Origin: Rhodosorus marinus CCMP1338
Taxonomy: Eukaryota > Plantae > Rhodophyta
Assembly: GCA_029953675.1 (NCBI GenBank)
Contig: JAMWBK010000006.1
Location: 310,001-374,000 of the forward strand
Direction of reading: 5' to 3'
DNA: 64,000 nucleotides
In this document: positions 1 through 64,000 of the stretch, in pieces
How the letters are laid out: each line of letters starts with the position of its first letter
Position numbering within the stretch: the stretch's first letter is position 1
Position numbers and translations under genes: made by a program
Notes under the pieces: generated by a model
Databases searched by the model: none
Told to the model about the DNA's origin: nothing
Seen by the model: the letters and a program-made list of their open reading frames with translations, nothing else

Positions 1-550
1 GAGTGCGGATGGGTGCGCGTCCACAGAGAAAGCGTACAAAATCAAACGATCCGAAGCACCGCAATGCGTACCTGGTGGCATCTGAAACCGCAACCTCAGC
101 CTGATGAGCTGAGACCGATACTCTTGCAATGGCAGTTTTTAGATTTTGGATCTGTTCAACGGCAGCGGCGACTTCCATGGCGGATTTGGCACCTCCGTGC
201 CTTTCTATTCGAACGATTTCTTCTAGTTCGGCATCAAGTGATCTTAGGCCTGTTGTGTTGCACAGCGACAACAAGAAAATCAATTCTATGAGACGAAGAC
301 TTGGGCATCGGACCACGTCTATATTCAAAGATGAGGACTCTATAGATTTCCGATGTAAACTCATACCTTCTTTCAGCTTTTCCAGAAAGTTTTCGAGGTC
401 GTTGTCAAGTGACTGCTCACTTGGAAACCTCCTGTTGATAAAATCCGTAACATCGAGCTTCTCCGGACCGATCAGGTCCAGCTCGTTCTCAATGCCAGTC
501 TTTTTAAGACCTACGTCTCTCCCTACATTATCTACATCCTCGCTTTTCAT
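1..550 (-). CDS. VPS53: GARP/EARP complex subunit VPS53, 5' part (runs off the left edge)
   Basis: ATG at 550 gives MKSEDVDN...LDVTDFINRRFPSEQSLDNDLENFLEKLKE. After intron 366..250 (GTATGA..CAG) it continues GLRSLDAELEEIVRIERHGGAKSAMEVAAAVEQIQNLKTAIARVSVSAHQAEVAVSDATR, then donor GTACGC. This matches the Vps53 N-terminus (F(N/D)xxxYINxLFPTEQSL...LD..I..VVR). Listed + ORF 129..830 is its antisense shadow. Confidence 0.75.
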   Translation of the reverse strand, partial: MKSEDVDNVGRDVGLKKTGIENELDLIGPEKLDVTDFINRRFPSEQSLDNDLENFLEKLKEGMSLHRKSIESSSLNIDVVRCPSLRLIELIFLLSLCNTTGLRSLDAELEEIVRIERHGGAKSAMEVAAAVEQIQNLKTAIARVSVSAHQAEVAVSDATRYALRCFGSFDFVRFLCGRAPIRT

Positions 551-1976
551 CGTAGTTCATACGTTTCCAGTTGTCCAAAAAAGAAGCAACTGCTCTGAGT
601 ACCACAGGACGCCAAAGTTTCACGTTTTCTCCACAGTTTCGGTCCAAACGTTTAGTAAAACTTTTCTTAAATGGAATGAAATCCTAATTTCACAAACAAT
701 GAAGAATACTGATCAAATTTCCAAACCATTCCGACAGCTCCCCTCTCGGTTCAACTGCATCGCTTTCCTCAGTTCACATCAAATCGAAACCATCCTTATC
801 CGAACGACCAAAAACGAAATCCCAATCTAACTACTTTAAAAAAAACAAATATCCATCTATTCAATCTACTTATTTCCTATTTACATAATAAATTACCCAA
901 TCATTGAGAGCAACGATGCCAGTACAAAATATTCCAAACATAAGAAGTGATAGTAACATACACTTAATTTCAAAACAAATCAATAATATTCAACCAATAA
1001 AAATACGTTTTGAACGTTCAATCACTGTCCAAACACTTTGTACGGCAACATACTTTCTTCATCATCTAATTATTTATAATATTAAATATAAATCATATGC
1101 AGTGGACGTATTCAAAAACACACAACACGAAAAAAAAAGAATCTAATTTGTTTCTAATACAATATAACCTTCACGGCCATTTAATAACCGCAACCGAACA
1201 AATTTCGGTCAAATTCACGCACAGAACTAAAACAGCTTGAATTATTCCTTAAAACAAGTCAGCTGACACGTAATAAGGCAAACCCTTTGTTCCGAAATAT
1301 TAGCACGATTGGAACCTCTCAAGATCACTATAATTATTCAAAAGTTTCTATTATTCAAATATATATTTGCTCCTGTAACGAAATTTTATATATGTTTTGT
1401 TAAATATATTGTATTAATGTATATTTAGACGATAGTATGTCATTTGTAACTTCCGAGAGTGCATGTATTCTGGAACAGATGAATGTATTGAAAATTGGGC
1501 TCTTTGGGAGTTTGTTAGTGTTTTTTGTCTTCTTATTGAAGGAGACTTTTGGGAGTACTTTAGTGGATTGAGGGAGAAGTGGTTGGCATTGTGTGAGGAT
1601 CGCTGACTTGACGACTTGTGAAAATAAATTTCCTATGGTTTTTCTTGATCTTCAGTAAGAGGAATCAGCTTTTTATCTTCAAACTGTCGAAGAGAAGGAG
1701 AAATTCTTTTGTGAGTTGGGGATGGGGGACGTGTGTATGTCGTTGTTTTGCTTGAGGGTGATTTGAGAAGGCTTGACTGGAGGTTCGTTGTGTTTTTAGA
1801 GTTCTTCTTCTGACATTTTCCTCGAATGAAGGGTAAAAAGGCCTGAACAAACCGTTGATTAGATGTTGGCCCCCTCATTTTTGTCAAATCTCTTTGCCTT
1901 TGGTCTGTGACGAGCGCAGCGGCGAGGTTGAGGAGCTTATCCTCCTCAAGTATTTGTTTGATTGATAAAGCAGGGC

Positions 1977-3485
1977 ATGATGGTTTCCACTATCAGTGGT
2001 ATGTGCTCTGGGAAATGGCTTCCGCTCGTGTTGGTGCTATGGAGCTGCTGGGCGATAGGATCGCGTGGCGTTGAAGACCCAGGCAATCAGTCTGTTGAGG
2101 ACTTGGATAGGTTGGGGGCCGATTTGGATGAAAAGACGGCGCAGATCGAGCTGGAGTTGGTGGAGCTGGAGAAACAATATGCTGAGATGGCGCAGAATGA
2201 GACTAAAATAGAAACTGACTTGGAGGGAGCGACAAAGCTCAAGGACCAGGAAAAGGATGAAAGGGTTGGAATGGAGGAACAGCTAAAAAAGGCGAAGAGG
2301 GAGGTCCAAGATAAGAAGGACACGATTTCAAAGCTCTCCGCACGAATTTCTGAAATTCAAAGGCAGGAAAAGTCGCTCCACGCGAAAATGATGTCACTGC
2401 TCGACACCACCAAAACAGCAGTGCGGAATATCTCAGACCCATCCTTTGCGCTTGTACTGGAGAATAATGCAAACGAATGGGGAGAGTTACCACGCTCAAT
2501 GTTTGCTCGGACGCAACGCGTCATGGGATCCGGAGTGCTTTCCCTTCCAATCCACACGAAACTTCATGATAAGGTAAGCCGTAAGACCTACACATATACA
2601 CAACGAGTCAACGGAGATCTGGAGGTATCCTGGTATGACTACTGCACTGTTTCAATTCAATAGCTTCAATTGTCATGTATTCTTCGCTCGAGCAATTCCC
2701 CCCTGGGCCGCTTGGAGAATCAAGCGTTTGTATTTCAGAAACCCCAAATCGAAACGGGCTTTGCGTTTAGAGCTCACGGTTGACTTCAGATTATTCCCAT
2801 CTACAGAAAGCCGTGGCTCCTAACCCTCCTCATGGACAATCTGTTCGACCCGTAAACTGAAAGCAGGACCGTGTTTCTGTTTTTTGTTTGATGTATGGTG
2901 CAGCTCTCTCCAACGATGAACGTAATTCTGACTGCTTTCATGCTCTATGGCGGCATTCTTGGTTTTCTCTTCGTGACCTATCGGGTGTATGCTCAACTTC
3001 AGGGGCATCTTACCATTGCGCGAATGTTGTTCGTCGCCGACTTGTTGATTGGAGCGTTTTGGCTATTCTGCACACTATTGAGGATTGTATCTAAGAGGGA
3101 CCCCCTGTACAGCTTCAACGAGAGATATGAAAACGCATTTTTCATTTTCCAGGCGATGGCTCTCGTCTTCTACATCTGTTACGTCCTTATCAGAGTGCTG
3201 ATTCTCGCGGCTAGGTTAACGATAGCCGCACTTCTCGAGCTTCTCTCCGTCATCATTATCGGCAACCACTATTACATCTTCGTCTGGCTTCCTCTAATGG
3301 TGGGCATGCCATTGACATCTACTTCGTGGACCTACTTTGCGTATTCTGTTGGGTATCTACTGATGGGATCCACAAGACTTTATGCTGCACCTACTCTCTA
3401 CGAATACGTTGCTAATTCGAGGCTCGGTTATATGCTGAAACTGAGAAAACTGGAAAAACAGCGGCTTGTTGCTGAACGTGACTAG
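1977..3485 (+). CDS. Uncharacterised membrane protein: signal peptide, long coiled coil, then several TM helices
   Basis: ORF 1962..2663 (hydrophobic leader, E/K-rich heptads) joins ORF 2895..3485 (multi-TM) through phase-0 intron 2574..2903 (AAG|GTAAGC...TGCAG|CTC), which keeps the frame. Confidence 0.7.
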
Positions 3486-4030
3486 CTGGAATTACAGTTG
3501 TGCTGTGCGGCATACTATTGAGATGAGGAGGGTAGGGTTTTGTCTCTATGGACGCGGGTGTCTGCCTATAACCTTCGAGCGAGGATAATTCCCAGTTTTC
3601 TCCGCTCGAATCCGTACTATGTTGACTTTAGACGAACTTGTTTTACTATGACCAGAATTTTACGGCCTTTTTTTATTTTCGTAAGGACGATTCCGTGCAC
3701 CTTAGAATGTGTATACAGACGTGGGGTCGAGGAAGCACATGAATAAAACTCAAGGTTAACTTGTTCTTCATCCTGGCTCGTTGAAATCCGTGCAAAACCC
3801 TCAGTACCCGTCCAAGTGTGAACTGACTCGAGCATCTTCAAATCCGGACAACCAAGGTCAAATCACGTGAGCAGCCTCTTCAGGCTGAAGCTCAACATCT
3901 TTTAGAGGGGGTTTCTAGCTGTTATGCCCTATGGATCTTCTTGATCGTAGTGCCTGTACTGCATGCACCAACTCGATAGACCAGATAAAAGCCATCGATC
4001 GAGATCTTCCCGTTGTGAAGTTCGTTCACC

Positions 4031-4836
4031 CTAGATCGGCTTAATCTTGAAGTGTAAACCAATTACGGAGAAAACAAGACATTTAAGATCTTGGACCAGG
4101 TAGTAAAACATTCGCAGGCCGGCCGGATCTTCACTGTTTTCAACATCTTGAAGTTTTCCGATTTTGGAGGCCTAGGCAAAAAAAAAAGTGGCATCCGTGC
4201 CATGTCAGGCTAATTTGATTGTCCACACCATCAACGCGAAAGAGATGGTATGGTGCTATGTGCTCACTGTAAATGATATGTGATCTTCTCCCATGACAAT
4301 CTCGAGCTCTTGTCTTCCAATTCTATCCGGTTCTGGCCAGTTGCTATCATCCAAACTAAAAGTGGTAGGAGGAAACAAGAAGAACCCTCTCAAAATAAGC
4401 TTGTTGAACGGACATCCCGCTTCCCATATTGACTGAGAAGACGAATTTGTCAGCTGTCGAGGAGATTTCTAGTGGGGTGGACATACTTCATTATATCGCT
4501 CTCCTTGATGATTCTCTTCAAGTCCCCAACTACCGCTGGCGTGACGAACACTAAGCGTCGAGTAACCAAAAAAAAACAAAAAACGAAGGAGCCATGAGAA
4601 GAGCCTCTCAGCGAACCTTTCGTTTGCATTTTCCCAAAAGCTCTTGACGCTGTGTAAAATTTGCACCACCGCCCCCGCTCACCTTCCTTTCGAATCATCC
4701 GTCCCTTCTTATAGTTGGAGTTATTCGCATACCTCATCTTACCATCCGGCCGAAACTCAAACTCAAGAAACTCATGTCCATACTCACCATTGTGGCCTAC
4801 ATAGTACCTCAAATAAAACTCCTCCCTCTCATCCAT
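4031..4836 (-). CDS. MAGO: Mago nashi (exon junction complex core), 4 exons
   Basis: [33 protein letters not shown]; [21 protein letters not shown]; [29 protein letters not shown]; [46 protein letters not shown]. Canonical GT-AG introns. Confidence 0.97.
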
Positions 4837-6547
4837 CGCGACTTTCAAAGCACTATCTAAAGATCTTCAAACTCTAAATACCTTTCCGCTCGTTCTTAAT
4901 CCTTCTCATCTCATTCAAGATCCAGTCTTCTACCCCCCCAAAACCCAAACAACTTTCTTACCCTCTCCAACTTTTACACGACTCCATTCTATAGTGGGCA
5001 ACGCTAACACCTCTTTAGTACGTTCTTAATCCAAATCTATTCATTGATATCAGATTATGAATATGTTTCACCTTTTTTGTTCTATAAGACATACATAGCG
5101 TAACTTTGTTCATATTTAGAACTAGATATAGACTTATATTGAAAATCGCATTAGTTAGCTTCACCGGTAAGTCTCCCGCCCGAGATAGTGGAGGCTGATG
5201 TGAAGGCGGCGTTGCCTTGTTGGAGTATTGAAGGAGGAACTGTGCATGTTCTAGCCCTCAGAGCCTGGCTCTTCCAGCCCCGAGGGATAGCAAGAACCTG
5301 GATGTGGTTTTTGATCAAGCGCCTGGTACGCGATGACGCAGTCGGGCCGTATTTCGAACCAGCACTTGAGGGAGATCATACGGAAGAAGGGGTTCGAAGC
5401 GACGAGAGCTGATGTATGTGTGCTCAGGAGGGGATCTCACGATTGTGGCTGTGTATGTGGCATGACCTGTTAGCCATCAGGAAAACGGATGAGGTCGATG
5501 ACGTGAAGAATTTACCGAGGGAGTTATACAGATTGCTGGTATGGACTGTCTGTCGGGTAGGCGTTGGTAGGCATCACATGTAGAAGTGGCTAAACGACGG
5601 TATCAGTATCCAGGTTAACATTTCTGAACGTGTCCTCCCAAGAAGAGCCAGCAGGAAGCGCCAGCAATCTGGTGTCACGCTCCGCACTTCGCACCCGGCG
5701 AGGTAAAAGTGATTAGAATCTACGTTAGTCAGTATGCAGACATTCTACGCTTCTTATAGAGTCCTCCTCGACAGTCCCTCACCTGCACGGCACGCTCCTC
5801 GTGATCAACCCAACACCGTGCTCGAACAAACTCGATTATAGACATTGCGCCAAAATATAAATTAAATACTACATATCATATGCTAATTATTATTCAAAAC
5901 AATTCGTATGAACGAAAATTAAAAACAATCCAAAAAAATTGTTTAAACCTTAAAAAGGAAATATAAATATTCATTTTTAGAAGGATACGCTAGTAAATAA
6001 TATAAATCAAATATATACTTAAAAACCAATCATCATTGGAAATATTTTCGTATTATCAAAAAAAGAATATAATCGCATTTTAATTTATTTTGATTAAATA
6101 TTAAATAAATAATGAAAGATTATTACCGGTTGGTCTTTACTGGATGGTCGTCACGGCGATGGTCGTTGAGGAGACTGATTCAGACTTGAAGAGGAAGGCA
6201 AATGGATTCCGATGAAAGAAGAAGTGGAATGCCTCACGGATTTCGATGGCTGGTTATATTGGAAGGTTACGATGGTTTGAGGAGGACGACGGGTCAGTGT
6301 GGTAGATTGGTAGTCTGAAGGCTATAAATTTTTGCGGTGGGGGTTGGTGGGTGCTGGTCGTGGGAGAGGAACTCGCGGGGTTGTCTTTTGTTCCTTCTGC
6401 GTGAGGTGGAGTGATAGTTCGGTGTTTTCGTTGCTGTTGTTGTTGGAGGATTGGTTGAGAGCAGGTTCGGAGCTGCGGTTTTGGCTGTCCATTTTTTTTT
6501 TTGGTCTGGATTCAGTGATGTGCGGAGTTGGAACGTACTAGGAAAGG

Positions 6548-8767
6548 ATGGTAGCTGCAAAGTGTTGTGAAGAGGAGGGAGAAGGATGTGGGTGTATGGA
6601 AAATGTTGCTGAGGTAAAGCTCAAGGATGCGGCCTACGAGGTGAAGAGGAAGCGTGCAGTCTCGCAAGTTGTGTCCGACCTCATTCGCCTGCATGAGAAG
6701 GGGGATAAAATCAACGTGCAGAAGCTCAAGTCCAACGCAGCTCGTCAGCATGCGCTTCCGGATCATCCTAAGCTTACAGAAATTATCGCAGCCCTGCCAG
6801 AATCGCACATGGAGAGCCTCCTCCCCATTCTCAAAGCGAAACCGGTCAGGACAGCATCAGGAATCGCAATCGTTGCTGTGATGTCAAAGCCGCACCGGTA
6901 AACCGTGAGCAGCAAGCCTCTTCTTTCGCACGCCACTGAAGCCAAAAAGAGTCTCAAAATTTCTCTTTTCTCAACCCTTTAACAGTTGTCCACATATTGC
7001 CACAACCGGAAACATTTGTGTATACTGCCCCGGTGGCCCTGACTCTGACTTTGAATACTCCACTCAGAGTTATACAGGTTACGAACCAACGAGCATGAGG
7101 GCGATTCGGGCTCGCTATGATCCCTATGTACAGGTATATATTTCATAATCAAAAGGACCCTCATCTCAGGTTCATTAGGTCTAAAGCGTACAGTATACAC
7201 TTGCCTCGGTCAGGTTAAGAGCCGCGTAGAACAGCTACGTAGCTTGGGACACAACGTAGATAAAGTCGAATTCATCCTAATGGGAGGAACGTTTCTTTCT
7301 CTTGATACGGGCTATCGAGACTACTTTGTCAGAAACTTACACGACGCGCTGTCCGGTCATACCTCGTACTCTGTTCAGGAGGCAGTCAAGTACTCTGAGC
7401 AGAGCAACGTCAAAGTAGGGCGATCGTTTCCTTCTGTCTCAGCGGTGAAAGAGAGAGACACTTTGTATTTGAGAAACTTACGAGGAAAATTGCAAAACCG
7501 TTCTACTGACACAACAGTGTATAGGACTTACCATAGAGACCCGACCGGACTACTGTCATCGACCCCATTTGAGCTCCATGCTTGAATACGGATGCACAAG
7601 ACTAGAAATTGGAGTACAAAGCGTTTACGAGGACATTGCAAGGGATACCAATCGTGGGCACTCCGTTCAGGCAGTATGTGACTGCTTCCATTTGGCCAAA
7701 GACGCTGGCTTCAAGGTAGGACTTTTTGTCAAAAAAAAACAACGAAACCATCTGATGAAATCTACCTCTGTGTATGCTCGCTTCGGATACTTGGACTTTT
7801 AACCAACGTCTTGTTGCTTGTTTCGCGTTCACTAAAACACCCTCTGTCTCTTCACAACGCAGGTTGTGGCTCACATGATGCCGGACTTGCCTAACATGGG
7901 AATGGAGAGAGACATTGAAAGTTTCAAAGAGTTTTTTGAAAACCCTGCATTTCGACCAGACGGGTTGAAGATCTATCCTACGCTGGTGATCCGTGGAACA
8001 GGATTGTACGAGCTGTGGAAGACGAAGCGCTACCGTAACTACGCGCCAGTTGATCTAATCGACCTGATTGCCCGAGTTCTGGCGTTGGTGCCTCCCTGGA
8101 TGAGAGTCTATCGAATTCAACGAGACATTCCGATGCCGTTGGTGTCTTCTGGAGTTGAAGTTGGCAACTTGAGAGAATTGGCACTGGCGAGAGTAAGGGA
8201 GCTAGGTCTCAAATGTCGGGACGTGCGTACTCGCGAAGTTGGTATTCAGGTAAGGGAAATAGTTGGAGCGTGTCAACCAGAGTTTCAGGCCAAGCACTTA
8301 ACTCTTTTGTCTCCGTTGCCCGCGCCGTACCGTAGGACGTTCATTTCAAGATTCGTCCAGAGGAAATCGAGTTGATTAGGAGAGATTACGTCGCAAACGG
8401 CAGCTGGGAGACCTTTATAAGTTACGAGGACGCAATGCAGGATATTTTGGTTGGGTTGTTGAGGTTGCGAAAAGCTAGTGACATGGCGTTTAGGAAGGAA
8501 CTAGTTGGTACCAAGTGCTCCATCGTAAGAGAACTGCACGTTTACGGGAGCGTTGTACCAGTGCACGAGCGGGATCCGCGAAAGTTTCAGCATCAAGGCT
8601 TCGGGACCTTGCTGATGGAGGAGGCGGAAAGGATTGCAAGAGACGAGCATGGCTCCGAGAAAATGCTGGTTATATCAGGGGTTGGAACTAGGCATTACTA
8701 TAGGAAGCTGGGTTACCATCTGGAAGGTCCATATATGGTCAAATCGTTACTTGAATCTGACCATTGA
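6548..8767 (+). CDS. ELP3: Elongator complex protein 3 (radical SAM + acetyltransferase), multi-exon
   Basis: [37 protein letters not shown] (radical SAM Cys motif), [91 protein letters not shown]. Confidence 0.98.
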
Positions 8768-8862
8768 GCTGCTTGTTAATTTTTCGTTATGTTGGTTTCA
8801 CCACTACGACCGTGGATCGGCTTAATCAGTTTCCTGCTTGCTCTCTTTTCGACAATTGTGTA

Positions 8863-10600
8863 TTAAATATTTGTAGCTGCGACTTGATCCTCTCGACCTT
8901 CTGATTCAACTGCCGTCTTGTTGGCGTGAAATTGTGCCATGGCTTTAAAAAATGGGCTTTCCGTCAAAAGCTTCATCTCGCTTGGTCCCTGGACTGGCAC
9001 CAGATTCCACCAATCGTTCCGACCTCCAGCAGCAAGTGGGATGACGTGACAAACTTTTCTTCCGTTGATACTGGCACCAGTGTATGCTTCGTAGAGTTCT
9101 ATCAGCGTTGACTTTTGGCGCTCGAAAACTTCCATTCGCTCTTCAGCATCCGGGTAACATTTCCACTCGTTCTTCATTCGGACAGCGAATCTGTGAAGAA
9201 AGCAACGTTGAACTTGGTTCAACAGGTTCCCATCAGATAGGATCCTGAGATAGGTTGCCACTTCCTCAAACCCTAGGCCAAATGGTAGCAAGCTGTTCCC
9301 ACCATACACAATAGGGGTCTGAATCAATGGCGAGCGCCCGGATTCGCTCTTGGCAGGAGATCCTGGCTCAACGGTTTGAGAAGAGACCGAGTCTACGGTC
9401 TCAGCGGTCAGAGTTTTAACACGGTTCCTGGTACGTTGACGCCTCTTCTGCCCAAGGGCATCAGAATCTGAAGCCTCTAGCGCTTGTGTGACCTGTGAGC
9501 TTGACGGTTCTGCCCTGAGGTCTTGGACTTCGCCCTCCCCAGCGGCCAGTTGATTACCGCCTTCGTTTCTCTTAGGATGGCTGCGTCCCTCATTGGACTT
9601 TTCTGGAGCTGTTGTAATTACGTCCTCTTCAATGGGGGGGGTCTCGGATAGACTTGCGGCGCCTTTAGAATTTACACCACCGTTGCCAGCTTGTTCTGAA
9701 GATGCTTGGGTCTGGGGTTCCGAAACTGGATCCCTATATGGCCGGTTTCGAGAGGTAGCTTCTCGACTTGCGGGACCGCCATAAATTGATTGCATCAGTT
9801 CTTCCTCCGAGGGTGGATTCGCCAACATGTCTTGAACAGACTCTATTATTCGTAGGAACGCGGTGAGGTAAGTGTACTGGCATAGAACATGATACCAGGA
9901 AAGCCACTGATTACGTGGACCCACGGGAGCCGGCCTCTATGTGCATACTCATATTCGCATTCATGCCCTGGAGACGACCATCAATTTGATCTACTTCGCC
10001 GTTCAAAAGTTCCGACTGGCCTTTTCCATTAAAAGCCGAATGAAAGGATTCGAGGTCCTCGTTTCGGACGATTTCCTTATTTGCACCGCTCTCCGTACCA
10101 ACGGATTCATTAATTTTGGGCGCTCGACTACCAAGGATAGCATGCGATGACGAATCATTTTGCCCCTGCAAAATTCCGGGTCCGTCAATCCCCGAGACTC
10201 GTCTTGGTTCCGACAATATGTCCCCTCCCGTACTAGCAGTTGAGCCTAAGCGTGATTGAGAGGACAGATCATGGAAAGCAGCTCCACTGGTAGGCTCTGG
10301 AAGATGCCCACTTGTCTCCACGGCTCTGTGTCGAATTGTACTTGGATGTTCAACGCCAAGTTTTCCATGTACATAAATTTGCTCAATTTCATGCATTGAG
10401 AGCTTGGTTATTGTGGAAATGCTCGTTCTGTCTTCTTCTGACTTCATCATCCTCCGAGCCACGCACGTCATCGCTTCTTTTCGGCCTTGATACCACGCCA
10501 ATTCACACTCCTGCTGAACAACATCGGCGAGAACCTGCTGGAACTGCTTCGCAGCGGTCTTCGCAGACTGCCGGAAACTAGCAGGAAGCCCATAACCCAT
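8863..10600 (-). CDS. HNH-fold protein A: N-terminal Rpn-C-terminus-like motif, long low-complexity linker, C-terminal degenerate toxin-like HNH domain
   Basis: ORFs 9911..10600 and 8863..9924 join in frame through predicted intron 9948..9843 (A|GTATGC...TAATAG|AG). The C-terminus reads RMEVFERQKSTLIELYEAYTG..KVCHVIPLAAGGRNDWWNLVP. Additional upstream exons cannot be excluded. Confidence 0.72.
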
Positions 10601-11029
10601 CGTTCAACCACTATAAGAAAAAAAAAAGCTACCTGACCCTACTTCAAAGAGTTTGTACTATTAGTTCGAACAAGGGATTCAACCATGAAACAAAGATAAT
10701 CGTCCTTGACCTCTCTGCCCCTCTCTAGACAACCCTCCTCCTGAAAAGCACAAATTCCTTGTGTTTCGTCTATATTTATACGAACAAGCTGGGAGTAAAC
10801 CCCGTCAGAAGTTTCACACACGAATTTTTCACTTGCCTTCAAAACAAACAAAAAATTGATTCCCTGAAGGGTCATCCATCTTGACGCGACACCTTCAAGC
10901 TCGAAGCCATCGCGTTTCCCATCACGACCTATCGCGCATCGATTTCCGGTTTAAATTTCCTCTCTCGCGCCATCCATCCTAGACAGGGAACTCCTGTTAG
11001 TGTCATATGTCCAATCGATCTAAATTTTG

Positions 11030-11170
11030 CCTTGCCAAAAATAAATGGTTTTCTATATCTCATCGTGCTGAACGAAACAATTGAATATTTTATCGCAAAT
11101 ACGAACACGGGTTGAGTTTACTGTCAGGTGTGAGATACTTTTCTGTTTAGAAAGATATTTGACTGGAACA
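11030..11170. promoter_or_regulatory. AT-rich tract between the two divergent HNH genes (probable bidirectional promoter region)
   Basis: A/T-rich stretch like those lying between other divergent gene starts in the window (about 830-1450, 5850-6110, 32100-32460, 58620-58830). Function is inferred from position only. Confidence 0.35.
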
Positions 11171-11803
11171 AATCTCAGGAGGGGGGGGATGAGGGTCATG
11201 TGTTTGAAGCGATGCTTCGTAAGTTTTTGACTTCGTCTAGCGTACTCAGCCGATCACACTCGTCGCTGCCTTACTTCGGTTATGATTGTGGTACTCTGGC
11301 AATCAACGTCCCTTCAGGCGAAAACTGAGCGAATTTGACAATTTTTATTGAATCCGCGGCAATCGGATCGTAGGTTTCCTTTTGGACTGCGGCAACCGCA
11401 GCTGAGGAGGCGTGGAGAACTCTTAGAGAATAATTCAGAAATTCTCCTTAATCTCCGCGGATCCTCGACGACAACCTGCAAAATCGAGCTCAGAAAGTTC
11501 CCCGGGGGAAAACATATTTACTCAAGGAAAAAAACCGGCCCTCAGTTCCGCATAGAGCTACCTTTTTATCTTGCTGAGATTAGTTTGTCCGACTTTGACC
11601 AGCGTTCAGAGCTCACGATAACGAGTCACCAGAGTACCTGTTTTTGATGCAAAATGAGGATCGAACCGAACTCACCAACAAGAGTGGTCTTACGCCCTCG
11701 CCTTCTTGTCCGAGCGACATTTAGGTGTTGGAATGTGAACCAAGACTCCGGGAATAGAGGGTAAGGAAGAATAGCGGCATCGTAAGGGACTTGGTTTACG
11801 TGG

Positions 11804-12436
11804 ATGTCTACGAACAAGATGGTTCGCCTCAATTCACTTATGTCAACCTCCAATTTGGTCTTGGAGGCAGTGTATGCCCACAAACGTGGACAAGGATTCA
11901 GTGTTAGTGAGAAAATGTTTGAAGAGTACCTGATGAAGCTCTCGCAGAGAACCTATCTCGTTGATCATCAAGTGGAGGTGCTGATTGAGTTCAACAGATC
12001 GGCGACTTATTACTTCGCCACAGATGTAGCAGCTGTCAGGAGACAATATTACTATTCGAGGCCAAGGCTACTTCGGGAATGGGGTTTGATGCGCAGAGAA
12101 GTCGCTTTCTTTCCGTAGTATCTCAAAACGAAATTTGTTCCGTTCCCATGCGTGTGCACCAGAGTTCGAAACTGGAAGAAGCTTCGCATACTCGCATAAC
12201 TCTAAAACTCTTCGAGAACAAGGTCAAACCACATGCCATCACATAATTCCCCTCAGGGTCACTGGTCCAGCGAATGGCTTCTGGTGGAACATATGTGAGT
12301 TCTACTCTCTAGTAGTTTTCGAACTCCGACGATGACAGCTGGGCCGTGGATGACCGTGTCACGCTCTGCCGTAGGTCCCTTGACAACGAGAGATCATTCT
12401 GAGATGCATCAGCGAAGAAACGACCCTTTCCTGTGA
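11804..12436 (+). CDS. HNH endonuclease B, bacterial polymorphic-toxin-like, 3 predicted exons (about 157 aa; 5' end uncertain)
   Basis: Exons 11804..12083, 12163..12294 and 12375..12436 join through introns GTTTGA..CACCAG (79 nt) and GTGAGT..CCGTAG (80 nt). The product reads ...RRQYYYSRPRLLREWEFETGRSFAYSHNSKTLREQGQTTCHHIIPLRVTGPANGFWWNICPLTTRDHSEMHQRRNDPFL*. Confidence 0.75.
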
Positions 12437-12799
12437 TCGAGCATCAGGTCATTTCCGCCGCAAGTGCGAGGTTTGTGAAAGGCTACAACCATAAAGCTTT
12501 GCCTGTTTGATGTATTGCAAGGACTTACGGATCCAAAGGCAAAGCTGGCTAGACAAGAAACAACTAGGATAATCGGAGGTAGACACTCTGCGTTCACCCG
12601 CACTCACTCTCACAAGCGAATGAATGCTCACAGTTCAACTCCCCAGATTGCGAACAATGTTCTCCTCTATTAAACTCAATGAACGAAGTCTTGGGTTCGA
12701 AGGGATACACCCTGGGTTTTGCTTCTAGAACCTTCCCAGTACACACCAATTCCTGTTCGCCCTATGGCAATGGTTTGGACGCTAGGAACACTTGCTCAT

Positions 12800-12990
12800 T
12801 TACACAGCTCGAAGAGTTTTTGATTTTGCAAGGTAGCCTCTCAGGTTGAACTCAGGAATGGGGTCGTCAGACGAGAGGAAACGACAAAGGATTGGGTCGG
12901 AGATGGCGAGCTTAACCCGCGATTGGAGGGTCCAATCAGCCTTGTTTCGCTCAGCGAGTACGGACTCTTGGATCCATAATTTGCTACTTC
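12800..12990 (-). CDS. Probable terminal exon of an unidentified gene (upstream exons unresolved, to about 13600)
   Basis: Open, protein-like frame SKLWIQESVLAERNKADWTLQSRVKLAISDPILCRFLSSDDPIPEFNLRGYLAKSKTLRAV* preceded by a TTTCCAG acceptor. No family recognised. Confidence 0.3.
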
Positions 12991-15008
12991 TGGAAACTCA
13001 ATCGGATAGAAACAACGTATCTGACCCTCAAAAGGCACGATCGATACCAGAACAGCCCTTCTCAGCTAGCAGCCTCTCAATCTGATGCTTTCGAGCTTGA
13101 AGTTTTGACTTTCGTGAAAGACGTCTAGACAGCACGGGTCAAAGCGGCGCCCAACAGAATCGGTTAGGGGCTCTCCAGAAACAAAAAAAAAATGAACGCA
13201 GAGCCCGCAAGTTTCAGACGCGTGCTTTCCAACCTCGGCCAGCCATAATGACAACGGCCACATCTGCGGATTGGCCCAAAACAAAAACTCGCGGACGCAG
13301 AGGATTGCCAGACTTAGAAGAGTAATTCCAGCAGTCACACTGAATGTTTGGTTAACAACCACTGCGTACCACTTACGAATCTAAATGGCAGCCCTAGGCA
13401 CCCTTGACAGCAACAAAAACACTTGTCAGCATTCGTGCGAAACTCAGCAACATTGGAAAATCATTCCAGCCGAATCCAAAACGTGCACCCCTGTGGAAGG
13501 GACTGCTTCCCACGAACCTGCCAAACTCTGACGTAATTGCTGTCTCCCGTCCTGAGCTCCTCTCTGCCAACCAGGCGGTCTATTGATACGCGTGGTTGGG
13601 GTTAGTCTCGTAGAACTGACATTTCAGCTTCTCATCCAAGCCGCAGGGTGAATTACCAGATGTTAGTCGCCATCTTAGGGCTGCTTCGGCTGAAGCGAGC
13701 CCATTACAGTATCCTTAATTGGGCAGCTGCCTAATGCAGCGCACCACTAATTCGACCATCTTAGGACTGCCCGGGCTGAAGCGAACCACAGCACGATCTT
13801 CGAGCGGTGGAAGGCGACTTCACCACTGTGCCGAAGGCCAGCAATGCTGCTCTTCCACCAGCAGTACCAAATGGCAAAACAAACCGGGTGCGCCATGCCG
13901 GATTTGGGACAGATGCGCTCTGTCAGTCACTTTCTTGCGCCCTTCCAAAAAACAAACCGTTTCAATTAACCAAAAAAATCGGTTCACGGAAAGTGTCATC
14001 TTTTTTTTTCAGAAATATAGATCAGAATGGAATACATAATATTATCGAATATTTAGGACCATGAACTCAAGTTGACTTTTAGGGATAACTTATCGTACTA
14101 TGAAAATAAGAAAAAAACGTCCTCGTTTCGGGCGTGAAAAAGAGAACTTTTTTGGTTAAGGGCAAGGTTGTTTTCTCGTAGAAATTTCTTCGCCCACGCT
14201 TTTTTCTCTTTTTTGGGGGGTGGGGAGTTGGGAGGGAATTCTTTCGACGACTTAGTGTGTGGAGCCGGATGGAGCTGGTGAAGTAGGTGAGGGACGCTGA
14301 GGCATTGCTTGCAACTCATTGCTTCAGCCTCAGTAGCTGCCAGGATGATTTCGCTGGAACCCACTACGACTGCAATTCCACTAGCAGTGGAATGGGTGCG
14401 TGGCCCCATAGAACCTTAACAAGTGGGAACGAAGTTGTCGAAGACATTGGTCGCAGGGTTCACAGGCGAGTACAAACCTCGCGAGCGCATTCAACAATTT
14501 TTAGTTTTCCGAGACTTGCGGGTACGGGCGGCAAATTTTGCAGCCTTCTCGGTAGATCGCAGTCCGGTTTCCATGTCTACCTGACGTGCTGATTGTTAGG
14601 TTCTACTTTGGTGATCCGGCAAAAGGAATACTTTCTCGGTCGGAGACGCTCCTTTTTTCTAGCCTACTAGTCACCAGCTCGAAGAGAGCCTAACCAGTAG
14701 GGTCGAACTAGAGCTGCGACTACCGAATCTATTTTCCACGTGTGCTTCATGCAGTGATTGTTAAGTTCTACCAGGGTTGCGATTGAATCCGATAGTTCAG
14801 ATAAACGGAAAAACTTTCGCGGTTTTAATTATAACAATAAATACTTGTACACAGCTCGTCCTTTAGCATTTTGCGAATTTACAAGCGAACCAATACATAG
14901 AATAGCAAATCTGGGCTTGTTCGCTGTTCAAAGCTTTGTTCAATAATCCATGCTCATCTACAATCCTTGGGAAATAGGAAGTCTTCCTCACGACGCTTCC
15001 CATCACGG

Positions 15009-15629
15009 CTATCTATTCCGCCAACCATCACCCGATACAACCAAGCCTGAGTTATAAGAGTTGTAATTGGTGGACCCAGAGCCAAAAGAGTTGTACGCTG
15101 AGCCAACCGAGTTGTAACTCGAGCCAATCGAGTTGTAATTTGAACCACCAATCGACGTAGACGAATCCGAGACCGAGCTGGTGTCGAGCATCCCCGTGAC
15201 GTTCGCCGGCTTGTGTTCAAATGTTCTGCGAGTCACCTCCTTTGGCGCCTTCACCCTTTGGAAGATGCCTTCATGTCGTCGTCCTCCGAACTTTGTGATT
15301 CCCGAACTGTCCACAGTAGCTACAGTATTCTTTTGATACTTCCTCAAAGTGTAATACCAGGTCATCACCTTCTCGTCAGTGTCCGCATACAAGTACACCT
15401 CTTCCCATTTGCAGGAAACAACCAGCATCCTCTTCGCCTGATACAACTGCAGCTTGCTTGTAGCAACGTTCAGACTCCACCACGCCGCCCCTCCCTCCGA
15501 CATATGCTTTGAGAGAATTCCCTTGCGAAACCTGAAGTACCTCTTCTTCTTTCCAAACCCTGTTCTCATCCACAACCAACCCATTATATCCTCCGGCAAG
15601 GAGTCCGCAATTCTTTGTATTCCGTCCAT
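15009..15629 (-). CDS. PH-domain protein with Ser/Gly/Asn/Tyr-rich tail
   Basis: IMGWLWMRTGFGKKKRYFRFRKGILSKH...VYLYADTDEKVMTWYYTLRK shows the PH beta1/beta2 pattern and the C-terminal helix with Trp. Intronless. Confidence 0.8.
   Translation of the reverse strand: MDGIQRIADSLPEDIMGWLWMRTGFGKKKRYFRFRKGILSKHMSEGGAAWWSLNVATSKLQLYQAKRMLVVSCKWEEVYLYADTDEKVMTWYYTLRKYQKNTVATVDSSGITKFGGRRHEGIFQRVKAPKEVTRRTFEHKPANVTGMLDTSSVSDSSTSIGGSNYNSIGSSYNSVGSAYNSFGSGSTNYNSYNSGLVVSGDGWRNR
15050..15145 (-). repeat. Imperfect 21-nt coding tandem repeat (YNSxGSx heptads)
   Basis: Plus-strand unit about GAGCCAA(C/T/A)(C/A)GAGTTGTA repeated 3-4 times; encodes NYNSIGSSYNSVGSAYNSFGSGSTNYNSYNS. Confidence 0.85.
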
Positions 15630-18600
15630 CCTCTCACCTTCATTCGTAAACAAATGTACCCAAAAGCTCTCTCTTTCCACAAATCTCCTACTTGCCCACC
15701 CTACGAATCCTTGTCCAGCCTTCTAGTTCCTCACCGTCTAATTATAAGTAGCGGTCATCTTACATATACTTAAAATTAAATACTGCACGTTGTGAGCATA
15801 TGTATACCCGATACCCCGGAGCGCCTCTTTTCGGATAACCCTCATCCCCGCACTAAACAGCCCTAGACCGACAAACTCTGATTGGAATAAATTCTACAGA
15901 TCAAGGGCCACCACAACTGAAAAAAAAACAGCCCTTTTCCGGGCTGCCATGAAATTTTCTCTCCGGAATAAGCACAAATTCATCAACATATTAGTAAAAT
16001 TCATGGAACTTTTCCTGAGACTTTGAAATTTCCCCTTACGGTGATTGGTGAACCAGTTAGTGGAACCCTTGTTGATTGGATTAAGTGTTAATAATTCGTT
16101 TACTTGTCACGGGACAGCGAAAAGCTCGCTGCTGAAAAAGTTTCAGCTTCTCCGGGGGTGTCGAGGGTTCCTTAAATTACGAACAATTCTGTCAAAAAAA
16201 GAGATCTGAGTGGGCAGCAAATCTTATTTTGGAAGATATAGTCCTCGTCGTTTCCAAAAAAAGCATTTTTAGATCAACCGCTGGTTTTCTTCGGAATTGG
16301 ATGCAAATAGAAAAAACGGAAATGTAAATATCCAAGCATGGCCCGAAAAATCTGGTTTTCAGAAGATTTTGTACATACCGTATCAGTCGTATATATACGT
16401 TGAGATGAAAATATAAGAAAGCGCGAGGGGGTGATGCGTGCCGTGCAAATCCATGAATTTTGTATTTCTATTTTTTTTCTCATTTTGAAGTGAACCCCCC
16501 TCCCCTCCTGTGTTAACTTTTTTGGGGTTCGGGCTGTGTAAATATTATTAAAGCTGAAGAAGCACTCGAGTACCATTGAAAGCCTCTGAAATTTTCACAA
16601 TAAAGGATCTTCGAATTTGTGTCAGCTAAACATGATCATAGCTAATGATAAAAGGTACCACCTCTGGATCAGTGAATGGGCTCGCTAGCAGGTGCTGCGA
16701 AGACAGCAAGTTCCTGAACGCAGCATTGCTGCATGGAAGCTATCTCCCTTGAGGACCAATGAAGTTTCGACGGTTCCCTAGATAATGCTCACAAAATTAC
16801 AAATATAGAATGTGTGAGCTCATCACCGCGTTGGCGATTGGAAAAACAGTGTGCGCTGCGATGGGTGGGGCCTGTTTAGTCCAAAAAAGGGGGAGCTATA
16901 TACCAATCATCCTCCCCTAGGAGACATTCAATCAATCCAGTCGATTGGGAATACCCCTTCGAGAAGCACGCTAGAGAAATATCAAGGACTAACATGGTAA
17001 AAAGCGCTCTGATAAAAGCGTTTGCTTGAACGCGCAGCCCGAGCATGTCCTTATTTAAGGAGAAAAACTAGACTATGTGGACTAATCAAGTTTCAGGCTG
17101 GTTGGCATATATCTTGGACACGAGCACGGGTTATGCAGGATACCTACTAGCACATCCGCAAGAAGACTTACATCGTGGCACAACTATTCTGATTGTTGCC
17201 AACCCCTGGCGGTGCAAAGTCTCCCGGAATTTTGACACTGTTCACTGTTTGTACAGCGGATATCTGCCCCTTCTTGATTTTTTGAGTATTGATGAAGAGT
17301 AATGCGTAACCCGATCATGTATCATTGTACCTGGGGGGGATTCTGGAGACTGACTTTGAAGCCCTACAAAATTGTTGGTATTTTGCATGGAGTCATGGGT
17401 AGTGGAGTCCCGGAATCGGATACGTATTCACAAGCATGAAGCCAGTTATACTCCAATCATGATCCAGCGTATCCTTGCCTCTGCCCAATCGATGTTCATT
17501 TATCCAATCAATTTCCATGAGGACAGCAAGGTTTTCCCAAAACACATATCTCTAGTCCAATTCAAATAACCTTAAACGATATCTTCGTATTTTGATTGAG
17601 TCGGTTTGGATATCCACGGCAATTATCTCTACGTACTTGAAACGACTCTCCATGAAAAAGGGAAGAAAACAAAAATCTCCTCCCGATCCCACCACACATG
17701 TTCTCCCACGCCTCTTCCAAACCCTGCAATCAATCCATTCTCAATCAACTTTTTCCGACGGAATCAATCCTGCTCTAAAACTCAGAAAACCTAAGATGGG
17801 GTTTTGCGGATGTCGATCAAGGTGTGCTATGCGAAATCACCTTCCAACAAGCTGATTCCAAACTAGGCTTTTTCCCGGCTTAAAAAAGAACAACCTATGT
17901 TACGGTTTCACTATTGTCAAATTTAAGTACAAGACTGTTAGGCTAACTTCCCTTCACAGCTTTCTAGAAATTGACTGTTGGAACTAAAGTAAGGTTGCGT
18001 AAATTCACTCAAGACTTAACTAAGTTAAGACAAGACGAAAATTGATTGCCCCTCCAACAAGGCCATAGGGCCATGCCAATCTATTGAAAATCTCGAAATT
18101 ACAATCTCAAGTTCGCCGAAAACTCTCTGATGTTTAATGCAGCCTTCCAGCTAGATTTAATAATGATAGCATAAATATATTTATAATACAAGTACGCAGA
18201 TAAATAAATCCGATATATTTAAATTCAAATTTGTCTTCTGAATGAAAAACTGGTCATCGGAAATTTTCTTTCTGACGATCAGTTGTTTGAAGGGGAAATC
18301 ACAAACTTTCGCCCTCCACCTCCCCCTGCTATAACGGGGAGATAGGGATGATTTCCATTTCATCACATCAAACAAAAGAAAATGCCGTGGAGATGGGAGC
18401 AAATCTGCAGCCAAGGTGGAAAACTTTGATCCTATTAGGAAGTTTTCCACCTTGGCTGCAGGTTTGCTCCCATTTCCTTTGCTATTAGTTTAGTTTTCAT
18501 AGGATTCTAGATCATCGCCGTATACTCGATTCCGTTGACTGCTACTCGCCAACATAAACGTGACGTTCATTTTTTTGATAAGTTTAGATTAGAGTAGGGT

Positions 18601-20284
18601 TATCTTTTTTTTCGTCTGATAAAATCGATAAAACATAATCTTGAATAAAGAAAGATAATACGCATATATTTGAATGAAATTTTTTGAAAACGTGAACGAT
18701 TACTCACAGCCGGGCAGGTTTTTCAAATATTTTTCCGTTCGAATTTCGTATTGTAGTTGTTTATTCGATCTTAAGTACAGTTGATTTTATCTCTAGGAAA
18801 AGGACGACCCCTAATTAGAGGTTTATGTTCTACCACTTTTCAACTCTCGCCGAAGCGTGATTCATAGAGGGGGGTAAGAGATTCCGGATATGTTCGCAGC
18901 GCCCTGATTATTTATGTGAATCTAGATCGTCGCCCTCCGTACTACTAGATAGAATATGCAAAAACGTTGTAAGCAGATAGGGACAAAAAGCTTTTTCTTG
19001 TTTCAATAAGACTAGATGAAAAATCCGGAGGATTCGCTCGATACGAATAGACAGCTGGAAAGGAAGTGTTTCAGAGATGCCAGGGGGACACTGCACGAAG
19101 CGTCGAAACGCGATGTCTAATCAACTGATGAGGTTGCTCCGGCAATGTCTGGTATGCTAATTACGTTCTTTTCTACATCTAGATTTCTAGTCTGTTGCTG
19201 GGACACAGAAGGAGTAGGCCTTGTCCAGAGGGTCGCGGGCGGGGGATTCTTCTTTTTTAGGTTCGGCTTAGAAGAGTAGTAATTGAAGATCAAGATCGGT
19301 GTGCCCTTTCCTACGGTCGGATGTGGGATGAAAAGGTCAACCCCGGACTCTCAATCGGGTTGGATCGCCGTACACCCTTCTTAAGGTATTCTATTTCGTT
19401 CCTTCCTCGCCGTCTTTGTTGTCGACGGGTTTGCTGTATTTACCGGGTTGTGCCCTGTTGGAAGGTGATTACGCGGCTGTCCTTGATCGAAATGGGCCTT
19501 TGCGCTAGAAGTCGTAAAGTTGCTTTGGAAGCATCGAAGCCACGGCCAGCTCTAGTATCCCGGATGTCTCCTACAGGCCCCGGCCATGCCTCCAAAAGAA
19601 AGCTGTTTCTTGTCTTATTTCCTAGTAGCAACGCAGCCTGGGGCTGGGATTCTGGGACAGTCCAAATGATCCGATTTCTACAGGTTGGCATGATCGCTTG
19701 CATGTCGAGGTGAAGTTACGGCTTACATAGGAAGTCTCGGGTCTGACTTGAGTGTCGTGGAGCCCCGCCAAACGCACTATCCAAAGGCGCATCAGAGTAC
19801 TTGCCTAAGAGTCATCTACGCTAACTACCACCACGTCCCGTCAGCGTGGGCCTGGAGCCTGGCGAGGCTGAACTTCACAACCGCGTCACTAAAAAGCTCG
19901 CAGATACGACTCCGAATAACGTCCATAAATCAAGTTCCAATTTACCTCGAGATAACAAATAAGAACACTGTGGTACATATTTCATGGTCGGTGCCACTCG
20001 AGCTTGGCAAGTCGTCGCATGTTTTGGGTGAAGTTTTGGTTATCCAAAACTCAATTCGTGTTCAACGCCGAGCATACCAGCGTACTCAAATCAACGTTGA
20101 GCGTGTCACCGATATGCTTTTCATCACGTGCTTTGTGTCTCATAGACTCACACGACTTCGGTTTGTGTGGAAGGAACGGGGGGAGGCGCAAACTAACTGT
20201 ACAGACATATATTTCACATCAGGAGTGTCTCGCCTGTTTCACACGCTCGGCAGACGCATTGGGTTCATGCCCTTGCTCCTGAGG

Positions 20285-21857
20285 TCAGAGCATTGGCGCT
20301 GAGCCTCGGTGCCCGATGTACTTGTTCTGCCGCATCAGCTGCATTCGAAGCAGAATCGCATCAACCTGTTCACAGCGGGAAACTCTCTGTTCAGACACTA
20401 CCTCCGACTGAGGTACCAAATCGAATGAAGCAAGAATACCTCCGCGAAGACGTCCTCTCCTGTGGCTATTGCTTCCTTGTAAGCGAGCGCCTTCCTGTTT
20501 TTGTTCTTTCGAAACAGAACCTTCTTCTCGGTATCAATTCTTGCCTTAATCTTGCCTTGCTCAATCAGTGCTGACAACTCCTCCAATACTGGTTCTGTAG
20601 TTGTGTTAAACGAGTTAGCGATTGCCTTCATATCCACCGATCTGTATGGCAGGCAGTACTGAATTAGGCCTTTTGAGCGGACCTCTCCTGGAAGACACGA
20701 TGCGGGAGGATTCCTTCAACGACTTCGGCTAGGGTGACAATTCAGTTTCTGTGAGAGGCTCCTTACCACAGAGTGCCTCCACGTGCGCAGAAAGATACAA
20801 ATCCAGAGCAAGGTCGGGCTTCATCCGCTCCAAGTAGCTAAGGCTGCTTGCATACTCTGAGTTGTAGAAATCCATGATCATCTCACGAACTTCTGGCACG
20901 AGTTCAAGAAACTTCCGGAAAGCCTCGTTCTTAATAATGTTGCTTTCAAGTTCCGCCCTGCTGAACGTGGCCAGTCCGCAAAGGCCTCCGTACAGAGCTA
21001 TATCGTCAAACGCAAGGGTCTCCCCGATGGCCTCCTTAGTGTCTTGCTCTGGATCCAGGCTAATCTGGCTGAATTCTTGGGCTGCTTCGTAGTAATCGCC
21101 TTTGACCAACGCCGCAAGACCGGAATAACACTTTACCCGTGAAACCACATTCTAAGAAATATGACTGAAGGAATTAGACAACAAGTACGCAGCTCGTTCA
21201 TAGAGAGATTCTCCAAGCGGCTTACCGATTCGCTGAAGGCTTCCGGTGCTTGCTGCGAAAGAGCGATTTGATGTTTTACCCCCTCAAACTCGCTTAGCAG
21301 AACATGTGTGTTGCAGATGGTGAGACACGCCTCGCTCAAGGTTAAATTGTTAAGAGTATCGACCCTGCTTTCCGTTCCGAACAAAGAAAGAAACGTATGA
21401 CTTAGAAATTGCCCCGATCTGGAGGTGCCAGGCCGTCTAATTCGTACTTGAGGATCTTTTTGTAGTACTTAAGAGCATTGGCAAAGTCTCCGCGACCGTA
21501 GTAGTACTCTGCGAGGTTTTTAGTACTCATTTGAATCGATCGTGTTATCTGCTGAGCTCTGTTGTTCTCCAGCTCTCCCTGCAGGGACGCGTGTCGTAAC
21601 TGGCCCTGACTCTCAATTCCTTTAACCCATTCCGAATCAAACAAACTCTCCTCTGGTATCCTACCATTCGCCATAGCAAAAACTTCCTTGTACAGTGAGG
21701 TATTCTGCCCTTTCTTCAGCTCTCTAAAAAGTATCCGAATAGCTTCCAGTTCAAGCCGTTCAGAGTTCGACGCAATGAACTTGAGCCGGACAAGCCTCCC
21801 GTGGGGGGGATACTTGGACGCATACTGCTCCAAATCAAACGAATCCGCCTCGGCCAT
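20285..21857 (-). CDS. CSN1: COP9 signalosome subunit 1 (PCI domain), multi-exon
   Basis: FDLEQYASKY..RLVRLKFIA, ELKKGQNTSLYKEV, DIALYGGLCGLATFSRAEL, FRKFLELVPEVREMIMDFYNSEYAS, LIEQGKIKARIDTEKKVL, final exon VDAILLRMQL..APML*. Confidence 0.95.
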
Positions 21858-24800
21858 GGTTCTGATGGATCCCGCTCCCAATGAATCCTCAGATGACCAT
21901 AGTCAGCCTTCACAAGTCAAACACAAAAGCTGCCCGAGCCAACCAGAAACCACCCCTTCGCCTTCATTATCAACTCACATACACTCGGCCAGATTACCAG
22001 CGGCACCACGCACCAGCAGTACGGGAAAGGGATAAGACAGGGTTCCGCGACGCACTAACACGAATATTATGGAAATCTACCCAGCCATTCAAGCAGCTCC
22101 TCTACGTTGCTACTGGAGTAACACAACCAGACCAAACGCAAACCAGCCGAACCACATTGGATCTGGATACAATAGTTTTCGAAAGAAAATACATACACTA
22201 TCATTTATTTCCTTTAGTGAATATAAACAGGCATATATCAATCTTTATATTGAAAAAGATTGATTTGTAATACGTAGAGGAGGATCCCTTTCTCCCGAGG
22301 GGTTGCTCGTCAGCTTAGCTTTGTCAATGTGTTGGATCAGTAGGTCTGGCATGCTATGAACGTGAAATTAGAACTCTCTATTCTTTGTATTGTCTAGTGC
22401 TGGTAGACCGAATCTAGGGCCCCAAATCTGCTGAGTTTCTACCTGCATTCGTTATAGGATCTGCGTTCGCAACCCAAATGTCAGTTTCGTTTGTCAGTCG
22501 TGCTGAGTAGATCCTAGAGGCACAAGTTGTCAATGGTCAATGGTCGCCTCGGACCAAAACTTTGGTAAAGCAAACACCGGATAGCTTTTTTGCGTTTGAC
22601 CTTTGCACGGCCAACCATCCCAGCGAGCAACAGTCTTCAACAACGGAGGGACCGCATAAGGATACTAGCGAATATTTGAGAGCGTATCCTTCGATGAATG
22701 TTTGTCAGAGTATTTCTCGAACGTTATACAACCCTCCTACATGGCGCACGGGGCTTGAGCGCTCGCAAGTTGGTACTGAGGGAAAGATTCGGATTGATTC
22801 AGATGGTCAGACGGCAGGCTCGTTGGAAGAGGGCGCATAAGATAGGGCTCTCTAACAGCCGTTGGGGGGATTGAGTAGAGGAGCAGAGCATGGCTATCCA
22901 GTTGAATTCGAACATCAAGGATACGCAGACGAAGTAAGATGATTCTAATGAAGCGGCAAAGCGGGCTCACCAAACCGCAGAGCTCAGGGTCACCAATAGA
23001 CTCGCATATCCTTCATCTTTGCTCTGCGAGCGTTGAGAAAGTTCCAGACGCGTTAGTCAGTAGCTTTCCCACCACGAATGCTCTGGTCTAAGGCTGCGAA
23101 AACGCTATATCAGTCCTAGTTGTCGGGTCCACAAGGGAGCTCGTCAAATCCCTCGCAAATGACTATCCTGGACCACAACCCGGCCAACGGATTGGCAAAT
23201 TTCCAAAACGAGCATTAACCAGTCTGGTTGCGTACGGGCGCTTGTTCGCCAGCAACATGACTCTCAAAAAAATTCCCTGCCACACCGACTCTTACGCTTG
23301 AGGGTGGATACCAATGGAACCAGAAAAACAACATAGTCAAGCGACCAGTCCAAAGTTTCCAGAACCCACCAAAAGAACAAAATCAGTTTCAGGATGGCCG
23401 TTCTATGGTAACGATGGTATCCACGTCACGTTTACATGAACACAGCCCTAGTCGTTAACAACGACAGCCACGGAACAAACAAAAAAAAAAAAAAAAACCC
23501 ACTAATAATAGTAGTAGCCTATTTGCAGCCGTTGTCTCCACCGACCAGTCCTCATACCCCGCCTGAAATTGAGTTATTGTCCCTTACGGCAGTGGTCTCA
23601 ACCATCTCCGAACTACTTTCCCTCACTCGAAACTGCCTTCAAAATCATCGCTAACTGCATTCGAACAAAAAAAAGGAGAAAAACAAACAAACAAATAGAT
23701 ACAATCAGAGCCTTCAAATATAAACCAATACAATCCTGCATCATCCAATCCTATCTATTGTACTTAGTTCAAAAAAATTTGCTTCGGTGCCATAAGGGGA
23801 AGAAAAATTTCTAAAAACCAATTCATCCCGCCATGTTTCCGCCGTCTAAACCCGAAGTTGCGGCCAGAATTTCTTCAATCATCTTCATCAGCAATATAGA
23901 CTGCTTTTCTCTTTTTATAGGACCAGATGAGAAAAATATAAGGTAATATATAAATAAAACGATTATTCAATCATTATAGCCGAATCTTTCGTAAAGGGAG
24001 AACTTTTGGAACTTTCGCTCAGTTTGAAAAGTGCGGGATATTTGTATGAAAAGGGAGGTAGTCAATCAAGATATAGGTTTGGCGTGGGCGCCCCAAAAAT
24101 AAGTATTTTAATTTTTTTTCGTCAAGGTCCTCCACCGAGGGGTTGCCGTGTTCTGGGTGATTGGAAAAGAACTGTAAAAACATGTTCTATTCATTTTTCG
24201 GAGGTGATCGCATCGTGGCGCCTCGTTTTGCATCTCAAACTCTGAAGATATTCCCATAAAATATGAGACGGTAGGGTAGATGCACTTAAATCGGAGTAGG
24301 GAAGGAAAGGGGGGTAAATCTTCCATGTTAATTTACGGTATAAAATAGTGCATTATTACCTTCAGTATTCAATTAGAAAATATTATCAGACTCAAATACG
24401 CGCGAAATATCGTATACTGTTTACAAGCCAATAAACCCCCCCTCAATCAATTAACGATAAGAATCGCGAGAGAAAAATTAGGTTTCTGAATGACAAAGAG
24501 GTCTTGAATGGATTAACAAAAAGGTATTTTTTATTGATGAATTTAGTCTATTTTGATACGGATATAAGTATGATTGGTTACTCGAGATATCGCTTAAGTC
24601 CAGTGCGTTGTTCTTCGGACGATCAGTGATCGGGAATGAAGAAAGACAGTGTAAAATGTTTAATTTATAATGGTTTTTTGGTTTCGGGAGAGAGAAGGAA
24701 GCCAATCGATGTAATTCGGTGTTTTTGGATGGGGAAGGAGGGTTTTCTAGTGTTATTGGGGTTTGCTGTGAAACTGGTATAAATACATCCTTTTAGATGC

Positions 24801-24951
24801 ATAGCATGGGGTTGTGGGAACACAGAGCAAGCAACGGAATAAGTGTATAATGAGGAAAAGGTTTCGATAGGGAGGAGGTGCAGGAGATTTTACGCAGAAG
24901 TTCTTTGTTATTGTTGGGGGTTTAGTTATTATTCTAATTTGTTGAGGGAAG

Positions 24952-25302
24952 ATGTCGGCGATCGGATTTGTTGGATCTTTGAATGTTGGAGTTGGGAGCC
25001 AGACTAGTAGCTCCTTTGTTTGCTCGAACGGGGCTGCTGTGAGACCGGTGCCAGTGGCAAAGAATGAGCCTCGGTGGAGCATGGCTAAGGTTTCGAAGTT
25101 TGGAGTGTTCTCGCCTGCTGTCATCGCCACACGTGTTGTTGTTGGAGAGAAGCGGTTTAATAAGCTGCGAGGAAAGGGTATTGCTCTGCACTCCCAGGTC
25201 ATTGGTGACTTCTGCAAGTACATTGGTGCGGAGCCGAAGGTTCGTACTGGACTGATTGGCCTCGCGAAGAACAACGGAAACACTTTGGGATTCCTCTCAT
25301 AG
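24952..25302 (+). CDS. PGR5: Proton gradient regulation 5, plastid-targeted
   Basis: FSPAVIATRVVVGEKRFNKLRGKGIALHSQVIGDFCKYIGAEPKVRTGLIGLAKNNGNTLGFLS matches the PGR5 signature; transit peptide MSAIGFV. Confidence 0.95.
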   Translation: MSAIGFVGSLNVGVGSQTSSSFVCSNGAAVRPVPVAKNEPRWSMAKVSKFGVFSPAVIATRVVVGEKRFNKLRGKGIALHSQVIGDFCKYIGAEPKVRTGLIGLAKNNGNTLGFLS

Positions 25303-26050
25303 GATCATTCCAAGCAACGGAAAAAAATGACTTTTGTTTTTGAAGGATTGGAGCTATGGGTTAACCTTATTCCTGGATGTGGCGACCTAGTGTTTGCCAG
25401 TACGGATGTTTTGGTTATACTCCCAGAATTCGTAGGAAGGAAAGATTTGAAGAATTAATTGTGTACAGTAGTGTCGTAATGTAAAGACATCTTCTCATTA
25501 CCTGCAACATAAAGCTGAGAAATTTTTGGGAAAACAGTTGAAGTCTTGATGACGAGAACAAATAGATCAGAGAAATTCATCCATCTCATCAACCGCTGCT
25601 TAACGCTGAACTGTCAACTAGTACACAACCCGAATGAGTAATCTCCCCGTACGAGCGTCCATTCCGACGCAGGGATTGATTTGCTTAAAGTGTGACTGAA
25701 TTGAATTCAAGCACCACCTCATTATCGCTTGACAAGCCGCAGCTCGACAGCGGACAGTAGATTGTTGCAGAAAAAATTCACGTGTCTATTCCCCGGGATG
25801 AGGTACGAACGTCAAGCTGTAGCTCGAATTATTTGCAATACTTCTTGCGTGTTGCATTTTTCACGAGACTTCCACGGTCACAGCTGTTGACAACTTCGCA
25901 AAAGGTTCTTTCCTACGATGCGTTTGGCTCGTACCGGTTGGTACCAACCGTATCTTAGTAAAGCAGAAGTCCGCCGGCCGGAGCAGAGAAAACAAAAAAC
26001 TTTCTTCAAGTAAATAATTTAATATCCGATTTCTCGACTGGAAGCTAGCG

Positions 26051-29000
26051 TCAACTCCTTCGATTTCTAGATCTCAGCACCCTCCCTCTGCAAGAAACCC
26101 TTTCCAAGCCCTCGCCTACGCTTAGCTTGTTCTTCATCGGCTCGTTGCGTGTCCTCATGTAAACGGCGACATTTTCCTTCTGGTCCATCAGCGCTGTAGT
26201 ACTTCGGGCACGGGTTGACCGAAGCACAACCGCGCCATTTTCCTTGTCACTATACGAACCATCCTCGCTTTCCCCGTCTTCCTCATCGTCACCAAAAAGA
26301 ACCTGAGTACCGCAATGGATTTGAACAAAAAAACAAAACACAGCCCGCTGAGAGACTTACATTGACAAACGTGCAGAGCAAAGTTGAAAACACCTACTCT
26401 GGCTGACTGATCGTCCCGATGCTGAGTTCTCAGCTGCATGGCGAACTTCCTGATGAAGGTGATGGATTTTGCGTCCCCCATTGAGCCAATATATCCAACT
26501 GCCTTTGACGTCAATGACATGATGGATTCAAGCTCGGACAAGGTCCCAACCGTCTGCTTGAGCTTGATATTTCCAACGACTCGGCAGTACATGTGGAGGG
26601 CATCAGAATCTCCCATAGCCTCGCAAAGATCAATCACCTTGTTCAGAAGCCGAAGGATCATTCTGACAAGGAATCCAGTGAGCATCCACACAAATCAGTT
26701 CTGTTATCATAGACTCGTTGATGAGGTCCGGATGTATCAGTGAACCAATACCTTTCAGACTGAGAGTCACCTGAGTTCTCCGAGTCTACTGTTCGCTTCA
26801 GCGGTTTGTCGTTGACCTATGGCCGTAGCGAGCATCAAATTCAGTAGGCTGGTAGCGCAACTCTTAAGAGAATACTCAGAGATGATATGATACCGGTACA
26901 TACCTCCAGAAGATAGAACGTGTAGATTGACATTTCAACTGGGTCGACACTTGCAATAGGGCTCACGGATGGAGCAGAGGATATGGCGTTCAGCGTAAGA
27001 ATCAGGGCCTCTTCGAACAGCGATCTGTTCGTTTGAGAACGAGCAGCGAAGGCTGGGAAGAAGACGGACATGCTTTGCCGATGAAGGTCATCGTCTTCAG
27101 TTGCTGGGTTGAAGAAGAGAAGCAAGAGCTTGGAGAGAATCTCAGGCTCAGCTTCTATTCGCGAGCAGAACAAAAGTCTCGCCAGTCCTTCCGCTGCGAC
27201 GGTTCTCATTTCGCTGTCTGAGTGCAACAGATTATCCAGCAACAACGAAAGAATTAGCGCTTTTCCGGATGGATCTGTTGAGCCGTCGACGTTGTCCTCG
27301 GGATTATCTTGTTTCGACGATCTGTCCTCCATCTCAAAGGCCATGAGAAAATCTACCATACACTTCAAGGCCATGAGCCTAAGCTCTGCTGTGTCATTTC
27401 CACAGACCTGGACAGAGATAGCAGAAAGAACCGGTGAGAAGCCTTCGTCTCGAACATGCACTTCATTAAGAACAGGATCAGGTGAAGTCTTCATACTTGT
27501 ACGAAGAGGGGAAGAAACCGTAGAGCCTCATCGTCCTCCTTCTCTCGCAAGCAGAGTACTGAGAGGCACTGTAAAGCGGATGCACGGAGTACAGAATTCG
27601 AAGATGTGAAACCGTTGAGCACCGCCATTTGGATTTGTTGTCGATCTGAGAGATGTCCCTTCTGAGAAAGCAGTGCCTCCACTACCTCGAGGACTCTGAG
27701 ATTTGCTTCTGTCTGCTTAAGGATTTCTTCATCGGCCATGTTTTCTTCATCCTCGGGCTCTTCTTCGCTCAGCTCCACGCCCTCTATAACGCTTAACGTC
27801 ATGCGTTCCACGGTGTCAATCGAAGACGATCGACGTAAAACAGAAACCTGAATGCGAACCCACGGTTTGTAAGCTTTCTGATGCAAAATTGTGGGTATCA
27901 GTCCTTTTCCAGAGCAAACTTACAGCGCTACGCAGGCATTCGTTGCCGGCCTCAACCTTTGGAATCAAGTCTTCGAGTAGAAACCTCTGCAGTTCCTGTC
28001 GACCTACCTCGTCTGTCATATCGACGGATCCAGCGATATCAAGCAGCTGTTTCTGCATGAAGCTAGTATTCTCTGCTGCTTTCAGAGCTTCGACGTAGGT
28101 TAGTGTAGACGGAAAGAACGTTTCTGCGATAAATTCTGAAGATACTACGCAAGCGCGAAGCAGAACGGCTGTTTCTGCAGTGAGCTCTTTCGGGTTGATC
28201 TGCCCGACAGCACTCATCAGGAGTTCCTCAGATGTTGTAACGAGCAGCCTCGCTGCATCAATAGCTACTGTCGAGTAGATTTCTGGGTCAAGATAGCTGA
28301 TCATTCTTATCAAGTCTCCTTCACATGCGTCACGAAGCCATCCATCCCTCAGGAGAACCTCAAGACAGGTCTTTCGCACCATAGATGACCGATCATGCAG
28401 GCCTGCCTTCAGGATCTCAACTCTAGAAGCAATCGGAAGGGACTGCGGGTGCACTCGATTAGCAAGAATCCTAAGAGCAGTCTTTCTGACATCTTCTCTG
28501 CTGTCATGGCAGCGTCTGACGAATGCGGCAACCGAGTTCGTGGATATCAAGGTAAACGAAAGCGCAGCTTTCCTAACCGCGGGAGAAGAGTCGTAGGACA
28601 TCATGGAGACTAGCTGAGATGCTACCTCATCCTCAGCCTCTTCGGTCGGATTCTGAAGACGCCCAAGCCCACTTATCGTCGCCGCTCTTACAGTTGGGAC
28701 TTTGTCTTTCGCCCTTGACATGAGCTTTTCAACGAGAGGCTCCTGCGGGCCACATGGAAGATTTGAGAAGCGCGTTCAGCACGTCTTTCAGTTTCCATCA
28801 CCGGGATCGTATTCTTCGCGGCTAGGCGGGGGCAGTCCTCCAGAACGCGGTAGGAGAGAGAACTAACTAATCGGCTTGAACTTTTTGAAAGCCGTTCTGC
28901 TTACGTAAAGTTGCTCGTTGATCTCGGCGTCGTCCGGCAAGCAAGTAAGAACCGTTGATAGAAGTTGACAGGATCGAAACCGTACTGCCTTACTGGTTGC

Positions 29001-29437
29001 GGACGTTCTTTCAAGGAGGTACGCGATAAGCGCAGAGCAGAAATTCTCGAGGCCGCTTTGCCTCTCATCGGAGCTGGTGACTGTGGAATGACCTCCGGCA
29101 AATGTGGCGATGAGTTGTACTACTCTCTCCGCCGCCGCTGTCCTAGCATAGATCACCAGAACCCTGTTGACTGCTCGAATAAATTCCTTCCAAAAGATTT
29201 TGCGATCTTCTCAACCGAAAGTAAAATATGCAAACGCGGATTTTCATCAGCAAAAACAGTTCGAAGTATGCAATGAGGCGGGGAGAAAACTAATCCGCCA
29301 ACGAGCATCCTCGTAGGTTAACTCCTACCTCTTTCGAAGGCCACTGATAGTCGCTGCACTATACGTTTATGGGAGGCGAACGATCTCTGCCCATCCTGAA
29401 AGCAAGCGCGGACTTCCGTCGTCACAGCATCCGTCAT
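26051..29437 (-). CDS. CAPG: Condensin I HEAT subunit CAP-G (Ycg1), multi-exon
   Basis: N-terminus MTDAVTTEVRACFQDGQRSFASHKRIV; KAVRFRSCQLL; RAKDKVPTVRAATISGLGRLQ; DSSPAVRKAAL; RRCHDSREDVRK; GLHDRSSMVRK; AAEGLARLL; LLLLFFNP..LHRQSMSVFFPAFA (Cnd3 C-terminal motif). Confidence 0.9.
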
Positions 29438-30712
29438 TCCGCTGTCTAGTCCTCACACCTGTTCACCCTCGAACACTCCACGCTCAAACTCCAAAAGAAG
29501 AAGGACCGATACCTTCTTCAATCGATCAAGCCCCCAATGGATTCTTCGGTTTCTGTCTAGTACTTCTTCCATGCACAATCTGGAACTCATCCGAACTTCA
29601 ATCGTCATCTGCAGAGAAGCAATCCAAAAAAAAACGCCCGATGGGATGGGGGGCGCCTAACGCCGAATCCGCTCCAAAATAAAGCATTTCAAAGCACGGC
29701 AAGCTTTCCCATCAAACGATACCTTTTTCTGAGCGTTTTTAAACTTTTAAGTGGCGTTAATTTTAAAAAATGTTTAGGGCAACGGATTTCTAAAGTAGCG
29801 CAAAAACTCTTTTATTTGCACCAGGCCACCGTAACGATTCATATCTAGTCTTAAAGCTTTAAAATGGCATTTTTTTAGTTTCATTATTCATTATTTACGT
29901 GTTCGGCCATTTTTAGGATTAATCTGGTGGAATTTGGTTGAAATCTTAAGATCCTTTTTCGGACTTGTCTTGTCAACGCTCTCCGAGTTCGAGAGCGCTG
30001 GAGACCTCGGGGTATAGTTTGCCCGGTCTTTCATAGTTGGGCGGGGTGGGCAGGATCAACCCTGTTTCGGGTTAGCCACTGCACTCACGGCTCCTTGTTC
30101 CTTACAATTTGCAGAGGAGAGAACGCCAATGAATGTCCCTGTTCTGCATGGAACGCCGAGTTGTCTTTTTTATCACCAAGCCTCCGATGGAGGAGCTATC
30201 GACAGATGATTCCTGCGTCATAAGCTTTCAAGCTGCCACTTACCGTCCTGCGGTGCGAATAGGTGAAATTTTGGCGCAGGCAGAAGCTGTTGCAAGTTTG
30301 CTAGCTGCCTAAACCTCTGAGAAGAAATCGCTCGGGCTGTGTCATCTCACAGTGACGGTCCTGCGGAATCAGCAAGGGGGGAAGGACGCCTTCTATGTAC
30401 GTTGGAATACATCATCAGTGCTGAATCATCAGTGTGCAAGCGAAGGTTTTGGAAGCGCTGAAACGACCATCGTATGGTGCCCGTCAACGCTTGCTCCCCA
30501 TTCAATGTTCGAGTCGCGATCGCCCGGGACATTCCAATGCCGTTGTAACCCCAGAATACAGCTCAAGGAAAACGTAGGAACGAAGCTCAGGAGAACGAGT
30601 GTTTCGAATTTAGTCACAAAGTACATACTTTGCCGCATGACGACACACAGCAAAGTAGAATATTTAGTATAAGGTGCCCTTCCGAAGAGCATGGCCAAAA
30701 AAAAGTCTTTCC

Positions 30713-31841
30713 TCAATTCAATTCGGCCTTGCTGTCAAGGAACTTCGCAATGGTTTCGGTGTAGAAGTCCGGCTGGATCTTGTTCTCCGGCGACATAAGC
30801 TTTTCTTCAGTTGTCACTCCTGACAGCACAAGGAGGGAGGCGAGTCCATTGTTCTTTCCAAACAGAACGTCAGTGTCAAGCCTATCACCAACCATGCACA
30901 CTTCGTCACGGCTAACGTCGTACTTCTCAACGATGTAGTCGATCATCAATGGTGAGGGCTTTCCGACAACGGTTGGTTCCTGTCCAGTACATCCCTTGAT
31001 TGCACCAACCATGGAGCCGTTTCCTGCCCATTCCTGGGCATCAGTGAGATGGGTGACCGCGTCAGTGTTCGTTGCAATGAACTCGCATCCTTCGTTCTCG
31101 TTAATACAGAGCTGGGCAAACTGTGAAGTTGAAACAGCAAAGAAAACGGCACCTTGTCAGAAACGCATACAAAGGCACACGCTGCAACAAAGATTTTGTT
31201 CTTACCTGAATCTTGTAGTAGTTGATATTCCTGTCAAATCCAACCACAACAGCGCCGACGTCATGATCGTGCTCAAGGAATCCACCCTTCTTCATGTTGG
31301 GAGCCTTTCCTTTATCGGCTTCTCCACCAATGAAAGGAATGTCAACCAGTTTCAGCTCGTCCTCAATTCCGACTTCACCGATAACGTACACTTTCTTTCC
31401 AGTTTCCTTAAACTTGGTCTGCTCGAGATACGCAGCCGCTGCGAACGATGAGGAGAAGATTTCCTCCGGCTCTGCGTTGAGCCCTAGGCTTTCGAACTTC
31501 TTAGCATACTGAGCCCTGCTCTTTGTCGAGTTGTTGGTAACAAAGAAAAGACGCTTCCCGAGAGCTCTCAAATAGTCCAGCGTCTCCGGCACCCCTTCAA
31601 TAACGCTATCACCTCTCCAGATGACACCGTCGCAGTCAAAGATAAAGATATTCGTCTTATCCAACAAGTTCTGGGGCTCATCCAACTTCTTGACCTGCCC
31701 GACCTGAGTGCCCTGCGTGGCAGTCATCCTCAAACCTGCTCTTCTCACGCCTACAACAGACGCCCTCTGCTTCTGTGCACAGACTTGCCTCGTCAAACCC
31801 TTCGATATTCCAAACCCGCTCGAAACAAACCCAGCAACCAT
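30713..31841 (-). CDS. PGLP: Phosphoglycolate phosphatase (HAD class IIA), plastid-targeted, 1 intron
   Basis: FIFDCDGVIWRG, FVTNNSTKSR, VVVGFDRNINYYKIQ, FIATNTD, VGKPS, MVGDRLDTDVLFG, LLVLSGVT; transit peptide MVAGFVSS. Confidence 0.95.
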
Positions 31842-33045
31842 CCTCCTTACACCCTCGAAAAAATCAGAGAGAAAGTCTCCTCCTCAAATAAAAAAAGAAA
31901 GAAAGAAACGCAATAAGTTATATCCGAAACCCCACCCTTGACTACAAGCAACAAACCCTGCACACGACACTACCCACCCTCCCCTCCCCCGCCCACCACT
32001 CAGTGACCATATAGTCCCCTAGACCAGAAAGCTAACAGCCCAAAAGTCAGAGACCTCCATCTTCGTCCACAACATCCTAAAAACTGCCAATTTCATATTT
32101 TTCCCTTCTTTTTCCCTGGCCAAAACTATCCGAATGACCAATATTACACATCCGCACCAATGTCCACAACCACATCCAAAGGGCGACACTTATATAACTT
32201 TTATGCACATTGTAAATAGTACAATAATTACAATGCATTTTATAAATTCGAACATATTGTGTGGAATATTTAATAGTACTTATTTTTGTATTGTAGTTTA
32301 TCGTCACCTGACATGCGGTAAGGAATCCCCAGCCAGTAGATCGAGAGCACGTTTTAAACTATTTTCAATATATCAACACTCAATCAAAAATACTACATTC
32401 GATTCTTCACTGGTTATTATCATTTAATCAGTCAATATTTGCACGTGATTGGTTGTTGATTGGTTATAAGAATTTATATCAGTCAAAGTTTCTGCGGTTG
32501 GGATGGAAGTCCTCCTCCAAAATCTCCAATCAAAAATTTGGAAAACCCTATGGCGAATCATAAAATGCGAACAGCCTCCTATAGCGAATCAAATTATGCC
32601 ACAGTTTTTTCTGCGGACAACTGCGTTATTAATGGTTGGATGACAAGTGATATTTATGAGATTTTCTGGGAAGTCGTTGGTTGCTTTTTTTTGGATTTGG
32701 AGGAAAATTTTGAGGTATGGTGAATAATGGAATATCAGAAATTTTTTATTGGCCAAATTTTTGCTGGACTGTTTTGTCGATTTTTGGATTCGCTCAAATG
32801 CTTAATCGAGAGAAAACGCTTTCGTGTTGTTGATAAGCAAATCGATCAGTATTCTGACGTCTTTTGGTTAGGGGGAGGAGGGAAGGGTAGCATGGACTAG
32901 ACAACGTTTTGCACAACTTCACGCTAGTTCTTGAGGCAAGTTTCTGCGTCCAGCTTTAGATTAGCTCAGTGAGGTTCTGCCTGGCTCTCTGTCGTCAATC
33001 TCCGACCAGAGTTTGGTTAGTGTCCAATGAAGGGACAAGTCGAGA

Positions 33046-33490
33046 ATGCTGAGACGTTCTTTGGCTTTTCTCCTAGCAGCTTCAGTATTGCGGTGGTGCG
33101 ATGGATGTAAAGGTCCTTCGTCATCAGCTTATCTGCACTCAGAAGCTTGCTTGCCCCGGGCAAAGTCACGGCGAGTGCCTAAGATTGCGATCTGCTTAGC
33201 CGCTAATTTTGGGCGCTCGTATTGGAGGGTTTCTGATATGGATTCCGATCTGCTATTGTATTCAATCTGATCTGACTCGCACTTCGCTTGGACGATCTCA
33301 TATATTTACCAGTAACTGGCACGGTTTCAATTTTGGCACGATTGGCAGGATGGGACAGATACTCCCGATGTCACAGTTTGCTAATGTGTCATTTATGACA
33401 TGCAGCGGCTTTGAATCCGAGAAGACAGCATCTTGCAGGTTTGTTGCCTTACTTTTTACTGTTCATCGGGCTGATTCCTATACCTACTGA
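33046..33490 (+). CDS. Possible short secreted protein or gene relic
   Basis: Signal-peptide-like MLRRSLAFLLAASVLRWCDG followed by RRVPKIAICLAANFGR, with a possible splice into ORF 33209..33490. It runs into the stop of the convergent gene. Structure unresolved. Confidence 0.3.
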
Positions 33491-34427
33491 TGAGCGCCCG
33501 AAGGACAACAGAGTCAGGATTGTTCTTCTCGAGCGCAACGAAAAATTCAAGATCCTGAACGCAACGTTTTCGCCTGCCCATAATGTGAAGCAGAAGTCCT
33601 CGATCTCTTCGCTCGCCAGCGGTTGTGGGCGAGATTAGTACCAACCGATCCATAACACTGAGCGCCTCTTCGTTCTGATTGGCCTTCAAGTATGCAGTTT
33701 TCAGGTTGCGGAGCACTCTGATAACGATTTCCTTCTCATCTACCACGCGCAGCATATCCTCAGATAGGGCTACGGGTTGATCTGGAAAGTACTTATCCAG
33801 CATTCCCTGCAGATCTGACCTTCTCAGGAGCGCTTTCTCAGGTTGTGCGGGATCGATATAAATATGTGGGCTCCTCAAGCGGAGGAGAAAATGAGCAGGG
33901 AAGTTGATACCTTCGAGTCGCAGATCCGTTGCCCGATGACAGAGCTCTCGATAGATGGCGCAAAGCGAGATTGGGATGCCGATCCTCGTCCGCATTACTT
34001 CATCAATGAGAGAGTTGTCCGGATTGTAGAAGTCGTCATTGCCCGCTAGACGAAACCCGAGCTCATCGAAGAAGAACTGATTTACAACCCCCAACTGCCT
34101 AAACGGATCTCCGTTGTCCTTGCGAACCAGGGAAGAGAGTTCTCTACTCCACGCATCCATTTGATTCCTATGATAATCCAAGTCTATCCTCTTCTTCTCC
34201 CCATCAGAAATACACATCAGAGCCTCAAATAACTGCAAATCACCTTCTACAGCCACGACGGACTCATAGAACCGTTGCTTCTGCTCCATACCCAGCTCAT
34301 CATCAATACTGCTAGCAGCTACAACGAATTTACGCCTTCTACGTACAGATTTACACCTACTCACTTGCTGCTTTCTCCCAGAATTCACATCCCCGAAGCC
34401 TTGCAAAAAGCTTAGTGCTATCTCCAT
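33456..34427 (-). CDS. SirB1/YchA-like protein (transglutaminase-like core 2 + TPR), probably plastid-targeted
   Basis: FFFDELGF..GNDDFYNPDNSLIDEVMRTRIGIPISLCAIY, LEGINFPAHFLLR, VLRNLKTAY, ERRDRGLL match the SirB1 family; leader MEIALSFLQGFG. Intronless. Confidence 0.85.
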   Translation of the reverse strand: MEIALSFLQGFGDVNSGRKQQVSRCKSVRRRRKFVVAASSIDDELGMEQKQRFYESVVAVEGDLQLFEALMCISDGEKKRIDLDYHRNQMDAWSRELSSLVRKDNGDPFRQLGVVNQFFFDELGFRLAGNDDFYNPDNSLIDEVMRTRIGIPISLCAIYRELCHRATDLRLEGINFPAHFLLRLRSPHIYIDPAQPEKALLRRSDLQGMLDKYFPDQPVALSEDMLRVVDEKEIVIRVLRNLKTAYLKANQNEEALSVMDRLVLISPTTAGERRDRGLLLHIMGRRKRCVQDLEFFVALEKNNPDSVVLRALISRYRNQPDEQ

Positions 34428-35279
34428 CTTTCCTAAAACTCCCTTCCTGCCCACAACACAGCTTCAAAGCCCAAATAATACTTGTCAATATGACTGTTTA
34501 ACAGTCTTCATAGATTATCGGCTGACTCTTAGAGTGCACCCCGAGCCGCACCGCACCCTTCAGCGCCACCTAAACGCCATTGCCGAGTCGTCCTCGATGT
34601 CCAGTGTAAGTACCCTCTTTTCCAACTTGAAAAGTTTGAGAAGAGTTGCTTTCCTCATGAGCAGCTCTGTAGAATTACTCTCAGAACGGTCGTGTGGACA
34701 TAGTGAAATGTTTCCACGAAACCAGACTCCCGGAAAGCGAGCTCGTGCATCGTCGTGCTTCATATCTTCAATCCCGACTGGTCAGCGAGCAAGGGGTAAG
34801 ACTGAGATTCGTTATCACAACCGGCTGTCAATAGAGGCTGTCCCTATGTGCTTAGCAATCGCACTATGGAGGATTGAAATGCTTGGTATAGCTCATGACA
34901 AACCAAGGACAGGACAAAAGTTGGTTTTAGTTCTGCGCAGTCCAACTATCAGGAAGACTTTGTCACGAGCTGTTCGACAAGCGAGAAGCGGACTTGATCT
35001 GTTGAAGGTTTTCAGACCATCGGATTCCGACCTGAGTGGGTACCAGGAGTTGATCTTGACTCTAACACAGTCGATCTTGTCCGTGAGGCATCACCGCATC
35101 GTCAGCAAGGGAACTTGTTCTTGTTGAATGAATGGCTCCAGGCTACATATGCATGAGCTGATCACTGACCAGTTCGAAATAGAGGTCACGTTCGCTGTAC
35201 TGAATGCACAATTTGGCTAGAGCTCAGCTAAGATGTTGGAGTTTTTGAGGACGAAAGTGATTCTCTTTCAAATATTTTC

Positions 35280-36076
35280 TTAGTCTCCTTTAGTTGTTTG
35301 TTCAACGGCATTCGTGTCTTGGGACGCCGCAGGTATGCTTGTTGGTGTTAGTTTCTGTATCACTTCTCTCCCGGTTCTGGTTTGGTTAAGGAAGGATATG
35401 TTTTCTTCTGTAAGGAGGATTCCCTGGAAAAGCTCAGTTCCGGCTGCAACGACGGTCTTATTCACTTCACCGAGGGATAAGAAGACCACCAACGGAAGCA
35501 GAAATGATTCGTTTTGCAGTGCTTTTTCTCTACTTAACCGATCTCGAAGTAATAATGCGAGGAGACCCAACGCTTTCGCTTGTACCTCGGGGTCCTCTTT
35601 TGTATCCACCAAAAAAGACATGAGGAACTCGAACACGTTGGAGTCTCTCAAAAGTTGAAGCTTGCCAGGCAGCGCAAATCTTGCAAACCTCTCTATCCTT
35701 GTCATGCCTTGAAGCTTCATCTTTGTGTTGTCGTATTTACTAAGAATCCTCATACCTGACTCGTACTGACTGTGAATCTGTCAACGTAACGATTAGCAGA
35801 AAAAGGAATTAGCACGACTTGACATCAGCCCGGCGGCGCACAAAAAATCTGCGGTTCACAAAAATCACGACGATCAGTAGTCAGTAGTCAGTTCCTCACC
35901 CATCTGATCGTCGAAAAAGTGGCAGTTAAAGTGACAACAACCGCGCAAATCTTGATGTAAGTCCGTCTCTTGAAAGCTCCAACCATCGGCTCCTTTCTTG
36001 GCAAGGAAGTCATCTTCTCCTTTTGCGCTTCCGCGACAATCCTTCTCACCCGTGCTTGTGCCCTAGCTGTAGACAT
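35280..36076 (-). CDS. Uncharacterised protein with one TM segment and ARM/HEAT-like helices, 1 intron
   Basis: Exon 1 MSTARAQARVRR...IKICAVVVTLTATFSTIRW, donor GTGAGG, branch CTAAT and acceptor GACAG, then IHSQYESGMRILSKY...VQAKALGLLALLL. Confidence 0.65.
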
Positions 36077-36699
36077 CGCTCTTCAATTTATCCAGTTCGT
36101 CACATCTCACATCTCAAACTTCACAAATGTTTCTGAACCAGGCACCCCTACTGCCTACCTATATCACAAATTCTGTCAAACCGTCGCAAAGAAACTCCTC
36201 CGGACATTGGACTGAGTTTTATTCGACTAATAAAGACACTTTCTCATTCAGTCCCTATCTATATGGCATGGGAGGAGAGCTTAGCTCTTCTTGGTGAGTG
36301 TTGGTCAGCGATGATGAGGTGCACGAGCTTGTTGCCAACAAATCGCGTTGTAAATTAGCATGTGGTACGGAGGGTACTGCTGGTTAAGTCCTTGGAACTA
36401 CGATCACATCTACGCGGAAGCGAGTGCATGGGACCGTTGTGGATCGACTTTGCCTGGGTTTGAAGCAAACTAATGGAACGAAGAGATCTCTCCGACTGCA
36501 GCGTACAAGTTGGAGAGCGCTATTTCGAGGTAATCGATCTCCTACAGAACGAAAGGGCTCAGCTTTCTGTCGTATTTAGTTGGTACAAGATGTCTTACAA
36601 GTCAATAGGCAATGCCCAGCTGCGCACTGTGGCTTCACATATTTTCGATCTGTGCATTCCGGCATACTTTGGTATTTGATACTTCTTCTTCAGTTAGAT

Positions 36700-38817
36700 T
36701 CATTGCACGTCATCTTTTGACATGGGTGCTGATGAGGTCGCCTCTAGCCTTTCCAGTCTTCTCCGACGAATTGTTTCAGGATCTTCTGTCTCGGTAGCCA
36801 CGCTGCCAGATTGAGGAGCATTTCTTTCGGGCTCCGGCAAGGATGCGAGATCTTTAGGTTGCAACGGAGGAGGTTGTTCAGATGCGGATCCACTAAGCGA
36901 CGACTCCGCGACGTCATCCTTGATCACATTTTCCGGTGTGTTCGGATCAGTGAGAGGCGTGTCCTCCGCTGCCAATTCGGTAACCACTTCTTCTGATCCT
37001 GCAACTTCGGCCTCGGCCTCTTCGCGATCCAATTCATCTTGCTGTGCAAGTGTCGCCTCAATTACCAAGTCGCGAATCTCAAGCCTTAGTTCCTCTAATT
37101 GCTCTTGGACCCTGAGAAGGCGGTCAAGTGGCAATGCTTTCGACATATTGGCAACTTCCACATCGTCATGATACGGTGGACCTGACCCACTCGCACCTGC
37201 ACCGGACCCGGAGCCAGCCGCACCATCGCGCGCTCCTTCTCCTGAAACCACGCCCCGTTCCACACTCCCAGGTTGATCGGCCGCACCTTCCGCAGGTTCT
37301 CCGGCTCCATTGTTCTCTTCCTGCTCTGCTCCAGCACGACGTCGTGCTCGGTATCGGCGCCTGAGTCCACGAACAAACCCATTGGCTCCCCCTTCTCGTG
37401 GATTTTCTTGTCCAGTGTTGTTCTGGTTCAAGTTCACGTCGACACCGGTTCTGCAAGTAGGGCAGTTCAACTGGATTAAGTGAACAGGAAATCACTTCAT
37501 TAGCAAACCCGTTGACCTCGGGGAAAGGAAGCGGCGTTGTTGCAGTGCACGTACTTGGCGTTTCAGCCAGCCTTGCAGGCATTGCCTGTGGAAAATATGT
37601 CCGCACGTCAATTTCTTCGCCCCTGGTTGCATTACGTCTCTGCAAATAATGCAGATGCCATCTCCAGATGCCAAGTCTTCTTCAGTCGCATCCTCAAAGA
37701 GTTCGTTCATCGTGGACATGACTCTTCGGTACCTCTTGAAATCCGAATATCGCTTCCAAAACTTTGTAAACGTCAACCAGATGTCTCTAATGATATGGAA
37801 CGGCAGGGTGTACTTTGCTTGGACGTAGAGGAAGAACAGCAAATACACGATAAGCTGCAGTAGATCCGACAGTAGCTCATTGTAGAAAGAGAACATGCCC
37901 TTGGACTCCCACGCCCCTTCGAAGTATAGATCGGCAGAGAGGAATATATACCGAACCACATTCGACAGAAGCGATATCATCAACACCGCGAACTGTCCGG
38001 AAAGACGGGGAAAACGGTACTCTTGAGTACATCAGTCATCTCCTCCACGACTTGACCGGGGTCCATGACTCACCTCGAACGCGAAAAGAACAAGCATCGA
38101 AGGGCCGTTGTGTATTGTGTAACTCGCGCAGGCTACCAACAGGTGCACGTCGAAGAAGAACAGAATAACCATCAGGGATACGAGTCGCCCATGCTGGAGC
38201 AAGGGAGAATTCGGCTGCTCCTCCATCTACGCGTTTGACAAGAACAAGGGGTCTTGGTATGAACACACTCGAACTCAGAGGTCTTGTCCAGCCAAGTCCG
38301 TCAACACTGTACTACTTACGTATTCAACACGGTCCTTGCTTAACCAATGGAAAATCTTCAAGAACAGGAGGATAGTGAACATTCCCACAAACTTGGCGTT
38401 GAACTCTTCCCGGAAAACCGTCATAGCCATGCAAGTCTCGATCACAGCCTCCCTTATACGTATGTGTAATCGCTCGATTTCTCGTAGTCGAAGGGTTCCA
38501 AGACAAAGACGTTGAAGAATCTTTCCTATTAATAAGATCAGCGCCAGAAGCAAGTTTCCACACGCCTGAGATCACAAAAACCGTCGGAAGGACGCTTAGT
38601 CGACATTGAAGAAAAACCCTCCGATCCAGACCTACATGCTAAGCAAAACCCGATCTTGAGAAACAAGAGCAAAGAACCGTACCAACAGTGCAACTTTCGA
38701 GTTGTGAAGATACACAATTGAAGGATAGAAATATTTCTTCACGTGAGCCGCATGAGCAACGACTCCACTCGCAAGCAGGACGCTCACGATCACGTAGGAC
38801 CTAAAGTTGTTGAACAT
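36700..38817 (-). CDS. HRD1: ERAD E3 ubiquitin ligase HRD1/synoviolin, multi-exon
   Basis: YFYPSIVYLHNSK, LGTLRLREIERL, ETCMAMTVFREEF, KIFHWLSKDRVEY, WESKGMFSFYNEL, RING-H2 [33 protein letters not shown], acidic disordered tail. Confidence 0.93.
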
Positions 38818-40419
38818 GTTGGGTCCCCAACCGGCGCACCGTACCCCTCCGTTCCCGCCAGAAGACGAGTAGGACGAACAAAAAACCACAAAAGGGAGCG
38901 GAAAACAAGCAACCCAGACGAAAACGGGCAACCTAATTTTCCCCCTCACGATCAATTTCACGGCAACGTCCAAAGCAACACCTGAAACTCCCTCAGTGCC
39001 CGAAAAGCACCATCTCTTCCCACCTTGAAAAAAAAATTGCACACCCTACGCAAAAACTCCCAAAAACAACTCCAAGATTCTCTAGGCACAACAACAAACA
39101 AATGCACAAGACTCTAAAGAATCTTCTCTCACAAGAGCAAGAGAAAGGAAAACAACACCCAAAGACATCACACTCTTTCCTCCTCCCTCTCCTGCCCTTC
39201 TCTACAACTCCACCCAACACATCTAACAACAAACCTTCATAACGTTTTCCCCATCTCAAAATCAGAAGCGTCTTCCATCTGGATGTAGAACTCTGTTCAA
39301 CGCCCTCAAGAGTTTGCTGTCAAGATTTCTGAAAGAAATCGCTAAAACCTCATAAACAAGTTTCTGCTTAAAAACCTCTAAATATCAATCATTTAGAAGA
39401 TCTGACTTAATCAATCCTCATAATAATGATTGATACGAAATCTATTTCTCAAATATTGACTGCATTTTCGGACTGAATCTAGTCATAGAAGTAGGCGTAT
39501 AATTGATTAATAATTCAAAAAACAATTTAATGGAGGGATGTATATATCGAATACGGTTTATATTTTCGGATAGGAGAGGATTTCAATCATCTTATTGCCA
39601 TGTTGATTAGAGGGATGTCTGGCGTGTTGGCCTGACGGTGATCGGTTTTCTGGCAGACGCTCGCGTACCGGATTGAGCTCTTGCGAAACAGCTCAAGTTG
39701 GTTCGTCTTCCTGAACCATCTATACGAGACTGGACGTGATGTCCACGAAAACAAGCACGCCGCGTTTTTGTACAACTCCTTTCTCACTATCTCTTGTACT
39801 GACCTCCGTTGGCAGGAGCCTTTGGGGTAACCCCACTACGACCGCCGGATTCTTCCCGGGGCGATTCTATTGCAAGTCATCCGAACAGGACAGGGCCGTT
39901 TCCGGCATCCGCGAGCCCTCCGACCAACTGGCGGATCTGGTCACTACTGGCTGGGTTTCAAAAACGTTATGCTCACCACGCCTCTGGGGGCAGCCTAGTC
40001 TCATCGTATTCGTTATCCTCCGAATCAAAAGTTCATCAGGATCATCCTCGGAGAAGACCTAGCGATGGGTCTACAGGTAACCAAATGATGCGAAGCTCGT
40101 GAAGCTCGCACGAAGCATTCAGTGAGATCCGAACTCACCATCATCTGTGCACGAAGGCAAGCCTACTCAAAAAAATTTAAAAATAACGGACTTCTGCTGA
40201 TGTCAGAAATTCCGGAGGAGGAACCTTTAGGGCATTGGACGGGGAGTTCTCTGGACTCAATTGAACAAATTTTGATATACAATCGATCAGCAGACAACCT
40301 TGAAGATTGAAAGAAGTTCAAAAAGATGGTAAAGTGGTGAAATCAGAGTTTGCTGTTGGAGGCTTGACGAATTTTTTTCTGGTATCTGGTTTCTGCCGGT
40401 CCAGAGCTCTGGAGTGAGT

Positions 40420-43400
40420 ATGGACTTGGCAGCGAATATGAAGCAGTCCAGAACTCAGTCTTTGAAAAAGTCGAGTTCGTTGGATGAGGATGGACTAGGG
40501 CAGCCTGTGTCTGGAGGGAGCGGTGACAGGACACGTGCCTTGGTGGGCATTCTCGATGAGTCCAGCCGTATTGGTGGTCGACAGCATCGGCGGCGTGTCT
40601 CGGAAGACTCAAGAGGGGGCTCGAGAGCTCCATCGTCCGTGACGAATTTCGAAGACGTCATTTTCGTGGACATGTTTGACTCCTCACACCTTGTCAGCTC
40701 ACCCGCGGAGCAGAACGATCTCTCACGCCTTTCATCAAAAGCGTCCAGCATGTTCAACATCGCTTTTGAAAGTGGCTCTAACCAGCAGCGTCTCAAGCGG
40801 CGGGAACGAAGGCTCAGTATGGAGGTAGAAACACGAAAATCAGGTTCCACAAACAGCTTTCGGCGATTGTTGAGCAGATTTGACCGCCCACCAACCCTCA
40901 AGAGCCGCGCTTGGGAGTGGAAGAGACCCATAGATGAAGACTCTATCCAGCCCGTCGGAGCGCTGCTCTACCTTGCTATCATCGGTTGGCTCACTTTCGC
41001 GATCTGCTTTTCGGTCTCCTTCGTGACTGATGCTCTGGATACACGTATCAAGGAACTAGAATTCCAGAGCGTGGTCGTACTGAGATCAATTGCTGCTGTA
41101 GGCGCGTTTCTGATACCTTCGTACTTCTCTGAATATGCCATTGGAAGCGGAATTCCGGAGCTCAAATGTATTCTCAGTGGCTCCTTCCTCCCGCACTCCC
41201 TTTCTCCCTCCACAATCGGGACTCGCGTGGCCGGACTTACCCTAGCGCTTGTCTCTGGTAAACAAGTCGGACACCAACCCACAAGAGCATGGCAGAAAGA
41301 AAACAAGAGCAAAGAGCTGAAGGATTTGTATGTCTACTTCCTCCGCCTTTCAGGCCTGAGCGTGGGAAGGCTGGGTCCATTTATGCACATAGCGGCCGGA
41401 ATTGCATCAACTATCGCACGACTGAATATATTCCCTTCCTTGTCTAGCAGCGCAAAGTACCAGGTCAGCCTCTAATCCAGACTCTGATCTAGTCGATGGC
41501 TAGAAGGGTCGTGTTCTCTGCTGAGTGTGCTTCATCTTTAACAACCCACTAGGTCCAGGCAATAAGTGCTGCAACAGCTGCCGGAGTTGGTGCGACACTT
41601 GGATCACCAGTTGGAGGTACCCTTATGAGTATTGAGCTTATGAGCTCCTACTACTTTGTCCATTGGCTTCCTATGGCCCTCTACTGTTCAGTGATGGGGT
41701 ACGCTGATGAAGAATGATGAGTTGCTAGGAGGTTTGAGTATGTGATCTGACGTTTATCTGATCATGCCCTTTGAAGCTACATTCTCGCGGTTTCAGTGAT
41801 CAGAATGGATGAGAAACCCTTCTTCAACACCAACGTGCATGCAGAACTTCATGACAGCGCGTTCTCGCGCTTGATATCCTACGTCGTTCTCGGATGTGTT
41901 TGCGGTGTCGTTGGGCACTTGCTTGTGAAGTTCACGTCCTCATCAGTAAGTGGGCTTTTTTTCCTCCAGCCATGATTTCTTGGGATAACTCTGGGTTAGC
42001 ACGATGAAAAGATTCTTGTCCATGGACAGCGCAGCACGCGCAGTTATCTGCAGTTGGCTTCTTCGGATGCCGTTATCCTCTCGCGCACAAGTCACTGAGC
42101 TTGTGGCATGTGTCGCATTCATATGTTTCGGACAGATAGCCTTCCGGTCAAAATATTTACCGACGAAGAAGAGGAGCCTGTGCGTCGCCCTCGTTTTGTG
42201 CTTCACAATTGTGCATAACTTGATTTGCCACAATTTGGGGGGACTGCTTTGGGCTTCTCAGCGCAAGGTATGCATCGCAGGCGGAAGAATGTATGCATTC
42301 AGATGGTTTCGAGGCTGTTGGATGAAGCGCTTAATGCCTGTTTAAACTTGGTGATCAGGGCGTACGAACCGTTTTCACGGCAGGATTGGATAATCTACCC
42401 GTCTGGAAGGCGCTGCAAGATACTGGACTAACACGAGGGCAGCAGAGCATAGTGACATTGGGTATCTTCGTAGTGACAAAGTTTATCCTAACTGGTCTGG
42501 TAAGTAATATTCATCGCGGCTTAGAAACCACGTTTTTCTGGAAGCCTGACCAGTCTCGCAAGCCCGTCATGTGCGTCGAATCAATTCCCTGCAGACGCTA
42601 GCCTTGCCCGTTCCTGCAGGAACCTTTGGTCCTATTTTCGAGGTTGGCGCACTTCTCGGCGCTTTTGTTGGCGCTCTGGCCAAGTTACTACCTCTTTTAT
42701 CAGTCTTTGATACTAGAGTTTATGCAGTAAGCGTTTAGCACCCTGTTGCTCTGAAGGTATTTCTACGTGTGGTATGCGTCTGACCTGTTCGGTATCCTCA
42801 TTAACGTCGCTTACTCAAGATCGCTGGAGCGGCTGCTTTGCCAACTGGTGTAATGCATACGATTTCCATCGCCGTTGTGATGCTGGTGAGTCGATTGTGC
42901 CAAGTCCCTGCACTGCCGCTTTTCTAAGGTGCTCCAGTAGCGGCTAAGTTGCTGCTTGTGACTTTCCGGAATTCCTCAGGAGCTAGTCGGGGACTCTGTA
43001 AATATACTTCCAGTTGCACTTGCGTGCCTGAGCTCCTATTTTACGTCAAAGCTACTCACGGCAGATCTGTTCTCGGTGATCATTAAGCGCAGACTGTTGC
43101 CACTGGTTATTGGACTTCGTGAATCGCATGAGGTTGAGAGGGAGAAATGGAGATCGGAGATCGCAGGTAAGCACTCGATACGTAGACTCTTCCTCCTTAT
43201 CCCGGGGAGTATGAGATTCCGGTTCACCCACTTCACAAACGGACGTTGATGACTGTTTTCATCTCAGGAACTGCTGCGAAAGAAATCATGGTTACCGACT
43301 ATCCGTACGTTACCCGGAGGAGCTCTAGAGCCACGGTCCAGGCTCTGCTGACCAGGACAGGGTGGACGGTTTGCGCGTTTCTCTCCGATGAGGAATCGCG

Positions 43401-44043
43401 CTTTTTGCTTGGAGTTATCTCACGCTCAGCAATCGAAGACAGCCTCCGGGTAGGTTGAAACTCATCTGGTGAAGGATCATAGCCGCTCGCTCTTCGCTAG
43501 TACTTAGGAGAACGCCCATTTTGCTCTCGTGAATGCAGTCTCGAACCGAAAAGTATGGAGGCCTTGTTACTTCAGGAGTCAAGTTCCTAGAAGAATATGA
43601 TCAGAAGACCGGACATGCCTTTGTCGACCCCGCACCATTGCAGCTCCCTTCCAACACCCCATATTGGAAGGTTGCTACATATTTTCAGATGCTGGTATGG
43701 CAGCCTCACCAAAGCAAACAAAAGGAAATTGTCGTATGCAAACTGCCGAGTGATACATGTAGGACTAACAGCTACGAGAAACTCTTTTTAGGGGGTTGCT
43801 TTTGTCTTTGTTGTTCAGGATGGTCATTGCGAAGGCATGATCACGAAAGGAACGCTGATCTCATACAACCATCGCTTTCATGATATCAACGAAGCACCGA
43901 TTGCTGACGACCATCCCGCTGAGGACGTGATTCTTGGCGAGGCTATTGATAAGTATTTCCAGGACAGCAGCCCTCGGTATAGAAAAACGCCCGACCAGCA
44001 CCCGTGCGAACCGACTGAAACTTCCCAGTTGATCCCAACCTAA
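40420..44043 (+). CDS. CLC: CLC-family anion channel with CBS domains, multi-exon
   Basis: GSGIPELKCIL, GRLGPFMHI, GSPVGGTLMSIEL, PVPAGTFGPIFEVGALLG, TGVMHTISIAVVML, ELVG..ILPV, CBS regions (AKEIMVTD; VDPAPLQL..WKVATYFQML). Long disordered N-terminus. Confidence 0.93.
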
Positions 44044-44233
44044 CTGTGCCTCAGCTCGTTGGGATCGTGTAGATCCGTGGCAATCAAGAGAACCTGTAGA
44101 GTTGTAAAATAATGGCTTTTGATTGTTCTATGTCGAAGATCTCATAACAAGCAGTATCAACTCAATTTTTGTACACGAGGTTGAATAAGAAAGTCGACGT
44201 CTTTCGGCTGGGGTTGGACACAGAAACGGCAAG

Positions 44234-45684
44234 CTATTCCCGTCCTTTTTGTGGAACTGGACCGCTGGCAAGAGTAAGAAAAGAAGCAAAGGCCCGATAC
44301 AGGTTGAACACGTTGCGGAAGAACTCGAGATCTGGTATCGGTATCTGCTTGTTTGCATGACCCAAAAGTGGACTCGTGTCGACGCTTGCAGGCTGGTTTG
44401 CGGCGACAAACCTATCGAAAGAAGAGTCCGGAAACGATCAGCACTCGACAAAGCTTTTTCATGTCTCTGGCAGGTGCTCACTTTTCATATAGAGCCAGTG
44501 ACTCGCCAGGGGCAACCACGTCATCATCAAGTCCGTGCACAAACACGGTGAGATTTGTCATGATCTTCGACACATGGTTTTCTGGAGATAGATAGCTCAT
44601 TCGAGCTTTTACTTTTGGCCACAAGTTCTCCACAACTTTCCGTCGCATCTCTTCATCGAACATCAGCTTATCATACTTCTCCGCTGCGTTTGGATAGAGT
44701 TGCATCTTTTTCTTCAGCAGCTCCGTGTGAATGCTATGGGTTTCGTTGTGGTTGTCTGTTATTCTTGCGTAGAAGAGCTCTCGCATTTCGGGGTCTTCCC
44801 CTTGATACAAATCGTAGAAGTTGTAGAACATGCTGTTGCGACCTGTGCTGTCGTATCAGAATAATACTCAGCGATGAACGTTGTGTTTAGCTGTTTACAA
44901 AAGCTAGCCTTCAAGGAAGACCCTACCGTAGTCATCTTCCTGGTCCCCTAGCATGTGTACCATCACGACATTCTCAGCGTTCCCATACGCGCCAATGCAG
45001 AGCAAAGATCGGTAGAAATGTTTCGTCGCTGCAATCAGCGCAAAACCTGCCGAAATGCACACGGAAATCACGGAGAGCTCTCCATCTGGACAGATATCCT
45101 GCCTCCGCTCAACTGCTTCCGAGAAGCTTACCAGGTCATCGATCTACGTGAGCATCTTCAAGTTAAGCCAAGAATGCCTAGCCGAGGTTTTTGACGCTTC
45201 AAATACCTGAACTTTCGATATCTCAATGTTACGATATCTTTTCGAAGATGGGACGATGGCTACATATCCACTGCCAGCGAGGGCCTTCGAAAGCTGCGCT
45301 ACCCTGATGTCATCTTCCCCGGAAGGAGAAAGGCCGGGCAAAACCAGGATGACTCCACAGGGCTTCCCAAAGAAGGGAGTGTAAACCTACGTGGAAAACA
45401 AGCACCAGACACACGTAAACATGTGATTCCACGAATGGCTCCAACTGGAAGCGCTGTGACCCATTTGAACGCCGGCGATTACTCACCATCGCTTTTACAT
45501 CCCCGATCTCCTCGCTTCGACAATTAACGCCTCCATAAATATCCAACATAAGCCTCAACAAAAATACAAGAGCTCTCAGAAAACCTACTATTCTGTCCCA
45601 AATCGAGTACAGCGACAAGACTTTGCTGTTCGTCCGGGAGACTGCTTCAACCGTCTCCCGTCTGGGCAACTCCGCACTGCCCAT
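44234..45684 (-). CDS. Alpha/beta-hydrolase-fold protein, bacterial-like, multi-exon
   Basis: GVILVLPGLSPSGEDDIRVAQLSKALAGSGYVAIVP (oxyanion-hole region), VISVCISAGFALIAA (nucleophile elbow), VHGLDDDVVAPGES (acid), SPLLGH (His). N-terminal hydrophobic segment. Canonical introns keep the frame where checked. Confidence 0.75.
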
Positions 45685-46891
45685 CTCGACCAAACCAGCA
45701 AAGCGACAAATCTTCAGATCCAAAGCTCTAATTTCAATGTAAACCAGTTCAAAATCTAGTCAAGGCTGTAAAGCTTCGTAGTTTACAAGCACATCAGCTC
45801 CTCGTCCTCCCCAGCTTTGCCCCCTCATACCTTCTAGCCCAATAGCACCAACTTCCGAACGCAAAATACATTGACCTATTTGGCAACAGTATAACAATAA
45901 AATTTTCCAATCCAAATTTCGACTTCTCATAATACACAAAAATATCTGAAATAATATTCATGAATCAGCAAGTGGGAATCTCCCAAAGTACCCAATCAAC
46001 AGCTTAAGCAATACCACCATCACTTGAATAGATATAAATAAACCCAATTCAATTAATTATTATCCAATGAATAGTTATTTTTCAGAACAAGGCGTTTCAC
46101 TATTCACCGCATCCGAATAACCTTCCTTAATTGGTCAATAGTAGCGGCTTTTTCAGTTTTTATTTTATTTCTTCTTTTCATTGATATATTTATTATAATT
46201 CATAAATATTTACCCAGTATCCTCGAATTGAGTGAAATGGACTAACCTGGCCGGGCTGATCGCTCCTCACGTAAGAGCATCTGCTTGGATGAGAGTGAGC
46301 ATGGCACGTCACTTTGTCTTTTCGGACAACTGTGGCAGTCTCGCTTGACTCCTACGTAGTCACCTCTGTGTGACTGTCGACGGCTTAATTTCTATTTCGG
46401 ATATGTAGATATGCGTAGTAATTTCGAGTTTTGAGCGAGAAGACAATAATAATTGATTTTTATTGGTAGATGGAGTATCAGTATTAAATTATTTTTGAAA
46501 TCTATTTCTCTGATCGCGCACTGTAGTGTTTACGAAAGCCAAGCTTTTGCTTCTCGGGTGAGGAAGGAGCACCCTAAAAGCTTGATTGTCACTTGTCGGA
46601 ATACATTCAGTCTCTCTGACGTATATATCAGTGCGCGACAAAGCACTATCAGGGATCTACATTAGTACTAGCGAACCTATTTACTTGCAACCGTCCCCGA
46701 AGGTGGGCAAATTAACCGGCCTCCACCCCTCCCCCAACCCCCGCCACTCACGAATGTGATCTGCACCCCATCATCCCGCGATCTTGGGAATTTTTCAGTG
46801 CTGAACTGAGCTGAGATCCGTGTCCAAATCGCATTCGGTCATCGGTGGCATCATCGTCTGGTTCTAGTCAATTTGTGGTTGGAGTCTAAAT

Positions 46892-47989
46892 CTACAAGTG
46901 CTCCAACTTCTTGGCCACTCGTCCGTTGAAGTTCCTCGCTATCATTTTGGTTAGCTCACCCGGCGTGTGTGAGATGGTGCCGTCGTCAATTTTGACCACC
47001 GGAAGAACTCCACGCGAGGTGCTGGAAACGAAAGCTTCATCGAGTAGTCGCAGGTCTTCAGCTTTGACCGGTTGTCGGACAAGGGGGATATCAAGATCAG
47101 AAACGGACTCGAGAATGAGCGACCTGGTGATACCGGGCAACACTCCCTCTTCCGCGGTAAACACCGTACCATTCTTGACTCCAAAGAAGTTGCTGCTTAA
47201 GCCTTCCAGTGCATCTCCATCATCGCCTGCCAAAAGATAATACTCAGACAAAAAACTTTGACGGATTTGCCCAATTCAAGCTACTATGGGTTTGTGAGAG
47301 GGTCGCAATGGAATAGTCTTGAAGATGAGCTCACTGATCATTAGGACTTCATTCACCCGTCCGCCTATAACCTTTCGTTCCTCCTCCGACTCGGTGATAA
47401 AGGCGTTACTCTTCGCCTTCGGATTGTTACGGTGTTTGGTTCTAGAGACCAAGAAGACGCCATCTTCATAATCCTGTTTGGAGGGAGGAGCAAGGGGAGC
47501 TGCCGAAAGCCAAATTTCCCCTGGTCTGTCCTGCACTCCTATGGTGATACGGAAGATCGTTTGGTCTGAGGGCACAGCTCTAGCCCGATCTCCTAGCAAC
47601 CTGCGAAGTTCACTCCGGTGGAGAGCTACATGGTGACCTGTGGGCACAGAACTCATTTTAGCGGCTCTCGTTCTCTTCTATCCTTTCTCCTGTATTTTAT
47701 ACCACTTACCTAAAAGCTCTGTCGTCTCCTCAAGTCGATCGAAGTGTCCGTCCAGCTCCAAGAAACTGGATTTTCCATACGTTCGCAGGGACGTATAAGC
47801 TCCCTCGGGAAGCATATTCGTTGCCTCCTGCATGGATTCCGTGATAACCGGATCCCCAGCAATCCATCTGCCGCTAGCGGTGGACACCTTCCACGACGTA
47901 CAAGACTTAGTTATCGTTGATGAACTCATGCTCATCATAACCCCACTTCTCCTCGGCAGGCGAATCAACGTCTGGAAAGCAGTGGTCAT
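46892..47989 (-). CDS. PLP-dependent aminotransferase class IV (D-amino acid/branched-chain aminotransferase or ADC-lyase-like), organelle-targeted, 2 introns
   Basis: GAYTSLRTY, HFDRL, RNNPKAKS (PLP Lys), NEVLM, EGLSSNFF, VLPGITRSLIL, DEAFVSSTSRGVLPVVKID; leader MTTAFQ. Confidence 0.9.
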
Positions 47990-49137
47990 TCTATACCCTC
48001 AGGGCAACTCTCACATGCGCCACAATCTCGATCGCAACTCTGGTCGCATGAAAACTATGACACAGAAGACTTATCTCCTTCGCCTAGGTCCCAACTGAGA
48101 CACCTCACAGCCTTCCTAAACCGCTGAGCAAGGGTTTGTTCTTATCCACAAGTCGCCGTCCTCATGGCGATCGTTTCAGCAGGTGACCATTGGGGACGTG
48201 AGTTCGCGATACGTTCCCACATCCGTTGGAGTAGATGTGCAGACAGTTTTTCCAAAGGAAATTTGATCGCGGCGAACACATGTCTTCCTCGCCGTCGCTA
48301 GTCAGAACTGCTGAACACGGAAGTGAAGGAATGGCCGCCTTGACTTTCTGCAAGAACTCAGCACTCTTTGGGGATCACAGTGAGTGTAATAAAGTAGAAA
48401 AGAACCTCTGTACTAGCGACCGGGGGTCCGCTTTGTCGCTTATTGGTGGGGGACCAGCTTATTCAAGTGGCCACCGACATAGCCTAATCGCGGACCTTCA
48501 CAAGGCATGAAAAAAGCTCCTTATTCGCACTCCACAACCCTTCAACCAATGACTCCAACGGTCTTTTTTAAGCAAGTGCAGGCACGCTTCTACTGGCTTC
48601 GCTAAGCAATTGAACCTTATTCAATAGCACGGTTGGAATGCTTGGATAGCAGGCCTAGGATCGAGAATCAGGTTTGACGTCATCATCTCCAAAACAAGCG
48701 AACCTGCGGACTGTCCCAATAGCACTGTGACCTCGAAACAAGTACGGAGTCTTTGCGCTCTTTTCGACCAGACCAAAAAACGTTTCTCAAAGGAAGCAAT
48801 TACTCGATTTATGAGCTCAAACTAACATTTTGCCGTTAGGATCATCTTCATCGGCAGGAGCAAGCACTCCCAGTACTAGTACATCGTCAAGACCATCCTG
48901 TTGGTGTGGATGAGTAGGGTTGCGGGAAGCACGCGTGTAGCTTCGTTTACGGAGCCTATTCAGTGAGAGGTCGTGGTCGTCGTCTTCAGTCAAAAGGCAT
49001 TGAATTGGGTAACGATTTGTGTGTGATCTTTTTGGGTGCGTTTACCCCTTCGCGTTTCAGGAAGTCTAGGCCTTTATAGAGAGGACGTTTTAGCTTCTCG
49101 TTTGGCTGGGTCTTTGGTGTTTTGTTGTTTCGCCAAG

Positions 49138-49590
49138 ATGGTGAGGTGGTTGAACACTTTCATTGAAGACGCGAAGGTGGTTGAGAGGGGCTTGATTCAA
49201 GTTCTTGGAATTGGACCTGCGAGGACGAAGACTCTTTGTCGAGCAGTTGGGATTGCCCCGACCACAAAGGTCGGGGACTTGAGGCCTTGGCACTGGGATC
49301 AGATGGCAAAGGAGATTCATACACGAGGTTGGAGTATTCAAGAAGAACTTAAAAAGGAAGTTTATGATAACATTGTGAGACTGCAAAGAACGAAGCACAG
49401 GAAGGGATACCGCCACGCCTTAGCGCTCCCAACGAGAGGCCAGCGGACGAGATGGCACGGCAACCAAGCAAGACGAGCTGGAAATAGGGGAGAAAAGATG
49501 GACATGCACCTCGCAAAAGCAGAGGGTTATAAAACGAAACAGGATTGGCAGATCAACAGGAAAGGAGCCGAATATCCACCGCGATTGTAG
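49138..49590 (+). CDS. RPS13: Nucleus-encoded organellar (probably mitochondrial) ribosomal protein uS13
   Basis: GLIQVLGIGPARTKTLC, NIVRL...KGYRHALALPTRGQRTR match the bacterial-type S13 pattern. Intronless. Confidence 0.88.
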   Translation: MVRWLNTFIEDAKVVERGLIQVLGIGPARTKTLCRAVGIAPTTKVGDLRPWHWDQMAKEIHTRGWSIQEELKKEVYDNIVRLQRTKHRKGYRHALALPTRGQRTRWHGNQARRAGNRGEKMDMHLAKAEGYKTKQDWQINRKGAEYPPRL

Positions 49591-49871
49591 CAGAAGTAGG
49601 CGTTTGTCCAACGATTACCTCTTATTGTAGCCAGGTAGAAAGCGAAGTCATAATTAAGTAAAATTAGCAACCTTGTGAAGTGCTGTGTCAAATATTGATG
49701 TAATGGTTGAAAGCAAGCTGATTTGCCTCATAAAAACGCTGAATGAATGCTCTAGACGATAACATTGAATACTGCTGCTTCCAGCAACTTGTCAGATTTA
49801 TTTTGCTTGTTCTTCTCTACAGACAGATGGTATGAACGCAGCACAAACACAGATTTGCTACTAAGAAATAG

Positions 49872-52298
<2,427 letters not shown>

Positions 52299-54574
52299 CT
52301 ACCTTCAGTCAACAACAACACAATTCCCCGCGAGAAACAAAAACAAAGTCACAAATCCCACTTTCCTCTCTCACGTTACCCACACCACAAATCCTTCCCA
52401 AAAGCAAAAAGCCCAACCCCCCAATCGGCCCGACAGCAGCCTTTAGCACCCTCCGTCAGCCTGGTCTTTATATACGACAACTCCTTGCTCAATATCTCTC
52501 AGACATCAGAGAAAACATATAATTTACCTCAAAACTACCATCTTAAATTTTCAGTCAGGATAGACATTAATTAACCCCTCCCCCCCTGTCAGCAATACAC
52601 CGGACTTTTGCAAGAAGAGTCAAAACTTTATTACCCCTCTTACAAAAAATTCTACGGAACATAAACATCAAAATTACTAAATTATTTGCATCTTTTATTT
52701 TGCAGCCCCTGAACTGAATTCGGACTCAAGCTAGCAAGCTCTAGTTTGAGCTATATGTACGGGTAGGGGAATAGCAACCCAGGAGTTTGATAGTGCTGTC
52801 TTGGACCTGTGTTCCTCCCCCCTAGACAACGTAGTGGCGAAATGATATATTTACAATTTTTGTTATTTTATTACATGTATTTAACTTATGGAAGGTTCTA
52901 GCCACCCCTATAAGGATTAGGACTCATTATATGCAGGTAAAAAATCTCCGAAAATGGACAATGAATGTTCTAGATCCAATTCTGACATGCCTTGTCTTAA
53001 AAACATCCGAAATACATTTCTTGAACCGAAATCTTCATCATTGAAATCCAAGCAAAAAAATGAAGCAGATCTAGGAATCTTGAATCCTGAATCAATTTTG
53101 CATACAGATGTTGCCCGAGACCCCTACTGTTCGAATCGCCCAGGGGTTATTGATTCTTCAGACATAAAAAGTCAGCAATACAATTCTTTTATCGTTGCTG
53201 TATCACTTATGCGTTAAGCTGCACACAAAATATTTGCCTAAAAATATCCACAAGAAGACAGAAAGAAACAATATACATTCTGGAAACTGTGTTAGAGAAA
53301 CGCTGTACGAAAAATTTGAAAATATTAAAACTCTAGTCCCCAGGACAGAATGGGAAACCCCCCCTTTGGTTATTGAAGAGTCTTCCTCCTCTTTGTGAAA
53401 AAAATAAGCCCCGGAATACTACTCAATCCACTGATACCATCCTAGTCAATAAATAGCCAATCATATGAATTATACGCACCATTCAATCGAATACACGCAT
53501 TAAATAGATTGAATACAACCAGTTTAATTGTTATTCTTTCCTTTACTGCAGCCAATGAAAGCACTATTTCGGGAAACAGCTGAAATTATTTTCATGAGGT
53601 AATATAACCTAATTGCTGGACTATGGTAAAGTTGACTGAGACTGGGGTTGTTTGACTGCATGCAGCATGGGGTGCAAACGGTTCAGTCCCAGACTCTGGC
53701 TAGTACAAGAACAGCAATTTTACAATGATTGGGAATCTAATGTCCGTGATTGAAGGGGTTTAGCTTCAGCGCCCAGATTAGGCGATTCGATTGTATTAAA
53801 GCGTTTAGACTGGCGAACAAACGGACTGAGAATGATCGCCATTCCACGTTTCGCGCTCCGCCATACGCGCCTTTGGGTTGATTTCGAACCGTTTAATAGG
53901 AATCTAGATTCTGCGTGGCGAAAACAAAGATACCAGCATGCGAGCTTTTAGCCTTAATGGTCAATGCTCGTCAAATATGCGCTATTGCAATCTGCATCCT
54001 CTCACGTCCAGTCAAATGGTGTGCATTTTCGAAATGAAAAGTCGTGAAGATACCCGTCCATCGCTCGATATCCTTGAGTTAATGCGCTATCCCCCCGCCG
54101 CTACTCATCCCCGTTGTACCCGGAGCATAGGTGACGCGATTCCATTTCACAGACGATGTGTATCGTGCCTGTGAGACGCTCTTGGTTCGATTGCTCTATA
54201 TCCTAAGCTCGTGTTCTGAGATACTCGACCCCCATCAACACTCGAGGGAAGAGAACGCTCCTACCTGGCTGAAGATCAGTCAGAGCGTAAGAAGACGTTT
54301 TAGTAACCCGTTCGTTAACAGCATTTTTTCTTTGAGATGCAACTGGCAAGCAGCTGAAACCGATTGTCCCATCGGATCAAGCAAAGTCAATCAAAAGTTC
54401 TCCAACTCACTAACGTCTGTTCTCCCCCCCAAATTTTATCCGAAAGTGACCTGATCAAACCGCCGATGTGGATGACAGGTTTGTCTCACTTTGGATCCTT
54501 CTCTGAGGGCCGTGTGGGACGGAAACGCCAGCTCAATCTGAAGTCATACGATCCATCATTTCGAAAAGGGACAG

Positions 54575-55193
54575 ATGGAGAAAGAGGAAGGTGAGGATTG
54601 GGAACCCGTCGACACGACATCACTCGGTCGTGCAACATGGACGTTTCTTCACACTCTCGCTGCAAACTATCCGAAGGTAAGCTACGGTTGCGCGTGCCAC
54701 ATTAAGCTTGTTCAGAAAGAAATTTGGCTGACCGCCGCGCCTGAAACATCGGACACTAGAAACCAACTGCAGTAGAAAAGACAAGAATGATGCTATTCAT
54801 GGCTCACTTTTCAGACCTGTATCCATGCGAGGTTTGTCAATCCGGACTGAAGGATATAGTAACAAAGACGCCGCCAGAAGTAGAATCAAACAAAACATTT
54901 ACTCGATGGATGTGCAAAGTACACAACGGAGTCAACGAACATCTTGGAAAGGAACTATTTGACTGCTCGAAAGTAAGACGAACCTTGAAACCTTTACGAT
55001 CTCCAATCCCTCAATAGATCAGAACAACTCGTCATGCACAGTTCCACAGACGGACACGGAGCTTACCCAAGGGAACATTTCTACCTAGGTTGACGAACGA
55101 TGGGGTGTTTGCGAGTCGTGTAAAGTGTACAGAGAGGATCTTAACGCCTTCAAAAATCTTATACGAAGCATTCCCAGTTCAAAATCTGGCTAA
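54575..55193 (+). CDS. ERV1: FAD-linked sulfhydryl oxidase ERV1/ALR, 2 introns (5' end uncertain)
   Basis: LGRATWTFLHTLAANYP, LYPCEVC, WMCKVHNGVNEHLGKELFDCSK; after intron 54973..55088 it reads VDERWGVCESCKVYREDLNAFKNLIRSIPSSKSG*. Confidence 0.92.
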
Positions 55194-55257
55194 GCTTGCC
55201 TTTCCGGAGCCTGTGTTTGCCATAGAACCGGAAACGAAGCGGCGTATTTTGCATAAA

Positions 55258-56298
55258 CTAAATGAGCAGCTCTTGGTCCATACTCGGCCTGAGCGGAAGC
55301 CCCTTCCTTGCGCCGGGCTGGCCAAGCTTAACGGAGGCTACTCGCGAGGACAATTTTAGCATTTTCCAGAGCGGAAGTGCAGAGACTAGGCCGTAGATAA
55401 TACCACCGATAAAAGCGTCTCCAGCTCCTGTTGAATCGACAACCTGGTTGACCTTCTCCGCCGGACATCTGACTAGCACAGCTTGTTCACCATCTTCAAA
55501 CTCCATCACTTTCAAATCAAGATCAGCCGTGTCATGATCTTCCGCATTTCTCTTACACATGAATAGACTTCCATCTGCTCCGAGCGTTGTTATTACAAAC
55601 TTTGCGCGCCCTAATCGAAGCAGCGAGTGCATGCCGCTATAGACATCTTCACCGAAGACTTTCGGGTATCTCTGGTTTGTGATGATGAAGTCGGCAAGAG
55701 GGAGCAGTTCACGAATATGAGGCCTGTCCTTCTCAACATCCAGAGAAATTGGAACTCCTCGTTCGATTGCTAGCTTCGCAATTTCGATCGCAGCTAATGT
55801 ATGCCTTCCGTCTAGATGCAGGTGGTCAGCCTCCTCGAGCCATTCCGACTTCACCTCCCAGGGATGTAGTTCTGAATCTGATGGTGTATGGATGCAGGTT
55901 CGAGTGCCGCCTGCTCGTTCAGTTAGGACGTATGTGAACGGAGAGTTCATGTTCTGCTGCACGATCACGTTCGAAGTATCAACGCCCTCTCCTTCAAGCT
56001 CGCTTATTATCTGCTTTCCTGTGCCATCGTCTCCAATCTTGGTGAGAATCGAGCAAGGTAGGCCAAGTCTGCTCACAGCGGTGAGGGTGTTCGCACAGTT
56101 CCCTCCTCCAGCAACTTCAAACGATACCGTGCGGATCTTGTCGTCCGGATTGGGGAACGTGTCAACTGACGCGAGCAGGTCGATCGCTGCGGCTCCGAGG
56201 CCAACCACTTTGCGGCTACGAATCTCAGCTGGGACTGCATTGTCAACCCTCTTCACAGCAACTGGCTTGCTAGTGCCCGCGGACATGACGAAAGCCAT
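55258..56298 (-). CDS. PfkB/ribokinase-family sugar kinase, probably plastid-targeted, intronless
   Basis: GGGNCANTLTAVSRLG (signature 1), VITTLGADGS, VVDSTGAGDAFIGG (signature 2); leader MAFVMSAG. Confidence 0.92.
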   Translation of the reverse strand: MAFVMSAGTSKPVAVKRVDNAVPAEIRSRKVVGLGAAAIDLLASVDTFPNPDDKIRTVSFEVAGGGNCANTLTAVSRLGLPCSILTKIGDDGTGKQIISELEGEGVDTSNVIVQQNMNSPFTYVLTERAGGTRTCIHTPSDSELHPWEVKSEWLEEADHLHLDGRHTLAAIEIAKLAIERGVPISLDVEKDRPHIRELLPLADFIITNQRYPKVFGEDVYSGMHSLLRLGRAKFVITTLGADGSLFMCKRNAEDHDTADLDLKVMEFEDGEQAVLVRCPAEKVNQVVDSTGAGDAFIGGIIYGLVSALPLWKMLKLSSRVASVKLGQPGARKGLPLRPSMDQELLI

Positions 56299-57320
56299 TT
56301 TGTCAACGCAGCTCGGAATAGATTCGCATCCGACCTTGTCGACCAGCTCAGTCAAATAGATGTTCCGCTCCAAGCCATCACTATCACCAACTTTGAGCTG
56401 AGAATGTTCTCAAGAAACAGATGCACTCACGCGCTCGACAACGCCAAAAACGGGATCCTAATACCAATCCTCAGCAGAGACCAATGCGCGCGGACAATCC
56501 TCAAGTCTCCATGTTTACCGCTCGAGATGAAACGAGAAATTTCTACTCGGCCGTTGACTGCATCGATCAATGCAGTCAACTCTCAAGATGACCATCGCGT
56601 TGGAGGGGCATTCTATAGGCGAAGCCTAGTGCAGGCCACGCTGTCGGATCGAGATCGGCGGAGTCAATAGGAGTTCGCTAAAACTTCGCGTCCCACCCAC
56701 TTGTACATGGACAATACAAACCTGTTTTCTGCGAGATTCGAAAGTGTCGCTATTGGGTGACGATGCCATCTCTTTTAAGAATCGTTAAAATACGAAACAA
56801 CTAGACGACTCCTCCTTTAAAGTGAAATTCAAAACTCCATCCAGGGTGTCTTCTTCCCAACGACTTCTGAAATCTGGCTCGATCTCGTTAAGCACCGATC
56901 GGTACGGTGACCGCTTCGATCTCGTCGAGAATTCTACGCACCGTAACTTCGTCATGATGCGATTTTGAATTTTCTGGTTTTGTGTCTATGTGGCAATGTA
57001 GTCCATCTTCTTCGCCGGCATCGCATTGGAGAAGGTGAGGTGAGGCGGTCGGCCTTTCTGTTGGAGCTAGCTGGGTGCGAAAGGGTTTGGGGAGGTTTCA
57101 CACCTCGCACGAGTGTATGAAAGCTGTGTTTGAGAGTTATTTTTTTTTTGTTTTCTCGCCGTTTGAAGAGTGATCTGTTGCTGAGATGTTGACTTCGTCA
57201 ATGTTTTGAATAGACGTTTGTTGTTGTTATTCCGTTATCGTGGCTGGTGGTGGTATTGTAGTTTTGGGGCGAGGGTAACTTTTGGTGGGAGATTTTTGCT
57301 GAAGAGATTTGGATCGACTT

Positions 57321-58097
57321 ATGGGGAGAAGCAAGCGACGGATTGATAGTTCTGGATTCGTTGCCGTAAATGCAAATCGGATCGGTTCTCAGCCTGGGAG
57401 GAGTAGAATATCTGCTCGACCACCGCGAAGGAGCGCGACTGCGCCACTTTGCTGCTCAGTGAGAATCAATGGAGGATGGGAGATGCTGAGTATGGTTATT
57501 GGATATGCGACTTTGGCAGGGTCGTTATTATATAAGGTGCCCCAGGTCGCACGTGTGGCGCGACATCAGCGAGGCGATGGGATCAGTGTCTCTGGCTTGA
57601 GTTTGGAAACCCTGGGTACTTCATTGTCCGGTGTGTATTCAACTAGAAGTCGATTTCCGTTCAGCACCTATGGAGAATCCCTATTCATTCCTGTACAAAA
57701 TCTGGCGATTATGGCCTTGGTCATCTTTTTCGAAAGAGCACCCGCGAAGCCGTGGATTCTCTGGCTCCTCCTGTATATTATCTGCCTGGTCACATTGATG
57801 CTCCCGGGGACATCTATGACCATTGTAGCGTTTCTCAACGTGTGCGCGACCCCGATCATGTACGTGAGCAAGGTCCCTCAGCTCCTTCTGAACTTTCAGA
57901 CGAAGAGTACGGGACAATTGGCTCCAATTACGTTGGGACTGCAGTTACTCGGAAACGTGGCGAGAATTTTCACCACGATCGTACAAGTACGCGATCCAAT
58001 TGTCTTTCTCGGGTTCATAAGCGCCTTCTTTATGAACGGGGCGCTCTTCCTACAATGGTGGATATACAGAAGTTCCACGGCAGTACCTCCGGCGTAA
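57321..58097 (+). CDS. PQ-loop protein, MPDU1 (mannose-P-dolichol utilization)-like, intronless
   Basis: LYKVPQV..G.S..LSLE, FPFSTYGESLF..VQN, SKVPQLLLNFQTKSTGQLAPIT..GNVARIFTT. Confidence 0.88.
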   Translation: MGRSKRRIDSSGFVAVNANRIGSQPGRSRISARPPRRSATAPLCCSVRINGGWEMLSMVIGYATLAGSLLYKVPQVARVARHQRGDGISVSGLSLETLGTSLSGVYSTRSRFPFSTYGESLFIPVQNLAIMALVIFFERAPAKPWILWLLLYIICLVTLMLPGTSMTIVAFLNVCATPIMYVSKVPQLLLNFQTKSTGQLAPITLGLQLLGNVARIFTTIVQVRDPIVFLGFISAFFMNGALFLQWWIYRSSTAVPPA

Positions 58098-58945
58098 AAC
58101 GAATGGTTAACCGTGTTTCCCCCTATTGTCGCCCAGATTATGCTCTTGAACTCGTCGAATTCCATCCTTTAACTATCTGAGAAGGAAATCGGATCTGTGA
58201 CTACGAGCGAACACTACCACCTCCATCATCTTCCACCAGGAACCCCGTTGCTAGTCCGGGCGAACAGCCGTTATACAAGCCAGAAAACTCAGCTGCGAGT
58301 GTATTCCATGCTACGAGGGAGACCTTTTGCACTTTCCAGTTAGTCTGGGAGAGAGCGTGGCACCAATATTTGCCATCACGCAGAGAAATCGCAACCCCAA
58401 GCTGCAGCAACATCTCCAGATTCCAACTGCCGGGGTCCTCCTGGTTAGATCTCTCATCACCGTTGCGTTGAGAGATCTAACACGGGGCATTCAGAGTTGT
58501 CAATTAGTCTGAAAGAGCTGTCTACAGTCTTTGTTAATCGTTTCAGTAACTCCACCTCCGGGAAGCTCCTTTCTGAAGATCTCCATGCAAATCCCTTGCG
58601 CCCTTCGCCAAATATTTAAGAAACACGAAAATCCGAATCCTTTAATTAACTTACCAACCTCAACACAAACGTAAATAAAATAAATAAATAAATACAGTTT
58701 ATATATTTGTCTTGTTAAATAAATCAGTACCTATAATCAATAATCGTATTAAAAAATAATTAGTTATACTTAACTATGCGTGAAAGTAATTGAGCGCTCT
58801 TTCCAAAATTGAATTTAAAATGTAATTTAATTGAAGGGAAGGGTTCACCTCGTGGGGGTTTGGTCATGGAGACTTTGTACAAGGTGTGGACCGGTGGATA
58901 GCCAAGGAGTGCTTCTTCTTTCCCTAATGAAGGAGTTTGCAAAAG

Positions 58946-60690
58946 ATGTCTGAAATAATTGAACCGGAGGCGTTAATGATCGATGACAGTGAACGGGTTC
59001 AGCGACTTTTTGTGGGAGCAAAGTTTGAAACCCTCGAAGCCGCGAAGCTAGTTGCCGAGAAATACGAGGAGGAGTCAGGTTTCAGGCTGAAAATTGTTCA
59101 CAGCTCTAAAATTCGTGTTAGATTTGCTTGTGCACAACACTTGGATTGCCCTTTCATGGTGAATGTAGGGCGAAGAAGGAAGCACGGAGATTACGTGTTT
59201 AAGACAATTGTTACCAACCACACGGCAAAGGTACGTTTTGGTCGTATGCCTACAGATCCACAACACAATTCAAGTGCTGCATTGACCGCAGTGTTTCCCT
59301 TGTTCAGGAACGAGGGGCCCTTCCGAGGAAGAGGAGACGAGGGCTGCCTGAGATTGTACGGGAAGTTGCAAGGACAAAACCTGGCCCAGTCCTCCCCGCT
59401 GACGTAATGAAGGCCACGGCAGCCGCGAACGGTGAACCTGTACCATACATGGTCGCGTATCGAGCAATAAAAACGGCTTCGAAGGGTGAAGACGAGAAGA
59501 GAGCGAAATCGTTTCAGAGAATTATACCATACCTGAAGATGTTAGGCTCAGAGAACCCAAATAGCCGGATTGAATATGAAGTGGACTCTGAGAAGCGTCT
59601 TCTTCGAGTTTTCATCTGTTTAGGTTTCGTGAATGAAGCACTACAGAACATGCGTCCTCTGATTTCGCTGGACTCGTGCGAGTTGAATGGGAAATGGAAG
59701 GGAACAGCATACTTTGGGACCTCTCGGGCGGCCACCAACGAGGTATACCCACTTGCGTTTGCGATAATGGCGGGAAAGGAGGACGCGAGCAATTGGACAT
59801 GGTTTCTGGGAAACCTGGGTCAAGGATGTCCTCAGCTCTTGACGATGGAGAGAAGATTCGTCTTCGTTAGCGATCACGATGGGGGGAAGGTGCATGCTAT
59901 GAACGAGATTTTTCCAGAATGCCTACATACTCTTTGTGCGGCGCATCTCAAGAGCAAAGTTGAGTCAGCTTACGGAAGAGAAGTAGGCTCGAAAATTATT
60001 CAACTCGCAGGAACATTCAGCCTCTCAGAAGCGCAGGTGATCTGGGATGAGATCAATGAGCTCTCGCCGGAGGCAGTGGAGTATCTCAAGAGTATAGCTC
60101 CTGAGCAATGGCTCAGCAGCGAATGGGTCCATGATAGCAGTTTGCCCCCTCGTTTCGGGATGATTTGTTCGAACGAGAAGGAGGCAACGAGCACCTGGGT
60201 TGATCTCGCGCGAAACCGGACATGGGAGCAAGTTTTACTTGAGATACAGGACAATATTTGTTTCAGATTTGGCAATTCACGGAAAAAATACCGAGCACGT
60301 GAGTCGAGCGGGATTGTTCCGGATGTTATGAGAGCTGCCCGTGATGCTTGGGACGAGGGCGCCTCCATGTCGGTCATAGAGACCAACGAAGGTAGATTTC
60401 AGGTCAGCGAATCCCAAGATTGGTCGGGGCACATCCAGGGCATCATGAACATCGTTACACCTGCACAGGCAACGTGCACATGCGGAAAGTGGCAGGATAG
60501 ATGGTTTCCATGCGAGCACGGATGCGCGTACTTCAAACACATACGAAGAGCTGTGCATGTGAACCCGTTCGTGCATTCCCTGTACCAATTCAGTTCCGTA
60601 CGGGAGACTTTCAAAGTGAACATCAACCCTGTTGTACCAAGTATGGTTCCGTACGATCGCGAAACTAGACCCCCACCAGCAGGAATTTGA
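58946..60690 (+). mobile_element. Mutator/MuDR (MULE) transposase gene, 1 intron, no TIRs recognised (possibly domesticated)
   Basis: Phase-0 intron 59231..59307 (GTACGT..TTCAG) joins ORFs 58937 and 59407 in frame. N-terminal MuDR DNA-binding domain (VGAKF..C....DCPF..H). DDE core ISLD / VSD / CAAH / SNEKE. SWIM finger CTCGKWQDRWFPCEH. Confidence 0.9.
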
Positions 60691-60983
60691 AGTAGATGTC
60701 ATTTATTTATTGGGGACGTCGCTACTCGCGCAAGGGAGAGGCTTAGTTGATGGTCAACTTGTGTCGAACTAGTACTCTTTCAGGTAGCTATTTGAAATAT
60801 TTTGTGAAGGTAGTCTGCGGCAACCTGCAGTCGACCAAATCAGCCGACTGTAACGAACCACCCAACTGTAACAAACTAGCCACCTGTACAACAATCTTGA
60901 GAATTTCGAATCCAACCACTATCCAACCACTGTTCAAGTTGGTTGAAAAGGCTAGGCTTGTGTCTTGTCCACATGATGGCGGA

Positions 60984-61409
60984 TTATGAGTTCACTTCTC
61001 CATCAACGGTTTTCTCAAGAATCTTCGCTTGTTCAGTCCCCAAGATCGCTCGCCGTTTCCATCTTCCCGGTTCTCCATACGATCTTCTACAGTTCATCCC
61101 TGGTTGAGCGGGGTCCTCAATAGGATCTAAGGATCAGATCACATGATGCTCTGCATTACCATAGGCGCGAGCCGAAGCGATCTTTGAAACTCTTGCAATG
61201 AGCCCGCTTGGCAGGATGAGGGCTCGAACATGTAATGCACTCGTCCCCAATCGATGATGAATGAAGGATCGGTGATACAAAACGCATTCGAGTCTATTGT
61301 TCACAGCAGCTTCCATAAAGTGGTCCAGTTGGAAGCCAATCCTGGCATAGTAGGTGCCACCCTCAGCAGCTTCAAGGAGCACTCTGCATTGCTTAGACGA
61401 ACTCTCCAT
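60984..61409 (-). CDS. Possible small spliced gene of unknown function
   Basis: ATG 61409 opens MESSSKQCRVLLEAAEGGTYYARIGFQLDHFMEAAV...; a downstream open frame DPIEDPAQPG...TVDGEVNS* follows a CCTTAG acceptor. No family recognised. Confidence 0.35.
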
Positions 61410-61485
61410 AGTTGTCAGTGAGGGTTTCCCTTCCCCATCTCAGCGCCCCATCCCAAAATTTTCGCGTGTGTATGTTGATGTTTTA

Positions 61486-62971
61486 TTAGCTCCGCGGCAC
61501 TGCCTGGAACAGTCTCAAGTACAGGACGAGCAGAATAGTACAGAACGCTGCACAACTTGCGGTGGTCCACATCACCGTGTAAAGGTCAGGCAAGGTCGGT
61601 ACAGTTGGTCCGAGCACTTCGACGAGATGGAGCAGAGCGATGAAGATCAGGGTTCCAGATAGAGCGATTGCAAACCCTGGGCTCCGGCCTTTTTGCTTGG
61701 GAATCGTTGTGGTATAGACGAAAACTGCATGGATAATCAATAAAGCCAGATACGAGATCGCCTGACCTTCCCTCTTGAGCAGGGGGAACATCGACGTGCA
61801 CGCAAAGATCGAGAATATTGCTGCAAGCAATGGTTCTTCCTCCGAGAGCATGCCTATCGCAACCTGAAATGAACAAACGGAAAGGGGGAGACAAGAAATA
61901 AGACACTCAACAATGACGAACAAGGCAAGGCATTCGTACGAACGTCGAATGCAGATTTAGCAGGTTTACCTGTGGTATCAGAATCTGCTTCTCATGCACC
62001 TGATACGCCAGAAGATAGCAAGCCAAGGAGCAAATGGAGAGTGCGCGCACTAAAACTTCTGGTCGCGGGTATTTCCAAACCATGAAACAAGAAGGGAGGA
62101 TAGCAACGAGAGTACAGGCTCCGGAAAGCTTTAGCAGCGTTGATTTCCCAAAGATATTGCGCAGTTTTATGGCTGGATTGATAGAACACCAAACGTTCGC
62201 CACTTTGTCCTCAAAGAGACCCCGATTTACGGGGAATATTCGACTAAGAACAACTTTCACGTCGAAGAATGCCCAGATCAGAAACGTCGTTCCCAAAATC
62301 GTCAGAGTCAAATGAGCTAGGTAGCGAAGGCCCCTAGTTCGTGACCTTCCGAGGCAATAGCATGCCAGCGCGGGGAGAAAATAAAGAGTCATATGCTTGA
62401 AGTTCATAGAGAGTGTGAAAAAAATAGATCCAAGCACGTCTCGGCCGCTGATCACGCTCGATAGAGCAGCAACGAAAAGGCCCAATGATACACCGTTGTA
62501 CTGGAAATGGCCGTGGTCCACGAGTAGGAGAGCGGGTGCGCAGGCTAGATAATAAAAAGTCCTCAATTTCTTACTATCAGATATACTGCGCTTCGAAAGG
62601 AACCAAAAAACGGCAGGAATCAACACCATCATGTCCCACAAGATGACTGAAGCGCGCATAGCAGCGCGCGAGCCTTCCTCCTCATACCCTCGGGACTCAA
62701 ACAGCGCCACCGCTGCTGGATCTACAGCCTCGATTAGAAAGGATGTTACAAATGCATGAAATGCTGACAGAGGCGGATAATCAATCCCCCAGTAATCCAC
62801 ATCATACGTGTACCACTCCGAAATGGGTTTCCCTCTCGTCACCTCCATCCAGTGCCGCTGAGCTTCAAAATCGCCATATGTCGGAACATCCCGCTCTCCT
62901 GAATAAGGATACAGACCAACTCCACTCCTCAAAATCAGGGAACAGATTAAAGGAAGAACCCAATCCATCAT
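61486..62971 (-). CDS. ALG6: Dolichyl-P-Glc:Man9GlcNAc2-PP-Dol alpha-1,3-glucosyltransferase, 1 intron
   Basis: YGDFEAQRHWMEVT, YWGIDYPPLSAFH, LLLVDHGHFQYN, NFKHMTLY, RIFPVNRGLFEDKVANVWC, YQVHEKQIL, SMFPLLKREG. Confidence 0.95.
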
Positions 62972-63429
62972 TCCTTCCCATAACTCTTCTTCCCATGAGC
63001 ACAGACTTCACGACACCCGACCTCCTCATTCCCCCAATATCAATGCAATCTCAGGGACAGCCTGTCCTCCCCATTTAGCGCTTCAAATTGGCTTTGATTT
63101 TGCAAGGCCCTTATAGCCAATGATTATCTAGAATTTCTTAGCACTAGAGTATTGAATAGGAGTTTGGTGTTTGTAACTTTGAGCAGGACTGGTGTTGGAA
63201 AGGATGGTTGTGTTTAGGATACCTTGAATCATAATGCATCTATTGCTTAGCATGTAATACTAGTGCGAAGGAGATTGTTCGTCAAACTTAGAATAATTAC
63301 CAGAACGTGTGCAAACGAGCATCGACCGGATTTTTGGCAAATGCCTTGATTGCGGTAATGTTGTCCAGGTCGTCGGCAGGTTCCTCAGGCTTGGAGTTGC
63401 GTCTGTTTTTTGCTAAGCTTCAAACTGCT

Positions 63430-64000
63430 TCAGGAGTTTCCGGCCGTTCGTGTTTGTCGCTTCAACGAACCATCAGGCTCAAGGGAAACTTCGTCTGAGT
63501 CTATTGTCTTCCGTTTCTTTCTGCTGTTAGCCAGAAGCTCAATCTCAAGGGTTTCAACAATCGTGTCTGGAGTGGCCATGGAACCTATTCCGACGTCACC
63601 ACAAGCGAGCTTTTTCGAGGTTGGGGAAACTATTTGAACACCAAATGTCTCCACCGAGTTCTATCGCACAATGGAAAAGCTTAGAAGAAGCAAAATCACT
63701 GTTACTAAAGCCATGGAGTGCTGCTCTTACAGTTTGCCGCGAAGTGAGCGGGTGCTCCCACATAACCGTGTTCATCGCAGGTGCCACAATGAGCGGTGCT
63801 TTAGACGGATCCCATGCTCTTGCTGTGCACGTCAAGGCGTTGTCACACAATCCGTTTGCTAGCTTCGCGAGCGTGTTTGCACTCAGCGGTGCTATTACAA
63901 ACGCGTCCGCCCATCTCCTCAGCTCGATATGCAAAACCTCATCTCCAAGTTTCTCCCACATTAACCACTCCTTCTCATCATCCAAAACCTCAACTCCATC
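63430..64000 (-). CDS. PPCDC: Phosphopantothenoylcysteine decarboxylase (HAL3-like flavoprotein), 3' part
   Basis: VLHIELRRWADAFVIAPLSANTLAKLANGLCDNALTC, VAPAMNTVMWEHP, intron, then KKLACGDVGIGSMA. The start lies beyond the right edge. Confidence 0.93.

Follow-up and report, generated by a model that had tools for sequence, protein, structure and literature searches.

We found that two neighbouring, divergently transcribed nuclear genes of the red alga Rhodosorus marinus CCMP1338, here called A and B, share a domain of about 115 aa which belongs to a bacterial HNH/His-Me-finger polymorphic-toxin family with Rhs2CT as its solved member. The explanation that we favour, at a probability of roughly 55%, is that a captured toxin DNase domain persists here as an intact copy (B) and a degenerate copy (A) acting together. 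We hold the descriptive core of this explanation with high confidence, and horizontal acquisition, intron gain and the existence of an intact/degenerate pair are well supported. That A acts on B is a tentative and rather doubtful part of it.

Locus layout and gene models

The window, that is, the whole stretch of 64,000 nucleotides analysed, contains A and B head-to-head, with 1203 bp from ATG to ATG. The features are as follows (positions in the window).

10600..8863, minus strand: gene A, one intron, product of 543 aa
9949..10600, minus strand: gene A exon 1, N-terminal helical domain and start of the variable linker
10420..10397, minus strand: weak HTH-like motif ISTITKLSMHEIEQI of A, within the N-terminal helical domain
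9843..9948, minus strand: gene A intron, 106 nt, GT..AG, phase 1
8863..9842, minus strand: gene A exon 2, disordered linker and C-terminal degenerate HNH-like domain, stop codon at 8863..8865
9447..9421, minus strand: basic patch KRRQRTRNR of A, within the disordered linker, exon 2
9291..8932, minus strand: degenerate HNH-like domain of A, about residues 402-521
9034..9051, minus strand: motif C-H-V-I-P-L of A, from the alignments
8932..9012, minus strand: segment WWNLVPVQGPSEMKLLTESPFFKAMAQ of A, WWN hairpin kept, HxxxH metal ligands absent, A-specific tail LL...PF.KA
10601..11803, no strand: divergent intergenic region, 1203 bp between the ATGs
11300..11803, plus strand: B 5' UTR, by homology with transcript contig L001, contains uORFs
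11733, plus strand: conserved minimal uORF ATGTGA in the B 5' UTR
11804..12436, plus strand: gene B, two introns, product of 157 aa
11804..12083, plus strand: gene B exon 1, disordered 30-aa N-terminus and helical N-terminal half of the toxin-type domain
12084..12162, plus strand: gene B intron 1, 79 nt, GT..AG, phase 1, in-frame stop
12163..12294, plus strand: gene B exon 2, EFETG, loop, CHHIIPL (12234..12254) and GFWWNI, the beta-hairpin of the HNH core
12295..12374, plus strand: gene B intron 2, 80 nt, GTGAGT..AG
12375..12436, plus strand: gene B exon 3, PLTTRDHSEMHQRRNDPFL and stop codon, HxxxH metal ligands in DHSEMH (12392..12409)

The initial annotation had described divergent, intron-containing genes about 1.2 kb apart; the measured spacing and the GT..AG introns agree with this, and the peptides that it quoted were found where it had placed them. 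A is regarded as one gene because its orthologue on L002, a locus of a more distant organism, has the N- and C-terminal domains in one unbroken ORF. In B, the helical half encoded by exon 1 reads ..FEEYL..L...Q...L....R..Y....RLLREW. Intron 1, predicted from sequence, carries a stop and a frameshift in the window, and its excision restores the family motif ..REWEFETG.., contiguous in the intronless orthologue P0006 and in bacterial homologues. For intron 2, the predicted splicing of B was confirmed exactly by the MMETSP isoform P0003 from a second Rhodosorus lineage. The same intron is retained in P0001, P0004 and P0005, and most of the available B transcripts are unspliced. Intron 2 is positioned exactly between the beta-hairpin and the metal-binding helix, and its retention therefore truncates B before HxxxH.

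A bacterial toxin nuclease domain

Compared directly by BLASTP, A and B align with an E value of 6e-6 over only 44 aa. The comparison of the A family with the B family by hhalign covers 106 columns (97.1% probability, E 5.4e-11), so the single extended domain that had been proposed for both genes holds. When the bacterial family was represented by bacterial sequences only, hhalign gave 99.3% for the B family (E 1.2e-20, 115 columns) and 98.2% for the A family (E 3.5e-14, 92 columns). An HMM of bacterial sequences only recognised B (2e-18), its L002 orthologue (2.4e-13), the L002 orthologue of A (5.7e-10) and A itself (5e-6), and among the 1341 six-frame ORFs of the window it matched only the B exons and A exon 2.

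Rhs2CT is both the best sequence match and the best fold match for B and A, for A with a fold model of low confidence. Its chain 8cm0_A was retrieved from the PDB by phmmer with B (E 0.042), and a profile search placed Rhs2CT first (E 1.7e-13), ahead of pyocin AP41, McrA and colicin E7. The homology to the Rhs2CT-like family covers the full domain, including the helical N-terminal half which is specific to that family. The earlier assignment to HNH/EndoVII toxin-type domains was borne out by the PDB match, by the first place of Rhs2-CT in Foldseek and, in bacteria, by module fusions and SUKH genes.

General domain collections gave weaker matches. In Pfam, B reaches 13.7 bits with PF01844, below the gathering score of 21.4, and A matches only HNH_5 (13.2 bits, threshold 27.5). 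PF01844 appears at E <= 10 in 16 of the 20 family members scanned, P0013 (27.2 bits) being the only one above the gathering score. The specific Pfam toxin clades (Tox-GHH2, AHH, LHH, WHH, GH-E) gave only isolated weak matches, and NCBIfam nothing relevant. The motif s[AGP]HH..HxxxH is similar to the Tox-GHH2 signature described in the literature (PMC3482391). Word-indexed protein searches with B, the A domain or the family alignment yielded no more than Rhodosorus relatives and some fragments, and exhaustive phmmer was needed. Two candidates from the latter, P0008 and P0016, were rejected as tandem-repeat proteins that match only B residues 123-146. One match carried a COG5444/YeeF label; YeeF was discarded as the closest relative because it is classified as Endonuclea_NS_2, another His-Me clade.

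The domain is carried by 36 bacterial genomes. In the bacterial homologues it is placed after LXG, PT-TG, PT-VENN or PT-HINT modules and ahead of a SUKH immunity gene, as in the PT-VENN/DUF6862/PT-TG, toxin and SUKH arrangements or in Cerasicoccus (PT-HINT/toxin followed by SUKH). In Priestia megaterium an LXG ORF lies directly upstream of a PT-TG/toxin ORF, which is followed by SUKH; both the motif and the link to LXG effectors named in the first reading hold. The downstream gene was scanned at four bacterial loci and proved to be SUKH (SMI1-KNR4) each time. Pfam detected none of the carrier or pre-toxin modules (LXG, Rhs, PT-TG, PT-VENN, PT-HINT) in A or B, and no SUKH-like sequence was found anywhere in the window or on L002.

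Catalytic residues and predicted fold

Rhs2CT is a proven DNase in which H1368/H1369 lie on strand 1 and two further His are metal ligands; the roles assigned to the two HH histidines of the family come from the same work (Rhs2CT paper). B has the complete set, with H119-H120 on strand 1, N136 in WWN, and H145 and H149 as the HxxxH of the helix, the latter motif being present in all B orthologues. The family profile aligns H..IH with H-S-E-I-H of the pyocin AP41 DNase, and B reads H-S-E-M-H. In A (C482-H483, N497) a Cys replaces the first His of the family HH while the second, general-base His is kept, and its L002 orthologue keeps both HH and Asn. HxxxH is absent from both A orthologues that cover the region (GPSEMK in A, KKEREE on L002). 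In addition, A retains the GG..WWN hairpin, and it shares its tail LL...PF.KA with the L002 orthologue.

In the AF2 model of B, pLDDT exceeds 90 for almost the whole of residues 30-157, except for a loop at about 101-120 where it drops to 54-78. Its core is beta-beta-alpha (strands 116-120 and 137-141, helix 142-148), with pLDDT of 78-84 over the first strand (10-residue block means) and 94 over the second strand and the helix. Foldseek ranked Rhs2-CT first for B (probability 1.0, TMt 0.64), then Cas8-HNH, McrA, colicin E7 and GVE2 HNH, and teneurins were among the weak matches. The A domain is modelled with the same order of secondary-structure elements, at pLDDT 60 only, which is too uncertain for a detailed interpretation. 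B is probably an active metal-dependent DNase, and A a putative pseudo-nuclease that would be unable to hold the catalytic metal. The proposal of an active nuclease with a dead partner thus stands for the intact set of B and the missing HxxxH of A; the word dead is too simple for a protein that keeps the general-base His and GG..WWN.

Eukaryotic status and conservation

A and B sit in the 2.47-Mb nuclear contig JAMWBK010000006.1, flanked by ELP3 and other eukaryotic genes; their GC content matches the neighbouring sequence and MMETSP transcripts exist for them. On L002, the ELP3 gene and the A and B orthologues recur in the same order and orientation, with 695 bp from ATG to ATG, and there both orthologues are intronless. 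Nuclear contig, spliceosomal introns and transcripts support the acquisition by a eukaryote suggested at the outset, and the intronless orthologues support intron gain.

It is hardly credible that the genes are an artefact, whether bacterial contamination, decaying pseudogenes or a mobile HNH homing endonuclease. Such an origin could be argued from the facts that every other family member is bacterial and that B transcripts are mostly unspliced. It conflicts with the position between ELP3 and other eukaryotic genes, with GT..AG introns of which one is confirmed by a spliced transcript, and with reading frames that are intact in three lineages. B has a dN/dS of 0.41 between Rhodosorus lineages, which indicates only moderate constraint, with invariant catalytic motifs. 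Moreover, A and B are free-standing genes, syntenic in two organisms and outside any intron or intein, which is not the setting of a homing endonuclease, and no second copy of the domain was found in the window. Scans of the window against Rfam and for tRNAs gave no match.

A and B evolve fast, with about 35% identity between the window and L002 (B 36-37%) against about 90% for the adjoining ELP3. This rate, the intact catalytic set of B next to a degenerate A, and an ancestral toxin that travels with an immunity gene (the four loci above) would suit a selfish or defensive toxin-antidote module, for instance a genomic addiction or drive element, or a switch for antiviral abortive infection, with B as executioner and A as labile antidote. 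We consider this decidedly improbable: the locus is fixed, two divergent organisms have it at a syntenic position and nothing points to presence/absence polymorphism, PADLOC matched no defence model, and a viral fold library yielded only generic weak HNH matches and no close viral relative.

A shared promoter for A and B is plausible from the geometry of the locus. Without the B 5' UTR the intergenic region amounts to at most about 700 bp, and the intergenic regions of the window and L002 have no detectable sequence conservation. The conserved neighbourhood may reflect general synteny and not selection for pairing, because ELP3 is also still adjacent on L002.

Regions outside the shared domain

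The N-terminal helical domain of A (about 75 aa) is conserved, being 48% identical to its L002 orthologue. Pfam and PDB contain no relative of it, apart from a designed repeat protein with a weak HTH-like match. A match of this domain to SUFU is of low complexity and was regarded as spurious. The linker which follows is long, disordered and variable. P0002, from the second Rhodosorus lineage, is an A orthologue that stops immediately ahead of the HNH-like core; if this end is real, the domain of A would be dispensable in that lineage. Two scans of metagenome contigs for the A orthologue of this lineage found nothing.

These features bear on the possibility that A and B are toxin-derived but now independent, B being, for example, a nuclease for repair, recombination or degradation and A a protein that binds DNA or serves as a scaffold, with the layout as a relic of a local inverted duplication. 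This is unlikely, although a serious candidate. In its favour are the conserved N-terminal domain and long linker of A, both absent from B, P0002, which may lack the HNH-like core, and the NJ bootstrap tree, in which A and B were not recovered as sisters. In addition, ELP3, A and B are collinear on L002 as a complete block, which indicates a general preservation of local synteny. Against it, the degenerate domain of A keeps YTG, H-x-x-P, AGG.NDWWN and LL..PF.KA while B is only 36-37% identical. Conservation of these motifs over that divergence argues for continued selection on the fold, for which DNA or a self-like protein are the only known partners.

The first 30 residues of B, disordered in the AF2 model, are basic, rich in Ser and Thr and contain hardly any acidic residues, and this holds for all three B orthologues. 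The composition, a weak argument by itself, would suit a role of B as an organelle-targeted nuclease with mitochondrial or plastid DNA as its substrate, A residing elsewhere, e.g. in the nucleus, as its NLS-like patch KRRQRTRNR would allow. The host lineage lends itself to the idea, since in the Stylonematophyceae the mitochondrial genomes are minicircular, recombining and present in high copy number, and the set of recombination genes is modified (PMC10250338). Nevertheless, the same genome paper does not name B among its candidates, and we regard an organellar role as very improbable.

Proposed role and significance

In the explanation that we prefer, a captured toxin domain kept as an intact B and a degenerate A, the domain of about 115 aa was acquired horizontally from bacteria, where it is the C-terminal HNH (beta-beta-alpha-metal) DNase warhead of Rhs2CT type, delivered by T6SS Rhs, T7SS LXG and related carriers and neutralised by a SUKH protein encoded just downstream. 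One short control region would drive A and B in opposite directions, and the two would act together. By analogy with ICAD on CAD, the homologous domain may let A restrain, chaperone or target B, so that a killed copy of the toxin would replace the lost SUKH immunity protein. The uORFs may limit the expression of B further, as may retention of intron 2, with its loss of the metal-binding helix.

A more speculative and improbable version is that the capture took place without SUKH and that immunity was re-invented by duplication of the toxin and removal of the metal site, which would yield a fixed module of executioner and pseudo-toxin inhibitor. Such a module could be released on demand upon viral attack, stress, programmed DNA degradation or organelle-DNA turnover, and intron retention would be an additional safety catch.

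Polymorphic-toxin domains have repeatedly seeded eukaryotic innovations, among them the teneurins, the CIDE/CAD nuclease and deaminases. The A/B pair is a new example of such a take-over. A catalytically intact copy beside a degenerate paralogue, without the bacterial immunity protein, constitutes a compact testable system in which one can ask how eukaryotes tame a horizontally acquired lethal DNase. Should A control B, nature would here offer a case of immunity evolved from the toxin itself. The pair also adds a candidate nuclease for the Stylonematophyceae, a red-algal class noted for its unusual organelle DNA.

Comparison with known systems

The apoptotic nuclease CAD and its inhibitor-chaperone ICAD (DFF40/DFF45) offer a functional analogy to B and A. 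CAD is restrained by a partner which shares a homologous domain with it. What the two share is the regulatory CIDE-N domain instead of the nuclease domain, their genes do not lie side by side, and neither protein has a sequence relationship to A or B. CAD is an HNH-fold nuclease of the CIDE clade for which a polymorphic-toxin ancestry was proposed (PMC3482391).

The C-terminal Tox-GHH domain of teneurins is likewise a eukaryotic take-over of an HNH-fold polymorphic-toxin domain, from a bacterial YD/Rhs toxin, and parallels gene A (2012, PMC3482391). It differs in belonging to another HNH clade, in being still mounted on an Rhs/YD shell, and in being extracellular and restricted to animals. Unlike the A/B pair, no catalytically intact partner is kept alongside.

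The whole domain of about 115 aa of Rhs2CT, from the T6SS effector Rhs2 of Serratia marcescens Db10 (PDB 8CM0/9T38), matches the algal domain, with a common pattern F..YL..L...QR..L....R..F...K..LI.EWE..TG followed by HHIIP..GG..WWN..P and the His ligands. Rhs2CT is a proven metal-dependent DNase, and yeast too is killed when it acts within the cell (Rhs2CT literature). In contrast to this family, the algal proteins have neither a carrier or pre-toxin module nor a SUKH or RhsI2-type immunity gene, and their genes are nuclear, intron-bearing and present as two divergent paralogues. The metal ligands are also arranged differently, on a long loop in Rhs2CT and in a compact colicin-type HxxxH in B. 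The colicin E7/E9 and pyocin AP41 DNases and the classical HNH PF01844 have the same signature HH...N...HxxxH as B, and the helical N-terminal half sets the Rhs2CT-like family, with the algal domain in it, apart from them.

Genes A and B and their genomic setting

Genes A and B sit in JAMWBK010000006.1 (2.47 Mb), a contig of the chromosome-level nuclear assembly GCA_029953675.1 of Rhodosorus marinus CCMP1338 (Stylonematophyceae). This genome was described with 8,392 genes and 24,821 introns in a paper that does not mention A and B (PMC10250338). The peptides quoted for both genes in the initial annotation are present in the window, and the gene models of the locus are:

about 5400-8767, plus strand: ELP3, intron-containing (radical-SAM and GNAT acetyltransferase), convergent with A
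10600 (ATG) to 9949, minus strand: gene A, exon 1
9948..9843, minus strand: gene A, intron of 106 nt, GT..AG
9842..8863, minus strand: gene A, exon 2
11804..12083, 12163..12294 and 12375..12436, plus strand: gene B, exons

The product of A has 543 aa and that of B, whose introns measure 79 and 80 nt, has 157 aa. The two start codons are 1203 bp apart, and 96 bp lie between the stop codons of ELP3 and A. Elsewhere in the window (49872-52292, minus strand, locus L003) there is an intronless CDC48/p97 AAA-ATPase gene of 806 aa, neighbored by genes for ribosomal protein S13 and an aminotransferase class IV.

Homology and predicted fold of the shared domain

BLASTP between the A and B domains gives a modest match (E 6e-6 over 44 aa) and Pfam returns only sub-threshold HNH matches for both proteins, so that the alignment proposed in the initial annotation was suggestive and unproven from the two sequences alone. 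Comparison of profiles by hhalign establishes their homology (A family against B family, 97.1%, E 5.4e-11) and relates each to a bacterial family, with 99.3% and E 1.2e-20 over 115 columns for B and 98.2% and E 3.5e-14 for A. Against PDB sequences, phmmer with B found a single match, 8cm0_A (E 0.042), and the alignment ARKEF..L..WE..TG..HHIIPL.GG..WWNL.P reproduces the toxin motif given in the initial annotation. Entry 8CM0 describes Rhs2CT, the toxin at the C-terminus of the Serratia marcescens Db10 T6SS effector Rhs2. Rhs2CT is a metal-dependent DNase active on bacteria and yeast in which H1369 is the HNH general base and H1368, H1394 and H1403 are metal ligands. A family profile built from a 16-sequence alignment matched Rhs2CT best in the PDB (E 1.7e-13); pyocin AP41 DNase, McrA and colicin E7 came next, and the family H..IH aligned to H-S-E-I-H of pyocin AP41. 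Since the Rhs2CT alignment ends before the distal histidines, those of B are equated with H1394 and H1403 only by position and by the pyocin/colicin analogy.

In the AF2 model of B, pLDDT exceeds 90 for almost the whole of residues 30-157; a loop at about 101-120 is lower (54-78). The model shows three helices followed by beta-beta-alpha. Its top PDB match in a fold search was Rhs2-CT (probability 1.0, TMt 0.64), below which other HNH enzymes and teneurin C-termini match weakly; profile and model agree with the HNH fold initially claimed. The model of the A domain is poor (pLDDT 60), and its top fold match is likewise Rhs2-CT.

An HMM built from 40-odd bacterial sequences only was searched against all 1341 ORFs in the six frames of the window together with the spliced products, and recovered B (2e-18), A (5e-6) and their orthologues on L002, a Logan contig from a more distant organism (B, 2.4e-13; A, 5.7e-10), with no other scoring ORF in the window. 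In the NJ tree the A clade (100%) and the B clade (94%) are separate and are not joined. The sister status of A and B, which the initial annotation proposed to examine by phylogeny, is not recovered, which leaves one transfer followed by duplication as no more than a plausible origin of the two genes. The bacterial protein P0009 falls with the algal B clade at weak support (39%).

Bacterial relatives

Pfam has no model dedicated to the Rhs2CT-like family; of 20 members, 16 match the general HNH model PF01844 at E <= 10 and only one exceeds its gathering score. The bacterial homologue P0010 is organized as PT-VENN, DUF6862, PT-TG and toxin domain, with an overlapping SMI1/KNR4 (SUKH-1) gene downstream of it. 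Among bacterial genomes scanned, one for each species, 36 loci carry the toxin domain; they belong to Bacillaceae, Paenibacillus, Planctomycetes, Verrucomicrobia, Acidobacteriota, Lachnospiraceae, several Proteobacteria and a Rickettsiaceae endosymbiont. In Priestia megaterium an LXG ORF precedes a PT-TG/toxin ORF and a SUKH gene, as the LXG/T7SS link of the initial annotation anticipated, and in Cerasicoccus a PT-HINT/toxin gene precedes SUKH. These contexts, with carrier modules and SUKH immunity genes, indicate that the family is a genuine polymorphic-toxin warhead.

Some bacterial homologues depart from this layout. P0009/P0021, P0012 and P0019 (loci L005-L008) are small, with a signal peptide and one copy of the toxin domain, in ordinary, apparently alphaproteobacterial neighborhoods with no obvious adjoining SUKH gene; these could act as secreted effectors and not as contact-dependent toxins. 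P0014 (1511 aa, from an ENA metagenome) carries two tandem toxin domains at its C-terminus, which is unusual among polymorphic toxins.

Architecture of the A and B proteins

No carrier or pre-toxin module was found in A or B with Pfam, nor any SUKH-like sequence in the window or on L002. B is little else than the domain and a 30-residue N-terminus, which is basic, Ser/Thr-rich, nearly acid-free and disordered in the model. Its catalytic set of four histidines and one asparagine is complete (H119, H120, N136, H145, H149). A begins with a helical, conserved domain of ~75 aa for which no relatives were detected apart from a weak HTH-like pattern. A variable disordered linker, which contains a KRRQRTRNR patch, connects this to the HNH-like domain. 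The latter keeps the general-base His, GG and WWN; where R. marinus has Cys at the first His position, L002 has His. HxxxH is absent in both full-length orthologues, where an A-specific conserved tail, LL..PF.KA, stands instead. A degenerate A beside an intact B, as initially described, is therefore what the residues indicate.

At residues 61-68 (window 10397-10420), A and its L002 orthologue share the pattern IS..T.LS..E....I, resembling helices 2 and 3 of small helix-turn-helix domains, a likeness backed solely by its match with a designed repeat protein. In R. marinus, the tripeptide SEM occupies the equal domain position in A (PSEMK, 8992-9006) and B (HSEMH, 12395-12409) and is not common to the L002 pair; chance or local gene conversion between the neighbors may account for this.

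Counterparts in other lineages

Word-indexed protein searches matched only MMETSP transcripts of a second Rhodosorus lineage. P0001, P0003, P0004 and P0005 are counterparts of B, with an identity of 65% for the sequences as called; with the retained intron 1 taken out, the identity across the domain is 78%. This predicted intron is 78 nt, in frame and without stops in the second lineage; in the window it contains a stop, and the motif is unbroken in the intronless orthologue and in bacterial proteins. In P0003 intron 2 is removed exactly as predicted (..WWNIC|PMTRRDHSEIH..), confirming that part of the splicing model, and in P0001, P0004 and P0005 it is kept, so that the protein ends ahead of HxxxH. 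The intron falls exactly between the hairpin and the metal-binding helix. Retention of intron 2 (12295-12374) thus affects three of four second-lineage B products recorded from MMETSP, JGI and Logan; it could be regulated, or simply reflect unprocessed RNA or DNA. Transcript contig L001 and contig L045 match window 11300..12727 collinearly, with both GT..AG site pairs preserved. Between Rhodosorus lineages B has a dN/dS of 0.41, with all catalytic motifs invariant. The 5' UTR of B is at least 500 nt long and contains uORFs (window 11647-11764), of which the start-stop ATGTGA (11733-11738) is conserved in L001 and L045 and the others are not. P0002 corresponds to part of A; its ORF ends after ..FLHRFAVRMKN (window about 9170), just ahead of the HNH-like core, and may be a true truncation or a transcript artefact.

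Exhaustive phmmer with B brought in some ten bacterial proteins and P0006 (E 1.8e-18), the B orthologue on L002. On L002, ELP3, the A orthologue (minus) and P0006 (plus) follow in the order and orientation of the window. The last ELP3 exon has 90.6% protein identity between the two, compared with 36-37% for B and 34% for the A domain. As ELP3 adjoins there too, the conserved adjacency of A and B is weak evidence of functional coupling. Both genes are uninterrupted ORFs on L002. This supports the one-gene model of A and implies that acquisition came first and the introns in Rhodosorus later, as the initial annotation had it.

Discussion

Profile homology traces the domain shared by A and B to bacterial toxins, and both genes are eukaryotic in residence and expression; toxin-family homology, together with the nuclear contig, introns and transcripts, upholds the proposed horizontal acquisition from bacteria. 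An intact B stands beside a degenerate A in a conserved divergent arrangement that lacks the bacterial immunity gene. We give this description as a whole a probability of about 0.85. It is established, and has been reviewed (PMC3482391), that eukaryotes have received polymorphic-toxin domains by transfer; we found no report in the literature of the Rhs2CT-like family in red algae. What is new here is the host lineage and the particular toxin family, as well as the conserved pairing of intact and degenerate copies in place of an immunity protein.

B is predicted to be an active metal-dependent DNase, given that its nearest characterized relative is exclusively a DNase and that its ligand pattern is of the colicin/pyocin type. 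A would be unable to hold the catalytic metal and might act on or with B; that it regulates B is a tentative suggestion. The uORFs in the 5' UTR of B, including the conserved ATGTGA, may damp its expression, as may retention of intron 2. A toxin-antidote or abortive-infection module, as initially envisaged, would be considerably more interesting if true, and we consider it improbable.

The closest known functional analogy to the pair is CAD/ICAD. Like A, the teneurin Tox-GHH domain of animals has also lost histidines and the C-terminal helix (PMC3482391).

Follow-up and report, generated by a model that had tools for sequence, protein, structure and literature searches.

What is encoded by three short open reading frames that lie close together, each in a different forward frame, in the genome of the red alga Rhodosorus marinus CCMP1338? 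The window, which is the whole 64,000-nucleotide stretch of DNA analysed here, contains them at 11804..12118 (104 aa, starting with ATG), 12135..12335 (66 aa), and 12332..12436 (34 aa). A sequence-only reading had taken this stretch to be a single fragmented gene, in which two introns divide the active site of an HNH nuclease. The coordinates and the sequence of the fragments and of the two GT..AG introns are both as claimed, and removal of the introns gives an open protein of 157 aa. The core of the claim, that two introns interrupt the HNH active site, is supported. The locus is probably a genuine three-exon nuclear gene for a stand-alone, predicted HNH DNase of the Rhs2-CT type, which would be of bacterial origin and would since have gained introns.

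In this gene model, exon 1 (11804..12083, + strand) carries codons 1–93 and the first base of codon 94, and ends at the invariant tryptophan W93. It encodes a eukaryote-specific N-terminus of ~30 aa, followed by the N-terminal, helical part (about half) of a toxin-type domain, and an in-frame stop lies directly 5' of its ATG at 11804. The proposed intron 1 (12084..12162, + strand; 79 nt, phase 1, GTTTGA...CACCAG) holds an in-frame TAG at 12116-12118. Exon 2 (12163..12294, + strand) begins with the rest of codon 94, ends one base into codon 138, and includes the EFETG motif, the histidines H119 (12237-12239) and H120 (12240-12242) of HHIIP, and W134-W135-N136 (12282-12290). It is followed by intron 2 (12295..12374, + strand; 80 nt, phase 1, GTGAGT...CCGTAG) and by exon 3 (12375..12436, + strand), which completes C138 and then encodes P139, H145 (12395-12397), and H149 (12407-12409), up to the TGA stop codon at 12434-12436. 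Removal of both introns leaves an open frame of 474 nt, equal to 157 codons plus the stop. With slashes at the junctions, the spliced product reads MSTNKMVRLN...RPRLLREW/EFETGRSF...TTCHHIIPLRVTGPANGFWWNI/CPLTTRDHSEMHQRRNDPFL; a shorter excerpt across both junctions is ...LLREW/EFETGRSF...TCHHIIPLRVTGPANGFWWNI/CPLTTRDHSEMHQRRNDPFL.

The chromosome-scale assembly of this strain comprises 31 Mb, with 8,392 genes and 24,821 introns, and is accompanied by RNA-seq (PMC10250338). The 157-aa product, the 104-aa first open reading frame, and the related domain of the neighbouring gene are all missing from a collection of 5.8 billion proteins, in which other proteins from the same contig do occur. The source annotation therefore probably lacks the HNH gene, and probably also its neighbour. 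The three-exon model thus adds a gene that is seemingly missing from the source annotation.

The affiliation of the predicted protein emerged with an exhaustive phmmer search of 1.84 billion representative proteins. This returned 15 matches, and the family is therefore a rare one. In a word-indexed protein search, the single sequence had matched one cluster and a profile no more than five proteins, and single-sequence searches of the PDB and Pfam gave weak matches only. The phmmer matches include P0001, from a sister lineage; P0005, a protein of 167 aa with 37% identity (E 1.8e-18); and P0006, from an Oligoflexales metagenome-assembled genome. Three others (P0008, P0011, and P0018) are small bacterial proteins with hydrophobic, signal-peptide-like N-termini, and the gene neighbourhood of P0018 is typically bacterial. 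The domain also forms the C-terminus of long polymorphic toxins, including P0009, P0014 (which has a pre-toxin PT-TG region), and P0013 (which carries the domain twice in tandem). Polymorphic-toxin and stand-alone bacterial members alike are homologous to the algal protein over the whole ~115-aa domain, at 23–32% identity.

Alignments of these sequences give the family signature F..YL...Q..L....R..F...K..LI.EW-E..TG..WP.Y....HHIIP...GP..WWNI.P....H..IH. Invariant or nearly so are W93, H119, H120, G128, W134, W135, N136, P139, H145, and H149, with the H119-H120 pair lying within TCHHIIP. The algal protein has all of the invariant residues W93, H119, H120, N136, H145, and H149. The W134-W135-N136 triplet is present too, while H145 and H149 come into frame only once intron 2 is removed.

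The closest characterised relative is Rhs2-CT, the C-terminal toxin tip of the type VI-secreted Rhs2 of Serratia marcescens Db10 (PDB 8CM0 and 9T38; bioRxiv 10.1101/2025.10.28.685041). Rhs2-CT, an HNH enzyme of atypical form, is a metal-dependent DNase active against both bacteria and yeasts; it is toxic in yeast when expressed, and is neutralised by the immunity protein RhsI2 (bioRxiv 10.1101/2025.10.28.685041). Its metal ligands are His1368, His1394, and His1403, with His1369 as the HNH histidine and general base, and its authors note that in this family the metal ligands lie on a loop, not on an alpha-helix (bioRxiv 10.1101/2025.10.28.685041). A profile of the family to which the algal protein belongs matched 8cm0_A in the PDB at E 6.7e-12. 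The ligands His1368, His1394, and His1403 and the general base His1369 correspond to algal H119, H145, H149, and H120, respectively. The spacing from H120 to H145, at 25 residues, equals that from His1369 to His1394, whereas the loop between the last two histidines is shorter in the algal protein.

Structure prediction points the same way. The AlphaFold model of the spliced 157-aa protein (pLDDT 77.4, pTM 0.71) had 8cm0 and 9t38 as its top Foldseek matches (probability 1.00, TM 0.62 by target and 0.46 by query, 110 columns, E 0.011). The third match was the colicin E7 DNase, followed by weak matches to teneurin C-terminal domains. The predicted fold thus resembles that of the solved Rhs2-CT. 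With the canonical HNH or His-Me finger DNases (PF01844, and the DNase domains of colicins E7 and E9), the algal protein has in common the HH...N...H catalytic logic, and 4 of 11 aligned family sequences reach PF01844 at E <= 0.01. However, the algal protein itself scores only 13.7 bits (E 0.07) against that model, below the cut-off of 21.4; the Rhs2-CT family is itself atypical. Sequence, motif, and modelled fold together identify the putative gene product as an Rhs2-CT-type HNH (His-Me finger) domain, and suggest that it may be a metal-dependent DNase.

If this is the domain that is encoded, the family itself should indicate where the exons meet. An independent HMM was trained on P0005 plus the bacterial members alone; neither the window nor the sister lineage nor the neighbouring paralogue contributed to it. 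The exon-1 fragment matched its positions 6-88 (E 1.8e-6), ending at the W of REW; the exon-2 fragment matched positions 89-132 (E 2.1e-10), from the E of EFETG to WWNIC; and the exon-3 fragment matched positions 132-147 (PLTTRDHSEMH) weakly (E 3). The three matches abut exactly at both proposed junctions (6-88 / 89-132 / 132-147). The earlier observation that both splices restore expected residues thus also holds with a profile to which the window contributed nothing, and goes beyond what coincidence would give. Both inserts are missing from the syntenic orthologue on contig L003 and from every bacterial homologue.

The two inserts also look like introns in their own right. Five introns of the ELP3 gene, a multi-exon gene at 6689..8755 (+ strand) that was located by tblastx of L003 against the window and serves as synteny anchor and source of comparison introns, measure 82, 74, 100, 141, and 83 nt, and the intron of the neighbouring gene measures 82 nt. 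At 79 and 80 nt, introns 1 and 2 fall within this local range of 74–141 nt. An introner-like origin is not indicated, since the two introns resemble neither each other nor anything else in the window.

Comparison with the sister lineage separates exons from the sequence around them. This lineage is represented by a cluster of four sequences (P0001–P0004), for which two contigs, L001 (a JGI sample) and L002 (Logan), were read. Between the window and L001/L002, there are zero indels in 471 nt of exon, compared with 18 indel events in 692 nt of non-coding sequence (one in each intron and eight in each of two UTR stretches). At the non-coding rate, an absence of exon indels would have P of about 0.002, or 0.08 for exons 2 and 3 alone. 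The ratio dN/dS between the window and the sister lineage is 0.41 overall (dS 0.30) and 0.38 for exons 2 and 3 (binomial p = 0.014). By these measures, the exons are under purifying selection, of moderate strength. Because segment 1, the stretch proposed as intron 1, carries an indel where 471 exon nucleotides have none, it evolves like non-coding DNA, with constrained exons on both sides.

For intron 2, there is direct evidence of splicing. P0002 (MMETSP Transcript_12356, a transcript named Rhodosorus marinus) ends in ...WWNICPMTRRDHSEIHEPGNDPFL, which is the product expected after removal of the homologous 81-nt intron from L001. The exact junction of intron 2 is therefore confirmed by an mRNA-derived protein of the sister lineage, and the orthologue in that lineage is expressed. 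The intron is retained in the other three of the four sister-lineage sequences, and its length in the window differs from that in L001 by a single 1-nt indel. Of the two junctions in the sequence-only reading, that of intron 2 is thus seen in a sister-lineage transcript (P0002), whereas all four sister-lineage sequences retain intron 1.

Intron 1 accordingly requires a separate assessment. A GT/GC-AG pair that restores the frame is unremarkable by itself, as 37 such pairs occur around this intron. Only 12084/12162 among them recreates the family motif EWE..TG. The other 36 keep the frame open and all disrupt the motif, including the pair 12101-12164, which would give ...REWGLMRREFETG. The junction REWEFETG was earlier described as typical of the family, and this is what the alignments show: in nine of nine distant relatives aligned, W is followed directly by E/x..TG. 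In the AlphaFold model, residues 75-97 form one long helix of high confidence (pLDDT about 90) that spans the W93/E94 junction, and a native insert of 26 residues at this point is therefore unlikely.

The main alternative is that segment 1 is a lineage-specific coding insertion of 26 codons, that only intron 2 is real, and that the window copy is either a recent pseudogene or the product of an assembly error in a short run of T. It draws its strength from the sister lineage, where segment 1 is 78 nt long, in frame, and stop-free, reading GWYPVQSLPLARISKRILLRSPACTP. None of the four assembled sequences of that lineage has lost it, not even P0002, from which intron 2 has been spliced. In the window, segment 1 is one nucleotide longer (79 rather than 78), which closes the read-through frame, and the gene's absence from the protein collection is in keeping with a broken copy. 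The donor is also weak. It is GTTTGA in the window and GTTGGT in the relatives, and the T at +3 is atypical against the A or G found in seven of seven other introns inspected, among which the ELP3 donors are GTGAGC or GTAAAC, GTATAT, GTAGGG, GTAGGA, and GTAAGG. This agrees with the earlier description of GTTTGA as the weaker donor.

Set against this, the supposed insertion lies exactly between the invariant W93 and E94, is bounded by GT and AG, and is as long as a local intron. It is missing from the syntenic orthologue and all bacterial members, and would break the confident helix of the model. The 1-nt length difference is of the kind seen in intron 2 and the UTRs and nowhere in the exons, and the exons 3' of segment 1 are still constrained. 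An in-frame, open 78-nt intron arises by chance in about 1 in 10 cases ((61/64)^26 x 1/3), so that an open frame in the relatives does not argue strongly that the segment is coding. When metagenome contigs were scanned for the intron-1 junction in its spliced form, no match appeared; the same was true of the intron-2 junction, which served as the positive control, so that the negative carries no information. That segment 1 is never removed, and that the window copy is broken or mis-assembled, seems rather unlikely. We read segment 1 as a genuine though weak intron whose splicing is poor, in the sister lineage at least. Judging from the sequence comparisons, there is a good chance that it is spliced at 12084/12162 in the Rhodosorus strain of the window.

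The gene has a divergent neighbour that carries a domain of the same family. On the reverse strand at 8863..10600, two open reading frames are joined by removal of an 82-nt GTGGGT...ATAG intron at 9843-9924 to give a protein of 551 aa. Its C-terminal ~115 residues (about 8902-9255) fall within the HNH family (hhalign probability 95.5%, E 1.6e-8), and the counterpart of this domain on L003 does so more clearly (97.7%, E 2e-12). In the window, this domain carries the substitutions H119->C, H145->P, and H149->K (GPSEMKLL instead of RDHSEMHQ); in the L003 copy, HH is kept and the last two histidines are gone. The neighbour's HNH-family domain contains no intron. A profile search of the window for further family members matched only this neighbour, and neither tblastn nor blastn found a paralogue or repeat of the HNH locus elsewhere in the window.

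The gene for P0005 lies on L003, a 7.3-kb genomic contig (Logan SRR22824290), as a single uninterrupted open reading frame of 167 codons. L003 carries an interrupted ELP3 (+), the neighbour (-), and the HNH gene (+) in the same order and orientation as the window; with ELP3 as anchor, this marks the locus as nuclear and conserved. P0005 is, by gene order and sequence, a syntenic eukaryotic orthologue, more distant and intronless, and the head-to-head pair is older than the split from the L003 lineage. As both the neighbour domain and the L003 orthologue lack the two introns, these are most simply explained as gains in the Rhodosorus lineage, after bacterial transfer and duplication. The proposed sequence of events is that the domain came from bacteria and was then duplicated into a head-to-head pair, comprising a small complete gene and a longer gene with a degenerate domain, and that the small gene then would have gained its two ~80-nt spliceosomal introns in the Rhodosorus lineage.

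Since all of the non-algal homologues are bacterial, the locus might instead be suspected of being a contaminant or a piece of foreign DNA inserted recently. However, the locus sits between intron-bearing eukaryotic genes on a 2.47-Mb contig, its synteny is kept in two other eukaryotic lineages, a spliceosomal intron is spliced from it in a poly(A) transcriptome, and its local GC content is ordinary. The window also holds a multi-exon ELP3, CDC48, ALG6/8, and a PfkB kinase, whose open reading frame is 100% identical to a protein on the 2.47-Mb contig and 90% identical to a Rhodosorus marinus protein (UniRef/MMETSP). Synteny and splicing lead us to reject contamination, the probability of which we regard as negligible.

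The algal gene is like Rhs2-CT in belonging to the same sequence family, in having it as best structural match, and in the motif order ...EW-E..TG..WP...HHIIP..GG...WWN..P..H...H. Their settings differ. Rhs2-CT is released by cleavage as the tip of a large Rhs/PAAR protein that a type VI secretion system delivers, has the adjacent immunity gene rhsI2, and binds EF-Tu. Unlike it, the algal protein is a stand-alone product of 157 aa, encoded in the nucleus by a gene with introns, and has neither Rhs repeats nor a detectable immunity gene. Other bacterial members also differ from it in having either signal-peptide-like N-termini (hydropathy 2.5–3.0, against 1.09 in the alga) or long delivery regions, and in their bacterial gene contexts. 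Apart from a non-hydrophobic N-terminal extension of ~30 aa, the 157-aa protein contains no delivery region (Rhs repeats, PAAR, or PT-TG) and no secretion signal. Given that it lacks these and a detectable immunity gene, the algal gene does not make up a polymorphic-toxin system.

Eukaryotes are already known to have captured toxin domains from bacteria. The C-terminal Tox-GHH domain of teneurins and the Dae amidases of ticks and mites are examples, and the former is commonly regarded as domesticated for DNA binding or a structural role and no longer a nuclease. To our knowledge, few polymorphic-toxin domains of bacteria have become fixed in the genomes of eukaryotes, and most of the characterised cases are inactive or re-purposed. 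As in teneurins and Dae, a toxin domain that bacteria use against other microbes has become part of a eukaryotic nuclear genome and has acquired introns. Teneurin Tox-GHH, however, belongs to another family and lies inside a large surface receptor, whereas the algal protein is small and free-standing, has catalytically complete residues, and has a degenerate paralogue beside it. The particulars of this case are the full catalytic complement, the intron gain after transfer, and the paired dead paralogue.

It might nevertheless be that both introns are real and that the protein has ceased to be a nuclease, either as a domesticated DNA-binding or structural protein or as an expressed relic without function. 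Purifying selection is just moderate, the neighbouring paralogue keeps the fold without the catalytic histidines, and a search of the + strand frames of 10601-13050 for an RhsI2-like or other PDB-known protein, which might have served as an immunity partner, found no match; immunity proteins vary so much that this negative is no proof of absence. Sequence 3' of the HNH gene aligns with that of the relatives in the manner of a UTR. Yet all of the catalytic and metal-binding residues of Rhs2-CT are conserved in the window, in the sister lineage, and in P0005, which would be unexpected if catalysis were dispensable. Loss of nuclease function is accordingly very improbable, and the reading of the gene as a predicted DNase is retained here. 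The splicing of intron 1, the DNase activity of the product, a target in the cell, and any regulatory role of retention are inferred.

Where the protein acts bears on how it might be tolerated. The sequence-only reading had noted that there is no signal peptide, and a crude check agrees: the highest Kyte-Doolittle value in a 10-residue window is 1.09, compared with 2.5–3.0 in the signal-peptide-like homologues, which makes a classical signal peptide unlikely. The further step to a nucleo-cytoplasmic location is unsupported. The N-terminal ~30 residues are rich in serine and threonine, basic, and free of acidic residues: the first 20 contain six Ser/Thr, two basic, and no acidic residues, and four basic residues occur within the first 30. 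The N-terminus of P0005 shows the same pattern of composition. The algal N-terminus therefore looks like a transit peptide of the organellar type, and a nucleo-cytoplasmic location does not follow from it. A candidate 5'-UTR intron (GTAAGT at 11219 ... TTCAG to 11317) was not borne out, in that L001 runs through the acceptor; L001 may be pre-mRNA, and it also retains both coding introns.

The two introns suggest how the supply of enzyme could depend on splicing. An active protein would be made only after removal of both. Retention of intron 2 would cost the protein its two C-terminal metal-binding histidines (H145 and H149), while retention of intron 1 would, in the window genome, end translation after 104 residues, ahead of the active site. 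In the spliced product, H119, H145, and H149 would hold a divalent metal and H120 would serve as general base in the cleavage of DNA. That the weak donor of intron 1 acts as a splicing switch is speculation, and the only hint of it is that sequences with retained introns predominate in the sister lineage. Such a switch is compatible with that retention and with the donor T at +3.

Intron retention is one of three candidates for self-protection, the others being the degenerate paralogue next door and compartmentation through organelle targeting. These could be combined by supposing that the head-to-head pair is a self-controlled eukaryotic toxin module, in which a DNase made by way of a weak intron is either checked or guided by the dead paralogue, or is sent to an organelle. 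We regard this as a long shot. If it were true, an organelle-directed DNase of bacterial derivation could bear on the breakage or recombination of organelle DNA, on programmed cell death, or on defence. The link to organelle DNA rests on the minicircular mitochondrial genomes of Stylonematophyceae, the class to which Rhodosorus belongs (PMC10250338).

More broadly, the locus appears to illustrate cleanly how a horizontally transferred gene can gain introns, with none in the distant orthologue and two in the Rhodosorus lineage. At least three lineages share the gene in conserved synteny, and one of them expresses it. A red alga thus keeps, with its catalytic residues complete, a DNase domain related to a bacterial one that kills yeast when expressed, and this raises the question of how a cell tolerates what is predicted to be a non-specific DNase of its own.

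The HNH gene (11804-12436, plus strand) forms a head-to-head pair with a divergently oriented neighbour (8863-10600, minus strand), the 551-aa product of which carries a paralogous HNH domain of the Rhs2-CT type at its C-terminus (about 8902-9255, minus strand). In this paralogue, the first histidine is replaced by cysteine, and both C-terminal metal-binding histidines are gone. The pair is also kept in L003, a contig from a more distant eukaryote, where the neighbour lies at 3098-4393 on the minus strand. In the window, an 82-nt intron (GTGGGT...AATAG; 9843-9924, minus strand) joins two ORFs of the neighbour gene (9911-10600 and 8863-9924) in frame. Since one continuous ORF encodes its orthologue in L003, the neighbour, too, has an intron found only in the Rhodosorus lineage.

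Neither product of this gene pair is present in a collection of 5.8 billion proteins. The PfkB kinase encoded on the same contig (P0024; 55258-56373, minus strand) is present there as the window's own entry. The source annotation probably lacks both the HNH gene and its neighbour.

Among the phmmer matches to the HNH protein, P0013 is a bacterial toxin of 1,511 aa that carries the HNH domain twice, in tandem. In P0017 the domain is fused to C-terminal ankyrin repeats. P0007, P0010, and P0015, repetitive proteins in which no more than short segments matched, look like false positives.

Judged from L001, the sister-lineage contig spanning the locus, the 5' leader of the HNH gene is long (at least 530 nt). 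It contains an ORF of 99 codons with a TTG start (11348-11647, plus strand), which is probably non-coding, because this region has numerous indels in comparison with the relatives.

Elsewhere in the window, an ORF of 427 aa (59407-60690, plus strand) contains a MULE transposase domain (E-value 5e-8) and may represent a Mutator-like element or else a domesticated copy. CDC48/p97 (49872-52292, minus strand) is a single, intronless ORF of 806 codons, whereas ELP3 (6689-8755) is interrupted by at least five introns, which are 74-141 nt long.

The window's PfkB kinase shares only 90% identity with P0025, its counterpart named Rhodosorus marinus in MMETSP/UniRef, and dS between the window and that lineage is approximately 0.30 at the HNH locus. 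Consequently, the strains that carry the name Rhodosorus marinus appear to represent well-diverged lineages.
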